Assembly: GCA_965261595.1 (NCBI GenBank)
Contig: CBDHDG010000006.1
Span: forward strand, 864,001-928,000
Source of the DNA: a bacterium
GTDB taxonomy: Bacteria > UBA8248 > JACPRG01 > G963555815
Direction of reading: 5' to 3'
Length of the DNA stretch: 64,000 bases
In this document: one piece after another, positions 1-64,000 of the stretch
Layout of the letters: each line of letters starts with the position of its first letter
How positions within the stretch are numbered: the first letter of the stretch is position 1
Made by a program: the position numbers and the translations under genes
The notes under the pieces: model-generated
Database searches by the model: none
What the model was told of the DNA's origin: nothing
The model's input: the letters and a program-made list of their open reading frames with translations, nothing else

Positions 1-2
1 CC

Positions 3-620
3 CTGCCGTTCAAGGCGAGTGATTTGAGAACCAATGAGCTTTGGGAAAGCGCGAGCACGCATGGCGGCGGCTACCAGGTGTTCGCCTACGACATGGGCGT
101 GCAGGCGCCGGGCGCGGGCAGCTATCTTCCCGGCAAGTCCGGTTCCGCCAACAGCGACTACCGCATTTGGGGAAAGCGCATCTACGCCATGGCGGACGGA
201 GTGGTGAAAGAGTACGTCAATAATGTGCCAGAAAATCCCCGACCCGGGCAAAAGGCCGATTTCAAATCTTATCAACGGGGTTACGGCGGAAACCATTTTT
301 ACATTCAGCACGGCGGGCTGATGGCCCTGTACGCCCACTTTCAAAAAGGGTCTCTCAACCCCCAATTCATGAAAAAGAACGCCGTGGTCAAAAAGGGCGA
401 TTTCCTGGGTTTGGCGGGCAACTCCGGCAATTCCACCGCCCCGCATCTGCACATCCACGTCCGCAAGGAAACCCGGATTGAATCGGGCCCTTTCCGTCCG
501 CTCGTGTTTACCAAAGGATTTGTCATCGGGAAGGCCAATTACCCCCGGACCAAGTCAAACGTCAATTGGTCCTATTTGAATAAGCTCGCTATCCCGGGGA
601 AGGAAGGCAAACGATCCTAC
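3..620 (+). pseudogene. M23 family metallopeptidase, 5' part (runs off the window start; interrupted by an IS1380-family insertion)
   Basis: Frame open from base 3; M23 motifs GNHFYIQH..ALYAH..GLAGNSGNSTAPHLHIH; coding stops at the insertion boundary after KRSY (620). Confidence 0.85.
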
Positions 621-726
621 CCCGCATTTCCCATATGGATGATAATTTTTAACGCCCAGAAGGCCGTTTTCTCGTGTAAAATCAAGGTGTTGGCCTCTCC
701 CTGCCATCATCTTGCGAGGGGACCCG

Positions 727-2075
727 ATGGGTGAAGCGAAAAAGAGGCCGTTGAGGCTCCAATTCGACGGTCGGCTCAGGCTGGAGTTTCACGGAGCAAA
801 GGTTACGAGTGACGCCGGTTTGCTTGCCTATCGTGAACTGGATGAGGTGTTGGGGCTGACGAAGGCGGCCGAGGGGTTTCTGTCCGATTCACGGACGGGC
901 GGGAACACCCGGCACAGCCTCACCGCTTTGGTGCGCCAGTCGGTCTACAGCCGCCTGGCAGGATATAAAGACACCAATGATGCCGAGCGGCTCTGTGTCG
1001 ATCCCGCCATGCGTCAGGTGGTTGGGGGGCGAGCGAAGTATCACACCGCTGCCTCCACCAGCCAGATGAGCCGATTCGAGACGCAGACCCTCACCCGGCC
1101 CCTTAACCCCTCAAGGCGCTGAGCGGTCTGCCCGGTGTGTTGGTGGATCGTGTCCGCAAACGCAAGCCGATTCGCAAGCTGATCCTGGACATGGACAGTT
1201 CGGTCAGCCCGACCCACGGTGAGCAGGAAGGCTCTTCCTACAACGGCCACTTCGGCTGCACCTGCTATCACCCACTGTTTTGCTTCAACCAGTTTGGCGA
1301 TCTGGAGCGGGCGCTGTTGCGCAACGGCAAGGTCCACAGCGCTGATGACTGGTGGTCTGTATTGGAGCCGGTGGTAGCTCGCTACCGGGATGCGAAGGTC
1401 TGTCGGTTTTTTCGAGGCGACGCGGCATTTGCCAAGCCGGAGGTGTACCGATACCTTGAGGCGGAGGGCTACTCCTATGCGATTCGGCTTCCGGCCAACG
1501 CCATCTTGTACAGGGACATCGAATGCCTTCTGACCCGGCCGGTTGGCCGACCGCCCAAAAGGCCCATTATCTTCTACCACAGCGTCTCCTATCAGGCGGC
1601 TAGTTGGGAGAAGCCTCGCCGGGTGGTGGTGGCGGTCGAGTGGCACCAGGGCGAGTTGTTTCCAAGAGTCAGCTTCATCGTGACCAACCTGCACTGGCGG
1701 GAAGAGAACGTCGTGAGGTTCTACAACCAGCGTGGGACGGCGGAGCAGTGGATCAAGGAGGGCAAGTACGCCCTGAACTGGACGCGCCTGTCCTGCCACG
1801 GCTTTGAAGAGAACCAGGTTCGCTTGCAACTATTTGCCTTGGCGTACAACCTGGCAAACTTCCTGCGGCGGCTGGCGTTGCCCAGAGCGGTGAAGCACTG
1901 GTCGCTGACGACGTTACGCGAGAAGCTGATTAAGATTGGGGCCAAGGTGGTCACCCACGCCCGGCACACCACCTTCCAGATGGCCGAGGTGGCCGTGCCG
2001 CGTCAACTGTTCAGGGCAATCCTTGAACGAATTCGACGGTTGTGGTTACCGCCTCCCGTACCAGATACCGGATGA
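727..2075 (+). pseudogene. IS1380-family DDE transposase, frameshifted near 1100-1140
   Basis: Motifs [57 protein letters not shown]; split across ORFs 712-1122 and 1137-2075. Confidence 0.9.
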
Positions 2076-2549
2076 CGGAGCAGATGGCCCGGAAGCTTAG
2101 TGACGTGGTGGAGACGGGGGATCAGTCTGTGCCGAACTCCCCTGAGTCTGCCGGTAGAGCTGGGTTTTCAAGGGATTGCGGCTTTAGGACGGCCGTTGCC
2201 CCTCGATTGAGCAGATGGTTCTGCAAAGAGACCCTGAATCTGTAGTAAAATGGGGTACTTTGATGACACAGGAGGACCGCAGGATGGCTAAGAGTGGTCA
2301 TCTGGGAAATCCCGGTTTAAATCAAGACAACTCTTGTATTGACCACCCGTTGCTCTTTAACTCAATTAGAGCCCTCTTTACCGGGGCTGTCAACACCATT
2401 TCGGGCGCCTGAAACCCTGATCGGAGCGGTATCCGCCATTGGAAAACCATGTCAGCGCCGGCGTGTAAACGGGCTTGACCACCAGGTTTGGAGTCTTCGT
2501 CATTTTGCCCTTGTGTGGACTCCGCTTAGGGTCGCTAGACAGGCACCGG

Positions 2550-2924
2550 GCATCATCGCTTGATTCTCTCCAAGATAAGGGCAAATGTCTTCCTGGATAC
2601 ACCGACCTCGGCCAACTGGAAGGTGATGTGGCGGGCGTACCGCACGAGCCGGCCGCCCATTTTGAGGAGCTTAAGCTGAAGGCCGCGTAACGACCAGTGC
2701 TTGATCCCTCTCGGCAGGCCAGCAATCCCGCATCCGAAGTCATTCTGGTTCCGTGAAACTCAAGCCTCAGCCGACGCTCAAAACGGACCTTCAACGCCCA
2801 CTTTTTCGCTTCACCCATTGGATTACCCCGCGAGAGGATGGCTCGGGGAGGCTCATGCATTGATTTTACTCCAGAAAATGTCCTCCGGTCCGACAAAAGT
2901 TATGATCCATATGGGATATCTGGG
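2550..2924 (-). mobile_element. Internally deleted IS1380-like copy (left end plus fused N- and C-terminal transposase fragments)
   Basis: Minus strand reads [37 protein letters not shown], joined near 2710 to GIKHWSLRGLQLKLLKMGGRLVRHARHITFQLAEV in another frame; these match the two ends of the 727-2075 protein. Distal boundary is uncertain. Confidence 0.8.
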
Positions 2925-2929
2925 CCTAC

Positions 2930-3811
2930 ATCTGGCCCTCCGGCGTGCATCCCTACTGCGGGTATTCTACCCGCTTGAGAGAAGTGGCCAAGCACGGGGT
3001 TTCGGAAAGCCGATTCCAGGGCGTATTCGACAAGATTCACACCTGCGGCTATTACCCGGTCTGGCTGGACGGCTACAACGTCGGCGGCAAAACCTTCTTT
3101 AACCTGATTTTCCGGCGCGCCAACGCCCGTTGGCAGGCGCGAATCAATATGACCGGCGCCCGGTATCAAAAAGAATTCAAAAAATGGACAAGGAGCGGGT
3201 ATCGGCCTATCCACGTCGACAGCTATCTGCGCAAAGGCAAAATCAGGTACGCCGCCTTATGGAAAAAGTCCAAGGGCTTCAAGTACACCGCCTATCACGG
3301 GAAAACCGCGAATTCGCATCAGAAGAGCTTCGAAAAACTCACCCGCCGCGGGTATGCGCCGGTCAATGTTTCCAGCGTGGTCGTCCAGGGCCGAAGGGGG
3401 GTCACCGCTCTATATGAGAAGAAGAACGTCGGCGGCTTCCACCTCAAAAGCGAAATGACGCTGAAGCAGTACAACGCTTTCTTCAAACAATACAATAAGC
3501 GGGGTTTCAAGCTGGTTTACCTGAATGGGTTTAACCGAGGGAGCAAACCCCGACTCAGCGGCATCTGGTACAAAAAGGTCCCCTACTCGTCCTACTGGGC
3601 GAAGCACTACCTCAATCGAGCCGGTTACCAAAGGGAATATAATTCCCACACAAAGCGCGGCTATCTCACGCGCGTTGTGACCGGCTACCAGCACCGGGGG
3701 CATCGACTCGAAGGCATCTGGTATAAGGGAGGGACGCTCAGGCAAGCCGCTCATCGTGACGGGGAAACCTTGAGGCGGTCAACCCAAGGGATGGAATCCA
3801 GCCGGGCTTGA
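2930..3811 (+). pseudogene. 3' part of the M23 gene: tandem ~50-aa repeats (bacterial tandem repeat / polyglycine-hydrolase-like type)
   Basis: Repeated units such as YQKEFKKWTRSGYRPIHVDSY..RYAALWKK, HQKSFEKLTRRGYAPVNVS, YNAFFKQYNKRGFKLVYLNG; in frame with 3-620 once the insertion and one CCTAC are removed (KRSY-IWPSGVHPY). Confidence 0.85.
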
Positions 3812-3893
3812 ACTCGCGCGGCGCGATTCCTCGCTACGCCCGGAATGACACGAACAGCGGTTCCACCAAGCCCGAAAATCGCATTTCAGCGAT

Positions 3894-5114
3894 CTACCAT
3901 GTGTCGGCCAATTCCCAGATGATGCGGGCCACCGCCTTCAGGTTCTTATCGAAACGATCTCCGGCCAGATTCTCCGGCCGGTCGAGCACCGTATGATAAT
4001 AATCGTCGAGCTCGTATAGCCAAGCGACGGGCACGCCCGCTTTATAAAATTCATGGTGGTCGCTGTATGGGTTCGGAGGACAGGCCCACTCGGCCACCGG
4101 GATTTCCTGTTCGGTGACAACCCGCTCGACCAAATCGCGGGTCTCCTCGGTGACGTTGATCGTCGTCCCTCCCGGCGCGGCGCAGATAAACGCGTCCAGG
4201 TTGACCACGGCTTTGGCGCGGCCCATTTCCTCACGATGGCGGGACACATACTCCCGCGCCCCCAGGAACCCGAACTCCTCCGCCGGCAGGGCCAAAAACC
4301 GGACGGTCCGCCGTGCGCGTCTGCCGGAGAAAAATCCGGCGAAATCCAGAAGCGCCCCCGTCCCCGAGGCGTTGTCGGCGGCATGCGGACCCAATCCGTG
4401 GCTGTCGAAATGCGATAGGACGTAGACGACCTCCTCCGGCGCCTCGGTCCCCGGAGCGTCTCCAAACAGGAACTCCGATTTCCGGGACTCGTACGCGCCC
4501 CGCACCTCGATGCGCGCCCGGAGAGCGCCCCCGTCCGCCAACGATTGAAGCTTGCGGCTTTGGGAGGACGTAACGGCGACGGCGGGAACGCGCCCGGGAA
4601 GGCCGGAGAGGTTCGTCACGCCGCCCCGAACGGCTTCCTCCTCGAGCCTTGTCCCCATGATGAACCCGACCGCACGGTTCTCCTCCGCCAGCGGAACGGC
4701 CTGGTATGACTTGAAGGCGTCCGCGAGGACGATCCGGCCGATACAGGACCGGCCCGTGCGCGCCATGTCGTCATAGTCTTCGCGGGCGCCGTCTCCAGCA
4801 TAAACGACGGAGGCCTCGACGCCTCCTTCGGGCGTAAGGGCCGAGAGACCGATTCCCTCACAGGGGATGGAAAAAGACTCGGGGGCCGTTACGGACAGGA
4901 CGACGCTGTCGCACCGGTAACCGAGGTATTCCATTTCCTCCGCTTTGAGATCATGCAGTCCTTGGGCCTGAAATTGGCCGCGGATAAACTCCCGAACCTC
5001 GCGTTCCCCGTCAGACCCCATGAACCGGGGCCCAATCGCGCAAACCTTCTCCATAAAAGAAAAGGCCTGGGATTGATGAGAACCCCAGGCCTTTTCGAAG
5101 GCCGGATTGGCCAA
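3894..5114 (-). CDS. M28 family metallopeptidase with PA domain
   Basis: GPRFMGS, SHFDS, AADNASG, AEEFGFLG, NLD, SDH, YYHTVLD motifs; TTG start after GAGGGG. Confidence 0.85.
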   Translation of the reverse strand: MANPAFEKAWGSHQSQAFSFMEKVCAIGPRFMGSDGEREVREFIRGQFQAQGLHDLKAEEMEYLGYRCDSVVLSVTAPESFSIPCEGIGLSALTPEGGVEASVVYAGDGAREDYDDMARTGRSCIGRIVLADAFKSYQAVPLAEENRAVGFIMGTRLEEEAVRGGVTNLSGLPGRVPAVAVTSSQSRKLQSLADGGALRARIEVRGAYESRKSEFLFGDAPGTEAPEEVVYVLSHFDSHGLGPHAADNASGTGALLDFAGFFSGRRARRTVRFLALPAEEFGFLGAREYVSRHREEMGRAKAVVNLDAFICAAPGGTTINVTEETRDLVERVVTEQEIPVAEWACPPNPYSDHHEFYKAGVPVAWLYELDDYYHTVLDRPENLAGDRFDKNLKAVARIIWELADTW

Positions 5115-5409
5115 AACCGCCCCTCCTACAGAACCCTCTGATTTCTATTCAACCGGCCGCCTGCCCTTACGGGCGAACCGAACATCGCACCCCTTGGGCC
5201 CGCCCGGCTCTGACGGGAAGCCCTTGTTCATGGCCGCCAACGGCCGCCCAGGCGATAAACGCTCGGGACCCACAATGGGTCCCGAGCGCTGTTACCGCGA
5301 TGCGAACAACGGACCAGAAACACTCCACCCTAGGCCCCTCTGAGCCTCGAGTGGCATCCGCTTATTTCTTAACCGAATCTCTATCAAACGGCCCCATTTC
5401 GTCTCATCT

Positions 5410-6486
5410 TTATGATGAGGGAAGAAATTTCATGCTCCAATCGCGCATCTTTTTCCATTGAGCGGGTGTGAGCTTTTCCCCTCCGATGAACTCATTGGTG
5501 TAGATGCTATTGATATCCTTAATGGGGGCCGCGCCCATGTACTTCACAACTCGGTCCAGGCTGTCTTTCACCAAAGACGGCTCCATCCAGCCGATCCCAT
5601 GCTTCTTCGTATGCGATGATACGCTGATGGCTGAAGCTACTCCTAGGCCGGCTTCAATAATCTTTTGGGACAGCTTTCCCTTTCCGTAAATCGGGAGCTC
5701 TCCCATGGTGATTTTAATGGAGTCTTCAGGCTCGAGGAAGGTGTGTTTTATGCCCTTTAACGCCCCTTGCACGAATTTTCGGTAGAGGTTCCGGTCTTTC
5801 TTGAGACGATCGGGCCGGGCCCAGAAGGTCTGATCCAGCATGTCGAGCCCGTGATCCGCGTAGAAGACGAAGTTATATTTGACCCCTCGCCCGATGAGAC
5901 CTGGGGCAAAGGAGACAATATACGTGGATACCGCATCGACCTTGCCAGCCAGAAGTGAAGCATGATAGGCGGCCGGTGAGATCATCAGCCACTTGACTTT
6001 ATTCGCGTCGATTCCGGCTGAGCGGGCAAAGGCGGGAAACAAGGTGTGGCTGCCGCTCCCGGGTGAGGACGCCAGCGACAACCCTTCGATGTCTTTGGCT
6101 GTCTTGAGCGGTGTCTTCTTCAAGGTCGCCACACCCATGGGAGACTTCTGATACCTGGCACCCATCCCGACCAAAGACCCACCTTTGGAGATAACCAGGA
6201 CCGCGGGTCCAAAGCTCGCCTCCCCCACGTCGAACTGTCCGGTCGAGATTTCCTGTGAGGTCTTACTGGAGCCGAATCCCCGGTGAATCTTCACATCCAG
6301 CCCAAGCTTGCGCCAGAACCCCAATTTCCTGGCCACGAGAGCGTAGCAGTACTGACCAGATGGGATCCAGGCCAGGCGGAAGTCGACCTTCCGCATCTTT
6401 TCAGCTCCCGCGTTTGGGATGAAGGCGGGCGCCGTCAGAAGGCTTACGGCAACCGCAGTGCACGTGAGAAGCTTCTTCCATGCCAT
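5410..6486 (-). CDS. ABC transporter substrate-binding protein, NMT1/THI5 (SsuA-like) family
   Basis: ATG at 6486 after AAGGAGG; signal peptide MAWKKLLTCTAVAVSLL; RLAWIP, GLDVKIHRGFGS, LLAGKVDA. Confidence 0.85.
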   Translation of the reverse strand: MAWKKLLTCTAVAVSLLTAPAFIPNAGAEKMRKVDFRLAWIPSGQYCYALVARKLGFWRKLGLDVKIHRGFGSSKTSQEISTGQFDVGEASFGPAVLVISKGGSLVGMGARYQKSPMGVATLKKTPLKTAKDIEGLSLASSPGSGSHTLFPAFARSAGIDANKVKWLMISPAAYHASLLAGKVDAVSTYIVSFAPGLIGRGVKYNFVFYADHGLDMLDQTFWARPDRLKKDRNLYRKFVQGALKGIKHTFLEPEDSIKITMGELPIYGKGKLSQKIIEAGLGVASAISVSSHTKKHGIGWMEPSLVKDSLDRVVKYMGAAPIKDINSIYTNEFIGGEKLTPAQWKKMRDWSMKFLPSS

Positions 6487-6512
6487 TGTCCACTTCCTCC
6501 TTATGTTGTGGT

Positions 6513-7826
6513 TTACGATGCGACACCGCACCAGCGCAGAATGATTTGGGCCGACATCTGGATGGTTTGATGGTAAGACTCCAGGTCGACCCACTCGTTC
6601 GGGGCATGCCCGCCCGCCCCCTTCGGCCCGATATTGACCGTCGGCATATTCCCGTAGAGAACCGTCACGCGCGTGTCGCTGCCGACGGGGTTTGCGGCGA
6701 TGATCGGACGCGTCCCCAGAACCTCTGTCATACAGGAATTGACCTCGGCGAGAAAAGGCTCGTCGAGGGCCATCGTTGAAGGCGAAAACCGCAGAGGCAG
6801 CCACTCCAGCTCCGGGGGATGCTCCCTGAGGTACGGGTCCGCATGCGCCGCTCCTTCAATCGTCTCCGTGACGGCCTGACGGACTGACGCTTCGTCTTCG
6901 GTGTGCGGATACGTCAAGATGCACTCGATCGTACACAGGCTCGGGACCTGATAAATCCAGTCCCCCCCTTGGATCTTCGAGATGCAAAGGGTCGTGGCCC
7001 TTTGCGGCAATCCGCTCGCCTCAAAGCAACGCTCCGTCAATTCGTCCCGGACGTGGATGGCCCGAAAATCGTCTAGGTCTTTGAGGTGTTGAATGACCCT
7101 CATGGCCTTCTCGATCGCGTTGATCCCTGTGTGCGCCATTAAACCATGAACCGCCCGGCCGCGCACCCGGACGCGAAACGCGGTCGCGCCGGATGAGGCC
7201 ACCTGTACGAGCCCCGGTTTTCCCCATCCCGGGTGCGGATAGATGCACCCGTCCGCGCGGATCCCTTTCTCGATACAGGCCAGGATCCCGCCGCTTCCGC
7301 CAATCTCCTCTTCGATATTGCTCATGAGGATGACGTCGCCCTTCAGCTTCACCCCCAGCCGGCGGATCGTGTCCACGGCTAGGATGACGGCGGCGAGGCC
7401 CGCCTTCATGTCTTGCGTGCCCCGGCCGTACATCCTTCCATCTTCGATCTCTCCGCCGAACGGGTCGTGGGTCCAATCTTCCAGCGGACCCTCGGGCACC
7501 GTATCGATGTGTCCGAAAAGAAGGAGCGAGCGCCCCCCGCCTGCTCCTTTCAGGACGCCGATGACATTGGGCCGGTCCTGGTAATTTCCGTAATCCTCCG
7601 TGGGCGGGAGAAACTCCGGGTGGTCCTTGAGGACCTCCAGATCGGGGACGAACTCCTCGACATCCAGGTTCATCTCCTGGAATTTCCGAAGAATGTCCCG
7701 CTGGCCCGGCCCCTCCATCCCCGTGTGGCTCTTCAGGCGGATGAGGCCGCGGAGGTACTCCTCGTGAGCGGACCGCTCCGCGTCAACGGCCGCGAGAACC
7801 TTTTCTTCAAGGGGCGACAGGGACAT
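6513..7826 (-). CDS. M20 family (ArgE/DapE-like) deacylase/peptidase
   Basis: GRSLLLFGHIDTVP, WTHDPFGGEIEDGRMYGRGTQDMKAG, EEEIGG, GHAPNEWV. Confidence 0.9.
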   Translation of the reverse strand: MSLSPLEEKVLAAVDAERSAHEEYLRGLIRLKSHTGMEGPGQRDILRKFQEMNLDVEEFVPDLEVLKDHPEFLPPTEDYGNYQDRPNVIGVLKGAGGGRSLLLFGHIDTVPEGPLEDWTHDPFGGEIEDGRMYGRGTQDMKAGLAAVILAVDTIRRLGVKLKGDVILMSNIEEEIGGSGGILACIEKGIRADGCIYPHPGWGKPGLVQVASSGATAFRVRVRGRAVHGLMAHTGINAIEKAMRVIQHLKDLDDFRAIHVRDELTERCFEASGLPQRATTLCISKIQGGDWIYQVPSLCTIECILTYPHTEDEASVRQAVTETIEGAAHADPYLREHPPELEWLPLRFSPSTMALDEPFLAEVNSCMTEVLGTRPIIAANPVGSDTRVTVLYGNMPTVNIGPKGAGGHAPNEWVDLESYHQTIQMSAQIILRWCGVAS

Positions 7827-8003
7827 AAACACCCTTTCTTGAAATCTTGTGGAGATACGAGGCCGATCCCCCGGGCCCGATAAACCGCTTCCCCCTCATC
7901 GACTTCAGTTGTCCAGTCTTAGGATCGAAGCTAATGGACCGGTGCTCCGTTGTCAAGCAGATGTAGACGGATGAGGGATCAGATGATGAAATTCGGCGGC
8001 GTC

Positions 8004-8039
8004 AAGGTGAAGGTCCCTTTAAAGGTAAAGGTCCCTTTA
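8004..8039 (+). repeat. 18-bp tandem direct repeat (2 copies, 1 mismatch)
   Basis: aaggtgaaggtcccttta (8004-8021) / aaggtaaaggtcccttta (8022-8039). Confidence 0.8.
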
Positions 8040-8114
8040 AGGGAAGAGTCCCCCGCTCTAGGGTTTTGTTGGACACTCGATTGATCCATGATTCATGGAG
8101 AAAGGGGTGTCGCG

Positions 8115-8501
8115 ATGAACGAACAAAAGCAAGAGGGGGCTTTGGCGGAGGGCGCCCGTAGGGCGAACGGAGCCAAGGCCCCAGGGCATCGCAGTGAGCG
8201 GGGTCGGTTCTCCTGCCAGCGCAAGCGGGAGGCGGTCCTGCGTCTTTTGCGGGGCGAGAGCCTGGAGACGCTCTGCCGCGAGTTGGGCACGACAGCGGCT
8301 CGGCTTTCCGCCTGGCGCGAGGCGTTCCTTCGCGGGGGCGAGGCGGCGCTCAAAGCCCGCCCGGCGGATGAGCGGGACGAGGAGAACGCCCGGCTCAAGG
8401 CCAAGGTGGGCGAACTCACGATGGAGGGCGAGGTCCTGCGGGAGAAGATCGACCGCCTGGAGGCCGGCCGCCCTTTAGCCGGCAGGAGGTGGAGGCGATG
8501 A
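8115..8501 (+). CDS. IS3-family transposase OrfA (HTH plus leucine zipper)
   Basis: RFSCQRKREAVLRLLRGESLETLCRELG..WREAF..LKAKVGELTM; slippery heptamer C CCT TTA at 8471-8477 leads into the OrfB (-1) frame. Confidence 0.85.
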   Translation: MNEQKQEGALAEGARRANGAKAPGHRSERGRFSCQRKREAVLRLLRGESLETLCRELGTTAARLSAWREAFLRGGEAALKARPADERDEENARLKAKVGELTMEGEVLREKIDRLEAGRPLAGRRWRR

Positions 8502-9517
8502 GTCAGGCCCGCTTCACCTCCACGGGCAGAGCCTACGGCCTGAAGCGGGTGTGCGCCCTTTGGGGCTTGGCGCGCTCCACGGTCTACGCGCAACGGCGGC
8601 AAGAGGCGGTCCCCGTTCATGAACGCCCCACGCCCAATAAGCGCGGCCCTGTGGGCCCGTGCACCGATGCGGAACTCCTCGGCCACATCCGGCAGGTCCT
8701 GGAGGACTCTCCCTTCCATGGCGAGGGCTACCGCAAGGTGTGGGCGAGGCTGCGCTTCGCGGGCATCCGCACCAGCAAGGAGCGGGTGCGTCGCCTGATG
8801 CGGGAGGCGGGGCTTCAGGCCCCCCACCGGGTGGGCAAACCCCGAGGTCCCAAGGCCCACAACGGGACCATCCGCACCGAGCGGCCCGACCGAATGTGGG
8901 GCACGCACATGACGACGACGGTGACCACCGATGAGGGGATGGCCTCGGTGTTCGTGGCGGTGGATCACTGCTCGGTGGACTGCGTGGGGATCCATGCGGC
9001 CAAGAGCGGCAACCGCTTCGAGGCCCTGGAGCCGATCCGGCAGGGGGTCGCCGAGCGCTTCGCCGGCTTGGAGGCGGACGTCGCCGAGGGGCTTAAAGTT
9101 CGTCATGACCACGGCCCCGCCTATCTGTCCGATGACTTTCAGCGGGAGATCGCCTACCTGGGCATGACCAGTTCGCCCAGCTTCGTGCGGGCGCCCGAGG
9201 GAAATGGCTACTGTGAGTGGTTCATCCGCATCTTGAAGGAGAATCTCCTGTGGGTGCGCTCTTTCGCCACCGTAGAGGAACTGCGGTGGGCGCTGCTTGA
9301 GTTCAAGAACCCGTGATTATGCCCTTGACGCAGTAAGACACAAGATATGGTGGTCCCTCGAAAATTGAATCCGACCCACTACATGTGGTATATGGAACTT
9401 CAAAGGGTGGAAGCCCCGAGGGAACCCCGGGGCGTTGCTACAAGAGAGGACCTCACAGACCCTCCTTGTAGCAAATCCCCAAGCCCGTGTCAACCTCGAT
9501 TTTCTGGGGGTCTGCCC

Positions 9518-9868
9518 ATGCGTACTATCGGCGGTTGCATACTTACAACTGCCCTCATCGCATCTTCCGCCGTCATGGCTGGAGAATCCAACAAGGCCTG
9601 TTTTATCGGAAAAGGTGCGGTGTACAGCCCCGCTTATGTGGATTTGGAACGAAGAAAACTCATACTTCGCATGTTGGACGATCGCGATTTGGTAGCTTTG
9701 TATAAACTTGGATACCGAAACGCAAAGGAGAAATGGCGTATTTTCATGGTGAGTGAGCATCCAAAAGGATTCCAATACCTGAAGAGCATCCCTGGCTCTA
9801 CGACTTTCCGTTTTGAAGGGGAATTCAAGGTTTTTGAGACGTTGTGCGAGTTCATCTCGTGCAAATAG
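9518..9868 (+). CDS. Hypothetical exported protein (116 aa), cassette ORF1
   Basis: Signal-peptide-like MRTIGGCILTTALIASSAVMA; mature part aligns end to end with ORF2. Confidence 0.7.
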   Translation: MRTIGGCILTTALIASSAVMAGESNKACFIGKGAVYSPAYVDLERRKLILRMLDDRDLVALYKLGYRNAKEKWRIFMVSEHPKGFQYLKSIPGSTTFRFEGEFKVFETLCEFISCK

Positions 9869-9890
9869 GTGGAAAATAAGATTTACAAGT

Positions 9891-9967
9891 GCAGCGCCAG
9901 GGGATCCCGCCCCTGGCGCTGCGGTTCCATCACCACCCAACCTTGAAGGAGGACTGGGGCAATGGAA
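9891..9967 (+). promoter_or_regulatory. Structured leader of ORF2: 13-bp perfect hairpin plus a segment complementary to the start codon region
   Basis: gcagcgccagggg/cccctggcgctgc (9891-9922); ttccat (9925-9930) complementary to atggaa (9962-9967); RBS gaaggagg between them. Confidence 0.6.
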
Positions 9968-10249
9968 GCAAAATGCTTTCTTAAGGAAAAGGCTTTTAGC
10001 CGACCCGCCTATGTCTCCCCGAGAAAACTTAAACTGCTGGTGCAGGTTCTTCAGGACAGAGACTACTTGGCCGTAGAGAGACTTGGAGGAAGATTCAACA
10101 AAAAGCGGAGGCGTGTATTTTTTGTCAGGAAACACCCGCCCCAACATAGGTATCTCAATAGTCCCAAACTTGAGAAGGTGATATTCAGGTTTGCCGGTGA
10201 ATTTGAAGTGAGGATTGCATCGGCGCAACAGGACATCGCGTGTGAATAA
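9962..10249 (+). CDS. Hypothetical protein (95 aa), cassette ORF2, paralog of ORF1 without signal peptide
   Basis: RBS GAAGGAGG upstream; shares CF..PAYV..KL..L.DRD..LG..HP..YL.S..FRF.GEF.V..I.C with ORF1. Confidence 0.7.
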   Translation: MEAKCFLKEKAFSRPAYVSPRKLKLLVQVLQDRDYLAVERLGGRFNKKRRRVFFVRKHPPQHRYLNSPKLEKVIFRFAGEFEVRIASAQQDIACE

Positions 10250-10251
10250 GT

Positions 10252-10324
10252 GCCACGGCTGGGGTATACGGCCCCAGCCGTGGCGTTCCATTAACCCGCA
10301 GCTTGGAGAGCCCAGGCAATGGAA
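10252..10324 (+). promoter_or_regulatory. Structured leader of ORF3, same architecture as 9891-9967
   Basis: gccacggctgggg/ccccagccgtggc (10252-10284); ttccatt complementary to aatggaa (10318-10324); GGAG between them. Confidence 0.6.
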
Positions 10325-10534
10325 TTTAGATATGAAGGATTTGACGTTTTTGGATGGTTCATCTCCGAAGCAGCCTCTAGGGTTATTGATCTTCTCTTCT
10401 ATGCGGGTTTCTACTTGATGGGGATAAGGAATAAGAAACCGCCGAAGAAACGCATCCCACTCGAAATTCGGGGCTCTTACGTCGGGCCACCAGCCATCAT
10501 CAATGGGAGGATATGTGGTTCCACGGGTCCCTAA
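10319..10534 (+). CDS. Hypothetical small protein (71 aa), cassette ORF3
   Basis: Begins at the same leader position (ggcaATGGAA) as ORF2; one hydrophobic stretch followed by a basic patch (RNKKPPKKR). Confidence 0.45.
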   Translation: MEFRYEGFDVFGWFISEAASRVIDLLFYAGFYLMGIRNKKPPKKRIPLEIRGSYVGPPAIINGRICGSTGP

Positions 10535-11041
10535 AAGTGACCCCCTCCTGTTGGATAACCACAACATGTAGTGTCTCAAAATCGCACCTATATCTTGTGT
10601 CTTACTGCGTCAAAGGCATAATCACGCAAGAACCTGTATAACCATCATTGGATTCTCGAGGGCTACGGCTACCGAACGCCGGCCCAGGCAAGGCAGGAAA
10701 AACTCGCTCAAGTTGCGGAGGCCGCATGAGGTCGAATACCCTCACCCGAGTGTCCAATAACCCAGGGGCGGTCCAAGAGAAGGGAAAGTTTAGACCATAA
10801 TGCGCAATCAAATGAATCGGCTGATCGCCGCGCAGTTCATAAATCAAGCATGCTTCCCCTTCCGATGGAGTAGAATTCCTCTCCGGACAAGGATTCACCG
10901 CTTTTCGTAAATCCCGAACATGCGGGCGGACAATCCATCATCAGAACAGCGGGAGGGTTAAACAAAGGTCATCTCGGGAAATCTCTGTTTCGTTGTCTAA
11001 ATCACGCCTTAAAAGGGATGATGAAGCGCGAGGAGGGAAAA

Positions 11042-11413
11042 ATGAAGAAAACCGGTGTTGGGCTGTTACTCGCACTGCTTCTCAGCCTTGGGTTTATTTC
11101 CAGCGCCGAGAGCGCAAAGACATCCGTCGCCGGCTGCGTGAACACCGTTTGCCATGCCTGGTCCTCCGACGGGGATTTGACCCTGATGTTTTGGGTGAAT
11201 AAGACGCGGTTTGTCATCAATCCGAACCGCATCAAACAAAATCGAATCTCAAGCCCCGCCAAGCTGACTCGCGGCCAACTGGCTGAATGGGAACCCATTT
11301 TGGAAGAGCTCCGAATGGCCATCGCGCGCAAAGCGGACGTCAGGGTCTGGTATGACAATTCGTCAAAGTGGGTGACCGATCTCAGGATTCGGTTTCAAAA
11401 GCGGTGCAGGTAG
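11042..11413 (+). CDS. Hypothetical secreted protein (123 aa)
   Basis: RBS GGAGGG; signal peptide MKKTGVGLLLALLLSLGFISSAESA; three Cys in the mature part. Confidence 0.75.
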   Translation: MKKTGVGLLLALLLSLGFISSAESAKTSVAGCVNTVCHAWSSDGDLTLMFWVNKTRFVINPNRIKQNRISSPAKLTRGQLAEWEPILEELRMAIARKADVRVWYDNSSKWVTDLRIRFQKRCR

Positions 11414-11673
11414 AATTCAAGACTTGATCCAGGAATGATTCCGGTCTTGGAAAGAGCGCCCTGTCTTTTCGCGTCGGAGGAGCGGATATTCCTGCCCACC
11501 CGCTTCTCAACCCGGTCATTTCCTTGCGCCCCTCCCCGGAAGGATTGAATCGAGAGGGGGGAGGGGGGGAGGCGTCCCGCATTTCAGACGCGGGGCTCTT
11601 CAAGGCTTTCCGTCCGAGTCAAGCGAAGGCATGGAGTCCATCAATTGTCCGAAAATCCCGACGCACGTAAACC

Positions 11674-12613
11674 ATGACTTCTTCCGACGCAATCCTCGCG
11701 GCCCTATCAGCGGCGTTATTCTTTTCTCTGGCCGATATCTCCCTGAAAAAGGCGCTCCAGTATTCCTCCCCGACCATGGCCATCAACGTGATCTCCTGGA
11801 TCGAGTGGGTGCTCTTTACCGTCATCTGTTGGGTAACCGGGGCGTTTTCGCACATTTCCAACCCAACCTTCCCCTGGTTTTTTCTGACGGGGTTCATGAA
11901 TCCCGTCTTGTTCCTCATTCTTTTACATGCTCGGCATTCGGCGGATTGGAGTCGTCCGCTCGGCGCCCTTGAAGAGCTGCTCGCCCATCGTCTCCGTCAT
12001 TTGCGCCTTCGTCGTATTGGGTGAACGGCTTGCCGCCCTCCAGTATGTGGGAATCGCATTGACGATTGGCGGTCTTTTCGTCATCACGTCCGAAGGCCTG
12101 AGGGGAGGGGGTGCCATGCGGGCCCATCCCGAGGACCCTTCGCGGGACGCCCAAGGGTCCCCTTCCGAAAAAGGAGAACTTTATCTGAGACTCGGTTACC
12201 TCTTTCCGATTCTGGCTGGAGTCTCGACCGGCATTTCCTCCGTCTTGTTCAAAACCGTGATGAAAACCCTTCCTGTCCCCGTCTTGGGGGCCTGGGTCGG
12301 CGTGTCCTTGGCCGTCCTTCTTTATCCTTTCGTGGCTTTCCTCTTTCCGCCCGGGGCGCGATTCCGCATCCAGCGATCCGCCTGGCCCTGGCTGATCTGT
12401 GGGGGCGTGACCGCGACGGCGGCCATTTACTCGCTGTTCACCGCCATTCATCTCGGGCTGGTTTCCATCGTCACGACGCTCTATCAGATTTCGCCGCTCA
12501 TCATTCTGGCGCTGGCCGTCCTGATCCTACGCGAGCTGGAAAGGGTCACGCCCCGGGTGGTCGTGGGGGCCATCCTCACTGTGGGCGGGGGGATATTGGT
12601 CACCATCATGTGA
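11674..12613 (+). pseudogene. DMT/EamA family transporter, frameshift in a T run near 11920 (possibly sequencing error)
   Basis: ORFs 11674-12024 and 11927-12613 join into a multi-TM protein with GIRRIGVVRSAPL..FVVLGERL and LERVTPRVVVGA. Confidence 0.8.
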
Positions 12614-12708
12614 CGGCGCTCATCGTCGTAACCCGGCATCTTTTGGTTTGACCCGATCGACGAAGGATTGATTTTGGCATCCGACTTCCCCCCTCGCGAG
12701 GTTTCCGG

Positions 12709-13641
12709 ATAACGTCCTCTTACGCCATCGCCGTCGCCATCGGCGCCGCGCTGGCCTTCGCCGTCACCGAAGTCAGCCTGCGGAACAGTCTCCGGTTCGC
12801 CAGCCTGGTGACCGTCTCGATTCTGACGCTGTTGATTCAGTGTCTGATCCTGTCCACCTTGATCGTCATGACGGGAAGGTTCTCGGAGATGACCGCCGCT
12901 GGAGCGGGGTGGTTCCTCCTGGCGGGCTTGGGGAACCCCGTCTTCCACATGGTCTTTTATTTTCTCGGCATCCAGCGAATCGGCATCGTCCGATCCGCGC
13001 CCCTGAAGGGGTCCGGCCCAATTTTTTCGGTGATCTTCGCCTTCGGATTTTTGGGGGAGCGCCTCATCCTTTTGCAATATCTCGGGATTGCGATGGTCGT
13101 GGGGGGGATCCTGATCATCTCGACCGAAGGCTGGAGCCGGAATGTTCCTCAAACCTCCCCGCCGCCGTCAGGCCCGCCATTGGACAAAGACCGGCCGAAC
13201 GCCGCTCCTCATCGAAGGGCGGTTTATCTCCTGCCGGTTCTGGCGGGGCTGATGGGCGCGATCGCCTCCATTCTCTTCAAAACGGCCATGAAGAAAATGC
13301 CATCCCCCCTGTTGGGCATCTGGCTCGGGTCAGCGGAGGGGCTTCTGCTTTTTCCGCTGATTGCGCTGCTCTTCCCCGCGGGTCAGCGGTATCGGTTCAA
13401 TCCGTCCGCGATCCCCTGGCTGATCTCGGCGGGGGTGTGCGGGTCGGCGGCGATGTACGGGCTGGTCCTCTCCATCGGCCTCGGGCAGGTGTCGGTCGTC
13501 TTCACACTCGCCCAGAGTTCGCCCGTCTTCGTAATTCTCATATCGGTCCTTTTTTTGAGAAAGCTGGAACGAGTCACGCCCCGGGTGGTCTTGGGAGGAT
13601 TGATGACGGTCGGCGGAGGGATTCTGGTCAGTGTGCTTTGA
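12709..13641 (+). CDS. DMT/EamA family transporter, tandem paralog; probable ATA start
   Basis: Frame open upstream of 12808; ITSSYAIAVAI aligns with MTSSDAILAAL of the paralog; GAGGT upstream of ATA at 12709. Confidence 0.8.
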   Translation: MTSSYAIAVAIGAALAFAVTEVSLRNSLRFASLVTVSILTLLIQCLILSTLIVMTGRFSEMTAAGAGWFLLAGLGNPVFHMVFYFLGIQRIGIVRSAPLKGSGPIFSVIFAFGFLGERLILLQYLGIAMVVGGILIISTEGWSRNVPQTSPPPSGPPLDKDRPNAAPHRRAVYLLPVLAGLMGAIASILFKTAMKKMPSPLLGIWLGSAEGLLLFPLIALLFPAGQRYRFNPSAIPWLISAGVCGSAAMYGLVLSIGLGQVSVVFTLAQSSPVFVILISVLFLRKLERVTPRVVLGGLMTVGGGILVSVL

Positions 13642-13900
13642 AGGGGTTCTCGGATGGATTGTTTGGATTCGCGGGAAAGCCGCCGATGGCCATCCCCGCT
13701 GAAACCATCCACTTTGCGAAAAAATGCGGCCTAAAACGGTTGATTGATGCCCGACTGTCCGACTCGGGCGTGAAACGGCTATAATACGCAAAAGCCAATT
13801 TCCAGATGGGCGGGTTCCCGCCTGGTCCCAAAACAGGAGGCCGACTCGGGATTTTCAAGCGTAGCTGATCGCCTTCCCCAACCACAGAGAGCGAGACAAC

Positions 13901-14716
13901 ATGGACAGCCAATATGAAACCATACGAATCGACAAGGCGGACGGGATCACCACCCTCATGTTCAACCGCCCGGAGAAAAAAAACGCGATGAGCCCGCAAC
14001 TCCACCGCGAGATGAGGGAGGCCCTCGAAATCCTGGAGGACGACGAGGAGACCCGCGTCCTGGTCCTCACGGGGGCCGGGGACAGCTTTTGCGCGGGACA
14101 GGATCTTCATGAATTCTTCGCCAAGCTCGAAGACAAACCCATCGAGCGCCGCCGCGCGTCCAAGATTTCCGCCGAATGGCAGGGCGTGAAGCTTCGGCTG
14201 TTCGCGAAACCCACCATCGCGGCCGTCAACGGCTGGTGCTTCGGGGGGGCGTTCATCCCCATGGCCGCGTGCGACCTGGCGATAGCCGCGGAGGAGGCGA
14301 AATTCGGCCTGAGCGAGATCAACTTCGGCAACTTCCCCGGCGGACAGGTCACCGTGGCGCTCGATAAACTTCTGCGGCCCAGGGATTTTCTCTACTACGC
14401 GATGACGGGAGAGACTTTCGACGGACGGACCGCGGCGGCCATGGGTCTGGTCAACTTCGCCGTTCCCCGAAAAGACCTTGACGACGCCGTGCGCAAGCTG
14501 GCCGGAAAGCTCCTCGAAAAAGACCCCGTGGCCCTGCGCCAAGTGAAAGAAGTCTACAAGTACGGGGAGCAGATGAACTGGGAACAGGGCTACGCTTGGG
14601 CCATGGCCAAGGGGAACGAGCTGACCTTTCACCAGGACGGGGCCTGGGTGAACAAGGGGATTGCCCAGTTCCGGGACAAGAAATACAAGCCCGGACTGGG
14701 GTCGTTCAAGAAATAA
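13901..14716 (+). CDS. p-hydroxycinnamoyl/feruloyl-CoA hydratase-lyase (crotonase superfamily)
   Basis: NRPEKKNAMSPQLH, FCAGQDL, NGWCFGGAF..ACDLAIAAEEAKFGLSEINFG, C-terminal KKYKPGLGSF typical of the HCHL/Ech group. Confidence 0.85.
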   Translation: MDSQYETIRIDKADGITTLMFNRPEKKNAMSPQLHREMREALEILEDDEETRVLVLTGAGDSFCAGQDLHEFFAKLEDKPIERRRASKISAEWQGVKLRLFAKPTIAAVNGWCFGGAFIPMAACDLAIAAEEAKFGLSEINFGNFPGGQVTVALDKLLRPRDFLYYAMTGETFDGRTAAAMGLVNFAVPRKDLDDAVRKLAGKLLEKDPVALRQVKEVYKYGEQMNWEQGYAWAMAKGNELTFHQDGAWVNKGIAQFRDKKYKPGLGSFKK

Positions 14717-14733
14717 AATCCGAAAACCCCGCG

Positions 14734-14974
14734 TTCGCGGGAAAACTGGCCGGTTGGCCGGAGGCCGCGGCTGCCGAAGACACGCAAGTGTCGTAGGCAG
14801 ACGGGCATCCGGCCAAAGATTCAAGGCGTCGCGGGCCACAGCCGACCGCCATAGCCAATCAGACACCCACCCCCCGAAGGCCAAGCCCGAGGCTTGGCCG
14901 CAGAAAGTTTTTCAGGGGGTTCCCAACCCCTGGGAGGGGTCCAGGGGGGCGGTTTTACAAAAAAGCCCCCTTGG
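14734..14974 (+). repeat. Dispersed ~240-bp intergenic repeat, copy 1 (related to 27032-27279)
   Basis: Shared ordered blocks gaaaactggcc..ttggccg, gacgggcatccggccaaaga, aaggccaagcc..aggcttggcc, ggggtccaggggg..cggtttt..caaaaaagccccc. Confidence 0.75.
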
Positions 14975-15013
14975 CGATCTTTTTGTGTCCCCATCTGTGA
15001 GGAAAAAACCCGC

Positions 15014-16159
15014 ATGGACTTCGAGCTTCCCGGGGAGTTGAAGCTTCTTCGCGACATGGTTCGGGACTTCGTCAAGAAGGCGTTGCTGCCCCTGGAGAAC
15101 CAGGTGGAAGAGGCCGACGACGTTTCCCCCGACCTCCTGCGGGAGCTCCGCGTTCAGGCTCGGGACCTGGGCCTTCTGGGGCTTTGCATTCCCAAGGAAT
15201 GCGGCGGGGCCGGGATGGGGATGCTTGCCAACTGCGTCGTGCGGGAGGAGCTGGGGCGGACGAGTCTGGCCATGTCCTACACCGTCCGGGGCCCCTCGCC
15301 GATCCTGTCGCTGGGCACGGCCGAGCAGCGGGAGCGGTACCTCGCGCCGTGCCTGCGGGCCGAGAAGCGGGACTGCTTCTCCCTGACCGAGCCCAACGCC
15401 GGCTCCGACGCTGCGGCCATTCAGAGCACCGCCGTCCGGGACGGGGACGACTTCATATTGAACGGGACAAAGATCTTCGTGACCGACGGCGTGAAGGCGG
15501 ACTTCGTGATCGTCTTCGCCGTGACGGACAAGGAGAAGCGGGCGCGGGGCGGGATCACGGCCTTTCTGGTGGACAAAGGGACGTCGGGGTTCGAGGTGGG
15601 GTCGGTGTTCAAGAAGATGGGCTGGCGGGGAACGGACCTGGCGGAGCTGGTCTTTATCGACTGCCGGGTTCCGGCGGCGCAGGTGCTGGGTGAGGTGGGT
15701 CAGGGGTTCGCGCTGGCGATGAAGTGGATCGACACCGGCCGGCTGGGGATAGCGTCGGCCGCCCTGGGGACGGCCGAGCGGCTGTTGGAGATGGCGACCG
15801 ATTACGCGGGCCAGCGAGAAACGTTCGGCCGGCGGCTGGCGGAGCGTCAGGCGATTCAGTGGATGATCGCCGATTCGGCGACCGAGCTCAAGGCGGCGCG
15901 GCTGTTGGTCTACCAGGCGGCGTGGAGCGGGGAGCAGGGGCGGGACACGCGTCAGGCGGCGGCGATGGCGAAGCTGTACGCCACCGAGATGGTGGGCCGG
16001 GTCGCGGACCGCGCGCTCCAGATCCACGGCGGGATGGGGTACATGAAGGACCTCCCCATCGAGCGCATGTACCGCGACGTCCGGATGGGTCGTATCGCCG
16101 ACGGCACATCGGAGATCCTTCGCTCCCTCATCGCCCGGGGGATTTTGAAGGGGGGATAG
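15014..16159 (+). CDS. Acyl-CoA dehydrogenase
   Basis: FSLTEPNAGSDA, LNGTKIFVT, KMGWRG, RETFGR, QIHGGMGY..IERMYRD. Confidence 0.92.
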   Translation: MDFELPGELKLLRDMVRDFVKKALLPLENQVEEADDVSPDLLRELRVQARDLGLLGLCIPKECGGAGMGMLANCVVREELGRTSLAMSYTVRGPSPILSLGTAEQRERYLAPCLRAEKRDCFSLTEPNAGSDAAAIQSTAVRDGDDFILNGTKIFVTDGVKADFVIVFAVTDKEKRARGGITAFLVDKGTSGFEVGSVFKKMGWRGTDLAELVFIDCRVPAAQVLGEVGQGFALAMKWIDTGRLGIASAALGTAERLLEMATDYAGQRETFGRRLAERQAIQWMIADSATELKAARLLVYQAAWSGEQGRDTRQAAAMAKLYATEMVGRVADRALQIHGGMGYMKDLPIERMYRDVRMGRIADGTSEILRSLIARGILKGG

Positions 16160-16227
16160 GCCGTAATTAGCACAAAGATTTCGTTACAGGCGCGTGTATG
16201 ATCGGCGCTTGGATTGTTGGCCAACGC

Positions 16228-16330
16228 ATCGGGGCGGGTACGGAGCCCCGCCCCTACATTTCAGAGCCGTACCATCAAATCCGGTGTAGGGGTGGGGCGA
16301 GAGTCGGTGGGCTCCCGTACCCGCCCCCCC
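16228..16330. repeat. GTAG-type REP palindrome pair between convergent genes
   Basis: ggggcgggtacggagccccgcccctac and gtaggggtggg...gggctcccgtacccgcccc in inverted arrangement. Confidence 0.6.
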
Positions 16331-16361
16331 CGACGGCGGCATCACCCGCGATACGCCTCGC

Positions 16362-18083
16362 TTATCTCTCCCCTCCCGCACCACCATCGATCTCGATTCC
16401 ATAATCCGCCCGGGCCTTTTCCGGGGAGAGGATGCCGTTCCGCACGTCCCGGCGCACGGCCTCGGGATCGCGCCCTCCGGGGTCGCCCCAGCCGCCGCCC
16501 GCGGCGGATTGGATGCGCAGAACCCCGCACCCGACCTCCCGGATGCCGTAGGCCGGAAGCGCCTCCTCCGGTTCGCCGTCATCCGGCCGGCCCCGGCGGC
16601 GGAAAGTGACCTGGGCCGGTTCGCCCTCCCCGCCCCCGCTGACCCCGAACCCGCTCGGCGCGCCCTGCCCCTCTCCGCGAAAACACAGGGTCCCGGGGAC
16701 CAGGAGCTCCACTTGGTAATCCACGCCCGTTCCGCCGCGAAACTCCCCCGGTCCGCACGTGTCCCGCCGGAGCTCGTGCTTGAGGAACCGGACGGGACAG
16801 ATTCGCTCGATGGATTCCAGGTTGGGGATGGTCATTCCGCCCATGCAGATGGGAGAGGAGATTTGATCGAACCCGTCCCTTTCGTCCATGGCGCCCGCAC
16901 CGGCGTATCCGGCGAGGTTGAACATCACAAAAACCCTCCCATGGCGGTCGAGCCCCGAGAAAGTGGGGTTGGCCATCTTCCCCCAGCCCCCGCAGACGCG
17001 GTGCGGATCGGTCCGCGCCAGGGCTTTCCAGCAACAGTTGATGATCTCGTGGGCGGGATGGAGGGTCGAGAATGTCACGGCGGCGGGCTCGGTGCAGTTC
17101 ACCACTGTGCCCTCGGGCGCGATGATCCGAATCGTCCTGTACATCCCCTCGTTGTGCGGGATCCGGGGGTCTACAACGGTGGCCAGGGCCGTGTAGACGG
17201 CCGAATACGTATTGGGCAGGGAGCTGTTTTTGAAAGAGGGGACCTGGGGGTCCGTCCCGGTGAAATCGGCCGTGACGTCACCCCCCCGGATCTCCAGCCG
17301 GAGACGGATCGTCACGTCCCGGACATCGAAGCCGTCGTTGTCCATGGTCTCCGTCGCCTCGTACACCCCGTCGGGAATCTTCTCCAGCTCCAGCCGCATT
17401 CTCCGCTCGCTGTAATCCAGCAGGGCTTCGCAGTAGCGGCGGAGCGTCTCCCAACCGCGTTCCAGGATGAGCTCTTCGATCCAGGCCGCGCCTCTTTTGA
17501 CCGAACCGATCATCGCGCCTACGTCTCCGGCCAGGATGTCCGGGCGGCGGCAATTGATCTTGAGCAATTCCAGGACGTCGGCTCGCGGGACGCCTCGGAC
17601 CTCAAGCTTGAGCGGCGGGATGCGCAGGCCCTCGTGGAAGATTTCCTTCGCCTTGGGGTTGTACGTGCCCGCCGCGCCGCCGCCGATGTCGAGTTGGTGG
17701 GAGCGGATGCACGTGAAGGCCGCGAGCCGGGCGTCCGCGAATACGGGCGCGAAGACGGTCCAGTCGGGCAGGTGGTTTCCGCCGGCCGTATAGACATCGT
17801 TGGAAACGAGAATGTCCCCGGGCCGGATGTCGTCCCCGAAGAACTCCAGGAGGGCGCGCACGGCGAACCCGCCGCCCCCCGTGTGGATGGGGATGCCCTC
17901 CGCCTGGGAGAGAAGCCGGCCCTGGTCATCGGTGAGAAAGCAGGAGAAATCATGTCCCTGGCTGGCCAGGGAGCTCCGGGCCGTCCGCGTCATCACGACG
18001 CCCATCCGGTGGGTGATGGAATCCAGCTTTTTCTGGATGATCGTCAGCTCGGCGGGGTCGATGGCGGCTTTGATCGGGTCCAT
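16362..18083 (-). CDS. Hydantoinase B / oxoprolinase family protein
   Basis: MTRTARS..HDFSC, PGDILVSNDVY..GNHLPD, EIFHEGLRIPP, GPGEFRGG, GGGWGDP. Confidence 0.92.
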   Translation of the reverse strand: MDPIKAAIDPAELTIIQKKLDSITHRMGVVMTRTARSSLASQGHDFSCFLTDDQGRLLSQAEGIPIHTGGGGFAVRALLEFFGDDIRPGDILVSNDVYTAGGNHLPDWTVFAPVFADARLAAFTCIRSHQLDIGGGAAGTYNPKAKEIFHEGLRIPPLKLEVRGVPRADVLELLKINCRRPDILAGDVGAMIGSVKRGAAWIEELILERGWETLRRYCEALLDYSERRMRLELEKIPDGVYEATETMDNDGFDVRDVTIRLRLEIRGGDVTADFTGTDPQVPSFKNSSLPNTYSAVYTALATVVDPRIPHNEGMYRTIRIIAPEGTVVNCTEPAAVTFSTLHPAHEIINCCWKALARTDPHRVCGGWGKMANPTFSGLDRHGRVFVMFNLAGYAGAGAMDERDGFDQISSPICMGGMTIPNLESIERICPVRFLKHELRRDTCGPGEFRGGTGVDYQVELLVPGTLCFRGEGQGAPSGFGVSGGGEGEPAQVTFRRRGRPDDGEPEEALPAYGIREVGCGVLRIQSAAGGGWGDPGGRDPEAVRRDVRNGILSPEKARADYGIEIDGGAGGER

Positions 18084-18085
18084 CC

Positions 18086-20173
18086 TCAGCCCTTTTCCTT
18101 CAGAAGAAGATAGTTTCCATACGCGTCCACCTCGACCGCGTCTCCCGGCGCGACCCACAAGGTGGTGGCAGGCTCTTCAATAAGCAGAGGGCCCGAGAGC
18201 CGGGTCCCCGGTTTCAGCGCCGGCCCCTTCACGACGGCCGCGGAGACGGGCGGACCCGGCGCGTCCAGGCTCACTTCCCGCCGATCGGCCGATCCGGCCG
18301 AAGAGACGGCCCGGGCGTCGGCCCGCGACCCGCCCGCCAGGGCGGGGGTGCGCGCGATGGCGATGACGCGAAGGCTCAAAACGTCGATGACGCCGCTCGG
18401 GTCCTGATGCCCATAGAGCGCCTCGTGACGCTCGTGAAAGGCCGCCGCCAATACGCCAAGCGGATCGGGGCTTTCAAGAGCCGGAAGGGTCACGGGAATG
18501 CTCCAGTGCTGCCCCCGGTAGCGAAGGTCGGCTTCAAGCTCCATCTCCACGTCCTCGGCCCGTACGCCCATCTCCAGAAACTCTTCCCGGGCGCTTGCCG
18601 TCAATCGCCGGAATACGCCCTTCAGCTCCTCCGGCGGGGCCGTGGCAAGGTCCCCGTTGAAGCTTTGCACGTAGTCCTGACGAAGGTCGGCGTGAAGAAG
18701 GCCGAGCGCGCTGAAGACGGCCGCCTGCCTGGGGACGTAGACGCGGCGGATGCCCAGCGCCTCCGCCAGCGCGCCCGCGTGAAGCGGCCCGGCGCCGCCG
18801 GCGGCGATCAGCGTGAAATCCCGGGGGTCTCTCCCTTTTTCAAGGCTGATCATCTCCAGCGCGCTGATCATGTTCTGATTGGCGATCCGAACAATGGCCC
18901 GCGCCGCCTCGATGGGCGACAGGCCGAGGGGTTCGGCGATCTTTTGCCGGATGACCGCCTCCGCCCGCTCCCGGTCGATGGAAATCTCCCCCCCGGCAAA
19001 GTCGTCGGTTCCCAACCGGCCCAGGATCAGGTTGGCGTCGGTGACGGTCGGTTCTTCGCCGCCGCGGCCGTAACAGACCGGTCCCGGGTCCGCCCCGGAC
19101 CCACGCGGACCCACGCAAAGCATGCCGCCGGGATCGACGAAGGCGATCGTTCCCCCACCGGTCCCGATGGTTTTGACCTCCAGTGAAGGCGTGGCCAAAT
19201 GGTAGCCCTCGACCTCCACCACATCCGCCGTCGGTATCCTTCCGTTGACGACGACCGAGAGGTCGCAGCTCGTTCCGCCCATATCGAGAATCAGCAGGTT
19301 CAAGTCCCCAACGGCCTTGCCATACTGAAAACCGGCCGCCGTCGCCGCGGCCGGTCCGGAAAGGACGAGCATCCCCGGCCGGCGGACGCTACGCTCGGGA
19401 TCCAGGACACCCCCGTTTCCCTGGATGATCAGGGGCTTCGCGCGCAGTCCCCGCGACTTCAGCTCGGCGTCGAGCGCGTTCAGGTAAGAAGCGGCGCCCG
19501 GCGCGACGTAGGCGTGAATGGCGGTCGTCGAAGCGCGCTCATATTCCCCGGCCACCGGGAGGACGTCGGACGAGAGCAAGACGGGGACGCCGGGCATCAC
19601 CGCACCGGCCCGCTCCTTGACGGCCACCTCATGCCGGCCGTCGGCATAGGCGTTGAACAGGCAGACCGCCACCGCTTCCACCCCGTGGGCCTTGAGATGC
19701 GTCAATGCGTCCTCCATGCTCTCTTCGTCCAGGGGGACCAGGGGCTCTCCGAAGCAATCCATCCGCTCGCGGACCCCGACCCGGAGGTGACGGGGGACGA
19801 GATCCGGCGGATTGGGCGTCCTCATGTCCCAGACCGATTCCCGGGCGCCCCGGCGCAGGGCCAGGGAGTCGCGAAACCCCTCGGTCGCGATCAGCCCCAC
19901 CTTCGCGCCCGCCCGCTGGACCATCAGGTTGGTGCAAACCGTCGTCCCGTGAACGAACGAAGAGGCCCTTTTCAGGAGGTCCGGCGCGCTTTCCGACCAT
20001 CGGCCGGCCGCCTTCGCCAAACCCCGAAAGATCCCTTCGAGCAGGTTGTCGGGCGTTGTCGGGACTTTGAGGGAAATCAATTCCCCGGTGGATTCATCGG
20101 CCACCACGACATCGGTGAACGTGCCGCCTACGTCCACTCCGATTCGAACCGTCCCATTCGGTGATACACTCAT
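18086..20173 (-). CDS. Hydantoinase A / oxoprolinase family protein
   Basis: IGVDVGGTFTD, HGTTVCTN, EYERASTT, LSGPAA, DMGGTSCD, GADPGPVCYGRGG.EPTVTDA, GGAGPLH. Confidence 0.92.
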   Translation of the reverse strand: MSVSPNGTVRIGVDVGGTFTDVVVADESTGELISLKVPTTPDNLLEGIFRGLAKAAGRWSESAPDLLKRASSFVHGTTVCTNLMVQRAGAKVGLIATEGFRDSLALRRGARESVWDMRTPNPPDLVPRHLRVGVRERMDCFGEPLVPLDEESMEDALTHLKAHGVEAVAVCLFNAYADGRHEVAVKERAGAVMPGVPVLLSSDVLPVAGEYERASTTAIHAYVAPGAASYLNALDAELKSRGLRAKPLIIQGNGGVLDPERSVRRPGMLVLSGPAAATAAGFQYGKAVGDLNLLILDMGGTSCDLSVVVNGRIPTADVVEVEGYHLATPSLEVKTIGTGGGTIAFVDPGGMLCVGPRGSGADPGPVCYGRGGEEPTVTDANLILGRLGTDDFAGGEISIDRERAEAVIRQKIAEPLGLSPIEAARAIVRIANQNMISALEMISLEKGRDPRDFTLIAAGGAGPLHAGALAEALGIRRVYVPRQAAVFSALGLLHADLRQDYVQSFNGDLATAPPEELKGVFRRLTASAREEFLEMGVRAEDVEMELEADLRYRGQHWSIPVTLPALESPDPLGVLAAAFHERHEALYGHQDPSGVIDVLSLRVIAIARTPALAGGSRADARAVSSAGSADRREVSLDAPGPPVSAAVVKGPALKPGTRLSGPLLIEEPATTLWVAPGDAVEVDAYGNYLLLKEKG

Positions 20174-20194
20174 GTCTTGCCCGTTTGAGAGAAG

Positions 20195-20272
20195 GCGGGC
20201 AAGATGCCCACCCTGCCTGTTTTGAAACCACCGGGTTTCCGCCATTTGGTAGGCCGGGCATCTTGCCCGGCC
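20195..20272. repeat. GTAG-type REP palindrome pair
   Basis: gcgggcaagatgcccaccctgc and gtaggccgggcatcttgcccgg; same class recurs at ~23616-23640. Confidence 0.6.
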
Positions 20273-20370
20273 GGAAAAGGACAATGCCGATCACAACATG
20301 GAAAACGATTTACGAGACACTCCACTAGATTCATTATAATGCGGGTCTCTAGAACCAAGGGAAGCACCGA

Positions 20371-21399
20371 ATGTCCTCAAACCCATCTCAGACCGCCAAG
20401 ACCAACTCCCTGATGATTGGAATGAGCTTCTTTCCCCGGGAAGGAAGGGAGTCCGCCCTCAAGGTCGTGGAAGCCGTCCAAGAGGCGGAGGCGGCGGGCT
20501 TCGACCGCGCCTGGATCGGAGACACCCAGGGGATCTACCGGGATCCTTATGTCACCCTCGCGCTGTGCGCCGAACGGACCGAGCGGATCCAACTGGGGAT
20601 CGCCGTGACGAATCCGGTCACCCGTCACCCCACGGTGACGGCGCGGGCCGTCTCGACGCTGGACGAGACCTGGCCCGGGCGGACCCTGCTGGGCCTGGGG
20701 GCGGGCGACACCTCCTTCAAACACCTGGGACTCGACCCGCTGGGGCCTGAAGAATGCGAAGAGGCGGTCCATTGTCTGCGTTCCCTCCTGGCCGGAGAGG
20801 ACGGAATGTTTCGGGGACAACAAATGCCCAAGCTGGAACATTACGAGGGCAGGCGCTTGCCCATCTATCTGGCGGCCAACGGGCCCCGGATGCTGCGAAC
20901 GGCCGGCCGCTGCGCCGACGGTGTCATCGCCTCCGTCGGCGTCGCCCCCGACCTGATCCAGTATGTCCTGGACTCGGTGAGGGAAGGCGCCGAGAGCGCC
21001 GGCAGGGACCCGGCGGAGGTCACCATCTCGATGACCATCGGCTGCGACATCTCCGAGGACCGGGCGCGGGCGCGAGAGAACGTCAAGACCTACGTCGCGC
21101 GCCGCGTGCTCGCCCCCCTCCCCTCGCGGTTGACCGGCTTCACAAAACAAGAGAAGGAAGAGTTCAGAAAGGCCTATACCATCTCGGGCCATCTTCAAAC
21201 GGACGCGCCCCACGCCCGATTGGTGCGCGACGAGTGGATCGATCGCTTCGCCCTGGGGGGGACGGCGGAGGAATGCGCGGACAAACTGCGCGTACTCGCC
21301 GGCATGGGGGTGAACGAGGTCATGCTCCTTCCCACAACCGCCAGCGCCGCCTCCCTCGCCCGGACCTTCGCCGAGACCGTGCGCCCCAAGCTCGGATGA
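20371..21399 (+). CDS. LLM class flavin/F420-dependent oxidoreductase
   Basis: AEAAGFDRAWIGD, IAVTNPVTRHP, GRTLLGLGAGD, PIYLAANGPRML..AGRCADG; true start may be a later Met. Confidence 0.88.
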   Translation: MSSNPSQTAKTNSLMIGMSFFPREGRESALKVVEAVQEAEAAGFDRAWIGDTQGIYRDPYVTLALCAERTERIQLGIAVTNPVTRHPTVTARAVSTLDETWPGRTLLGLGAGDTSFKHLGLDPLGPEECEEAVHCLRSLLAGEDGMFRGQQMPKLEHYEGRRLPIYLAANGPRMLRTAGRCADGVIASVGVAPDLIQYVLDSVREGAESAGRDPAEVTISMTIGCDISEDRARARENVKTYVARRVLAPLPSRLTGFTKQEKEEFRKAYTISGHLQTDAPHARLVRDEWIDRFALGGTAEECADKLRVLAGMGVNEVMLLPTTASAASLARTFAETVRPKLG

Positions 21400-21703
21400 C
21401 CCGTCCATCAAGACGGACTGTCCAGTGTGAATGGCTTTTCCCTTCCGGCCCTGTATTCTCCGCCATTCGCGTTTCTCACAAAGACCAAGGCCGCGCACTC
21501 CACAGGCTCAACGGTCATCGGCTTCCCTTGCGAAGGCGGGAGGGGGAGGGGGAGGGATGGCATCGTTCGGGGGGCGATAAAGACCATTTTACCGATATCC
21601 CTTTGAAAACTTCATTCGACTCTGTACAGTCTATTCACCCCCCTTGACGGGTTTTGACCGGAGATCAAGATAGGGTGGGGTTTCCTCCGGGTTTAGAGAC
21701 TTT

Positions 21704-23314
21704 TTGACTTTGTCCTCTCCGCTGTCCTCTCTTCCGCCACTCGAGGGAATGACCTGGCTCCTCGCGGCGCTTCCGATCCTCACGCTTCTCGTTTTGATGA
21801 TCGGTTTTCGCTGGAGCGCCGCAAAAGCCGGAACGATCGGGCTTGGCGCGGCGCTGCTGACGGCTTCGCTTCATTTCGGGACTGGGCCCCCGGCCCTGCT
21901 CATCGCCCTGGGCCGGGGTCTCCTGCTGGGCCTGAAGGTCCTCTATATCGTTTGGCCCGCCCTTTTGCTCTACCAGGTGGCCCGAGCGCCCGGCGCGATT
22001 CAGAACCTGGGGTGGATTGTGGCGTCCCTCACGCGGAACCACATCCTCCAGCTCCTGATCCTGGCCTTCGGCTTTACGACGTTTCTTCAGGGGGTGGCGG
22101 GTTTCGGCGTTCCGGTCGCGGTTGTCACCCCCCTTCTCGTCGGGATGGGCTACCCCCCGATTCAGGCCGCCGCGGCGGCCCTCGCGGGCCACGCCTGGTC
22201 CGTGTCCATGGGAGACATGGCGTCTTCCTTCCAGGCCCTGCGGGCGGTCACCGACCTTCCGGCCCACACCTTGGGTCTTTGGATAGCGACCTTCCTGGGA
22301 GGGGCCGGAATCCTGACGGCCTTTTCCGTGGTCCACATCCACGCGGGATTCAGCGGCATTTGGCGGTGGCCCGGTCCGCCCCTCATCCTGGGGGCCGTCA
22401 CCATCGGCGTTCAGTGGATGCTGGCCTACTTCGACCTATGGATCATGGCGTCCTTCGGGGGCGGGATGGCGGGGTTGGCCGTCGGCCTCTGGTTGTCGCG
22501 GCTCCCGCGCTACCGGGGGCCTTCCAGGCCCGCGACCCTCGGACCGAAACCCGACGAAGAGCGCGTGCGGTCCGTCCCCCTGCCCCCTGAATCGGAGCGC
22601 ATGGGCTTCGCGCTGGCCTTCGCGCCCTATTTCGCCCTCGTCGGCGTGGTCCTGCTGCCCACGCTGGTCCCCGCCGTCCATCAAGCGCTCGACGCCCTTC
22701 GGCTGAACGTCTCCCTGCCCGGGACGGAGAGCGCATACGGATGGAAAACACCCGCGTCCACGTGGTCGCTGAGCCTCCTCGGGCATCCGGGGGCGTTGCT
22801 CCTGTACGCCGCGGCCATCGGTTACGTTGTCTTCCGGACACGGGGCCGTTGGCCCGCCGGCGCCGCGCCATGGCGGGACACCATCCGGGAGGCCGGACCC
22901 GCGACGGTGGGAATCGTAACAATGGTCTGCACGGCGACGGTGATGACGGCATCGGGGATGACGATGGTTTTGGCCCGGGTCCTGTTTCTGGTCGCGGGAA
23001 AGGGTTATCCCTTTTTCTCGCCGTTCGTGGGGCTGCTCGGCTGCGTCATCACGGGGAGCAACACGAATTCCAACATTCTCTTCGGGGCCCTTCAAACCGA
23101 CATCGCGGGTCTTCTGGGGGCGAGTCCCGTCATCCTTGGGGCCGCTCAGAGCGCCGGAGGGGCGCTGGGCAGCATGGTGGCGCCGGCGAAGGTCCTGTTG
23201 GCCTGCGCCACAGCGGGACTGGCCGGCCGGGAGGGGCGTGTGATCGGCCGGACCCTCGGCTACTGCGTTCTCATGACGTCGCTCGTGGGCCTGGCCGCAT
23301 GGTGGGTCTCCTGA
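21704..23314 (+). CDS. L-lactate permease family transporter
   Basis: FLQGVAGFGVPVA, PFVGLLGCVITGSNTNSNILFG, AAQSAGGALGSMVAP; polytopic; start approximate. Confidence 0.85.
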   Translation: MTLSSPLSSLPPLEGMTWLLAALPILTLLVLMIGFRWSAAKAGTIGLGAALLTASLHFGTGPPALLIALGRGLLLGLKVLYIVWPALLLYQVARAPGAIQNLGWIVASLTRNHILQLLILAFGFTTFLQGVAGFGVPVAVVTPLLVGMGYPPIQAAAAALAGHAWSVSMGDMASSFQALRAVTDLPAHTLGLWIATFLGGAGILTAFSVVHIHAGFSGIWRWPGPPLILGAVTIGVQWMLAYFDLWIMASFGGGMAGLAVGLWLSRLPRYRGPSRPATLGPKPDEERVRSVPLPPESERMGFALAFAPYFALVGVVLLPTLVPAVHQALDALRLNVSLPGTESAYGWKTPASTWSLSLLGHPGALLLYAAAIGYVVFRTRGRWPAGAAPWRDTIREAGPATVGIVTMVCTATVMTASGMTMVLARVLFLVAGKGYPFFSPFVGLLGCVITGSNTNSNILFGALQTDIAGLLGASPVILGAAQSAGGALGSMVAPAKVLLACATAGLAGREGRVIGRTLGYCVLMTSLVGLAAWWVS

Positions 23315-23339
23315 CCCGGAATTCTCATCCATTCAGAAT

Positions 23340-23430
23340 GTAGCGCAGAGGCGCGGGTCGGTGGACCCCCAGCCTCCGTCAAAACGCGGCGCTGCATCAA
23401 AAATCAGCGGAGGCCGAAGCCTCTGCGCTA
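23340..23430. repeat. REP doublet (GTAGCGC class)
   Basis: gtagcgcagaggc ... gcctctgcgctac inverted pair; related to 24280-24356. Confidence 0.65.
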
Positions 23431-23507
23431 CGCCCGATGGGCCATCGATGGATGAGCATACGAATCGCTCCACCGGTCCCGAGCAAGGTCGTTTTTCCGC
23501 AACCTGC

Positions 23508-23750
23508 CTAGTGTCCTGATTGAGAAATTCGTTGATGAACTCAAGGGAGTTCATCTGCCCATTGAGGCCGGGCTGGAAGCCCGGCCTACCGAGCGGTGGG
23601 GCCGTTTGCAAATGGGTAGGGCGGGCATCTTGCCCGCCTGCCTTGGGCGTTTGGCGACCGGACGCATTGAACCCTCTTCCTCATCTTAGGTGCTCCTGGG
23701 CACGGAGCATCCCCGGTATTGCTCAACGGATTTATCGGACAAGACACTAG
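23508..23750. mobile_element. MITE with IS630-like ends
   Basis: ctagtgtcctgattgagaaattcgttga vs rc ctagtgtcttgtccgataaatccgttga (22/28); CTAG at both tips; no transposase; contains REP palindromes. Confidence 0.7.
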
Positions 23751-24189
23751 GTCAATAACCTGATTTCTCGCTTTCTCGAATTAAAAACCCATTGATTTAA
23801 TTGCAATAACGCCTTTGGGTTTGGATCGTACTTTTATATTCTTCAGCCACTCCACCCTTGCGGAGAAGACATCGCCGCACCGTTCCCTGTCCCAATCCAA
23901 TGAATTTTTCATTCCAGCAGGCGCAATCCATAGTACGAAATTAATTGCCAGGCAACCATTTTTTCGATCTGGATGAATTAAGTATGATGTCCCCTTAATT
24001 CCCCCCCTTAATTCCCCGACGTTCAAGATTCTCTTTGAGTGAAAAAGGGGAGCGTTGCTTGACTTTGCACTCCACCGAAAGGTGAAGGAGACCAAAACGC
24101 TCAATCGAATAGATCGGCTGATTACCACGCAGTGCAAAGTCAAGCAACGACCCCAAGTCGCACAAGTTGCGCACAAGCCGCGCATGAGA

Positions 24190-24436
24190 AATCCGGGCTA
24201 ACGACCCCTCGGTCGGAATGACAGTCAGACCAAATGCGGCACTGGCGGACCAGCCGCCAGTGGCACACTGCCTTGAGATGTAGCGCGGAGGCTTCAGCCT
24301 CCGCGCACGCGCCGCGCCCAATCGAAAACCAGCGGAGGCTAAAGCCTCCGCGCTACACGGCTTTCGTGAATGCCTGAACCCGCTATTGGACATCGACCCC
24401 TCGCAAAGATCGGGAGGGCGCAAGGCCCTCCCCTAC
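24190..24436. repeat. Cluster of REP-like palindromes of several classes
   Basis: ..ggtcggaatgaca (also near 3840-3850), gcactggcggaccagccgccagtggcac, gtagcgcggaggcttcagcctccg/cggaggctaaagcctccgcgctac, gagggcgcaaggccctcccctac. Confidence 0.65.
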
Positions 24437-24535
24437 AACAATCGTCTTCACGATAGATGAGCGTAAGAATCGCTCCAATCGTCCTGAGCAAGATCGTTTT
24501 TCCGCAGCCTGCTGGGGAAGTCCCCGGCCAAACCA

Positions 24536-24922
24536 TCAGTCCAGCATCGCGACCGCCTCGATTTCGAGCAGCCAGTCGGGGTGGACCAAGCGGGGGACCT
24601 GGACGTATGTGCTCGGGACCGGCGCGTCGAAGTAATCGCTCCGGACCTTCGAGACCGGCGTGATGTCATTGTCGATGTCGGTGGAGTAGATGTTGATCTT
24701 CACCACGTTTTCAAACGTCGCGCCCACGGACGCGAGACACTTCTTGATGTTCTCGAAAACCTGCCGGGCCTGGGCCTCGATGTCGCCCTTGCCCACGACG
24801 TTGCCATCGGCGTCCACCGACGTCTGGCCGGCCACGTAGACGGTGTTCCCGTGCCGGGAGACCTGTGAAAATCGGGGGGAGGGGTCCCAAATTCCTTCCG
24901 GCTTAATGATTTCCCGCGGCAT
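24536..24922 (-). CDS. RidA/YjgF/UK114 family protein
   Basis: VYVAGQT, QARQVFENI, VVKINIY, LLEIEAVA. Confidence 0.9.
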   Translation of the reverse strand: MPREIIKPEGIWDPSPRFSQVSRHGNTVYVAGQTSVDADGNVVGKGDIEAQARQVFENIKKCLASVGATFENVVKINIYSTDIDNDITPVSKVRSDYFDAPVPSTYVQVPRLVHPDWLLEIEAVAMLD

Positions 24923-25000
24923 GGCGTCCTCCTGTTCAATGAGGCTGAAGTGAGTTTCCCCGAGCGGCGTCTTCGCCGTCCGGGATGGATGCTGAGAACG

Positions 25001-25981
25001 TTATTTCCCCGGCTTCCGCGCCGGGTCCGGCTTGGAGGAGCGCGGCCTTTCCGCGCCGCCCCGGGCCAGACTGGGCTCGGCGAGACACCGCTTCAGGAAG
25101 GGCAGGGCCTCGCTCCAGATGAGGGCACCCGACACGACTCGGCCGCCCGGAACCTCCCGGGAGATGACCTCCCGCCGATCGCCCATCTCCTTTCTGAGCC
25201 GCTCGGCGAACCGGCGCATCTGGAGGACGGACACGGCCCGATCCTCCTTTCCATGGATCAAAAGGACCGGGCAGGACAACTGGCCCGCGAACTCCGCCGG
25301 GGAGCGGATGCGCAGGGCCTCGGAGGATGTTCCGGCCTCCCGCTCGATCCGCTTTCGCAGCGCCAGGGCCTCTTTGGCCGGTCCGGCCGTCGCCCCGCCG
25401 GTCTTCGCGTTCTCCCCGATGACGCCCCGCAGATCGTACAAGCCGCTCTGGAGGATGACGGCGCGGACCTCGGGGACGCTGCGCGCCAGGAGGGCGGCGG
25501 CCGTCGCCCCGCGGGAAGCGCCGAAGATCGCAATCCGCCGGGAATCCACCCAAGGCAGGGCCTGGAAATGGGCCATGGCCAAGCGGAGACGCGACAGCGT
25601 GGCGGGACCGACAAAATCCCGCTCGCCGGGCGTGCCGCCGAAGCCGGGCATGGAGGGTGCCATCGCCGCGTAACCCTGAGAGGCCAGAAATCCCCCCGTG
25701 CCGTCGTAGTAAAATTCCTTCCCCCCATTCATGCCGGTGGCCTCGGGTGAATCCCCGTGAAGCAGGACGACACCGGGGAACGGTCCCTTCCCGGCGGGAC
25801 GGAACAGGAAGATCTCCGTCCGCCCCCCGCCGGGCGGCGTCCGATTCAGAACGACCCGCTTGACGGTCACGCCCTCTTCCGAGGTGGGCAGCGTCGTGAC
25901 CGCGCAACCCGCCGCCAAAGCCAACAGCGCCGAAGCCGCCGCCACGCGGGCGGCGCTGCGAACCCGGTTCCGAATTCTCAT
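25001..25981 (-). CDS. Alpha/beta hydrolase (S9/dienelactone-hydrolase-like) lipoprotein
   Basis: Lipobox LAAGC; GPFPGVVLLHG, GASRG nucleophile elbow, PVLLIHGKED. Confidence 0.8.
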   Translation of the reverse strand: MRIRNRVRSAARVAAASALLALAAGCAVTTLPTSEEGVTVKRVVLNRTPPGGGRTEIFLFRPAGKGPFPGVVLLHGDSPEATGMNGGKEFYYDGTGGFLASQGYAAMAPSMPGFGGTPGERDFVGPATLSRLRLAMAHFQALPWVDSRRIAIFGASRGATAAALLARSVPEVRAVILQSGLYDLRGVIGENAKTGGATAGPAKEALALRKRIEREAGTSSEALRIRSPAEFAGQLSCPVLLIHGKEDRAVSVLQMRRFAERLRKEMGDRREVISREVPGGRVVSGALIWSEALPFLKRCLAEPSLARGGAERPRSSKPDPARKPGK

Positions 25982-26026
25982 TCCGGGCGTCCCTCCCTAC
26001 GCGTCATCCTCGTGTTTCGAATCTTC

Positions 26027-26988
26027 TCATCCATCCGAGGCCGGCACGCCGTGGTCTTGGGCCTGCAGGCACGCGTAGATGACATCGTGTATCGGCGTGG
26101 GAACCCCCGCTTCCCGTCCCAGACGGACAGCGGCGCCGGCCAGGCTGTCGATCTCCAGGGGCTTGCCGGCCTCCAGGTCCTTCTGAAGCGATGAGCGCAT
26201 GTCCGTGAGGCCCTCCGAGAAGGCCATCACCGTGTCCACAATGTCCCCCGGCAGGCTCACCCCCCGCGCCCGCGCCACGGCCTCCACCTCCCGGACGGCG
26301 GATTCATAGAGCGCCCGGGATTCGGGAAAGTCCAGAACGGCCCGCAGCCCCTTGCGCGTCATGGCCGTCATCCCGCTCATCGGGCAGATGTAGAGGAATT
26401 TGGCCCAAAGCGCGGCGTCGATGTCTTCCGCCATCTCGACGGGGATGTCGGTCCGGTGAAAGGCGTCCCGGACCCTTTCGGCCCGCTCCGCCGGGCGGCC
26501 GTCCCGCTCGCCGAAGACGAGCCGCCTCGGGCCGCTCCCGTGCCGGACGAGGCCGGGCGAGACCAGCGTCGCCTCGATGTAAACCGCCCCGGGCAGGATG
26601 TCCGCCCGGACGCCCTCCCCGGCCAGGGCCTCGGAGAGCCGCTCCGCGCTGTCCACGCCGTTCTGGACGGTCAGGATGAACGTATCGCTTCCCAGCAAAG
26701 GCGGAAGCGAGGCGACCGCGTCTTTCGTGTCCGGCCCCTTGACGGCGAACAGGACCCAATCGACCGGCCCGACCTCGCGGGCGTCTTCCGTCGCCCGGAC
26801 GGATTCGGGGGGAAGCCGGAAATCCCCTCCCCCCCCCCTTCCGACGCGCTCTCGACCCGGAGCCCGTTTTCCCGCATCGCCCGGACGTGATCGCCCCGGC
26901 CGATGAGATGTATCTCTTCCCCCGATCGGGCCAGGATCGCGCCGTAATACGACCCGATGGCCCCGGCGCCCAGGACGGCGATCTTCAC
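26027..26988 (-). pseudogene. panE: Ketopantoate reductase family protein, frameshift in poly-C/G tract near 26820-26840 (possibly sequencing error)
   Basis: VKIAVLGAGAIGSYYG at the N-terminus; TVQNG, LWAKF, SSLQKDLEAGKPLEIDSLAG in the downstream frame. Confidence 0.8.
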
Positions 26989-27031
26989 CTGAGAGACTCT
27001 ATGTTGGAAGGCGGGGGGCGCTTCCCGCGCC

Positions 27032-27279
27032 TTCGCAAGAAAACTGGCCCATTGGCCGAATGCCGGAGCCTTCCGGAGGCGGACGGGCATCCGGCCAAAG
27101 AGAGAGACCACCGATAGGCCGAAGACAACCGGATCAGCCAAACCCACATCCAACCCAGGCAAGGCCAAGCCGTAAGGCTTGGCCCGGTAGGGCGGCCATC
27201 TTGGCCGCCACCGGAAGGCGGGCTGGAAGCCTGCCCCACCAGGGGTCCAGGGGGACGGTTTTTCAAAAAAGCCCCCCTG
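27032..27279 (+). repeat. Dispersed ~240-bp intergenic repeat, copy 2, with an inserted REP pair
   Basis: Same ordered blocks as 14734-14974; extra gtagggcggccatcttggccgcc..gcgggctggaagcctgccccac inside. Confidence 0.75.
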
Positions 27280-27309
27280 TCTTGCTTTGGCGGATAGCCC
27301 GCTCATGGA

Positions 27310-28545
27310 TCATTTCCTCTTCCCGCGGACGAGCTTTCCGTTGTCCCACGTCACCACGCCGTTCCGGATGGTATGCCGGACCGGCCCCATGAAGCGGATG
27401 GCCTGCTTGACGTTGGGCCGGCCGATGATCACGATGTCCGCCCGGCCGCCCGGCTTGATCCCGTAGTTCTTCAGGCCCATGGCCTTGGCGGCGTTGACCG
27501 TAACGGCGTCGTAGAGGAAATCGATGTCCTTCACCGTCTGGGTCTGGATGGCGTGGCCCAGGAACCAGGCCACTTCGAGCTGGTTCATCCGGCCGAAGGG
27601 GTAGTACAGGTCCTGGACGTCATCCTGGGAGGACAGGACGTTGATGCCCAGGGCCAGCATCTCCCGGACGCGCATGATGCCCCGGCGGATGGGTTGGTCG
27701 TCGAATCGGCCGTTGAGCATGACGTTGATGTGGGAATTGCACGAGAAATTGATTTTGGCCTGCCGGGCCAGGCGCAGGACCTTGTCGGCGTAGGAGTTGT
27801 TCCACGACGCCATGGCCTCGGAGTGGCTCACGGTGATGTTCCGCCTGAAGCGCGACTTGAGGGCCTTGACGGCCACGGCTTCGAGCGTTCGCGCATTGCC
27901 ATCGTCGGTGTCGTCCAGCAGGAAGGCCAGGTCCTTTCGGTACTCCTCGGCCAACTCGAAGCAGATGTCCACGTGCGCGCGGGCGTCGTCGTCCGTCCAC
28001 TCGAACCACGGGATGCCGCCCACCACGTCCGCCCCCAAGTCCATCGCCTCGCGCATGAGGTTCTCTGTGCCCGGGTCGCAAACGATCCCCTCCTGCGGGA
28101 AGGCCACCACTTCGATGTCGATGACGTCGGCGTAGCGCCGCTTGATCTCGAGGAGTCCCCGGACGGGCGTGTTGCCCCCTCCGATCGTCCCGACGTCGGC
28201 GAACAGGCGCAGGAAGGTCGAGCCGTACTCCACGGCCAGCTCCACCACCGGACCGGCCCGCTCCGCGATTTCCTTCACGGTGTACCGGGTGCGGAAGTGC
28301 AGGGTGTTGCGGATGGCCTCGTCGAACGTGCCCGAGACGTTGGGCTTGAGCTCGCCCAACATGCATTTGTCGAGATGGGTGTGGGCGTTGACGAACGCCG
28401 GGGTGGTGAGACCCCCTTTGGCGTCAATGGTGCGTTTGGCCTTGGCCGAGATCCGCCCGACGCGCCGGATCGTTCCGTCCTTGATCCCGATGCTCACCAG
28501 CTTCTTCTCGCCGCGCAGTTGGGCGTTTTTGATCAAAAGGTCCAT
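27310..28545 (-). CDS. Cytosine-deaminase-like amidohydrolase
   Basis: PAFVNAHTHLDK, VVAFPQEG, GADVVGGIP, VSHS, QDDVQDLYYPFG. Confidence 0.88.
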   Translation of the reverse strand: MDLLIKNAQLRGEKKLVSIGIKDGTIRRVGRISAKAKRTIDAKGGLTTPAFVNAHTHLDKCMLGELKPNVSGTFDEAIRNTLHFRTRYTVKEIAERAGPVVELAVEYGSTFLRLFADVGTIGGGNTPVRGLLEIKRRYADVIDIEVVAFPQEGIVCDPGTENLMREAMDLGADVVGGIPWFEWTDDDARAHVDICFELAEEYRKDLAFLLDDTDDGNARTLEAVAVKALKSRFRRNITVSHSEAMASWNNSYADKVLRLARQAKINFSCNSHINVMLNGRFDDQPIRRGIMRVREMLALGINVLSSQDDVQDLYYPFGRMNQLEVAWFLGHAIQTQTVKDIDFLYDAVTVNAAKAMGLKNYGIKPGGRADIVIIGRPNVKQAIRFMGPVRHTIRNGVVTWDNGKLVRGKRK

Positions 28546-28737
28546 CGGCTCAGGTCCCCCTGTAAGGATTTCAGCCGATTTCCGCTTCCTGAGAGAAGCG
28601 GCGAATCCATGTGGAGTCCGAGAATGATTCAGCGCCGGTGAGTATAAATTCGCCTTGGCTTTTGTGTCAAAGGAAGAAATATCCGCAAGCCTCCGGCGGG
28701 ACGCGGCTTCAGCGGAAAAAATGTCCCGGAGCGCCTC

Positions 28738-30051
28738 TCAGCGCGCAACTCCCGCGGCGCCCGCCGCCGGCAGGATCTTCCCGAGGACGACCGGCCGGCT
28801 CGCCCCGGTGATGGCCGGGACGTTGGCGGGGACGCCCAGCAGCGCCGCCCTCGCCAGAAGCGCGAACGAGACGCCCTCGACGGCATGGGCCGGGATGCCG
28901 CGCGCATCCGAGCGGACCACCCGAGTCTCGGGAAACTCGGCCGCCAGCCCTTTCATCAAGACCGGGTTCCCGGCCCCGCCGCCGCAGACGACGACCTCGC
29001 CCGCTTCGGGCAGGAACCGCTTGGCCTGCCGTCCGATGGAGCGGGTCGTGAAGGCCGCCAGCGTCGCCATGAAGTCGCAAAAAAGCGGCGAGGAAAACCG
29101 CATCGCCTTTTTCTTCCGGAGGCCCAGGAACACCCTCACGGCCCCCTCCAGCGCATCCGCCCCGAAATCCTCCCGCCCGGTGGCCTTGGGCGGGCCGCGC
29201 CGGATGAAGGGATGATCGAGAAGACGGCCGAGGAGCTTCTCATCGACGGTCCCGCGCGAGGCCGTCTCCCCGTTCCGGTCGAATCCCATCTTCCCCCGGC
29301 TGAACTTCCCGAAGGCGGCGTCCATGAGCATGTTCGCCGGACCCGTGTCGAAGCCTTTCAAACCCGCGCCTTTCCCAGGCTTGCCGGATGAGGCGGGGGC
29401 TTGCGGATCGAATCCGGCCGGAACCCACGTGAGGTTGCCGATCCCCCCCAGGTTGACAACGAGAACGGGCCTGTCGGGACGCCCGAAGAGCAGACCGTGG
29501 GCGTAAGGCGTCAGGGGCGCGCCCAGGCCGCCTGCGGCCATATCGCCGGGGCGGAAGTCCGCCACGACCGTGACGCCCGTGCGCTCCGCGATGACGGCGG
29601 CCTCGCCGATCTGGAGGGTCGCGCCGATGCGCCCGGAACGGACGGGGGGGAGGGGGAGGGGGGGGGGGCGATAGCAGACCGTCTGGCCGTGAGAGCCGAC
29701 AGCCGTCACGTCCGCCGGACGGATTCCGGCCGCCGCCGCGACGCCAATGGCCGCCGCCGCGAACCGCTCTCCGAGATCGTAGTGAAGCGCCGTGAGGTCC
29801 GCCGTGGACTGACCCGGAATGGGCCGCCCCGCGGAAACGGGCGCCTCGGCGGCCCTCAGGATCCGCTCCCGGAGACCTTTGGAAAAAGGGAAAGACCTGT
29901 GCGCGAGCAGCCGGACGGCGGCCGCGCGCGATCGGGAGACGGAAATCAGCGACGCCTCTACGCCGTCCGCCGATGTGCCGGACATGAGACCGATGAAGAG
30001 GGCCTTCCCGGACGAGGTCCGCCCGGAAACCGGCGCTGAGCGCGGCGTCAT
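28738..30051 (-). CDS. anmK: Anhydro-N-acetylmuramic acid kinase
   Basis: IGLMSGTSADG, GSHGQT, DFRPGDMAAGGLGAPLTP, NLGGIGN, FDTGPANMLMD, PPKATGREDF, CGGG. Confidence 0.92.
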   Translation of the reverse strand: MTPRSAPVSGRTSSGKALFIGLMSGTSADGVEASLISVSRSRAAAVRLLAHRSFPFSKGLRERILRAAEAPVSAGRPIPGQSTADLTALHYDLGERFAAAAIGVAAAAGIRPADVTAVGSHGQTVCYRPPPLPLPPVRSGRIGATLQIGEAAVIAERTGVTVVADFRPGDMAAGGLGAPLTPYAHGLLFGRPDRPVLVVNLGGIGNLTWVPAGFDPQAPASSGKPGKGAGLKGFDTGPANMLMDAAFGKFSRGKMGFDRNGETASRGTVDEKLLGRLLDHPFIRRGPPKATGREDFGADALEGAVRVFLGLRKKKAMRFSSPLFCDFMATLAAFTTRSIGRQAKRFLPEAGEVVVCGGGAGNPVLMKGLAAEFPETRVVRSDARGIPAHAVEGVSFALLARAALLGVPANVPAITGASRPVVLGKILPAAGAAGVAR

Positions 30052-32442
30052 GGCGAGCCGCCTTTCCCCGCCGCGCGCGGAGACCCGCTCGATACGTCGG
30101 GATAGGTCAATCGATACTGGCGGTAATACCCCAGGACCCTCCGGGTGTACCGCCGCGTCTCCCGGTAGGGAATCATCGCGATGAAAGAGGCCTCGTCCAG
30201 GTGGCCGTGCTTCCGCCACCACTTCCCGGCGGCCTTCAGGCCGGCGTTGTATGCCGCCACCGCGGGCGCGCGCGCGCCCCTGAAATGGGCCAGGAGGCGG
30301 CCCAAGAATTCGCTTCCGAGACGGATGTTCAAATCCGGCCGGAACAGGTCGGCCGGAGACGGACGCGGCAGGCCGAGCCGCCCGGCGATTCGCCGGGCGG
30401 TCGCCGGCATGAGCTGCATCAGCCCACGCGCGCCGGCAACGGACAAGGCGTTGGGATCAAAGAGGCTTTCCGCGAGCGTGACCGCGCTGACCAACAGGGG
30501 GTCCGCCGGGGCCGCCTTCCGGCCGCCCGGCCCGGCCGCCGCCTGGTGGAGCCCCAACGCCCTGCGGTCGAAGGGATGCATCATCCGCCGTAACTCCGCC
30601 GGCGAGGCGCGCCCGCCGATCCTCATCCTCCAAAAGACCGGACCGCTCAAGACCCGGAAGGCCCCGTTGTAATCCCGGGCGCGATGGAGAAACCGCGCGC
30701 GCTGGTAACGGAAGTAGGGGTGGATCGGGACGCCCTCTTTCAACACATCGGCCCCCGCCAGGAAAAGCCCCGCCAGGACCAACCGGTCGGCCTCGCGGAG
30801 GATCCGCTTCCCTTGAAGTGTGAGCGCGGGACGCTTGAGGAACCGCGACGCGGACGCCCCCGCGTCCCTGAAGGGCCGGCCGCTCCGGCCAAGCCGCTCG
30901 AAGGCCATCTGCCCGTAATAAGAAGTCGGGGTCCGCGCTCCGGCGTCCTGGTAGTAGCGCTTGGCTTCGGCATGAGCCGCCCGGTCTTCCGCGGCGCGGC
31001 CCGCCCAGTAGAGCGCGGCCTGCCCCACGGGGCGCCGGGCGCGGGCCCTCCCCAGAGCGGAGAAGACCCGCTCGGCCTCGCGATGCCGTTTCCGGCGAAA
31101 GTGGATCCACCCGATGCGCCACCTCGCGAGGTCGCCCTGCCGGGCGCCCGGATGCTTTTTCGCCAGGCGGCGGTAGCGGCCAAGGGCCTCTTCCAGCCGG
31201 CCATCATCCTCGACCACCCTCGCCTGAAGATAGAGGAACCGGCGAGCCCACGGGCTTCCCGGATGCTCGGCGATGAGCTCGCTCCCAACCTTCCGGAAAC
31301 CCGTCCCGTCGCGAAGGCGAAGGTGGGTCCTCGCCAGATAGTAGAGGGCCTTCGCCCGGCGGCCCCTCTCCCCTTTTCCGCCCTGGTCCGCCGCCTGGCG
31401 GAGGCGCTCGGCCGCCTGCCGGGTCTCCCGGAGGAAATAAAGATCCAGCCCCAGGGAAAACACCGCCTCCACCCGGACGGGGGGGGAGATTCGTCTGCCC
31501 AACAGCATCTTCCAGGCCCTCGCCGCCTCGGCGATCCGCCTCCCCCTGTGAAGAATCCGGGCCCGGCCCAGAAGAGCCGAAGTGGACAAACGGGGAAGAT
31601 CCAGCCCGCGTCCCCGCAGCCTGTCCATGGCCTTCGCGGCCTCGGCGGCGGCCGCGTCCAAGGGGCGCCGAAGCCAGATGCGGAAGTAGAGCCGAAGCGC
31701 CTCCGCGGGCCTGCCCGCTTCTTCGAGACACCGCCCCTCAAGGATCCTCAGCCCGGGGCGCCGGGGGTTTCCCGATTTCAGGGCGCGCGCGCCCGCGACG
31801 CCTCGGGCGCAATCCCCCGCGCGAAACCACGCCCGGGCCGCCGCCGCCCGGACCTCAGGCGCCGGACTCCCCGAGCGGCCGATGGAATCGTAGACCTCCG
31901 CGGCGCCGACGTGACGCCCGAGACCCTCCAGCGCGCGCGCCTTGATCCACAGAATGTGGGCATCGAGAACCGCCTGAGAGGGGGGGGTCCGGGAGTCTCC
32001 TCCGCCGGATTCCAGGACTCGAAGCGCGTCCGACACCCGGCCGGACTCCACCCAGGCCCTGGCCGCGATGATCCGCGCCCGCGCCTTCCAGACGGAAAAA
32101 CGCTCGGGGAAAACCTCCCGGTTCCGCCGAAGAAAACCCTCGGCCAGTCCAGCGGCCTCCTCGTAGGCCCCGTCCGCCAGCGACCGCAAGGCCGAGGACA
32201 GGACCTTGGGAATCCGTTTGGGGCCGCCGGGCAAGTCTTCGACGGTCCAGCCGCCGGGGGGGGAAGGGGGGGGGGGGGGGGGGGAGCGAGGCGGACTCGG
32301 AAAGGGGCCGGGCCGGAGCCGGCCGCGCCCCCGCCGCCCGGCGTGGAGACAGGATGCCGATGAGAATCAAAAAGCATAGAATGGACACAGCGGGGGCGGG
32401 AAGGGATTTTCGGAGCGGCGGTTTTCGGCGAGTCGGGATCAT
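30048..32442 (-). CDS. Soluble lytic transglycosylase (SLT domain) with TPR-like repeats; N-terminus frameshifted in a poly-G tract (32256-32284)
   Basis: AESLFDPNALSVAGARGLMQLMP, AAYNAG, IPYRETRRY; signal-like segment in ORF 31855-32442; start uncertain. Confidence 0.82.
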
Positions 32443-32663
32443 TCTCAGCTTCCGGGACGGGCCGGGGAGCGGGGATGGACCGGCTCATTATCCATCGAGA
32501 CGGATCGCTCAGCAAGCGGGGCGCTCCGGATTGTCGGTTCACCTCCCCGGAAGCCAGCGGACCGCCCCCTCATCGAATGTGCGGCGCGGCCGAGACCATT
32601 GACTTTTCGGCCCGGCGTTGCTACGTTCTCAGGCGGCAGGGAATTTCAAATCGAGAGCAATCA

Positions 32664-33386
32664 GTGCCTACCGTTACAGACCTTTCCCAAGGCGGCGTCT
32701 GGAGTCTGATCTCCCATTCCGGGCCCGTGGTCCAATTGGTCCTCCTGATCCTCGTCGCGTTTTCCGTCGCCTCGTGGGCCATCATCCTCTCCAAGCAGCG
32801 CACCCTCGTCCACGCCCGGCGTCGGACCGAGGAGTTCCTGGACGCCTTCTGGAAAAATCAGCGTCTGGACGCCCTGTACGATAAATCCGAAGCATGGATC
32901 GACAGTCCCGTGTCCAAGGTCTTTCGCGCGGGGTACCGGGAGCTGTCCCGATTGCACGGCGTCGTCGTGAAAGCCGAGGCGGACGCCGATGTTGCGGCGG
33001 CGCCGGAATCGTCCATATTACAGAACGTGAGCCGGGCGATGTCCCGCGCTAGAAACCTGGAGACGACGCGCCTCGAGCGGGCGCTGACCTTTCTGGCCAC
33101 AACGGGCAGCTCGACCCCTTTCATCGGCTTGTTCGGAACGGTGTGGGGGATCATGAACGCCTTTCAAAGCATCGGGCTTTCGGGCGCGGCGAGCCTTGCC
33201 GTCGTGGCGCCGGGCATCAGCGAGGCCCTCATCGCCACGGCCGTCGGTCTGGCGGCGGCGATCCCGGCCGTGATCGCCTATAACACCTATCTCCGGCGGG
33301 TCGAAACCCTCACCATCGAGATGGAAAACTTCTCCGACGAATTCATGAACCTGGTCGACCGGTTCTACGCGGCCCAGTTAAAATAA
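32664..33386 (+). CDS. tolQ: TolQ
   Basis: FLATTGSSTPFIGLFGTVWGIMNAF, VVAPGISEALIATAVGLAAAIPAVIAYN; tol operon context. Confidence 0.93.
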   Translation: MPTVTDLSQGGVWSLISHSGPVVQLVLLILVAFSVASWAIILSKQRTLVHARRRTEEFLDAFWKNQRLDALYDKSEAWIDSPVSKVFRAGYRELSRLHGVVVKAEADADVAAAPESSILQNVSRAMSRARNLETTRLERALTFLATTGSSTPFIGLFGTVWGIMNAFQSIGLSGAASLAVVAPGISEALIATAVGLAAAIPAVIAYNTYLRRVETLTIEMENFSDEFMNLVDRFYAAQLK

Positions 33387-33425
33387 GGCGGGCCCGAGCC
33401 GAACAAGGGGAGTCAAGGTCAGGAC

Positions 33426-33842
33426 ATGGGAGCGAATTCGAAAAAGGGCAGGGCCTTGGCGGAGATCAACGTGACCCCCCTCGTGGACGTCATGCTGGTC
33501 CTGCTGATCATCTTCATGGTCACAGCCCCGATGCTTCAGCAGGGCGTCGACGTGGACCTGCCGGCGGTGGCCGCCCGCGAGCTCCCGCTCCAGAGCGGCC
33601 AACTCATTGTGTCCATCACCAAGGACCGCCGGGTTTTCCTCAACCGGGCCCTCTTGACCGTCCCGCAGCTGCGGGAAAAACTCATGGCGATTTACCGCGA
33701 AAAACCGAACAAGGAAATTTTCCTCCGGGCCGATCGGGATGTCCCCTACGGATTCGTCGTGGGGACGATGGCCGCCATCCGGGCCAGCGGCATCCACCGG
33801 GTCGGGATGGTGACGGAGGCCGCGACAGTGAAACAACCATGA
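33426..33842 (+). CDS. tolR: TolR
   Basis: EINVTPLVDVMLVLLIIFMVTAPM, LRADRDVPYG. Confidence 0.93.
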   Translation: MGANSKKGRALAEINVTPLVDVMLVLLIIFMVTAPMLQQGVDVDLPAVAARELPLQSGQLIVSITKDRRVFLNRALLTVPQLREKLMAIYREKPNKEIFLRADRDVPYGFVVGTMAAIRASGIHRVGMVTEAATVKQP

Positions 33843-34849
33843 GGCGCGACGACCCGGAACCGAAAACCCGCTGGGGCCCGATGGTCCTGGCGTCCGTCGC
33901 GGTCCACGCCCTGGTCATCGGCGGGGTGGTGATTCTGGCGTCGGGCTCGCCCCCCCCCCGGCTGCTCTACGCCCCTTCCATGAGCGTGGGCCTGGTGAGC
34001 CCGGGAGAGGTCGGACTCCCTCCCGGGGGGGGCGGCGACCCCTCCGTCCCTCCGAACACAGATCGACCCAGCGGGAAATCCGCTCCCAAGACCAAGGTGA
34101 AAGCGCCCGCCGAAAGTCCCCGGCCGAAGGTTGAAAAACCCAAACCCGAAATCACCCGGGCCTTGTCCCTCAAGCTGGAGCCCAGAGCAAAGCGGCCGAA
34201 ACCCAAGACGGCAAAGCCGCCCAAAGCGGTGGTCCGGGTCCCGAAGAAGGCCCCGCGCAAGCAGCCGCCGAAGAAGAAACGGGCGGCCGCGCCGCGCGGG
34301 GACGCACCGCCCAAAAAGGTAAAAAAGAAACGCCGGACAAAAACGCCGGCGGTCTCCGCCAAGACCCGGAGGAAACCCGCCGCCGGAAAGCTCGCGGGAA
34401 AGGAGTTGGACGCGCTGGATCGGATACGCAAGCGGCTTCTGGCCCGGGCGAGCCGGCCCGCCGGACGCAGGGGCGGGGCCGAAACGAGACGGCGCGGGGG
34501 CGGCCCGGGCAAACCGGGCGGGGGCGGATACAGCGGACCCGGAGGGCGGGATTCCTATAAGAACGAGTTGGCCCGGATCTTCTACGCCGCGTGGGTCCTG
34601 CCGCGGTCCATTCCCACCGAGGGTCTCAAGGTCGATCTCATCATTCATATTGACCGCGGCGGCCGAATTGTGAAAACAGATATCAAGAGCCCATCCGGAA
34701 ATCGCCTCTTTGACGAATCCGTCCTGCGCGCCGTCGCCAAGGTGGACACCGCGGGCGGACTTCCCCCGCTGCCGCCGGGAATCCCCGAAAGCCCGCTGGT
34801 TCAGGGCTTCCGGTTCGACCCAAAATTCCATCGAGGATTCACACGCTGA
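33839..34849 (+). CDS. tolA: TolA/TonB family protein
   Basis: TM segment SVAVH, Lys/Pro-rich linker, C-terminal SGNRLFDESVLRAV; lies between tolR and tolB. Confidence 0.85.
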   Translation: MRRDDPEPKTRWGPMVLASVAVHALVIGGVVILASGSPPPRLLYAPSMSVGLVSPGEVGLPPGGGGDPSVPPNTDRPSGKSAPKTKVKAPAESPRPKVEKPKPEITRALSLKLEPRAKRPKPKTAKPPKAVVRVPKKAPRKQPPKKKRAAAPRGDAPPKKVKKKRRTKTPAVSAKTRRKPAAGKLAGKELDALDRIRKRLLARASRPAGRRGGAETRRRGGGPGKPGGGGYSGPGGRDSYKNELARIFYAAWVLPRSIPTEGLKVDLIIHIDRGGRIVKTDIKSPSGNRLFDESVLRAVAKVDTAGGLPPLPPGIPESPLVQGFRFDPKFHRGFTR

Positions 34850-36195
34850 AAACGCGCGTTTGCGGGAATATCACCCTTCGGCTTTTTCTCCTGGCCGCCC
34901 TTCTGGGGAGCGGACCCACGGGCGGGCTGGTTGGGGCCACGGCCGCATCGGCCCAACCCCAACCGAAGGACTACATCATCATCGGCCCCGGAGGCGGGCG
35001 GCAATTGCCTCTGGCGGTGGACGCCTTCCGCGATTTGGGTCCGGTCCCCTCCGAAACACCGCTGGGCCTGAAGCTCACACGGGTCATCACCGAGGACCTG
35101 AAGGCGACGGGGCTGTTCCGTCTCCTGGACTCCGTCTCGTTTCTCGAGGACCCCCTCAGCAACAGCATGTTGCCGGATCAGATCGATTTTCGGAGTTGGG
35201 CCACGATCGGCGCCGAGGCCTTGATCAAAGGCAGGTTCCGACTGAAAGGGGACCGCATCGAGGTGGAGGCCCGGCTGTTCGAGGTGGTCCGAAGCACGAT
35301 GGTGGCGGGGAAGCGTTATCAGGGCAAAGCATCGGATTTCCGGCGCATCGCCCACAGTTTCTCCAACGAGGTCGTCCGGTTCTTCACCGGCGAGCCCGGG
35401 ATTTTCGATACGCGGATCGCCTTCGTGTCCTCCCGCCGGGGAAGCAAAGAAATCTTCCTCATGGATTATGACGGATTCTCCCCCCGGCAGATCACCCGGA
35501 ACGGGACGATCAACCTGACCCCCAGGTGGTCGCCGGACGGGAACCGGCTGGCCTACACCTCGTACCGCGAGCGCCGTCCCGGCGTTTTTGTGACCGACCT
35601 CATCCGGGGCGGAACACGGCGGCTGGCCCTGAAAGCCGATTTGGCCACCGGAGCGGTCTGGTCGCCGGACGGCTCGATGATCGCCGTCGCGCTGGGCCGC
35701 CGGGGAAACACGGACCTCTTTCTTTTTCAGTCCGACGGCCGCCTGATTCGGCGGCTCACGACCCATTTCGCCATCGACGTGGACCCGTCCTGGTCGCCCG
35801 GCGGCAAGACCCTCGCCTTCACGTCCAACCGCTCCGGGTCTCCGCAGGTCTACCTGATGGACGTCACGGGAAAGAACATCCGGCGGATCACCTTCGAAGG
35901 CCGATACAACTCCTCGCCCGCTTGGTCGCCCAAAGGGGACCTCATCGCTTTCAACGGGATGAACAAGGGCGAGTTCAAGCTGTTCGTCATCCGTCCCGAC
36001 GGCACGGGAGCGCGGCGGCTCACCTCGGTGAAGGGGGGGCAGTCCGATCCGGCGTGGTCGCCCGACGGCCGGTTCCTGGCCTTTACGTTGGAGAGAGGAA
36101 GAAAATCGGTCTACCGGATGAATGTGGCTTCCGGATCCCTGCGGCGGCTGGGAGGGGGCGAGTCTCCGGCCTGGTCTCCCCGCAGGAAAAAATAG
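34846..36195 (+). CDS. tolB: TolB; probable CTG start overlapping the tolA stop
   Basis: FTGEPGIFDTRIAFV and WSPDG repeats; signal peptide is in frame from CTG at 34846 after GAGGA. Confidence 0.9.
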   Translation: MKTRVCGNITLRLFLLAALLGSGPTGGLVGATAASAQPQPKDYIIIGPGGGRQLPLAVDAFRDLGPVPSETPLGLKLTRVITEDLKATGLFRLLDSVSFLEDPLSNSMLPDQIDFRSWATIGAEALIKGRFRLKGDRIEVEARLFEVVRSTMVAGKRYQGKASDFRRIAHSFSNEVVRFFTGEPGIFDTRIAFVSSRRGSKEIFLMDYDGFSPRQITRNGTINLTPRWSPDGNRLAYTSYRERRPGVFVTDLIRGGTRRLALKADLATGAVWSPDGSMIAVALGRRGNTDLFLFQSDGRLIRRLTTHFAIDVDPSWSPGGKTLAFTSNRSGSPQVYLMDVTGKNIRRITFEGRYNSSPAWSPKGDLIAFNGMNKGEFKLFVIRPDGTGARRLTSVKGGQSDPAWSPDGRFLAFTLERGRKSVYRMNVASGSLRRLGGGESPAWSPRRKK

Positions 36196-36312
36196 TGAAA
36201 ATGAATTGCGCAACACCTACGTACACATGATATCCTTAGCAGGCTATCGTGGTGGATTTTCCGTGTCCACCCGCGACTTGGCCAGAGAGATTCTGAAATA
36301 GGAGATAAATGC

Positions 36313-36894
36313 ATGTGGTTTAAAGGGGTCCGTGAACGCATCCCGTTCCTGCTGGTTGTAGGATTAGCCATTGTGTTGGTGGGCTGCCCCAAGAAAGCGC
36401 CACCGGTGAAGCCGGCTGAGCCCGCGAAGCCCAAGGAGGCCCCCGTCACCCGGGCGGAGGTTCCGAAACCACCCCCGGCGCCGCCGGCCGCCCCCAAGGT
36501 CGATGTAGAGGACGCAAACGCCAAGCGGGCCCGCGAGTTCCAGGGGGCCATGCGGGCCTTTGAGAGCGAGCTCGTTCACTTCGACTTCGACCGCTCGGAG
36601 ATCAAAGGCGGATCCAAATCGGTCCTCGCGCGAAAGGCGAACTTCCTGAGGAGGTTCGGGAATGTCCGGATTCAGATCGAGGGACATTGCGATGATCGGG
36701 GCTCCATCCAATACAACCTCGCACTGGGAGACCGGCGCGCCAACAGCGTAAAGGCCTATCTGGTCGCATTGGGGATCGCGACGAATCGGATCTCCACCAT
36801 CAGCTTCGGCGAAGAGCGGCCCATGGCGCGCGCCGCCAATGAAGCGGCTTGGGCCAAAAACCGCCGGGCGAAATTCGTCGTCATCGGGCAGTAA
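36313..36894 (+). CDS. pal: Peptidoglycan-associated lipoprotein Pal
   Basis: Lipobox LVGC; HFDFD, IEGHCDDRGS..YNLALGDRRA, ISFGEERP, NRRA. Confidence 0.95.
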   Translation: MWFKGVRERIPFLLVVGLAIVLVGCPKKAPPVKPAEPAKPKEAPVTRAEVPKPPPAPPAAPKVDVEDANAKRAREFQGAMRAFESELVHFDFDRSEIKGGSKSVLARKANFLRRFGNVRIQIEGHCDDRGSIQYNLALGDRRANSVKAYLVALGIATNRISTISFGEERPMARAANEAAWAKNRRAKFVVIGQ

Positions 36895-36945
36895 TGGGTC
36901 GAGACCCTTCCGGGCCGGGCCGGGATCACGGGGATATTTGACGAA

Positions 36946-37884
36946 ATGGCGTGGCGGGCCGGTGTCATCCTGGCGGGTTTGTTGATCCTCCTGACGGGTT
37001 GCACCACCAACGAAGAAGTCGAGTTGCTCCGGTCGGATATCCGCAGGTTGAAGCGGGAAGTCCGGCAGGTCCGGGATGAAGGGAGCAAGAAAACCCAGGC
37101 CCTTCAAGCCGCGGTGAAGCCGGTTGCGGCCCGTCTCGAGATCCTGAATAAGGAGATCGAAAAAATACGCCGGACCCAGGCGGACTATGAAACCCGCCTG
37201 GAATCGACCCGGCGAGCGGCCACCAAGGCCACAGGCTCGGTGGAAGAACGCCGGTTTCGGTCGCGAAAGCGGGAACAGGAACTGCTCGATCAGCAAAAAA
37301 CGATGGCATCCCGTTTGGTGATCCTGGAGAAGGATCTGGCCTTTTTGAAACGGACCTTCGGCGTCAGCCGCCCGCCTCCGGGGACGGTCGCGGCCGCACG
37401 GCCGCCCGCGCCGGCCGCTCCGCCGCCTTCTCCTTCTCGCTCGGCCAGTCCGATTCCCCCTACAACGGCCGCTGTCCCGACGCCCCCTCCGGTGGCGCCG
37501 CCGCCTGTGATCGCCGACGATGCCCGGGCTCAGACGTCCGCGCTGACGCTTCTGAAGGGGGGGCAGCTGAAAGATGCGCGCCGCAAATTCCAAGAACTGC
37601 TCCGCCGTTTTCCCACCTCAAGGCTCGCCGACGACGCCCAATACTGGATTGGGGAAACCTATTACCTGGAGAAGCGGTACGACAAGGCCATTCTCGAGTA
37701 CGACAAGGTGGTCATTAACTACGCGAAGGGCGACAAGGTGCCGGGCGCGCTTTTGAAGCAGGGATTCGCGTTCCTCGCCTTGGGCGACAAAGCGTCGGCC
37801 AAGCAGTTGTTGAACCAGCTTGTCGGTGAATACCCCGATTCGGATGAGGCGAAAACGGCTCGGTCCAGACTGTTGAACCTGTGA
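36946..37884 (+). CDS. cpoB: Tol-Pal protein YbgF/CpoB
   Basis: Lipobox LTGC, coiled coil, TPR ADDAQYWIGETYY..KVPGALLKQG; follows pal. Confidence 0.9.
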   Translation: MAWRAGVILAGLLILLTGCTTNEEVELLRSDIRRLKREVRQVRDEGSKKTQALQAAVKPVAARLEILNKEIEKIRRTQADYETRLESTRRAATKATGSVEERRFRSRKREQELLDQQKTMASRLVILEKDLAFLKRTFGVSRPPPGTVAAARPPAPAAPPPSPSRSASPIPPTTAAVPTPPPVAPPPVIADDARAQTSALTLLKGGQLKDARRKFQELLRRFPTSRLADDAQYWIGETYYLEKRYDKAILEYDKVVINYAKGDKVPGALLKQGFAFLALGDKASAKQLLNQLVGEYPDSDEAKTARSRLLNL

Positions 37885-38011
37885 GCATAGGCGCCCCACG
37901 CGGTCCTTTTCCGGTCAAAGTCCCTTACGGATCCAAGTCTCCGACCGCCGCGGCATGACGCTCGAAAGGTTCCGAAACACCCTGATGGGCCCGTCGTTTT
38001 TTTAATTCGAC

Positions 38012-40780
38012 ATGTGGAGAGCCAAGAAAAAGCGCTCGGCGGCGGGAAGGGTTTTCAAGGCTCTGGGAGTCCTTGTTCTTCTTTGTCTCGCCCTCCTTCT
38101 CGCGGTCCCCTACCTTGTCAATCTGGACGGATTCCGCACACGCCTCATCCGGGAGTTAAGCCGGCGGCTGGGCAGACCCGTTGAGGTGTCGTCGCTTCGG
38201 TTCCGGACGCTTCCCCGGCTGAGCCTCGACATCCTGGGATTGCGTATCCTCGACCCCCCCGAATTCGGAGGGAAGGCCGCCCTCACCGCCGAATCTCTTC
38301 GGGTGATCGTGCGCATCCTCCCTCTGCTCCGGGGGCGGGTGGAAGTTCAGAGGCTCGGCCTGGACCGGCCCATGGTGGTGTTCCGCCGCAACTGGGCCGG
38401 ATTCAATAACCTCTTCGGCCCCCGGTCGGCGCCCGCTCCCTCCGCGCGCCGGGTTCCGGCTGGCCCGCCTTCTCCCGCCGAGCCGCCTCCTCCCGAGCTC
38501 CCCGCCGAGCCCTCCTCCTTGTTAGCGGGTCTTCTCATCGGGGACTTGAACATCGAAAACGCCGGGTTCTGGATCGAGGACGCCAAGGCCGGCGCGCCCG
38601 TCATCCTGGACGGGATTCAGGTCGCCATCACGCGAACCGCCGCGGATTCACCGATCACCATCCGCCTCAAAGCCGAAAGGCCCGGTCTTCAAATCAATGC
38701 CGTCATCGGTCCGGTGAATTGGGGGGACATCCCCGCCACCCCGGCCGATGTCCGCATGACCCTGCGCCCGGGGTGGATCCGCGCCCTTCGGCCCTGGATC
38801 GACCGCACTCTCCGGGGCGGCCCCCTCCACATCAGCCAAGGAGAAATTTCCGGGGACCTGGCATTCCGTGGAAACCTCCGCCAAGCGACCGTCAAGGCGG
38901 ATATCTCCATAACGGGACTCGCGGGCCGAATCTTCTCCCTTCCCCTGAAAGGAGACCCGCAACTCGAGCTCCGGCTCAAATCAGACCTCGAAATTTCGAT
39001 GCCCGATTCCCGGACCTCCCCCGCCTTCAAAGCCGATGGAGAGGTCTCGGTCGGAGGCCTCCTCTTTCATTGGACGGCCCGGGGGACCACGGATTCCAAG
39101 AACCGGCGGTTCGAGGCGGAAATCCAAGGCACCCGCTTGCGAGGCGCGGACCTGGGGCCGATTCTGAAGGCCATCCTCCAAGAGAAGGCCGACCCCTTGG
39201 AAATTGCCGGCCTCCTCGGTTTCAACGTAAAGATCAAAAGCAAGGGCCGGGACGCCTCTGTGGACCTGACGCTCGACGCCGGGGAGGTCCGGGCGCGCTA
39301 CGGCGACCTCTTTCAAAAAGGCGCGGGAATCCCCCTGAAGCTCGCGGGGAAATGGGTCTCGGCCCCCAACCGGGTCGAGATCAAGCCCATCGCCTTTGAC
39401 TTGCGGCAACTCCGTTTCCGTGGAGAGATGCGGCAATCCGGAGGTCTCATGAGTCTGCGGGGCGATTTCGATCCCTTCGACCTGGAAGGCCTGGACACCT
39501 TGTTCCCCCGATTGAGGCCGCTGGGACTCGCGGGGAAAGTCCGAATCGGGTTGATCGCCAACGGCGCCCCGGCGGAAATCCTGAAGAAAAACGCCCAGCT
39601 CCAGGTGACTGTCGAGGACGGCGCGGCGACGCTTCCGGGCGGCCCCATCCGGATCCGGGACCTGGAGGCCTTTCTGCTGCTCACCCCCCGGTCCGCTCAA
39701 ATCAGCCGGTCGAAGGCGAGGATCGGAAAAAGCCGCCTGGAGCTGGAGGCCACGCTCGTCGACTTCAGCGCGCCGCGAATCCGCTTCGACCTGCGGGCGC
39801 CTTCATTTCTTCTCGAAGATTTCCTGCCCAAGAAACGGCCTCCCGACAAGGCCGCCGCCGCGGACCCGCCCCTCATCCAAAAAGCCTCTTTCTCGCCCCG
39901 CCGGCCGACCCGGTTGACCGTAGCGCAAACGCGGAAAGCCCCCCGGCGCAAGCCGACGTTGGCGGACTCCCTGAAGGGCGTCCGGGCGGAAGGGACCCTC
40001 CGAATCGAGAAAGGCGAAGCGCAAGGCGTGCGGTTCGAGAAACTGTTCGCCGCCCTCCGCCTCCAGGACGGAAAGGTGATCGCCGACCCCTTGAAGGCGC
40101 GGCTTTACGGCGGGACAATGAACGCCTCCGGGGAGTACGCCCTGGATCGTGAGCCCGCGGCCTTCCGGGGCCGACTGGCCCTGAGGGCCGTCCGGATCGA
40201 GGAGGCCATCGCCGAGCACGCGCCCGGGCCTCCCTGGGTCACGGGCCGCGCCGATCTCAACACCGACTTCGAAGGCGCGGGGACAGGGGCGGAGGCGCTG
40301 ACGCGTTCGCTTTCCGCCCGGGGGAAAATCTCCATCCAGGATGGAGAGGTGCGCAACATGGCGTTTCTGGCGAATGTGGAACGCCTGATGCACATGCCCG
40401 GAATCTTCGGCCTGAAGGATGGGAAAAAGCGGTTTCAGCGGCTGGAAGGGCCGTTCGAGATCCGCAAGGGCAAGGTGCGCTTCCCCTCGCTGAAACTCGA
40501 CTCGCCCGGACTTTCCATGACCGCGAAGGGCGAGGTCGGCTTTGACTTGCGAAGCCGGTTGGACATCACGGCAACGTTCGACAAGAAGGCCACCCGGACC
40601 CTCTCCAAGGGTCTTTTCGGGGCGCTGCTGGGGGCCGCCGAGAATTTAGAGATCCCATTCCACGTCCGAGGCCCTTTGCTCGCGCCCCGGGTCACCCTCA
40701 ACCCCCGATTCCTGAAAAAAAGCCTCGGGCGAAACCCGGAGAAATTCATCCGGGACGCCCTCGACAGGCTGCTGCGCTGA
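38012..40780 (+). CDS. AsmA family protein
   Basis: N-terminal TM anchor, LGRPV..LLRGRVEV, repeated beta-rich segments, C-terminal IPFHVRGPLLAP. Confidence 0.8.
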   Translation: MWRAKKKRSAAGRVFKALGVLVLLCLALLLAVPYLVNLDGFRTRLIRELSRRLGRPVEVSSLRFRTLPRLSLDILGLRILDPPEFGGKAALTAESLRVIVRILPLLRGRVEVQRLGLDRPMVVFRRNWAGFNNLFGPRSAPAPSARRVPAGPPSPAEPPPPELPAEPSSLLAGLLIGDLNIENAGFWIEDAKAGAPVILDGIQVAITRTAADSPITIRLKAERPGLQINAVIGPVNWGDIPATPADVRMTLRPGWIRALRPWIDRTLRGGPLHISQGEISGDLAFRGNLRQATVKADISITGLAGRIFSLPLKGDPQLELRLKSDLEISMPDSRTSPAFKADGEVSVGGLLFHWTARGTTDSKNRRFEAEIQGTRLRGADLGPILKAILQEKADPLEIAGLLGFNVKIKSKGRDASVDLTLDAGEVRARYGDLFQKGAGIPLKLAGKWVSAPNRVEIKPIAFDLRQLRFRGEMRQSGGLMSLRGDFDPFDLEGLDTLFPRLRPLGLAGKVRIGLIANGAPAEILKKNAQLQVTVEDGAATLPGGPIRIRDLEAFLLLTPRSAQISRSKARIGKSRLELEATLVDFSAPRIRFDLRAPSFLLEDFLPKKRPPDKAAAADPPLIQKASFSPRRPTRLTVAQTRKAPRRKPTLADSLKGVRAEGTLRIEKGEAQGVRFEKLFAALRLQDGKVIADPLKARLYGGTMNASGEYALDREPAAFRGRLALRAVRIEEAIAEHAPGPPWVTGRADLNTDFEGAGTGAEALTRSLSARGKISIQDGEVRNMAFLANVERLMHMPGIFGLKDGKKRFQRLEGPFEIRKGKVRFPSLKLDSPGLSMTAKGEVGFDLRSRLDITATFDKKATRTLSKGLFGALLGAAENLEIPFHVRGPLLAPRVTLNPRFLKKSLGRNPEKFIRDALDRLLR

Positions 40781-40792
40781 GAGGATTTTCCC

Positions 40793-44103
<3,311 letters not shown>

Positions 44104-44250
44104 CGGTCCGGGCGATAGTTATTGAAACGGCCGAATCCCGGGGGAGGGAGGGGGGGGGGGGAACGCGAGCCCGGCCGGATTGATACATCGGGCCGCGACA
44201 CGGCCGGCGAATCGGGGGCGGCGCCTTCCACCGCCGGACAGGAGAGTTGA

Positions 44251-45114
44251 TTGAGAGTCAAGAAGGCCGTTTTTCCCGTCGCCGGGCTCGGGACCCGGTT
44301 TCTTCCCGCCACAAAGGCGTCCCCCAAAGAAATGCTCCCCCTGCTGGACAAGCCGCTCATCCAGTACGGCGTGGAAGAGGCCAAGGCCTCCGGCATCGAT
44401 GAGGTCATCTTCGTGACCGGCCGGGGCAAGCGCGCCATCGAGGATCACTTCGACGTCTCGGTCGAGCTGGAAAAGGCGCTGGCGGATAAGGGCCAGACCG
44501 AGCTCCTCGAAGAGATCCAGGCCATCTCCAACATGGTCAAATGCGTTTACATCCGGCAGAAGGAGGCCCTGGGCCTGGGACACGCAATCCTGTGCGCCCG
44601 GGACCTGGTGGGGGATGAGCCGTTCGTCGTCATCCTGAGCGACGACATCATCGACGCAGAAAAACCAGTTACGGCCCAGGCCATCGAAGTGTTCGACAAC
44701 CATGGTGGGTCCGTGGTTGCGCTGAAGACCATACGGCGCGAGGCGATCAGCGCTTACGGGGTCATTGCGGGGGAAACTGTCGAAGAGCGCGTCTGGCGAA
44801 TTCGGGACTTAGTGGAAAAGCCGGCCCCTGAAGACGCCCCTTCGGACCTCGCAGTGATCGGGCGGTACGTGCTCACCCCGGCGATCTTTGATATCCTGAG
44901 CAAGACGCAACCGGACCACCGCGGCGAGATCCAGCTCACGGACGGTCTTCGGGTCTTGTGTCGGGAAGAGCCCGTCTTCGGTCTGGCGTTCGAGGGGAAG
45001 CGTTACGACGCCGGAAACGTCTTGGGATTTTTGGAAGCGACGGTCGAGCTCGCGCTGAAGCGGCCCGACCTGTCGGAAACCTTTCGGACATACCTCAAGG
45101 GCCTTGCGCTCTAA
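44251..45114 (+). CDS. galU: UTP-glucose-1-phosphate uridylyltransferase
   Basis: KAVFPVAGLGTRFLPATKASPKEMLP, LGLGHA, VEKP, GEIQLTD. Confidence 0.95.
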   Translation: MRVKKAVFPVAGLGTRFLPATKASPKEMLPLLDKPLIQYGVEEAKASGIDEVIFVTGRGKRAIEDHFDVSVELEKALADKGQTELLEEIQAISNMVKCVYIRQKEALGLGHAILCARDLVGDEPFVVILSDDIIDAEKPVTAQAIEVFDNHGGSVVALKTIRREAISAYGVIAGETVEERVWRIRDLVEKPAPEDAPSDLAVIGRYVLTPAIFDILSKTQPDHRGEIQLTDGLRVLCREEPVFGLAFEGKRYDAGNVLGFLEATVELALKRPDLSETFRTYLKGLAL

Positions 45115-45319
45115 GGAAGGAGCCGGCCGGTCCGGCCGGAGGTCGCGCGCCTGGATCGACCCGCCGGACCCACCAACCATGAACACGGACCCGGACGAAC
45201 CTCCCGCCCGCGAATTTCTGTCGGTCGCCGCCCGCGATAAGCGGCGGCACGGCCGCCTCCGGCGGCGCGGCCTCGCGCCCGCCCCGATCCTCCTCCCCTT
45301 TTCCTCCCGCCGCGCCTAA

Positions 45320-46597
45320 ATGGAATCCTCCTTACTTCCCCGAATCATCGTTTTTATCATCCTGATGTGCCTGTCGGCCTTCTTTTCCGCTTCGGAGGTC
45401 GCCCTGTTCAGCTTGCGGCGGTCCCGCATCGACCACCTGAAATCCCAGGGACTGTCCGTCGCCCAGGTCATCTCAGACCTCCTGGCGCGGCCCCGGCGCC
45501 TCATCATCACCATCCTGATCGGAAATGAAACCGTCAACCTGGCCGCGGCGGCGATCGTCGCCGCGCTGGTCATCACCCTGGCCGGGGACGGATACAAATG
45601 GCTGGCCATTTTGATCATGACGCCCATTCTCATGATCTTCGGCGAGATCACCCCCAAGTCCTTCGCCCTGCGGCGCCCCGAGCAGGTCTCCCGGTGGGTG
45701 GGGCGCCCCCTTGCGGTCTTCGCCGTCGCGGCAACGCCGCTGCGTTGGGTTTTCCGGAACGCGTCCGAGTGGATCATCCGCATCCTCGGCGGAGGCCGCC
45801 AAACGGCCGACAACATCCTGTCCGAGGACGAGTTCCGCACCTGGGTGGACATGGGGCGCGAGGTCGGGGAGCTGGAGGAGCAGGAGCGCAAACTGATTCA
45901 CAACGTTTTCGAGTTCTCCGACACCCTGGTCTCGGAGATCATGGTCCCCCGGCCGGACATCTTCCTCCTCTCCTACCAGATGGAGATCCCCCGGATCCTC
46001 GAGGCCATCCGGAAGACCCCCCACTCCCGAATCCCCGTGTACCGAAGCCACTCCGGCAACGTGGCCGGCATTCTCCACACCAAGGACCTGCTGCCGCTCG
46101 TTCGCGGCTCGATGACCCCCAAAGCCGGATGGCCCCTGCCCCTGCGCGAGCCTTTCTTCATCCCCCCCAGCAAGAAGGTGAGCGACCTGTTTCACGACTT
46201 CAAGCGGATGAAGACGCACATCGCGTTGGTGGTGGATGAATTCGGGGACCTGGACGGGCTGGTGACGCTGGAAGACGTGCTGGAGGAGCTGTTCGAGGCC
46301 ATCTCGGACCCCCCCGGAGACAACGGGAGGAAGGCGTTCCAGACCCTCAAAGCCGGGAGCTATCTCGTGTCCGGGCGGATGACCATGCGGGATGTCCAGG
46401 AGAAGCTGAGCTTTGCGCTCCCGGACAGCCCGGCCGACACCCTCGGGGGACTCGTCATGGACCTCTTCGGCCGGATGCCGGAGGCGAATGAGCAGGTCGG
46501 CCGGAACGGGCTCCTGTTCACCGTGACCGAGATGCGCGGCAGGCGGATCCTGAAAGTCCGGATAGACATCCCCGAAAGCTGGGAGAGCCCCGCGTGA
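45320..46597 (+). CDS. CNNM/DUF21-CBS-CorC domain protein (hemolysin family)
   Basis: SAFFSASEVALFS, ILIGN, FGEITPK, IMVPR, VVDEFG..VTLEDVLEE. Confidence 0.9.
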   Translation: MESSLLPRIIVFIILMCLSAFFSASEVALFSLRRSRIDHLKSQGLSVAQVISDLLARPRRLIITILIGNETVNLAAAAIVAALVITLAGDGYKWLAILIMTPILMIFGEITPKSFALRRPEQVSRWVGRPLAVFAVAATPLRWVFRNASEWIIRILGGGRQTADNILSEDEFRTWVDMGREVGELEEQERKLIHNVFEFSDTLVSEIMVPRPDIFLLSYQMEIPRILEAIRKTPHSRIPVYRSHSGNVAGILHTKDLLPLVRGSMTPKAGWPLPLREPFFIPPSKKVSDLFHDFKRMKTHIALVVDEFGDLDGLVTLEDVLEELFEAISDPPGDNGRKAFQTLKAGSYLVSGRMTMRDVQEKLSFALPDSPADTLGGLVMDLFGRMPEANEQVGRNGLLFTVTEMRGRRILKVRIDIPESWESPA

Positions 46598-47829
46598 GTC
46601 TGGAGTGGGCGCTGGTCATCATTATTGTCTGCCTGGCCGTGGAATTCTTTTGCTCGGGCGCGGAGATAGCCATGGTGGCCGCCGACCGCGGCCGTCTGAA
46701 AACCCGCGCCGACGACGGCGAGCGCGGCCCGGATCTGGCCCTGAAGCTCCTGGACACCCCCGAGCGGCTGGTCGCCACCACGCTGACCTGCCACAACATC
46801 GCCTTCGTGACCAACGTGACCCTCTCCACCTGGCTGATCCTCACCCTGGCCGGCCCCCGGTACGGCGAGCTCCTGACGCTCGCCGTGATGACCCCCATCC
46901 TGCTGATCGTGGGAGAGATCGTCCCCAAGAGCCTGTTCCGGGAGAAGGCGGACCAGCTCGCCCCCAAGGCCGCCTGCGTCGTCTGGGCCGCTTCCAAGAT
47001 TCTCGCTCCGGTCGTCGGCGTGGTGACGCGGATCACGCGCGCCTTCCTCAAAGAGGAGGCGCAGGGGCATTCCGTCTCCGTCACGCGGGAGGAGCTGGCC
47101 CTCATGCTTCAGGACTCGACCGAGGGCGGGGACGTCCAGCTGGAGGAGCGGAGGATGATCCACCGGATCTTCGGATTCGGCGACACGACGGTCCGGGAGG
47201 TCATGGTGCCGCTGGTGGAGGTGACCGACTTGCCCGAGACGGCGACGGTCGGCGAAGTGGCCCGGGCCATGGGGGAGAAGGCCTACTCCCGCCTCCCCAT
47301 CCACCGGGACGAAACCCACAACATCATCGGCATCGTCACCGCGTTTGAAATGCTCACCGCGCCGTCGGACGAAACGGGGATCAAGGAATATGTCCGCGAC
47401 GTTCCCTACGTTCCGGAATCCATGCGGGCCGACGACCTTCTGCGCAAGCTTCGGGACACGGACGAGAACCTGGCCGTGGTCGTGGACGAATACGGCGGCA
47501 GCGTGGGCATTGTCACGGTGGAGGATCTGATCGAGGAGATCGTCGGAGAGATTTACGACGAGCACCAGGAGGCGCCCACCCTCTATGAGCGGCTGACCGA
47601 CGGCTCGCACCGGATCGACGCCCGGATGGAAGTGGACGCCATCAACGAGACCCTGGGACTCGGCCTCCCGAAGGGCCGCGCGGAGACCCTGGGCGGCTTC
47701 GTCACCGAGACCCTGGAGCGCATCCCCCGGGAAGGCGAGACCTTCGAGCGCGGCGGCATGGAATTCCGAGTCACCGACGCCACGGCCAAGCGCGTGTTGG
47801 AGGTGATTGTCCGCAAGAAAGAGGCCTGA
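46594..47829 (+). CDS. CNNM/DUF21-CBS-CorC domain protein, tandem paralog
   Basis: [44 protein letters not shown]. Confidence 0.9.
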
Positions 47830-47861
47830 GGAGCCCCCTCGAAATCCCGAGGGATGGACGG

Positions 47862-48734
47862 CTACCCTCCTACCGGCAGATACACATCCAACCAATCCTT
47901 CATCATGGCTTCGGCGCGGGGTTTTTCGCCCGCGAGCGGCCAGTGATCGACATCGGACAGCAGGATCAAGTCCGTGGGTTGACCGGCGCGATCGAACATT
48001 CGCAATGACTGCTCGGTCGGCGTGACCGAATCCTCGGCGGCATGGAGAAGCATCAGGGGCCTCGGCGCGATGTTCCCCACAACGTCTTCGGCGTTGAAAT
48101 CGAACATGCTCCGGGCCGTTTCCACGGGGAACTCGGAAATCGCGTCCGATACCAGGTGTTTTCTCAGATGTTCGGGAATGGGGACGATGTCCCAGCGGGA
48201 CACCCAAAGGGACTCGCCCGTTTCTTCCTTGTGGCGTTTTCCCGCTTCCAGCATCGATGTGAATTTCTCCCACGCCTCATCCGTCGGATGCTGAAGGCGG
48301 AACTTTCGCTCGCCGTTGCCCCAGCCGCACGACGAGATGACGGCGGCGATCCGTTCATCCGTGCCGCCGGCATAAACGGCCACGGCCGCCCCGAAGCTTT
48401 GTCCGATCACGCCGACGCGATTCGGGTCCACGTCGCCGCGGGTCGAGATCCAGGTGAGCGCGTTGCGGGTGTCTTCCACCTCTTCCAGGCAAATCACGCG
48501 GCCGCGCTCGCCCGCGCTTTCCCCGCATCCCCTGTAATCGAAACGTAGCGCGATATACCCCCACCGGGCGAACATCTCACACGTCGTCTGAGAGCTGCCG
48601 CCTGTTTTGCTCGTGCCGAATCCGTGCAGGACCAGCATGGCCGGACGTTTTTCACCGGGCTTCAAGCCTTCCGGGGTGTGAACGATGCCCGAGAGCTTCA
48701 GGCCGCCAGAATCGAAAGTAACGGGTGTTTGCAT
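47862..48734 (-). CDS. Alpha/beta fold hydrolase
   Basis: LHGFG, RFDYRGCGESAG, GQSFG, IAPRPLMLLHAAED, DHWP. Confidence 0.85.
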   Translation of the reverse strand: MQTPVTFDSGGLKLSGIVHTPEGLKPGEKRPAMLVLHGFGTSKTGGSSQTTCEMFARWGYIALRFDYRGCGESAGERGRVICLEEVEDTRNALTWISTRGDVDPNRVGVIGQSFGAAVAVYAGGTDERIAAVISSCGWGNGERKFRLQHPTDEAWEKFTSMLEAGKRHKEETGESLWVSRWDIVPIPEHLRKHLVSDAISEFPVETARSMFDFNAEDVVGNIAPRPLMLLHAAEDSVTPTEQSLRMFDRAGQPTDLILLSDVDHWPLAGEKPRAEAMMKDWLDVYLPVGG

Positions 48735-48954
48735 GGAGCGCTCCAGTAATCATGTTGGAAGGATAGCTCATCGCGGAAGGGCTGATGAGGTCAGGTATTC
48801 CGGTCCGACCTTACGGTTCCGCCGTGAAGTCATCGGGTCCGAATGGCGAGTCACAGACTTCACACCTGTCCATCCAAAATTCGGCGCGGCCGTATTCGGT
48901 GAAGACAGAGCAGTCCCATATCGTGGGTTCTCAGCGCTCCCGGCGGATCGCCCC

Positions 48955-49857
48955 TCAGGCCCGGCCGTGCGTCATTAACAATTCTTCCACTTCCTGAAGC
49001 CGGGGGATCCCCGTCCGGCCGCCGACGGACCGGCAGCACAGGGCCGCGAGGGCGTTGGAGAAATCCAGCGTTTTCTGAACGGGCCAGTCCCGAAGCACTC
49101 CGTAGCACAGCCCCGCGTGGAAGACGTCCCCCGCGCCCGTCGTGTCCACCGCACGCACGTCGAACCCCGGACTCTCGTAAAAATTCTCGCCGTCGTAGGC
49201 GACGGCCCCGCCCGCGCCCAGCGTCATCCCGACAACGGCCGGACACACCTCGCGGAGCGCTTCGAGGGACTCGCGCTGATCGGACTTGCCGGTCACCAGG
49301 GCGGGAAAATCCTGGCTGCCGATGACGATGGAGCATGACCCGAGCAGCGCTTTCGTCCCCTCCCTCACACGCTCCGCGTCGAAGACGACCGGAATCCCCG
49401 CCGCCCGGGCCCATCGCGCCGCCCGGATCTCCGCGGGCAGGTTGTGGCCGTCCACCAGAAGGCAGCGGCCGTTCAGGACCATCTCTTTCCTGAGATCGCC
49501 CTCCTCCAAACGGACGTCCCGATCCCAGACAATCGTCCTTTCCCCCGAGGATGAATCGATCAGCACCACGGCGCACTGGCTGCGCCTGCCCGGTTTGACG
49601 ACGACGCCGTCCACGTTCACCCCCTCCGCCCTCAGGGCCTCCAGAGAGAAGTCCCCGGCCGCGTCGTCCCCCACCGCGCCCACAAAGGCGGCCCGCAGCC
49701 CCAAGCGGGCGCACGCGACCATCGCCGTCGCCGCCTGGCCGCCGCCCTGCCGGTCGAACGCGGTCATGCCGGTTTTGGTGTTGCGCTCGGGAAATCGGGG
49801 AAGGGAGCAAAGATAATCGACCGAGACCAGACCGATGCCGACGACATCGAACCGCAT
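48955..49857 (-). CDS. PfkB family carbohydrate kinase
   Basis: GGGQAATA, GAVGDD, VDTTGAGDVF. Confidence 0.9.
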   Translation of the reverse strand: MRFDVVGIGLVSVDYLCSLPRFPERNTKTGMTAFDRQGGGQAATAMVACARLGLRAAFVGAVGDDAAGDFSLEALRAEGVNVDGVVVKPGRRSQCAVVLIDSSSGERTIVWDRDVRLEEGDLRKEMVLNGRCLLVDGHNLPAEIRAARWARAAGIPVVFDAERVREGTKALLGSCSIVIGSQDFPALVTGKSDQRESLEALREVCPAVVGMTLGAGGAVAYDGENFYESPGFDVRAVDTTGAGDVFHAGLCYGVLRDWPVQKTLDFSNALAALCCRSVGGRTGIPRLQEVEELLMTHGRA

Positions 49858-49915
49858 GTTTTTTCCCTCGGGAGATTCGCCCCCGAACGCCGGGACGAAG
49901 CGGGAGCGGCCGGAC

Positions 49916-50365
49916 TCAACGAATCGTGAGGCGCCCGGTCATCCCCGCTTCGGTGTGGCCCGTGACCGCGCACCGCAGATCGAATAGACCCGTTTGAACG
50001 GGAACGAAGAACCATTCGGCCCGCTTTCCGGGAAGCACCTCGATCTCCCGAACGGCGCCTTTCACCTCCATGTTCGCGTCCTGGACCTTCCGCGTCCAAA
50101 CGGCGGCCGCAAACCGCAGGGCGGTGAAGTAATGCTTCGAGGGCGAAGGGTTGATCAGAACCAGCTTGTACAGCCTTCCGGTCTCGAAGGTCAGCGCATC
50201 GGGTTTGAACGTCAGATGGCCGTCCCGGCTGCCGAGACGCACTTCGATGGTGACGGGACTCCGCTTGCTGAGGTCTCCCTCGGCTTCGGCGGGAGCGACC
50301 CATCCGGGTTGGAAAAAGACGCCCACCCCAAAAAGAAAAAGGACGGACCGCAGGGCGCTCATCAT
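49916..50365 (-). CDS. Exported cupredoxin-like copper-binding protein
   Basis: Signal peptide; type-1 copper ligand pattern H...CAVTGHTEAGM. Confidence 0.8.
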   Translation of the reverse strand: MMSALRSVLFLFGVGVFFQPGWVAPAEAEGDLSKRSPVTIEVRLGSRDGHLTFKPDALTFETGRLYKLVLINPSPSKHYFTALRFAAAVWTRKVQDANMEVKGAVREIEVLPGKRAEWFFVPVQTGLFDLRCAVTGHTEAGMTGRLTIR

Positions 50366-50550
50366 CGATCGACTCTCCTCACTTGTCGGAAAAACTCAGG
50401 AAGCCGGAAGGGGGGCTTCACCGCATGAAGTATCATATCATTGGAACGTCGCCCCCGCCTTTCACCCTCCGGGGCGGGGAAGCCGGCGGGCGAAATCCGA
50501 TCCCCCGCGAGTCCGGCGGACGCCACTCTGAAGGGGGGGGGAGGTCCGAC

Positions 50551-51450
50551 ATGAAAAATCCCCGGGTTTCGCCCACCTTGATTCTGGCCGCCGTCCTGGG
50601 TTTGCTTCTCCTTTCGCGGGGGGGCCGTTCCGAGCCGCGGTATCCCAACGGCCATTTGCTCGTCGGCCCCGATTGGGTCCAAAAACGGCTCGGAAACCCG
50701 GCCGTGCGGTTTGTGGACCTTCGGGGAAAGGCCCGGTACGGCGCTGGACACATTCCGGGGGCGGTTGCCTTGGGTCTCGACCGGATCCAGGCGACCGTCA
50801 ACGGCGCGCCCGGCATGGCCGCTTCCGCCCGCCGGCTCTCCCGGGTGTTCGGGGCCCTGGGGATCGACGCCGAGACCACCGTCGTCGGGTACGATGACAG
50901 CGGGGGATTGCTCGCGGTCAGGCTTTTCTGGACGCTGGAGTACGCCGGACACCGCAAGGCCCGCATCCTCAATGGAGGATACGCGGCCTGGCTCGCCGCC
51001 GGGGGCGCGGTGAGCCGGAGCGCCGCCTCCCACCCGGCCAAACGGTTCGAGGTCCGGCTCGACCTTTCCCGCGTCATCTCGGCCGGGGAGATCCGCTCGA
51101 AGCTCGGGCGGAAGGATGTCGCGATCGTGGACGCGCGCGGCGCCGGAGAATTCTCCGGACGGGTGAAGCGCGCCCGGCGGGGCGGGCGCATCCCCGGCGC
51201 CGTTCATATCGAATGGGTGCGAAGTCTCGCGAATCGAGGAGGCCGCTGGCTTCCTCCGAAAGCGCTCGCCCGCCTTTACGCCTCCCGGGGGGTGACACGG
51301 GAGAAGGAGATCATCCCCTACTGCCAGACCTTCGTCCGCGCCGCCCACACATATTTCAGCCTGAGGCTCCTGGGCTACGAAAAGGTGAGTGGATACGACG
51401 GCTCTTGGGCGGAGTGGGGGAACCGGCAGGACCTGCCCGTGGAAAGGTAG
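50551..51450 (+). CDS. Tandem-domain rhodanese/sulfurtransferase with signal-peptide-like N-terminus
   Basis: GHIPGA, LNGGYAAW, GRIPGA, YCQTFVRA, YDGSWAEW. Confidence 0.9.
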   Translation: MKNPRVSPTLILAAVLGLLLLSRGGRSEPRYPNGHLLVGPDWVQKRLGNPAVRFVDLRGKARYGAGHIPGAVALGLDRIQATVNGAPGMAASARRLSRVFGALGIDAETTVVGYDDSGGLLAVRLFWTLEYAGHRKARILNGGYAAWLAAGGAVSRSAASHPAKRFEVRLDLSRVISAGEIRSKLGRKDVAIVDARGAGEFSGRVKRARRGGRIPGAVHIEWVRSLANRGGRWLPPKALARLYASRGVTREKEIIPYCQTFVRAAHTYFSLRLLGYEKVSGYDGSWAEWGNRQDLPVER

Positions 51451-51511
51451 GGGGGGAGGGGGAGAGGAAGGAAGGGCGGCCTTTCAAACAGCGCCCCCCG
51501 GGGGGGGGGAA

Positions 51512-52315
51512 TCAATCTTCTTTGTCGAGCTTCGCGGCCGCCCGCGCATAAACGGCCAATCCCGCTTCAAGGAGTCCCGGGACCATCCGCGCCAGGAGCG
51601 CCATGCAGGCCAGGCTGAAGGGCATGACGACCAACCCCCGGTTCGCGCGAATCGCGGCGAGAACCTTCCGGCTCACCTGAGCGGCCGTCAGGGTCGGCCC
51701 TTTCCTGAACCGGGCCGGTTTCCGGAGGCTGGGATGCGTATCGAAAAAAGGGGTTTTCACGGTTCCCGGACAGATGGTGCTGACGCCCACCCGGAAGGGT
51801 GCCAATTCATGCCTCAACGCGCGGCTCATGGCGACCATGGCGAACTTCGACGCCGCGTACGCGCCCAGAAAGGGCGGCGGGATGAGGCCCGCCACCGAGG
51901 CGACGTTCACGATGTGCCCGGACCGCCTCCGCTTCATCCTCGGGGCGAACGCGAAAATGCAGTAGACCGCTCCCAGATAATTGGTCCGCGTGAGGCGCTC
52001 GATCTCCTCGGGACTGGACCGAAGGAGCGGACCGGCGAATCCGAACCCGGCGTTGTTGATCAGGATGTCCACCGGACCCGCCGCGAGGATCGCTCCCGCC
52101 GTCTCCCGCACGCTTTCGTTGTCGGAGACGTCGCACGGGAAGACCTCGGCCTCGCCGCCCGCCTCCGCAATCTCCTCTCTCAACCTTTCCAGGAGACCCG
52201 CCCTCCGCGCCAAAAGAACCGGCGTCGCCCCCTCCCGGGCAAGGTCCAGGGCCAGTTGTCTTCCGATGCCCGAGGACGCCCCCGTCACCACCGCGCGTCG
52301 CCCCCGCAGCCGCAT
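51512..52315 (-). CDS. SDR family oxidoreductase
   Basis: TGASSGIG, NNAG, YAASK. Confidence 0.9.
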   Translation of the reverse strand: MRLRGRRAVVTGASSGIGRQLALDLAREGATPVLLARRAGLLERLREEIAEAGGEAEVFPCDVSDNESVRETAGAILAAGPVDILINNAGFGFAGPLLRSSPEEIERLTRTNYLGAVYCIFAFAPRMKRRRSGHIVNVASVAGLIPPPFLGAYAASKFAMVAMSRALRHELAPFRVGVSTICPGTVKTPFFDTHPSLRKPARFRKGPTLTAAQVSRKVLAAIRANRGLVVMPFSLACMALLARMVPGLLEAGLAVYARAAAKLDKED

Positions 52316-52528
52316 GCGTCCCCTCTCCTTCCATCCGGACCCGAAGCCCGGCGCTCCTGAATTCGGCCGGACGACACGGTCCGACACCCGCCACTATGCA
52401 CAAAGAGCGCTCGCGGACAAGGATGACTTTTGGAGTTTTTCGGACGGAACCCGCCGCGGCGGACCCGGCGGGCAAGAGGCGGTTCGCGATCAACCGTTGG
52501 ATTGAGCCGGATCTTCAAACTGTTTTAT

Positions 52529-53587
52529 TTACACAGAGTCTTTAGGCTGCGAACGGAACATCATGACGAACTTTTCAAAAAGCTCCGGGTCATAGAACCC
52601 GACGTTTTCCTCTTTCATGATGGACAGGGCCTGAAACGTGGTCATGGCCTCCTTGTAGGGCCGCCTGGAGGTGATGGCGTCAAAGCCGTCCGTGATCGCG
52701 GCGATCCTGGAGATGACGGGGAGCGTGTCTCCCGTGAGGCCGTAGGGGTAACCCGTGCCGTCCATCCGCTCGTGATGGTACAAGGTGATGTGCAGGACGT
52801 CCCGCTTCCGAATCCCCATCTCCTGAATCATCTGGGCGCTATCGGCCGGGTGTTTTTTGATGGCTTCCCATTCGAGGGGGGAGAGGGGACCGGCCTTTTT
52901 CAGAATACTCGCGTCGACGAGGCTCTTGGCCAGGTCGTGGTAGATAAACCCTTCCCCGAGCTCGTGGAGGTCGTCCAAAATGGGCTTCGCCTCCAGGATC
53001 CGCTTATCGGCCAGAACGCTCTGTGAAAAGCCCACACCCAGGATGCACACGTGCAGGCTGTGCGAATACGTATTGTAATCCCGCTGGGCCAGATTCATCA
53101 TGCTGAGGGCGCCCTGCTCGTTGGAATGGGCCAACAGGACGATGTTGCCCACAAGCTCCTGCGTCTTCTTGTAGTTTTCCGTGGATTCCGGGCGTTTGAA
53201 AAACGCCTCCATCACATTCTCCCCTTTTTCATAGAGGATGGAGGCCCGTTTCTCCAGGTCCACGGATTCGTCGGTCAGAATCTCTTCAAAGTTGTTTTCC
53301 ACGCTCATCGCGTAGGTCTTCAGGTGCTTCTCCTTGGTGTAAACGGCCAAGCCGTCGCGGCGGAGCTGTTCACGAATTCTTTTCGATAATCCGGCCCCCT
53401 GATTCGTGACCAGGATCAACTTGCGTTCTGGTCCCCGCCCAACCTGTCGGAAGATCGGAAAAGTGAGCTTGATGTTCACCGGAACAAGGTCGAGGTCGAT
53501 CGGGGCCAGCTCCTCGCCGAATTCCGTTTGCGGAGTCGGCTCGCCTTTCACCTGCTCATCGACCAGCGTGGGATTCATCCGCTTCAT
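52529..53587 (-). CDS. HD-GYP domain protein (c-di-GMP phosphodiesterase family)
   Basis: TYSHS, HDLAK, HHERMDGTGYP, DGFDAITSRRPYK. Confidence 0.9.
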   Translation of the reverse strand: MKRMNPTLVDEQVKGEPTPQTEFGEELAPIDLDLVPVNIKLTFPIFRQVGRGPERKLILVTNQGAGLSKRIREQLRRDGLAVYTKEKHLKTYAMSVENNFEEILTDESVDLEKRASILYEKGENVMEAFFKRPESTENYKKTQELVGNIVLLAHSNEQGALSMMNLAQRDYNTYSHSLHVCILGVGFSQSVLADKRILEAKPILDDLHELGEGFIYHDLAKSLVDASILKKAGPLSPLEWEAIKKHPADSAQMIQEMGIRKRDVLHITLYHHERMDGTGYPYGLTGDTLPVISRIAAITDGFDAITSRRPYKEAMTTFQALSIMKEENVGFYDPELFEKFVMMFRSQPKDSV

Positions 53588-53828
53588 TCCTCTCAAAAGG
53601 ATGCCTGGCTTCAATCCCCAATGGACGGGGGGGGCGGCCGGAAGCCGATATTCTTCGAACAGAGCGCTCCCCGCGGTCGCCTTCGCGCTCTTGAAGGCAT
53701 ATGGTCCTATCGGGAAACTCGCATGTTCCCTTAAGCCGAATCTTCGCGCCGCCTTCCTGTTGACGGGGCTCGCGCCCATCCGGTAACATCGCGCTCTTTC
53801 CGAACACCCGCCCAAGGAGGTCAGGCGC

Positions 53829-54833
53829 ATGTCCCCGTCCGTGCGATTCGGCGTCAATGTAAATACGCGCCTTCCCGTGATCTTCCCCGAAGATTACGGC
53901 CTGGATCAGCTCCTGGATCTGGCGGTCCAGGCCGAGGAGCTCGGTTACGAATCCGTTTGGGTGGGGGATAACTTCTTCTCGAAAGCCCGTCTGGAATCCA
54001 TCACCACGCTTTCGGCCATCGCGGCCCGGACGCGGCGCGTCAGGCTGGGCACGGCGGCGCTCATCTCTCCGCTCCGCCACACCGTGTGGCTGGCCCTGGC
54101 CTGGGGGACGCTCGACCGAATCTCCAAGGGGCGGACCCTCCTCGCCATCTGCGTGGGCGGGGGGAGCGCCGAGTCGGGCGGCCCGGGGTTCACGGCGGAG
54201 TTCGATGTCGCCCGCATCCCCTACAAAAAGCGGGGCCGGCTGTTGGAGGAGCAGATTACGATTTTGCGCGAGTTGTGGTCGGACGGGCCGGTCCAAAGAG
54301 ACGATGAATTTCACACCCTGCCGGGTCTGGACCTGGAGCCCAAACCCGCGCAGTCGGGGGGTCCGCCAATCTGGATCTCCAACAACCCGCAGGTCTTTGA
54401 TCTCGACGCCCCCATCGTGGAGCGAATGCTCCGCCGGGTGGCCCGCCTCGCCGACGGCTGGATGACCTGCACGGCGACCCCCGAAGAGTTCCGCGCGCTT
54501 TGGGGCCGGGTCCGGGAATATGCCGACGAGTATGGCCGTCCGGAGGACGCGGTGACACCCGCGTATCAAATCACGCTGAACGTGGGGAAGGACCGGGCCT
54601 CCGCGCGGGCCGAGGCCCTGGAAGTCCTGAACCGGTACTATTCGACCGAGCACCGGGATCTGTCCGAGGGCATGTGGGAGCGGGACCCCTTCGGCGCGCC
54701 CGGGGAAGTTCAGGATCACCTGGGCGGGATGATCGAGGCCGGCGTCCGCAAGTTCATCCTCCGGTTCGCCTCCCGCAACCAGGCGGAGCAGGTCGAGCGG
54801 TTCACCGATTCGGTCTGGCCGGCGTTTCGATGA
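53829..54833 (+). CDS. LLM class flavin-dependent oxidoreductase
   Basis: AEELGYESVWVGD, AARTRRVRLGT, PKPAQSGGPPIW, RVARLADGW. Confidence 0.88.
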   Translation: MSPSVRFGVNVNTRLPVIFPEDYGLDQLLDLAVQAEELGYESVWVGDNFFSKARLESITTLSAIAARTRRVRLGTAALISPLRHTVWLALAWGTLDRISKGRTLLAICVGGGSAESGGPGFTAEFDVARIPYKKRGRLLEEQITILRELWSDGPVQRDDEFHTLPGLDLEPKPAQSGGPPIWISNNPQVFDLDAPIVERMLRRVARLADGWMTCTATPEEFRALWGRVREYADEYGRPEDAVTPAYQITLNVGKDRASARAEALEVLNRYYSTEHRDLSEGMWERDPFGAPGEVQDHLGGMIEAGVRKFILRFASRNQAEQVERFTDSVWPAFR

Positions 54834-55027
54834 GGCCGTTTGGAAACGCCGGGGAGAAAATCCGATTGACACGCCCGGAAGGCCTCGGTTAAGATTCTGT
54901 ACACGGTCCAGTTCAATGTCCTTTTCGGCATCGGGAAAGTGGGGAAGGGCGATTCATGGGGCCTCCCGGAGGGTCGGGTTCCGGGTTGAGCCGAAGCATA
55001 TAACCCCCGAGAGATGAGGATGGGTTG

Positions 55028-56419
55028 ATGGTCAAGTCCAGAGCTCTATCGAAAACGGGAATCTTGAGCTTCGTCGTCGTCTTGGTGCTTTGGCTCCTCA
55101 AGGCGTCAGGCGGCATCACGGAAACGGGTATCTTTTACTCGGTCCTGACCCCCCTCGGCGCCATCCTCTTGATGGTCGTCGTGTATCTACTGGTCCTCGG
55201 GGCGGGGCAGGCGTATTTCCACAACAACCAGGCTTTGCGCCGGATCAGCCCGTTGTTGACCGGGGTCTGGGCATATTTGCTGCTGGCGCCTTTGTCGGTG
55301 GTGGCGCAATGGATGGAGTACTTTCCCGAAGGCACCTCCACTATCATCCTGTGGGCGATGGTCGGGATCGGGGTGTGGGTGGTTCTGATGTGGCTGTTCA
55401 GCTTCGTCCTGACCAAGATCGTGCCGACGATCAACGCGATCCTGGCCCAGGGTTTTACGGCGATCTGGGGGGTGGCCCTGATCATCGGGGCCACCTACTT
55501 CTTCGCGTCGGTGAAACTGGCCCCCCCGAACTTGGGCTGGCAAGTGGCGCTGTTCTTCATCCTGTTCGCGCTCTGGCTGGGGCTGGTTTACCCGGGATAC
55601 TTCTTCATCCGAGGCCTGGTCGCGAATGAACGCATCCGTCCGGGAACGGATCGCATCCTGACGACGCTGTGGAGCATCGTGATCCTGGTCTGTTTGTGGG
55701 AGGTTTGGGTCAATGTCGCCAATATCCCGCAGTTCCTTGTTCCGTCCCCTTCGGACACGGCGAAGGAGATGTATGAGAAGGCCCATCTGCTCGGCACCCA
55801 CGTCAACACGACCCTGCTGGAAACCATTCTGGGGTACCTGCTCGGGATCCTGATCGGCATCCTCTCGGCGGTCTTGATCGTCTGGTATAAGTTCCTCGAG
55901 GATGTCCTGTATCCACTCCTTGTCATCCTTCAGATCATCCCCAAGATCGCCATCGCCCCCCTCCTGCTCATCTGGGTGGGCTACGGGGCGACCTCCAAGG
56001 TGTTGATTGCCTTTCTGATCGGCTACTTCCCCATCGTGGTGAGCATGATTACGGGGCTGCGGCTGGTCGAGGCCGATCTGCTTGATCTGGCCCGCTCCTT
56101 CCGCGCGACCAAGTGGCAGATCCTGTCGAAGATCAGGTTCCCCAACTCGCTCCCCTTCCTGTTCAACGGCTTGCAGATCTCCATCACCCTGGCCGTCATC
56201 GGGGCCATCGTCGGGGAGTTCGTCGGCGGAAGCAAGGGGCTGGGATACCTCATCATCGTCTCCAACTACGAGTTGAACACGCCGCTCATGTTCACCTCCC
56301 TGTTCCTTCTCTCGATCATCGGCCTGTCGCTGTTCGGACTCATCGTCAAGCTGCAAAAGATAATGATTCCGTGGGCGGTCCAGGAAGAGGGCGATTTGCC
56401 GGTGGTGGGCGGCGGTTGA
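55028..56419 (+). CDS. ABC transporter permease (NitT/TauT/SsuC type) with long N-terminal membrane extension
   Basis: C-terminal half: VPSPS, PKIAIAPLL, KIRFPNSLP, GAIVGEF, GLGYLI. Confidence 0.85.
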   Translation: MVKSRALSKTGILSFVVVLVLWLLKASGGITETGIFYSVLTPLGAILLMVVVYLLVLGAGQAYFHNNQALRRISPLLTGVWAYLLLAPLSVVAQWMEYFPEGTSTIILWAMVGIGVWVVLMWLFSFVLTKIVPTINAILAQGFTAIWGVALIIGATYFFASVKLAPPNLGWQVALFFILFALWLGLVYPGYFFIRGLVANERIRPGTDRILTTLWSIVILVCLWEVWVNVANIPQFLVPSPSDTAKEMYEKAHLLGTHVNTTLLETILGYLLGILIGILSAVLIVWYKFLEDVLYPLLVILQIIPKIAIAPLLLIWVGYGATSKVLIAFLIGYFPIVVSMITGLRLVEADLLDLARSFRATKWQILSKIRFPNSLPFLFNGLQISITLAVIGAIVGEFVGGSKGLGYLIIVSNYELNTPLMFTSLFLLSIIGLSLFGLIVKLQKIMIPWAVQEEGDLPVVGGG

Positions 56420-56677
56420 TTCTGAACGACACCCCGCCCCCGGGACGATGGTCGGAAAACCGCCGTCCCGGGGGCTTTTTTCGATGGGATTCCCGAAATG
56501 CCTGGATTCTCCGGGCGGGAGCGTGGGCGTGAATCCCACGCCGCGCAGGGGTTTCTTGACTCGCGCCCGGCGGGGTGGCAAGATCGAAGGCTCCCAAAGA
56601 CGGGCGAAATCCAAAACCCCTTGAGGGGCGCGCCGGAATTTCGGCCGGCCATCCGATTCGGCATTCAGAGGAGCATC

Positions 56678-58126
56678 ATGAACCCAGTCGCCACTTACAC
56701 CCCGGATCTTCGGGGATTCATCGAGTACCTGGAGGAAAAGCATCCCGATCAGGTGATCCGGATCACAAAGGAGGTGGACCCCCGCTTCGGCGTGACGGGC
56801 ATCATCGACCGCCTGGAAAGGGAAAACCAGTTTCCTCTGGTCATCTTCGAGAACGTGAAGGGCTCCAAGATCCCGCTCATCGCCAACATGCACGCCGACT
56901 TCAAGCGGCTGCGCCTTTCCCTCGGGATGGAAGAGGGCTCGGTCAAGGATTTCCTCACCGAGTACCACAAACGCGAGTCAAGCCCCATCGCCCCGGAGAT
57001 GGTCGAGACCGGCCCCGTCAAAGAGGTCATCAAGATCGGCGACGAGGTGGACGTCAATGAGCTGCCCATCTGCACCTATCACGAAAAGGACGCCGGCAAG
57101 TACATCACAGCGGGGTTGGACCTGATGCGGGACCCGGATACGGGCGTCAACAACATCGGCATCTACCGCTTGATGGTGAAAGACCGCAACAGCTTCGGCA
57201 TCCAACTCTCAGAGACGGCCCACGGCAACTACATCTGGAAAACGTATGAGAAGCGGGGGCTCCCCTGCCCGATGGCGGTCATCATCGGGCACCATCCCGC
57301 ATTCTTTCTGGGGACGCTGAGCTTCACGCCGCTGCAGACGGACGAGATCAACATCGCCGGGGGCATCCTGGAGCGGGCCGTCCAGATGGTGAAGTGCGAA
57401 ACCATCCCCCTGGAAGTGCCGGCCGACGCGGAAATCGTCCTGGAGTGCGAGATCCTTCCGCACATCCGCGAGGAAGAGGCCCCCTTCGGCGAATACCCCG
57501 GGACGTACGGTCCCATGCGGATGAACCCGGTGGTCAAGGTCAAGGCCATCACCCACCGGAAGGACCCGCTGTATCAGAACGCCTTCGTCGGCCATCCCGA
57601 CAATCTCCTCCTGTCCGGGCTCATCCGATCGACGTTCATCGAGGACACGGTGAAGATCGCCTGTCCGACCGTGAAGGGGGTTCACATGCCCCGGGCGGGG
57701 CGCTTTCGCTTCATCTGCTACATCGCCATTGAAACGATGATTGAAGGCGAGGCCAAGCAGGCGGCCATGGCGGCCTTCGTGGCCGACCCGTTCCTGAAGT
57801 TCGCCATCGTCGTGGACCATGACGTGGACATCACCAACGACACCGAAGTCCTGCACGCCATCGGGAACCGGGTGCGGGGGGACCGCGACATCTTCATGAT
57901 CACGTACGCGAAGGGATCGCCGCTCGACCCGGCCTCCTACGACCCGGCGGGAGGCTCCCACCTGGTCACCAAGGTGGGGATCGACGCGACCCGGAAATCC
58001 AACTACCCGGACGAGATCTCCGTGCCGGGCGTGGACGAGATCAATCTGGCGGATTACATCGACGGCTGGCAATCCTCGGGCGAAGTCCGAAGGGGGCTGT
58101 ACGGAACCGGTGTGGATTTGCCTTAA
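56678..58126 (+). CDS. UbiD family (prFMN-dependent) decarboxylase
   Basis: DLRGFI, DAGKYIT, NIGIYR, VPADAEIVLE, EEAPFGEYPG, VVDHDVDI, LDP, KVGIDAT. Confidence 0.92.
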   Translation: MNPVATYTPDLRGFIEYLEEKHPDQVIRITKEVDPRFGVTGIIDRLERENQFPLVIFENVKGSKIPLIANMHADFKRLRLSLGMEEGSVKDFLTEYHKRESSPIAPEMVETGPVKEVIKIGDEVDVNELPICTYHEKDAGKYITAGLDLMRDPDTGVNNIGIYRLMVKDRNSFGIQLSETAHGNYIWKTYEKRGLPCPMAVIIGHHPAFFLGTLSFTPLQTDEINIAGGILERAVQMVKCETIPLEVPADAEIVLECEILPHIREEEAPFGEYPGTYGPMRMNPVVKVKAITHRKDPLYQNAFVGHPDNLLLSGLIRSTFIEDTVKIACPTVKGVHMPRAGRFRFICYIAIETMIEGEAKQAAMAAFVADPFLKFAIVVDHDVDITNDTEVLHAIGNRVRGDRDIFMITYAKGSPLDPASYDPAGGSHLVTKVGIDATRKSNYPDEISVPGVDEINLADYIDGWQSSGEVRRGLYGTGVDLP

Positions 58127-58161
58127 GACCGGCGCTCTTTAATCGAGAGGGAGAATTCGAA

Positions 58162-59028
58162 GTGAGAAACTTCGAGTGGCTGGAGCCGACAAGCGTGGCC
58201 GAGGCCGGGCGAATGGTCACGGAAAACGGGGAGGGGGCGAAGATCATGGCCTCGGGAACCTCGCTCCTTCTCCTCATGCGCCAGCGGATTTTCAGCCCGA
58301 CGCACGTGGTGAGCCTGGGCGCGGTCGACGGCCTGGATTACATCCGGTTCGACGGCGGCGACCTGCGGATCGGCGCGCGCACGAAACACCGGAGCATCGA
58401 GCATGACCCGGAAATCGCGGCGCAATTCCCCATGATCGCCGAAATGGCCCGCCGCGTGGCCAACCCGCAAATCCGAAACATGGCGACCATCGGCGGAAAC
58501 CTGGTCCACAACGATCCGGCCTCCGACCCGCCAGCCTGCTTTCTGGCCATGGACGCGACCGTTGCGGCCGTGCGCGAGGATCAGGAGCGCGAAATACCGC
58601 TGGAAGAGCTCTTCGTCGACTTCTACGAGACCTCCCTGGAGCCGGGGGAAGTGCTGACGGAAATCCGGATCCCGGCCCTGTCGGCGGATTCCGTGGGCGT
58701 CTACACCCGGTTCACCACCACCCCGGCCGAAGACCGGCCGCTTCTGGGCGTGGGGATGGTCCTGACCCTGGACAAAGACGGAACGTGCACCGACGCACGG
58801 ATCTCGTTGGGGGCCTCCACCCCGATTCCTGTCCGGGCCCGGGCGGCGGAAGAAGCCCTGAAGGGCCAACCGGCGACGGAGGAGGTTTTCGCCAAAGCGG
58901 GGCTGGCCGCTTCTGAAGAAATCACGCCGCTGGATGATTTTCGGGGCTCCGCGGATTACCGGCGGGAGATCATCAAGGTTATCGTCAGGCGAACAGCGAT
59001 GCGGGCGCTCGAGCGCGCCCGGGGATAA
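58162..59028 (+). CDS. Xanthine/CO dehydrogenase family FAD-binding subunit (CoxM/CutM-like)
   Basis: ASGTSL, PQIRNMATIGGN, DPASD, DDFRGSADYR. Confidence 0.9.
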   Translation: MRNFEWLEPTSVAEAGRMVTENGEGAKIMASGTSLLLLMRQRIFSPTHVVSLGAVDGLDYIRFDGGDLRIGARTKHRSIEHDPEIAAQFPMIAEMARRVANPQIRNMATIGGNLVHNDPASDPPACFLAMDATVAAVREDQEREIPLEELFVDFYETSLEPGEVLTEIRIPALSADSVGVYTRFTTTPAEDRPLLGVGMVLTLDKDGTCTDARISLGASTPIPVRARAAEEALKGQPATEEVFAKAGLAASEEITPLDDFRGSADYRREIIKVIVRRTAMRALERARG

Positions 59029-59042
59029 GGAAGGATCGGGAC

Positions 59043-59534
59043 GTGAAAAAACGACTGATCACGCTTCGCGTCAACGGTGAAGAGCACGAAATCGCGGTCG
59101 AGCCCCGTCGCCTGCTGGTGGAAGCCATCCGGGACGACCTGGGATTGACCGGGACGAAGCGCGGGTGCGAATCCGGGGTCTGCGGGTGCTGCACCATCCT
59201 TCTGGACGGCCACAACATCAAGGCCTGCCTCATACTGGCCGTTCAGGTGCAAGAGGACTCCGAGGTGACGACCATCGAGGGGCTGCGCGGCGATGAAGGC
59301 GGCCTGCACCCCATCCAGGAGGCGTATGTGAATTACGGCGCCCTTCAGTGCGGCTATTGCACGCCGGGGTTCATCATGACGACCAAGGCCTTTCTGGATG
59401 AGAATCCCAAACCCACCGAAGCGGAAATCCGCGAGGGCCTGGGGGGCAACATCTGCCGTTGCACGGGTTACGTGAAGATTGTGGAGGCCATCCAGGCCGC
59501 CTCCGGACAAGAGGTGTCCCACGCACATCCTTGA
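59043..59534 (+). CDS. Xanthine/CO dehydrogenase family 2Fe-2S subunit (CoxS/CutS-like)
   Basis: GCESGVCGCCT, QCGYCTPG, GNICRCTGY. Confidence 0.92.
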   Translation: MKKRLITLRVNGEEHEIAVEPRRLLVEAIRDDLGLTGTKRGCESGVCGCCTILLDGHNIKACLILAVQVQEDSEVTTIEGLRGDEGGLHPIQEAYVNYGALQCGYCTPGFIMTTKAFLDENPKPTEAEIREGLGGNICRCTGYVKIVEAIQAASGQEVSHAHP

Positions 59535-59583
59535 GGACCCCGACCGAAGGATTCAACGTCGGCCACGCCCGCGGTTGTTCACG

Positions 59584-59619
59584 AAGGAGACCTCCTTATC
59601 TACGGGGTCTCCTTTTTTT
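59584..59619 (+). terminator. Intrinsic terminator after the coxS-like gene
   Basis: aaggagacc..ggtctcctt stem followed by a T run. Confidence 0.7.
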
Positions 59620-59635
59620 CTGACGGAGAAGTCCT

Positions 59636-60415
59636 ATCCGACTGACGATCCTGGGTTCCTATGGCGGCACGACCGATCGGTGCCTGCCGACCTCCTTCCT
59701 GCTGAATGAGACCCTCCTCCTGGACGCCGGCTCGGCCGCCGCCGCGCTCTCGCTCGACGCGCAATCCGCCATCGGGGACGTCCTGCTCTCTCACGCCCAC
59801 ATCGATCACGTGGCGGGCCTCTGCTCCCTGCTGGACAACACCTTCGGGCAACGCGCGGAACCCCTCCGCGTATGGTGCCTGGATGAGACGGCGGAGGCCC
59901 TGGAGTCTCACCTGTTCAACGACAAACTCTGGCCGAATCTGGTCGCGGGCTCATCCGGGGGTTCGCCGGTGATCGAGCTCCGTCGGATCGCCCCGGGCGA
60001 AACTTTCCGCCTCCCCCAGAGCGGCGTGACGTTCGACGTCACCCCCTATCCGGTCAACCATACCGTTCCGACCGCCGGGTTCATCCTCCGGGCGCCGGAA
60101 GGCGGCCTCCTGTTCACCGCCGACACCGGACCGACGGAGGCCATCTGGGAGGCCGCCGGGGACGGGGGCGAGCTTCGGTGCATCATCACCGAAACCTCCT
60201 TTCCGGATGAGCTGGGGGAAGTCGCCCGTTTGTCCGGCCATCTGACGCCCGCCCTGCTCCAGGCGGAGCTCCGGAAGATGCCGCCCGAGGTTCCGGTCTT
60301 TCTGTATCACGCCAAGCCGGCCCACCTGGAGACCCTCCTCAGACAGGTCCACGCCCTGGGAGAGCCCAGGGTCCGCTGGCTCGAACAGGGAGAGACGTAT
60401 CACTTCGGCCGTTGA
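59636..60415 (+). CDS. MBL-fold hydrolase (class II cyclic-nucleotide phosphodiesterase-like); probable ATC start
   Basis: Frame reads IRLTILGSYGG..LLLDAG..LSHAHIDH upstream of ORF 59810; VNHTVP, ADTGPT, SGHLTP, YHAKP; GGAG before ATC. Confidence 0.82.
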   Translation: MRLTILGSYGGTTDRCLPTSFLLNETLLLDAGSAAAALSLDAQSAIGDVLLSHAHIDHVAGLCSLLDNTFGQRAEPLRVWCLDETAEALESHLFNDKLWPNLVAGSSGGSPVIELRRIAPGETFRLPQSGVTFDVTPYPVNHTVPTAGFILRAPEGGLLFTADTGPTEAIWEAAGDGGELRCIITETSFPDELGEVARLSGHLTPALLQAELRKMPPEVPVFLYHAKPAHLETLLRQVHALGEPRVRWLEQGETYHFGR

Positions 60416-60485
60416 ACGGCTGTCGGCCCGGCTCCGACAACTTCCGCCCGTCCAACCGTCAGCGAACGCGGGATCCTGGCACACA

Positions 60486-61133
60486 ATGGCTTCAACCGAA
60501 AAGGACGACACGGTGAGCGAACCCGCCCGGTTCACGGAAGATGAGCTCGCCCTCATCGCGGACAAGGAGTTTTTCCGGAGAAAGCTCGAGGTCAGCGGGA
60601 AGATCCGGGCGGGCTTTACTGAGCTGCGAAGTGATCTGCTGGACCATATGAAGCCGGAGCGGTATCTCGCCCCCCAAGGCGTGGATTTCACCGAGGGGAA
60701 GTTGAGCGGAGGCGAGAAACATTACGATCTCCCTTACCTCTTCCTGGATTTCCCGCGCCGGTTCTCAAAGGAGTTCATATTCGCCTACCGGTCGATATTC
60801 TGGTGGGGACACCATTTTCTGTTCACCCTGATCCTCTCGGGGGAGCATCTCTCCGAATATCAGAGTCGGGCCTTCGCCGGTTGGGACGGCCTGGCGGCGC
60901 GCGAAGACTGGATCGCCGTCACCCCGGATCCCTTTGAGTGGCGGCGGGGGGAGGAGTTCTTCCGGCGCATCCGGCCCGGCGGACCGGGCGACCTCGAGGA
61001 TGTTCTCCGGCAGCTCCCTTTCCTCAAGCTGATCCACTTCGTCCCGTTCGACGACCCCCGGGTCAAGGACGGCCGATGGGTCCGGACCGGGCTTGAGACC
61101 TTCCGGGACTGGGAGTTCGTGATTTCCCGCTGA
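60486..61133 (+). CDS. Hypothetical protein
   Basis: 215-aa ORF with host-like GC3 bias and an aromatic-rich segment LPYLFLDFPR..FWWG; no function recognised. Confidence 0.7.
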   Translation: MASTEKDDTVSEPARFTEDELALIADKEFFRRKLEVSGKIRAGFTELRSDLLDHMKPERYLAPQGVDFTEGKLSGGEKHYDLPYLFLDFPRRFSKEFIFAYRSIFWWGHHFLFTLILSGEHLSEYQSRAFAGWDGLAAREDWIAVTPDPFEWRRGEEFFRRIRPGGPGDLEDVLRQLPFLKLIHFVPFDDPRVKDGRWVRTGLETFRDWEFVISR

Positions 61134-61228
61134 TGGCGGATGCCCGATCCCATCACGCGCGTGAGCCATCCCCACGCGGAAGCCGGGGTAGGATAAGGTG
61201 GGGCGGGAGAAAGTCGGCCGGCGGACAC

Positions 61229-61261
61229 AAAAAACCTCCCGTCCTCAGAGAACGGGAGGTT
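61229..61261 (-). terminator. Intrinsic terminator downstream of the ferredoxin gene
   Basis: aacctcccgt/acgggaggtt stem preceded by an A run on the + strand. Confidence 0.7.
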
Positions 61262-61283
61262 GGATTCGATTTTGCGCCGGGAT

Positions 61284-61586
61284 TCAGGTCCGGAACCGCG
61301 ACAGGTCCGGCGTCAGGTCCGCCAAGTCCGGAACGTCCTTGTCCGGATGGATTGCTTTGGCGCGGCCCAACAAGAGCTCTTCCGTCTCCTCGTTATTGGG
61401 GTCCGCAACGCAGCAATCGACCGGGCAGACGACGGCGCACTGCTCTTCGTCGTGGAACCCCACGCACTCCGTGCACGTGTTGGGATCGATGACGAAAATG
61501 TCTTCCCCTTCGGTGATGGCTTCGTTGGGGCATTCAGGCTCGCACACCCCGCAATTGATGCATTCATCCGTGATCATGGTTGCCAT
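61284..61586 (-). CDS. YfhL-type 2x[4Fe-4S] ferredoxin
   Basis: CINCGVCEPECP and CTECVGFHDEEQCAVVCPVDC. Confidence 0.92.
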   Translation of the reverse strand: MATMITDECINCGVCEPECPNEAITEGEDIFVIDPNTCTECVGFHDEEQCAVVCPVDCCVADPNNEETEELLLGRAKAIHPDKDVPDLADLTPDLSRFRT

Positions 61587-61809
61587 ACAAGTTTCTCCCG
61601 CTTTGATTCGGAATTTACACACAGCGCGATCCAAAAAGACTCGCCCCTCTGGCGCCAGTGTCCTTTGAACCGCAACTTTCAACCCCTGCCGCCGTGTCAA
61701 ACGGCGGATGGGCATTCCCTCACTTTATCGGCGGCGCCCACGGGATTCGTTATAACGAATTCGGGCATCCCCCCCCCCTCGCCACGCCCCTCCGGATCCC
61801 GTTCCTCCT

Positions 61810-62817
61810 TCAAGGCCCTCCGGACGACCCGGCCGCCTTCAGTTTGTTTTCTTCACGCAGGCCGATGGCGTGGTCGATGACGGACCGTAAAATCTCATCC
61901 AACTGGATTTGCGCCTCCCAGCCGATGATGTTCTTGATCTTCGTCGTGTCCGGCACCCGCCGCCTCATGTCCTCGAAGCCTTGGCCGTACGCCTGCTCGT
62001 AGGGGATGATTTGGATCTCCGAGTCGCTTCCGGTCATCTCCTTCACGCGGCGCGCCAGTTCTACAATGCTGATCTCCACGGGATTGCCGATGTTGAAGAC
62101 CTGCCCCGGCGCGTCCGGGTGGTCCATCAACCCCACCAGGGCGCGGACAACGTCGGCAATGTGGCCGAAGCAGCGGCTTTGCGCGCCGTCGCCGAACACC
62201 CGGATCGGCTCACCCGCGAGGGCCGACTCGACGAAGTTCGGGATCACCATCCCATACGCGGCCGACTGGCGGGGTCCGACGGTGTTGAACAAACGCACGA
62301 TGACGACGGGAAGCTGGTATTCGTTCCAGTACGCAAGGGCCAGGGACTCATCCAGGGTCTTGGTGTTGGCGTAGGCCCAGCGGTGTTTCATGACGGAGCC
62401 CATCACCCGGTCATCGTCCTCTTTCAGCGGACCGGCGCTGTTCTTGCCGTAGACCTCCGAGGTCGACGCGATCAGGAGTTTTTTCTGATGCCGGTGGGCG
62501 GTCTTGAGAACCACCTCGGTTCCCCCGACGTTCGTCTCGATGGTCTCGACGGGCTTCTCCATGACCAGCTTGACGCCGACCGCCGCGGCCAGGTGGTAGA
62601 CCTCATCGGCCCCGCTCACGAGAGGGTCCGTCACGCCCGCATCGGTCAAGGAGCCTTCCACGAGCTCCAGATTCGGGTTATCGAACAAATGCTCGATGTT
62701 CCCGGCCTCCCCCGTGGAGAGGTTGTCCAGGATAGTGACCCGGTCCCCCCGGGCCAGGAGCGCTTCTGTCAGATGAGAGCCGATAAAGCCGGCCCCCCCG
62801 GTCACCAAAATATGCAT
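61810..62817 (-). CDS. NAD-dependent nucleotide-sugar epimerase/dehydratase
   Basis: ILVTGGAGFIGSHL, HLAAAVGV, STSEVYG, YANTK, RLFNTVGPRQ. Confidence 0.9.
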   Translation of the reverse strand: MHILVTGGAGFIGSHLTEALLARGDRVTILDNLSTGEAGNIEHLFDNPNLELVEGSLTDAGVTDPLVSGADEVYHLAAAVGVKLVMEKPVETIETNVGGTEVVLKTAHRHQKKLLIASTSEVYGKNSAGPLKEDDDRVMGSVMKHRWAYANTKTLDESLALAYWNEYQLPVVIVRLFNTVGPRQSAAYGMVIPNFVESALAGEPIRVFGDGAQSRCFGHIADVVRALVGLMDHPDAPGQVFNIGNPVEISIVELARRVKEMTGSDSEIQIIPYEQAYGQGFEDMRRRVPDTTKIKNIIGWEAQIQLDEILRSVIDHAIGLREENKLKAAGSSGGP

Positions 62818-62898
62818 GAAGCCGATCTCCGGAAACAAGATGAGGGCGGGACCCCGTCCGCTGTCCCATATCCAACCCGCACGTATTCTAGAATTCTC

Positions 62899-64000
62899 TC
62901 AGCCGTCCGGCAAGCCCCAATCCTGTTGATACAAGGCCGAAAGGTCCGCCACGAGGCGCTCCACGCCGAAACGGGCCTCCACATACCGCTTTCCCGCCCG
63001 AGAGCGGATCCGGGCGCCTTCCGGGTCGTCTCGAACCAACCGGAGGGCCTCGGCCAGGGCCGCCGGATCGCGCGGCGGAATCATCAACCCCCGCTCGGCC
63101 GCCTCCCACCCTCCGGCGGGAAGTCCCCCCCCCCCCCCCTCCCCTTTCCCGCGCCGGCCCAGGAGGTCCCCGACACCGCCCACGGCCGTGGCCACGACCG
63201 GCCGGGACGCCGCCAGGGCCTCGATCAGCGAGACCGGCGTCCCCTCGTTCAGGGAACAGAGGACCACGGCGTCGAGGCCGCGATAGACACCGGGGAGATC
63301 GAACCTCCAGCCGGCGAAATGCGACCGGCCGGCCGGAAGGATGTCTTTCGCCAGGCCCTCGAGCTCCTCTCTGCGCTCCCCGTCGCCCACAACCGCCAGG
63401 TGCGCGTCCAGCTCACCTTCAATCAGCAGCTTGACGGCCTCGAAGAGGGTTTCGTGATCCTTCACGGGGACCAGGCGGCCGACGATCCCGACCGCGAAGG
63501 CCCCGTGCGGAATCCCCACCGAATCGCGGAAATCGCCGCCCGCGCCCTCCTCCACGGCGGCGAACTCCGCCAGCTCCAGGCCGAGAGGGACGACGGTGAT
63601 CTTCCCGGCAGGCGCGACACCCAGGCCGGCAATCTCGTCCCGGAGGCCCTCGCTGAGGGTGATCAGCCGCGTCGTGAACCGGGCGAGGACGCGCTCCATC
63701 CACCGGAAGACCAGGCTTTTCAGCGGACCGAAGTACCCGCGGAGGACGTGGCCGTGAAAGGTGTGAAAGACCTTCATCCGTCTGCCGCCCGGGGTCGTCC
63801 ACCGGTAGAGCCAACCTGCCGGCCGGCCCAGGGCCCCGGCCTTCGCGGTGTGGGTGTGAAGGATGTCGGGGCGCTCTTTTCTCAGCAGCCGGAAGAGTTT
63901 CCAGAAGGCCACCCAATCGTCCGCGGCCCGGATCTCCCTTCCCAGCTCGGGAAGATAGGCGCACCGCACACCGCGCTTCTCGGCCAGGTCCTCCATCGTC
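62899..64000 (-). CDS. Glycosyltransferase family 4 (5' end outside the window)
   Basis: HTHTAKAG, HTFHGH, VGRLVPVK, SLNEGTPVSLIEALA. Confidence 0.9.
   Translation of the reverse strand, partial: TMEDLAEKRGVRCAYLPELGREIRAADDWVAFWKLFRLLRKERPDILHTHTAKAGALGRPAGWLYRWTTPGGRRMKVFHTFHGHVLRGYFGPLKSLVFRWMERVLARFTTRLITLSEGLRDEIAGLGVAPAGKITVVPLGLELAEFAAVEEGAGGDFRDSVGIPHGAFAVGIVGRLVPVKDHETLFEAVKLLIEGELDAHLAVVGDGERREELEGLAKDILPAGRSHFAGWRFDLPGVYRGLDAVVLCSLNEGTPVSLIEALAASRPVVATAVGGVGDLLGRRGKGEGGGGGLPAGGWEAAERGLMIPPRDPAALAEALRLVRDDPEGARIRSRAGKRYVEARFGVERLVADLSALYQQDWGLPDG

Follow-up and report, generated by a model that had tools for sequence, protein, structure and literature searches.

A probable mobile insertion cassette, lacking a transposase and carrying a small passenger operon, nested in an IS3 transposase gene

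The 64,000-nucleotide stretch of bacterial DNA analysed here (64 kb, hereafter the window) contains an IS3-family element on the plus strand (approximate limits 8069–10757), whose ends are formed by TTGGACACTCG and its complement. OrfA (8088–8501) matches HTH_Tnp_1. OrfB starts at 8489, breaks off at 9311 and resumes at 10635–10729; matches to HTH_21, rve and rve_3 fall within its N-terminal 275 aa. The interruption is a second element of 1315 bp (9312–10626), which lies between two copies of an 8-bp target-site duplication (TSD), CAAGAACC (9304–9311 and 10627–10634, both unstranded). The two copies of this direct repeat are identical, and no adjoining base extends the match on either flank. 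The element is bounded by terminal inverted repeats (IRs) of 37 nt (9312–9348 on the plus strand and 10590–10626 on the minus strand), which are 97% complementary with a single mismatch, and an unstranded subterminal 13-nt repeat (9377–9389) has its inverted partner, 92% complementary, at 10561–10573. Only the two element ends match the 30-nt IR tip within the window at ≤3 mismatches (0 expected from 100 shuffles), and no further copies of the element or of its ORFs were found in the 64 kb. In-silico excision, which joins 8489–9311 to 10635 onward, yields an unbroken OrfB with the C-terminus ...LEFKNLYNHHWILEGYGYRTPAQARQEKLAQVAEAA and a stop codon. The nested arrangement described in the first-pass annotation is thus confirmed by the IRs, the TSD and the restoration of OrfB; the IRs, given there as ~38 nt with one mismatch, keep the mismatch and measure 37 nt. 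The interior is lower in GC, as had been noted (0.497 for the element versus 0.671 for the surrounding IS3 and 0.635 for the window). Because the TSD is exact and the IRs differ at one position only, the sequence suggests that the insertion is recent.

No transposase is recognisable inside the element, in agreement with the earlier claim. Across ORF1–3, the antisense ORF and 11 further ORFs in other frames (15–16 ORFs), the search for a transposase domain gave 0 Pfam families below E 0.01 and none at the curated cut-off, and NCBIfam returned no transposase match. The DDE_Tnp_IS1595 transposase is absent from the element and from 58 window ORFs, and no autonomous partner with the same ends was found within the 64-kb window. 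A scan of genome contigs with the 21-nt IR tip returned two loci, L001 in a Cloacimonadales MAG and L002 in a Chitinophagaceae MAG, which were judged to be chance rather than partner elements, with one match each in apparently unrelated sequence and no second IR within 4 kb. L002 shares 25 nt and was still judged to be chance. Neither the whole element against plasmids and phages (blastn, distant mode) nor ORF2 against plasmids (tblastn, E≤10) gave a match.

As described in PMC8101967 and PMC12561309, respectively, IS1595-family elements usually produce 8-bp TSDs and encode a single transposase with a DDE_Tnp_IS1595 domain, and ISApl4 makes 8-bp repeats. The element shares with this family the 8-bp TSD and a tip, CGTGATT, that is close to the motif quoted for this family in the first-pass annotation. 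It differs in the lack of an IS1595-type transposase in the element or window, which is expected for a non-autonomous derivative and is thus compatible with descent from the family. Duplications of 8 bp are made by other IS families too. Of the proposed IS1595 membership, the TSD therefore stands, which alone is not diagnostic, and the assignment is not established. IS1 produces 8–9-bp duplications, and the tip bases of the element match those of Escherichia coli IS1A at 9 of 12 positions for IRL and 7 of 12 for IRR (ungapped), a comparison chosen after the fact that offers a weak lead; unlike IS1, the element shows no similarity past the tip and carries no InsA/InsB. Tn3-derived inverted-repeat miniature elements (TIMEs) have ~38-bp Tn3-type IRs and a 5-bp duplication, which the 8-bp duplication of the element does not fit. 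The element resembles MITEs in that it is non-autonomous and has IRs and a TSD, and also apparently in its copy number, as protein calls suggest several copies, but it is protein-coding and 1315 bp long, whereas typical MITEs are non-coding and far smaller.

The element carries three co-oriented ORFs on the plus strand in one common frame. ORF1 (116 aa; 9518–9868) is allele 1 of a protein that we term ORFx and bears a signal-peptide-like N-terminus of 27 residues ahead of a conserved Cys28, a call made by eye and hydropathy only. ORF2 (95 aa; 9962–10249) is ORFx allele 2 without the signal sequence. The two are paralogs (33 of 79 residues identical, 42%; E 9e-20), and the ORFx architecture comprises a ~90-residue basic domain, the 27-residue signal-like N-terminus and one Cys near each end. 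ORF3 (71 aa; 10319–10534) contains a long helix (residues 10–37) followed by an invariant basic stretch, RNKKPPKKRIPLEIRG. Structure prediction of ORF3 reached pLDDT 57 with a helix at 10–37 only; the helix carries E17, R21 and D24, and hydropathy is borderline (KD15 1.8). Three database proteins (P0002, P0003 and P0004) share 76–94% identity with ORF3, with 43 of 71 positions invariant; P0002 starts MEAKCEG, while P0003 and P0004 (76–78% identity) start MATKCE. That ORF3 is a frameshifted ORFx copy was rejected, as three-frame local alignment scores (21–31) compare with a shuffle mean of 23 and a maximum of 39.

Over 78 aligned codons, ORF1 and ORF2 differ at 41, 26 and 55 first, second and third positions. 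Codons that differ while the residue is kept number 23 in the plus-strand reading versus 4 in the antisense reading, and the BLOSUM62 sums are 161 versus 34. Nei-Gojobori estimates are pN 0.41 and pS 0.91 in the sense reading, versus 0.51 and 0.57 in the antisense reading, with synonymous sites saturated between the two ORFs. By this comparison, the plus-strand ORFs are real and under purifying selection, and the lack of such selection, which the first-pass annotation had named as grounds for abandoning the cassette, is not what was found.

ORF1 is preceded by a structured leader (9349–9517, plus strand) with nested hairpins, including the arms 9429–9444/9465–9480 (fold of 9380–9520, z −2.63); the plus frame is open through the leader from 9329. 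Spacer IG1 (9869–9961, plus strand) contains a 13-bp perfect GC-rich hairpin (9891–9922), the motif GTTCCAT and a Shine-Dalgarno sequence AAGGAGG, followed by GGCAATGGAA. Its homolog IG2 (10250–10318, plus strand) contains a hairpin at 10252–10284, and the two spacers align with 75% mean column identity. Both fold stably (z −4.37 for IG1 and −5.78 for IG2; 0 of 200 shuffles equally stable). Four of the 13 stem pairs differ between them, each changed on both sides in a compensatory manner, and none is broken. Perfect hairpins with a stem of ≥10 bp number seven in the 64-kb window, two of them inside this 1.3 kb. The Shine-Dalgarno motifs before ORF2 and ORF3 stand at equal spacing and are overlapped by small hairpins. 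In 9200–10750, neither a sigma-70-like promoter nor a T-tailed terminator was found, and Rfam gave nothing at gathering score (best, R1162-like antisense RNA, 25.4 bits versus 55). The proposal that each ORF sits behind a hairpin-rich leader holds for ORF2 and ORF3, which follow homologous hairpin spacers, but not for ORF1, whose leader is structured but unrelated to the spacers. The stop codons of ORF1 and ORF2 precede the hairpins, which are therefore intercistronic and do not lead independent units, and the three modular leader-plus-ORF units are revised to one two-gene operon (ORFx-hairpin-ORF3), here with two ORFx modules. In the transcript, the hairpin would set the ratio of ORFx to ORF3, either by terminating transcription in part or by stabilising a 3′ end, and a second, small hairpin would cover the Shine-Dalgarno sequence.

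These features bear on the reading that the interior is a decayed IS or random host DNA between two solo ends, with meaningless ORFs. The missing promoter and the lack of homologs of ORF1 and ORF2 among about 15 billion predicted proteins would fit such an origin. It is opposed by the purifying selection between ORF1 and ORF2, the conservation of ORF3 in three other proteins, the compensatory hairpin changes, the equally spaced Shine-Dalgarno motifs and the absence of a transposase remnant in any frame; we disfavour it and regard it as extremely improbable.

On the minus strand, a 420-aa ORF (9317–10579) runs in exact codon register with ORF1–3, and for two sibling copies, annotation records proteins of 297 aa in this frame. 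It could be a real gene, for example an unrecognised transposase, which would make the element an autonomous IS of a new family and ORF1–3 artefacts. The ORF spans nearly IR to IR, the siblings' proteins appear in NCBI/ENA-derived sets, and only 0.5% of shuffles keep the antisense frame open across the four non-coding segments, a rarity that a shadow of the plus-strand ORFs does not fully explain. However, the paralog comparison places protein-level constraint on the plus frame and none on the antisense frame, the length of the minus-strand ORF varies by whole plus-strand modules between layouts, no family matches it at E≤1 apart from Galanin (0.14), and three other genomes have ORF3 called in the sense orientation. 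We therefore hold a minus-strand gene to be very unlikely. From its sequence, the antisense ORF appears to behave as an in-register shadow of the plus-strand ORFs, the frame being open because the plus frame lacks in-frame TTA, CTA and TCA codons.

The siblings were found with the 420-aa antisense query, which retrieved two proteins of 297 aa each, P0005 and P0006, among 4078 candidates. Together with P0002, they are reported on one 1.8-Mb contig of a related genome, with P0005 on 3 contigs, as protein calls alone; the sibling layouts are accordingly read from antisense-strand protein calls. P0005 (form A, ORF1-hairpin-ORF3) equals the window element minus exactly 9977–10333 (357 nt, codon 6 of ORF2 through codon 5 of ORF3), apart from 1 substitution. 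P0006 (form B, signal-ORF2-hairpin-ORF3) consists of 199 identical aa (ORF3, IG2 and ORF2 back to codon 4), 39 unmatched residues and 59 identical leader residues. Degenerate back-reading of P0006 gives a Met/Val start, a hydrophobic run and a Cys at position 28, like ORF1. The leader up to about 9496–9511 is common to both forms, and the layout junctions, 9976/10334 and about 9512/9971, fall inside coding sequence. The expectation that sibling cassettes with different ORF content exist elsewhere is thereby upheld at the level of protein calls, and the family appears to have several copies in at least three layouts.

ORF2 codons 1–5 (MEAKC) equal the start of the sibling ORF3, and the ORF2 body equals the ORFx of sibling B. 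Because the three-ORF copy corresponds to the left part of form A plus the right part of form B, ORF2 is best read as a recent chimera of the first five ORF3 codons and the mature part of an exported ORFx, rather than as a designed partner. The ancestral cargo would be a two-gene operon of ORFx, the 13-bp GC-rich intercistronic hairpin and ORF3, a small helix-plus-basic-tail protein, and two old ORFx-plus-hairpin alleles (42% aa identity) would reside within otherwise near-identical backbones. The window copy would then be a recent recombinant, with its left half (leader-ORF1-IG1-MEAKC) from form A, its right half (CFLKEK...ORF2 body-IG2-ORF3) from form B, and the join within two codons (AAATGC in the window) that are apparently common to both. 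Such a join leaves ORF2 without a signal sequence and driven by the translation signals of ORF3. The earlier view of ORF2 as a cytoplasmic paralog is revised in this light, as the sibling comparison makes it a fusion and not an evolved cytoplasmic partner.

The variation of ORFx-plus-hairpin blocks within a nearly identical backbone, with hairpin structure kept through 4 compensatory changes, would also be expected if the hairpins were site-specific recombination sites (integron attC-like or REP-like) that capture and shuffle ORF-plus-hairpin cassettes. Integron gene cassettes do resemble this repeated ORF-plus-hairpin arrangement, and their attC sites have R″/R′ cores, with GTTRRRY as the core, and extrahelical bases. 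The flank GTTCCAT, however, does not fit that core, the stems are perfect and lack bulged bases, the layout junctions lie in coding sequence rather than at the hairpins, no integrase domain occurs in the window and Rfam reports nothing above gathering score. We consider recombination at the hairpins highly improbable.

Searches for the identity of the cargo returned no usable relative of ORFx. A word-based search found no homologs of ORF1, and no usable homolog of ORF1 or ORF2 was obtained among the 15 billion predicted proteins. Exhaustive phmmer with ORF2 against 1.84 billion representatives gave one match, P0001, a 450-aa repeat protein that was judged spurious, with 21 residues matched. 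The missing relatives are probably due to annotators calling the antisense ORF instead. ORF1–3 and the antisense ORF gave only sub-threshold noise against Pfam, NCBIfam, PADLOC and PHROGs (DUF6363 0.24, SecE 0.1, Galanin 0.14). In a language-model cluster atlas, the best scores were 0.77 for ORF2 (HTH-type clusters) and 0.85 for ORF1 (unnamed or auto-named lysozyme-inhibitor-like clusters), both below the 0.9 lead level. AlphaFold of ORF2 with ORF1 gave no confident ORFx structure (pLDDT 36), at which level the Foldseek result (0 of 16 matches at E≤0.001) is uninformative.

One further candidate role for ORFx is that of a truncated NusG/KOW-like RNA-binding factor, which would act on the hairpin downstream of its own gene and form with it a cognate antiterminator-hairpin pair. 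In its favour, an 80-column alignment joins the profile of ORF1 and ORF2 to PDB chain 8f5g_A, which is named NusG (E 0.17), with RPA[FY]V and KVIF..AGE motifs in common, and every ORFx allele is accompanied by a hairpin variant of its own. Yet an E of 0.17 falls short of significance, Pfam and NCBIfam offer no NusG or KOW model even with the threshold at E≤10, hhalign against E. coli NusG and RfaH gives a probability of 0.3%, and the signal-like N-termini of the natural ORFx forms misfit a cytoplasmic transcription factor. A NusG identity was rejected after the Pfam, NCBIfam and hhalign comparisons, and we give this mechanism hardly any credence.

Alternatively, the element could profit from its cargo as a small module of addiction or competition. 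ORF3 would then be a membrane-active type-I-like toxin whose action RNA structure restrains; or else ORFx would be secreted as a bacteriocin-like protein, or serve in the periplasm as an inhibitor or immunity protein, with ORF3 as helper. The 28-residue helix and basic tail of ORF3, the small hairpins over the Shine-Dalgarno sequences of ORF2 and ORF3, the signal-bearing, Cys-bracketed and highly diverged ORFx alleles, and the one auto-named lysozyme-inhibitor-like cluster near ORF1 (0.85, below the 0.9 threshold) are consistent with this role. Against it, E17, R21 and D24 in the ORF3 helix and its borderline hydropathy speak, neither an antisense RNA nor a promoter is evident, and a conserved ORF3 beside a variable ORFx is the opposite of a specific toxin-immunity pair. 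Among known anti-phage defence and toxin-antitoxin families, ORF1–3 gave 0 PADLOC matches and nothing above cut-off in Pfam or NCBIfam, with 0 in PHROGs, so that the toxin, immunity and defence roles suggested earlier find no support in these four collections. We regard such a module as unlikely.

Mobile insertion cassettes (MICs), of which MIC231 is an example, consist of IS-derived ends around passenger genes and contain no transposase. The element is best read as a mobile insertion cassette, an already known kind: we find terminal IRs, a TSD with a restorable target, no transposase inside and passengers under selection. The term MIC is used in papers such as PMC3913671 and PMC5444012. Presumed trans-mobilisation and siblings with different passenger content are further likenesses. 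Unlike in MICs, the passengers here are ORFans, no cognate IS is assigned, and the siblings differ by allelic ORFx-plus-hairpin blocks and a chimeric tandem form rather than by unrelated cargo. Taken as a whole, the element is probably a non-autonomous DDE-type transposable cassette that combines 37-nt IRs and a subterminal repeat with a small passenger operon and lacks a transposase, and this copy is probably a recent recombinant. More weakly, its cargo is read as envelope-acting, with one small protein exported and its partner membrane-associated. A transposase encoded elsewhere in the genome would have recognised the cassette ends, and an 8-bp staggered cut would have placed the cassette in the 3′ part of the IS3 orfB, at the cost of the last ~31 residues of OrfB.

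The element is a clean and datable instance in which one mobile element has inactivated another. Its siblings further reveal a pitfall of annotation, since in public records the long antisense shadow ORF is called and the small genes under selection are not. The cargo could be of interest, yet nothing found ties it to defence or toxicity. In a speculative and unlikely extension, the family may serve exported ORFan proteins as a small mobile platform, in which a conserved backbone (ends, leader and ORF3) carries interchangeable, stackable and anciently diverged blocks of ORFx and cognate hairpin; ORFx would be a new envelope-acting class, such as one that counters interbacterial or lytic enzymes from the periplasm, as an inhibitor or immunity factor, and the co-varying hairpin would be part of an allele-specific RNA control. 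Translation of the antisense frame as well, if it occurs, would make the element a rare instance of in-register dual coding over the full length. The element also illustrates how ORFan genes are spread by a family of non-autonomous cassettes, and how a single recombination step between siblings creates a new gene, here a signal-less chimera.

The inverted repeats, 8-bp duplication, lower-GC interior and resuming OrfB frame described in the first-pass annotation are all present. The element (9312–10626, 1315 bp) is bounded by terminal inverted repeats of 37 nt (9312–9348 and 10590–10626; 97% complementary, one mismatch), which are flanked by an exact, non-extendable direct repeat, CAAGAACC (9304–9311 and 10627–10634). 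A subterminal inverted pair of 13 nt lies at 9377–9389 and 10561–10573. With up to 3 mismatches, a 30-nt tip pattern occurs at 2 sites in the 64-kb window, both cassette ends, and in 0 of 100 shuffles. The GC content of the cassette is 0.497, compared with 0.671 for the surrounding IS3 and 0.635 for the window. Once 8489–9311 is joined to 10635 onward, OrfB is continuous and ends at 10729; its first 275 aa match HTH_21, rve and rve_3 (Pfam), and OrfA (8088–8501) matches HTH_Tnp_1. The cassette is therefore a mobile element within the transposase gene of another mobile element, and its insertion costs OrfB the final ~31 residues. The IS3 ends are marked by TTGGACACTCG at 8069 and its complement at 10757, where no clean 3-bp duplication was found (8060–8079 and 10747–10766). 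Because an inverted GGGTT motif is present in the flanks, the IS3 may in fact extend a few bases beyond these limits. Directly left of the IS3 lies an 18-bp tandem repeat (8004–8052; 2.8 copies, unit about AAGGTAAAGGTCCCTTTA); to its right, 10750–11650 has a reduced GC content (0.48–0.56) and holds a 131-aa ORF (11018–11413) whose N-terminus is signal-like and which matched no family. The IS3 itself may sit in a foreign island.

The absence of a recognisable transposase inside the cassette was borne out. No Pfam match below E 0.01 was obtained for ORF1, ORF2, ORF3, a 173-aa extended ORF1, a 420-aa minus-strand ORF or any of 11 additional ORFs from other frames, and NCBIfam, PADLOC and PHROGs returned 0 matches for the cassette ORFs. 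The transposase genes in the window are those of the IS3 and a split IS1380-type element (DDE_Tnp_1_4; ORFs 712–1119 and 1137–2072), which is probably frameshifted or interrupted; none is of the IS1595 or IS1 type. A ketopantoate reductase gene (ApbA/ApbA_C, 26030–27306) also appears split, into overlapping ORFs (26674–27306 and 26030–26698). A genome scan with the 21-nt repeat tip yielded two loci, in a Cloacimonadales and a Chitinophagaceae MAG, each with a single match and no partner repeat. Both were taken as chance, including the latter (L002 3996–4021), which has 25 consecutive bases in common with the tip and no partner within 4 kb. No similar sequence was found in plasmid and phage collections.

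By structural definition (inverted repeats, target duplication, no transposase, passenger genes), the element is a mobile insertion cassette, a term in use in the literature. It does not qualify as an integron cassette or as a Tn3-type TIME, and is too large and too coding-rich for a typical MITE. The 8-bp duplication length is common to the cassette and the IS1595 family, and is also made by other IS families. A passage of PMC8101967 describes IS1595-family members as usually having 8-bp duplications and a DDE_Tnp_IS1595 transposase, and one of PMC12561309 gives ISApl4 as an example with 8-bp repeats. Aligned ungapped to E. coli IS1A, the cassette tip agrees with IRL at 9 of its first 12 bases and with IRR at 7 of 12; the title of one cited reference connects IS1595 with IS1. 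We regard the IS1595 fit and the IS1 tip likeness as leads, short of membership.

ORF1 (9518–9868), ORF2 (9962–10249) and ORF3 (10319–10534) lie on the plus strand in one common frame. The 420-aa minus-strand ORF (9317–10579), in exact codon register with them, deserves attention because it spans nearly from one inverted repeat to the other. As ORF1 and ORF2 are paralogs (33/79 identical, E 9e-20), comparing them shows on which strand selection acts at the protein level. In 78 aligned codons, the plus reading keeps 33 identical residues versus 14 for the antisense reading, preserves the residue in 23 versus 4 differing codons, and gives a BLOSUM62 sum of 161 versus 34 and Nei-Gojobori pN/pS of 0.41/0.91 versus 0.51/0.57; the differences at plus-strand codon positions 1, 2 and 3 number 41, 26 and 55. 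The plus-strand genes are thus genuine, old and under constraint, and this constraint argues against decayed or unselected DNA, the reading of the interior that the first-pass annotation had set against its own. The minus-strand ORF is read as an antisense shadow ORF, which is open because in-frame TTA, CTA and TCA codons are absent. Its frame also stays open through all four non-coding segments, an outcome reached in only 0.5% of shuffles (6% for the leader alone), and codon bias does not fully explain this openness, which leaves some doubt. The plus frame is likewise open from 9329 through the leader (9349–9517), which thus may be, or once was, coding.

No relatives of ORF1 were found by word-indexed search, and exhaustive phmmer of ORF2 against 1.84 billion representatives returned none, barring one repeat protein judged spurious. 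ORF3 has three database relatives: P0002 (71 aa, 94% identity, start MEAKCEG, on a 1.8-Mb contig) and P0003 and P0004 (78 aa, 76–78% identity). In this family 43 of 71 positions are invariant, RNKKPPKKRIPLEIRG among them, and the C-terminal tails diverge after GPP. The antisense ORF as query retrieved two 297-aa proteins from P0002's contig, P0005 (sibling A) and P0006 (sibling B), which were converted to plus-strand layouts by exact prefix/suffix matching and pairwise alignments. Sibling A is the window element minus exactly 9977–10333 (357 nt, ORF2 codon 6 to ORF3 codon 5) with 1 substitution; its layout is leader, ORF1, IG1 (the spacer after ORF1), ORF3, and its ORF3 starts with MEAKCEG, as in P0002. 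Sibling B shares 199 identical residues covering ORF3, IG2 (the spacer after ORF2) and ORF2 back to the fourth codon, followed by 39 unmatched residues and 59 identical leader residues, with similarity to about 9511. Degenerate back-reading of the 39 codons gives a potential GGAGGA Shine-Dalgarno and a Met/Val start, then a hydrophobic run of ~11 positions and, at position 28, the conserved Cys; the pre-sequence has the length seen in ORF1, 27 residues.

These layouts suggest a two-gene operon as the natural unit, made up of ORFx (the ORF1/ORF2-type gene, with a putative signal), a hairpin and ORF3. The operon appears to exist in two alleles with virtually identical arms and an anciently diverged central block, which begins shortly ahead of the ORFx start and extends to the fifth ORF3 codon. 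The siblings thus differ in the ORFx-hairpin block, in agreement with the predicted sibling cassettes of different cargo; their layouts are known from protein sequences alone, and the repeats and duplications around them are assumed. The window copy consists of A's left part, ending at 9976, and B's right part, beginning at 9971; the two overlap by two codons, which in the window read AAATGC. P0003 and P0004 likewise carry the ...KCE... junction where ORF3 begins, which suggests an old form A junction and a derived three-ORF form. ORF2 is most readily read as a chimera of the first five codons of ORF3 and the mature part of ORFx, an origin that would account for the common frame of the three ORFs and spacers that are multiples of three. 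Recombination between A and B would replace the earlier proposal of designed exported and cytoplasmic paralogs.

IG1 (9869–9961) and IG2 (10250–10318) are homologous, with a mean column identity of 75% that exceeds the nucleotide identity of the ORFx bodies (~48%; 122 differences in 234 aligned bases). Both run in the order hairpin, GTTCCAT motif, Shine-Dalgarno and GGCAATGGAA, which includes the start codon, and small secondary hairpins cover part of each Shine-Dalgarno. The main hairpins (9891–9922 and 10252–10284) are perfect, GC-rich and 13 bp long, fold far more stably than shuffled sequences (z -4.4 and -5.8), and are two of the seven perfect hairpins with stems of at least 10 bp in the whole window. 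Between the two stems 4 of 13 pairs are changed, in each case by substitutions in both arms, and all pairs are kept, so the structure is under selection. Neither a T tail nor a nearby sigma-70-like promoter was found, and Rfam gave nothing above threshold; IG2 (10251–10326) aligns sub-threshold over the full length of the R1162-like plasmid antisense RNA model (E 0.092; 25.4 bits, where the gathering score is 55). The window has just one further perfect 13-bp hairpin (5260–5288), located between two minus-strand genes and with only a weak T run, which suggests that hairpins lacking long T tails may serve this host as terminators. Structure precedes all three ORFs, as the first-pass annotation held in assigning each a hairpin-rich leader; the ORF1 leader (z -2.6), however, is unrelated to IG1 and IG2.

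The ORF1 N-terminus (MR, then a 19-residue hydrophobic stretch to VMA; KD15 1.96) looks like a putative Sec signal. The ORFx domain is basic (22 K+R versus 10 D+E in ORF2) and keeps one Cys near each end. The unreliable ORFx model (pLDDT 36) gave no Foldseek matches, Atlas look-alikes of ORF1 and ORF2 stayed below lead level, and ORF3 is predicted to form a helix (10–37) and, beyond it, a disordered basic tail (pLDDT 57). A PDB chain named NusG aligned to ORFx at E 0.17; this identity was rejected, with no backing from family libraries or hhalign. Family libraries, Atlas, Foldseek and PDB alignment tied neither ORFx nor ORF3 to a known family. In the working model that we infer, ORFx would be an envelope-directed small protein, ORF3 a co-expressed, membrane-associated helper, and the hairpin would set the ORFx:ORF3 ratio at the RNA level; hairpin conservation and ORF constraint are the observed parts. 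The cassette is noteworthy for its ORFan cargo under selection, for the apparently allelic ORFx-hairpin blocks, for a putative recombinant form with three ORFs, and for a public annotation that picks the antisense shadow ORF in the sibling copies.

Follow-up and report, generated by a model that had tools for sequence, protein, structure and literature searches.

The locus described here raises the question of why two structured leaders of the same design stand ahead of two different genes, one shortly after the other. The window, a 64,000-nucleotide stretch of a bacterial contig, contains in each leader a 13-bp stem-loop (SLII) followed by a weaker stem-loop (SLI) that spans the Shine-Dalgarno sequence and the start codon. 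In leader 1, SLII is located at 9891-9922 (arms 9891-9903 and 9910-9922, 6-nt loop) and SLI, representing the AC' allele, at 9925-9967 (Shine-Dalgarno sequence 9946-9952, ATG 9962). SLII of leader 2 begins 2 nt past the stop codon of ORF B and occupies 10252-10284 (arms 10252-10264 and 10272-10284, 7-nt loop), followed by the B'C allele of SLI at 10286-10325 (Shine-Dalgarno sequence 10305-10308, ATG 10319). As stated in a first-pass annotation of this DNA, both stems are perfect, with 13 of 13 pairs Watson-Crick, and they differ in sequence by compensation: four of the 13 pairs are changed on both sides and none is broken. In leader 1, one additional G separates the stem from the GTTCCAT segment. 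The pattern from linker to start codon occurs twice in the window and in none of 100 shuffles. Folding z-scores of the leaders are -5.5 and -5.6 on the plus strand and -5.3 and -7.5 on the minus strand.

The 6.17-Mb genome has 104 perfect stems of at least 13 bp, of which 88 are distinct. Eight of them have a Shine-Dalgarno sequence and an ATG 15-55 nt downstream, and two of these eight are the leaders. The same annotation held that the ttccat segment pairs with ATGGAA and so occludes initiation. The pairing itself exists: Watson-Crick pairs cover the ATG over 6 bp and 7 bp, and among 838 control gene starts these lengths are equalled by 18 and 9, respectively. However, no compensatory change is seen in it, and in a third homologue, from genome G030, it is reduced to 3 bp, which 280 of the 838 controls equal. 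Start-codon occlusion on the mRNA is possible, and would act through SLI, the weaker of the two helices. The broader view of a conserved, structured and probably regulatory element at a translation start is borne out by the third homologue, which keeps the stem.

Both leaders are carried by a 1,315-bp element (9312-10626), a transposase-less cassette of the IS1595 type with 37-nt inverted repeats. The left repeat (9312-9348, plus strand) is 97% complementary to the right (10590-10626, minus strand); in the latter a weak inward promoter-like motif is visible by eye, but a consensus scan found none. The 8-bp target-site duplications, read from the sequence, lie at 9304-9311 and 10627-10634. The cassette cuts a host ORF with an integrase domain (8489-9316, plus strand; 305 aa in intact copies) that belongs to a multicopy IS3-like insertion sequence. 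This host element covers approximately 8050-10775 of the window and has about 170 copies in the genome. Just outside the cassette, a 131-aa ORF (11018-11413, plus strand) has a signal-peptide-like start and no Pfam family.

The genome that contains the window (G000) has ten full copies of the cassette and one truncated left end. Three copies are of 1,315 bp and identical, six are of 958 bp (type AC') and one is of 958 bp (type B'C). The 8-bp duplication is present in nine of the ten full copies; the copy that lacks it (G000:C6:1438454-1439497) is accompanied by another, incomplete right end at a distance of 86 bp. An empty site is seen in assembled contigs of four runs, which skip 1,323 nt, the length of the element plus 8. 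The cassette has cargo genes only and no transposase of its own; elsewhere in the genome there are 46 IS1595 transposase matches. One autonomous IS1595 element (G000:C7:637984-639734) has its first 18 terminal nt in common with the cassette ends, and its transposase scores 200 bits against NF033547 (cut-off 75). The shared ends and the identical copies at different sites suggest that the cassette would be mobilised in trans by an IS1595 transposase. Four insertions are clearly inside genes; in three of these the cargo strand runs with the gene, and in one the antisense frame discussed below does so. The other six are intergenic or unclear; as no bias is seen among the four, insertion orientation gives no support to an anti-polarity role. 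In-frame read-through from the host gene was also rejected. Element plus duplication is a multiple of three in the G000 forms (966 and 1,323 nt) but not in G030 (514 nt), and each of the three frames meets a stop codon within the right end.

Several related structures were observed in passing. Near the left end of the window cassette there is another tandem hairpin pair, "leader 0" (9413-9480), which is not matched by R1, the covariance model of the leaders described below. It is approximately 73% conserved in a cassette of genome G006 (L016:1490-1600), and on its minus strand in both genomes a near-consensus -35 box, a 17-nt spacer and an imperfect -10 box pointing toward the left end can be recognised by eye. 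The G006 cassette (L016:945-1720) is likewise of the IS1595 type and transposase-less, and encodes a 103-aa CxxC protein together with a tRNA-Cys-like sequence not called by ARAGORN; its second copy (L010) is interrupted by an IS. Paired palindromic boxes that resemble NrdR sites are located in the ends of the window cassette (9338-9390 and 10558-10601) and in other IS1595-type ends in G000, G006 and G030. The first of these overlaps an inward promoter-like motif, and box spacing varies between elements. A further IS1595-type cassette with related ends (L001; G000:C5:447433-450663) carries a DNA methyltransferase-like gene, so labelled from its motifs, and is interrupted by the same IS3-like element that hosts the window cassette. 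Finally, G000 contains a second cassette family of 907-908 bp (G000:C7:234873-235779 and ten further copies), in which a 1-bp insertion shifts the frame of the single cargo gene in 10 of the 11 copies.

The presence of two leaders in one cassette can be explained from the two 958-bp sisters. The AC' sister contains gene A, leader 1 and orfC', and the B'C sister contains gene B', leader 2 and orfC. They have one base difference in nt 1-196, one in nt 666-958, and strong divergence between these segments. The window copy is almost certainly a hybrid of the two, consisting of AC' 1-665 joined to B'C from position 309. Comparison of the parental cassettes places a 6-nt microhomology at the crossover (9971-9976, plus strand), and the hybrid carries the AC' base at element position 188 and the B'C base at 685. 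The AC' form, with 9976 joined to 10334, was assembled in all four runs examined. In run X5, from a second study, the single contig over the element is also of the AC' form, at a depth of about 3 that does not imply absence of the hybrid. The direction of recombination is fixed because the N-terminus of B' is full and aligns with A, and because MEAKC aligns gap-free to the starts of orfC homologues from other sources. Each parent has one leader, heading orfC in both cases, and the hybrid is their recombinant; the doubling of the leaders therefore stems from one crossover. Leaders 1 and 2 are two alleles of the orfC 5' leader, derived from two parents. Accordingly, the idea of a portable module reused for unrelated genes has to be given up, and the observation that the same leader heads two unrelated ORFs applies to the protein bodies only, as ORF B starts with five codons of the orfC family. 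The doubling as such is an ordinary recombination accident in a known kind of element.

ORF A (9518-9868, plus strand; 116 aa) has a signal peptide predicted from its sequence and is a paralogue of ORF B (42% identity over 79 aa, E-value: 9e-20); family and homologue searches matched no family or homologue to it. ORF B (9962-10249, plus strand) is chimeric, with five N-terminal orfC' codons joined to a B' body that lacks its signal-peptide region. Wider searches, including one of its own genome, found no homologues of A/B' (one search gave scores of 0.85 or less). The fold model for this family is poor (pLDDT 47.8), and Foldseek returned nothing at an E-value of 0.001 or better. The natural downstream gene of both leaders is orfC (10319-10534, plus strand; 71 aa), which is predicted to encode an amphipathic helix (residues 10-38) followed by a basic tail. 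OrfC members are 70-78 aa long and have this helix in models and a basic tail in most cases. Their best 19-residue hydropathy (0.5-1.3) is below that of a clear transmembrane segment, and none matches a family. OrfC could be a toxin, a function that is possible but unsupported.

Relatives of orfC are P0003, P0004, copies in G030 and G021, and a degenerate G000 copy whose leader is cut off by an IS; as protein homologues, only P0002-P0005 were found. The three homologues with DNA (the degenerate G000 copy, G021 and G030) end near an IS1595-type terminus, as read from the sequence. OrfC was not found in viral sets, plasmids and phages, nor did orfC match anything in the plasmid collection. Five metagenome and five genome loci were rejected as OrfC homologues: the match is limited to a 24-27-residue N-terminal stretch, and all ten are treated as chance. 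A weak candidate (L072) shares only the C-terminal motif, and another (L073) is unrelated. The third leader homologue is part of a 506-bp cassette in G030, a genome of another family of the phylum, that holds the leader and orfC only. Although G030 orfC is only 37% identical, its leader preserves the length of the stem, the terminal GC and the G4/C4 top, as well as the distance to the start and the gene linked to it. The G021 homologue is without such a leader.

R1, a covariance model of the kind that had been suggested as a check, was built from leaders 1 and 2 and the G030 leader alone. A search of 51 phylum genomes (at most 88 candidates scored per genome) placed only the training sequences above 25.5 bits. 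Eleven weak R1 loci lie outside the training set; the four inspected are terminators, GC-rich coding sequence or a chromosomal leader. Over 28 of 30 IS1595 loci, the best score is 19 bits. In viral contigs, none of 11 matches to the leader pattern has an upstream 13-bp stem, and a second pattern set gave 15 matches, of which one scores 26.9 bits with R1 and the rest 11.7 bits or less. The single higher match (L137:575-659) has a GC content of 76% and no start-codon register in the alignment. BLASTN of leaders 1 and 2 and leader 0 against plasmids gave chance matches or none. Comparison of the three leaders shows four double changes in the 13 SLII pairs and none in 10 SLI pairs; shuffle controls (5-23 of 500) are not probabilities here, and three sequences cannot give significance. 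The leader can be regarded as a candidate structured RNA family, absent from Rfam and tied to an orphan small protein on IS1595 ends.

The consensus of the three leaders folds better on the antisense strand (-35.6 versus -30.5 kcal/mol), with 92.8% of 69 cells over the three sequences paired, versus 82.6% on the sense strand; for the SLI cells, the values are 87% antisense and 70% sense. The difference arises mainly because C-A mismatches of the sense strand become G-U pairs in the antisense. SLII of G030 folds at -17.1 antisense versus -10.5 sense, with three sense C-A positions and a single one of the opposite type, numbers too small for significance. For SLI, the antisense advantage in the three leaders is -4.4, +0.5 and -2.6 kcal/mol, compared to a mean of -2.8 in C/A-rich control leaders; these values are reached by 31 of 87, 76 of 93 and 47 of 85 controls, and so are not above them. 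The corresponding advantage of RepX, the antisense RNA of the IncQ plasmid R1162, is -11.4 and is reached by 2 of 87 controls. A 10-bp antisense run over the start of leader 1 is equalled by 3 of 838 controls, while the runs of leader 2 and G030 are equalled by 25 and 201, respectively.

RF00043, the family of RepX, is the best of 4,227 Rfam families for leader 2 (25.4 bits, E-value: 0.13, cut-off 55), and for leader 1 it gives nothing at E-values up to 10. Unrelated genomic sites score 25.4 bits with RF00043 and 24.7 with R1. The RF00043 genome searches scored part of the candidates, and the leaders cannot be ranked by them. In a 46.6-kb set that includes RSF1010, the RepX locus is the first of 24 R1 matches (23.8 bits), on the RepX strand and in the start-codon register. 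However, a chromosomal hairpin-plus-RBS scores 22.8 bits with R1, and a chromosomal leader of G021 scores as high as RepX. The RF00043 and R1 likenesses are one similarity measured twice, and both are at chance level in whole genomes. The leader is not an RF00043 member, as its score is below the 55-bit gathering threshold and the downstream gene is orfC, not IncQ repA.

The opposite strand of the cassette has a property of its own. An antisense frame that keeps the register of A, B and C (9317-10579, minus strand) is free of stop codons for 420 codons from the first start, or 430 from stop to stop, and crosses both leaders. It is open for 311 codons in both sisters and 430 in the hybrid. In G030 it runs for 113 codons, is broken by one stop and continues for about 55; in the degenerate G000 copy, it is open for 106 of about 112. 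TTA, CTA and TCA, the codons that are read as stops on the antisense strand, are found in none of the 454 codons of the five cargo ORFs, versus an expectation of 9.9 based on genes with similar third-position GC (P about 2e-5), while other A-ending codons are common (36 of 140). The non-coding parts have one stop in 252 codons versus 10.6 expected (P 4e-4). Because the frame was first noticed in the window element, these statistics partly include the data of its discovery; when A, orfC' and the non-coding parts of AC' are excluded, a hand calculation gives 0 versus about 5.7 in coding and 1 versus about 6.2 in non-coding sequence. The sequences share ancestry, yet 26 of 41 conserved A/B' residues use different codons. 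No alignment is obtained between the peptides encoded opposite A and B', and the peptide is not conserved. General avoidance of these codons by IS1595 elements can be dismissed: 22 IS1595 transposases have 64 antisense stops versus 62 expected, and the 907-bp cassette shows no avoidance, nor do the G021 gene and two other cargo genes. In the autonomous element noted above (L004), an antisense frame of 306 codons covers the transposase gene, between a passenger gene and a small ORF of the same strand; at its GC level, this frame is not significant alone.

The antisense frame of the cargo is likely to be under selection, and the antisense strand is probably transcribed and translated across the leaders, either now or in the source DNA of the cargo. 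The statistics speak for a junk frame being kept open opposite the cargo of these cassettes, hairpins and non-coding parts included. Termination of the antisense RNA at SLII is disfavoured because the frame stays open beyond it. No intrinsic terminator (GC stem plus U run) was found on either strand at 9250-11100, and the G030 stem has one marginal terminator-like site on the antisense strand. A scan limited to sigma-70 types found no promoter on either strand of the window element or the G030 element.

A working model for the control of orfC can be formulated from these features. The leader would be a two-hairpin translational control region working on both strands, like FinP/traJ or RepX/repA. 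On the mRNA, SLI would cover the ribosome-binding site and start codon and keep orfC expression low, and SLII would be a stable, non-terminating stem. A transcript of the opposite strand would enter from the right end of the element, cross the orfC start, fold into the complementary hairpins and pair or interfere with the orfC mRNA. The junk reading frame would keep this transcript translatable and protect it from Rho, which is encoded in the genome, so that the RNA would not have to be short or to possess a promoter and terminator of its own. Taken whole, this mechanism is offered tentatively, as a plausible account that falls somewhat short of being the probable one. It is weakened by the lack of sigma-70 promoters in both elements and of terminator-like sites in the window element, by the chance level of the RepX likeness and by an SLI antisense advantage within the range of C/A-rich controls. 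In addition, it rests on three sequences, one of which (G030) may be decaying, the G021 orfC has no leader, no FinO/ProQ gene was found, and the hairpins of the antisense strand would be melted by ribosomes translating its frame. In its most specific form, which is unlikely, one IS1595 end would drive an antisense RNA through the whole cargo, a junk frame held open by selection between the two inverted repeats would escort the RNA past Rho, and a RepX-like double hairpin would make it a regulator of a small cargo protein. If correct, the transposon would have an antisense regulator escorted by ribosomes, possibly serving as an addiction module or allowing insertion without polar effects in either orientation. 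Should the leader and the antisense frame form one circuit, it would illustrate by what means a long antisense RNA persists in a cell that has Rho.

Some of the same observations could be accounted for by structure in the mRNA alone. SLII would then be a stabiliser or an RNase III-type processing stem between the upstream cargo gene and orfC, SLI would occlude the start until opened by processing or upstream translation, and the antisense frame would have another purpose, such as avoiding polarity in the source DNA of the cargo. Both G000 leaders fold equally well on the sense strand, and the rarity among gene starts of their pairing over the ATG (18 and 9 of 838) fits this explanation, as does the position of the B'C stem, which starts so close to the upstream stop codon that no room is left for a promoter. 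It is nonetheless rather doubtful: the pairing over the ATG has no double change and shrinks to 3 bp in G030, where SLII is poor on the sense strand and there is no upstream gene to couple to. An unlikely alternative is that only SLII is important, acting in a generic way to protect 3' ends or as a pause stem, or that neither helix is under present selection, SLI being incidental to a C/A-rich tract that precedes a purine-rich Shine-Dalgarno sequence. Quasi-palindrome repair, a mechanism at the DNA level, could keep a stem perfectly paired, and all 26 pairs of the two G000 stems are indeed Watson-Crick with no G-U, as such repair would give. That C/A-rich control leaders fold better antisense by default and that the chromosomal G021 leader scores like RepX are also in favour of this alternative. 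Repair would not, however, account for the fixed position, and the stem features, start spacing and linked gene are kept in a different family with an orfC of only 37% identity.

The hairpins might also be DNA sites for cassette exchange, attC-like or HUH-type, at which cargo is swapped or added at a fixed distance; the first-pass annotation had proposed a single-stranded DNA recombination site of this sort. Both sisters are 958 bp long with near-identical flanks and a poorly alignable middle, and this divergent middle ends 15 nt into orfC, exactly at the hybrid junction. The junction itself, however, is explained by ordinary 6-nt microhomology in coding sequence, the exchanged units are paralogous replacements rather than unrelated cassettes, and the hybrid arose once, as its three copies are identical. 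No integron integrase in the genome reaches the cut-off (best 78.5 bits versus 265). An attC site has an imperfect stem with extrahelical bases between two core sites; the stems here, as read from the sequence, are perfect and lack both extrahelical bases and the attC core-site order. Exchange at the hairpins is therefore very improbable. Translational control of orfC by structure and an antisense transcript remains the preferred reading, and it is in this light that the leader and frame can be compared to known systems.

A search of open-access full text found no published account of the leader or the antisense frame. The cassette itself is of the type known as mobile insertion cassettes (MIC), the non-autonomous members of the IS1595 family. 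It has in common with non-autonomous IS1595 cassettes the shared terminal inverted repeats, 8-bp duplication, cargo, lack of a transposase and many near-identical copies; IS1595 ends and an 8-bp duplication are described for MTnSag1 and tISCpe8 in PMC5704250. It differs in that two sisters recombined into a longer hybrid that then spread (three copies), and in that its cargo has a conserved structured leader and a stop-free antisense frame, neither of which is present in the 907-bp family of G000. The frame is reminiscent of the ambigrammatic frames of narnaviruses, which, according to PMC6884476, keep a codon-aligned reverse frame open by avoiding the same three codons that are read as stops opposite. 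The frame described here, by contrast, belongs to a bacterial DNA cassette, extends across non-coding hairpins as well and encodes a peptide that is not conserved.

The leader would resemble systems in which a structure covering the start is combined with a cis antisense RNA on a mobile element, namely IS200 tnpA/art200 and the leaders of type I toxin-antitoxin systems (aapA1/IsoA1). PMC4513863 describes translation of IS200 tnpA as held down by mRNA structure over the start and by the cis antisense RNA art200. In the window cassette, the gene that would be regulated is cargo and not a transposase, and, unlike a type I toxin, OrfC has no clear transmembrane segment. A close parallel is to RepX of R1162 (IncQ, RF00043) and FinP of the traJ system, which PMC8136791 describes as antisense RNAs with two stem-loops, complementary to a ribosome-binding site and a start codon, with SLII of FinP the more stable. 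As in these RNAs, the antisense strand of the leader has two stem-loops of which the weaker is complementary to the RBS and ATG. The short spacer, the GC-rich stem with a G4/C4 top, the short U-poor tail and the length of about 75-80 nt are further points in common with RepX. Differences are that no antisense promoter motif was found by the sigma-70 scan at the matching position, within the 5' end of the target gene, that no FinO/ProQ gene was found in this 96.7% complete genome, and that the target would be a 71-aa cargo gene rather than one for replication or transfer. Whereas RepX is a short RNA, the antisense strand of the cassette is an open frame, which makes a long translated RNA more likely than a short one.
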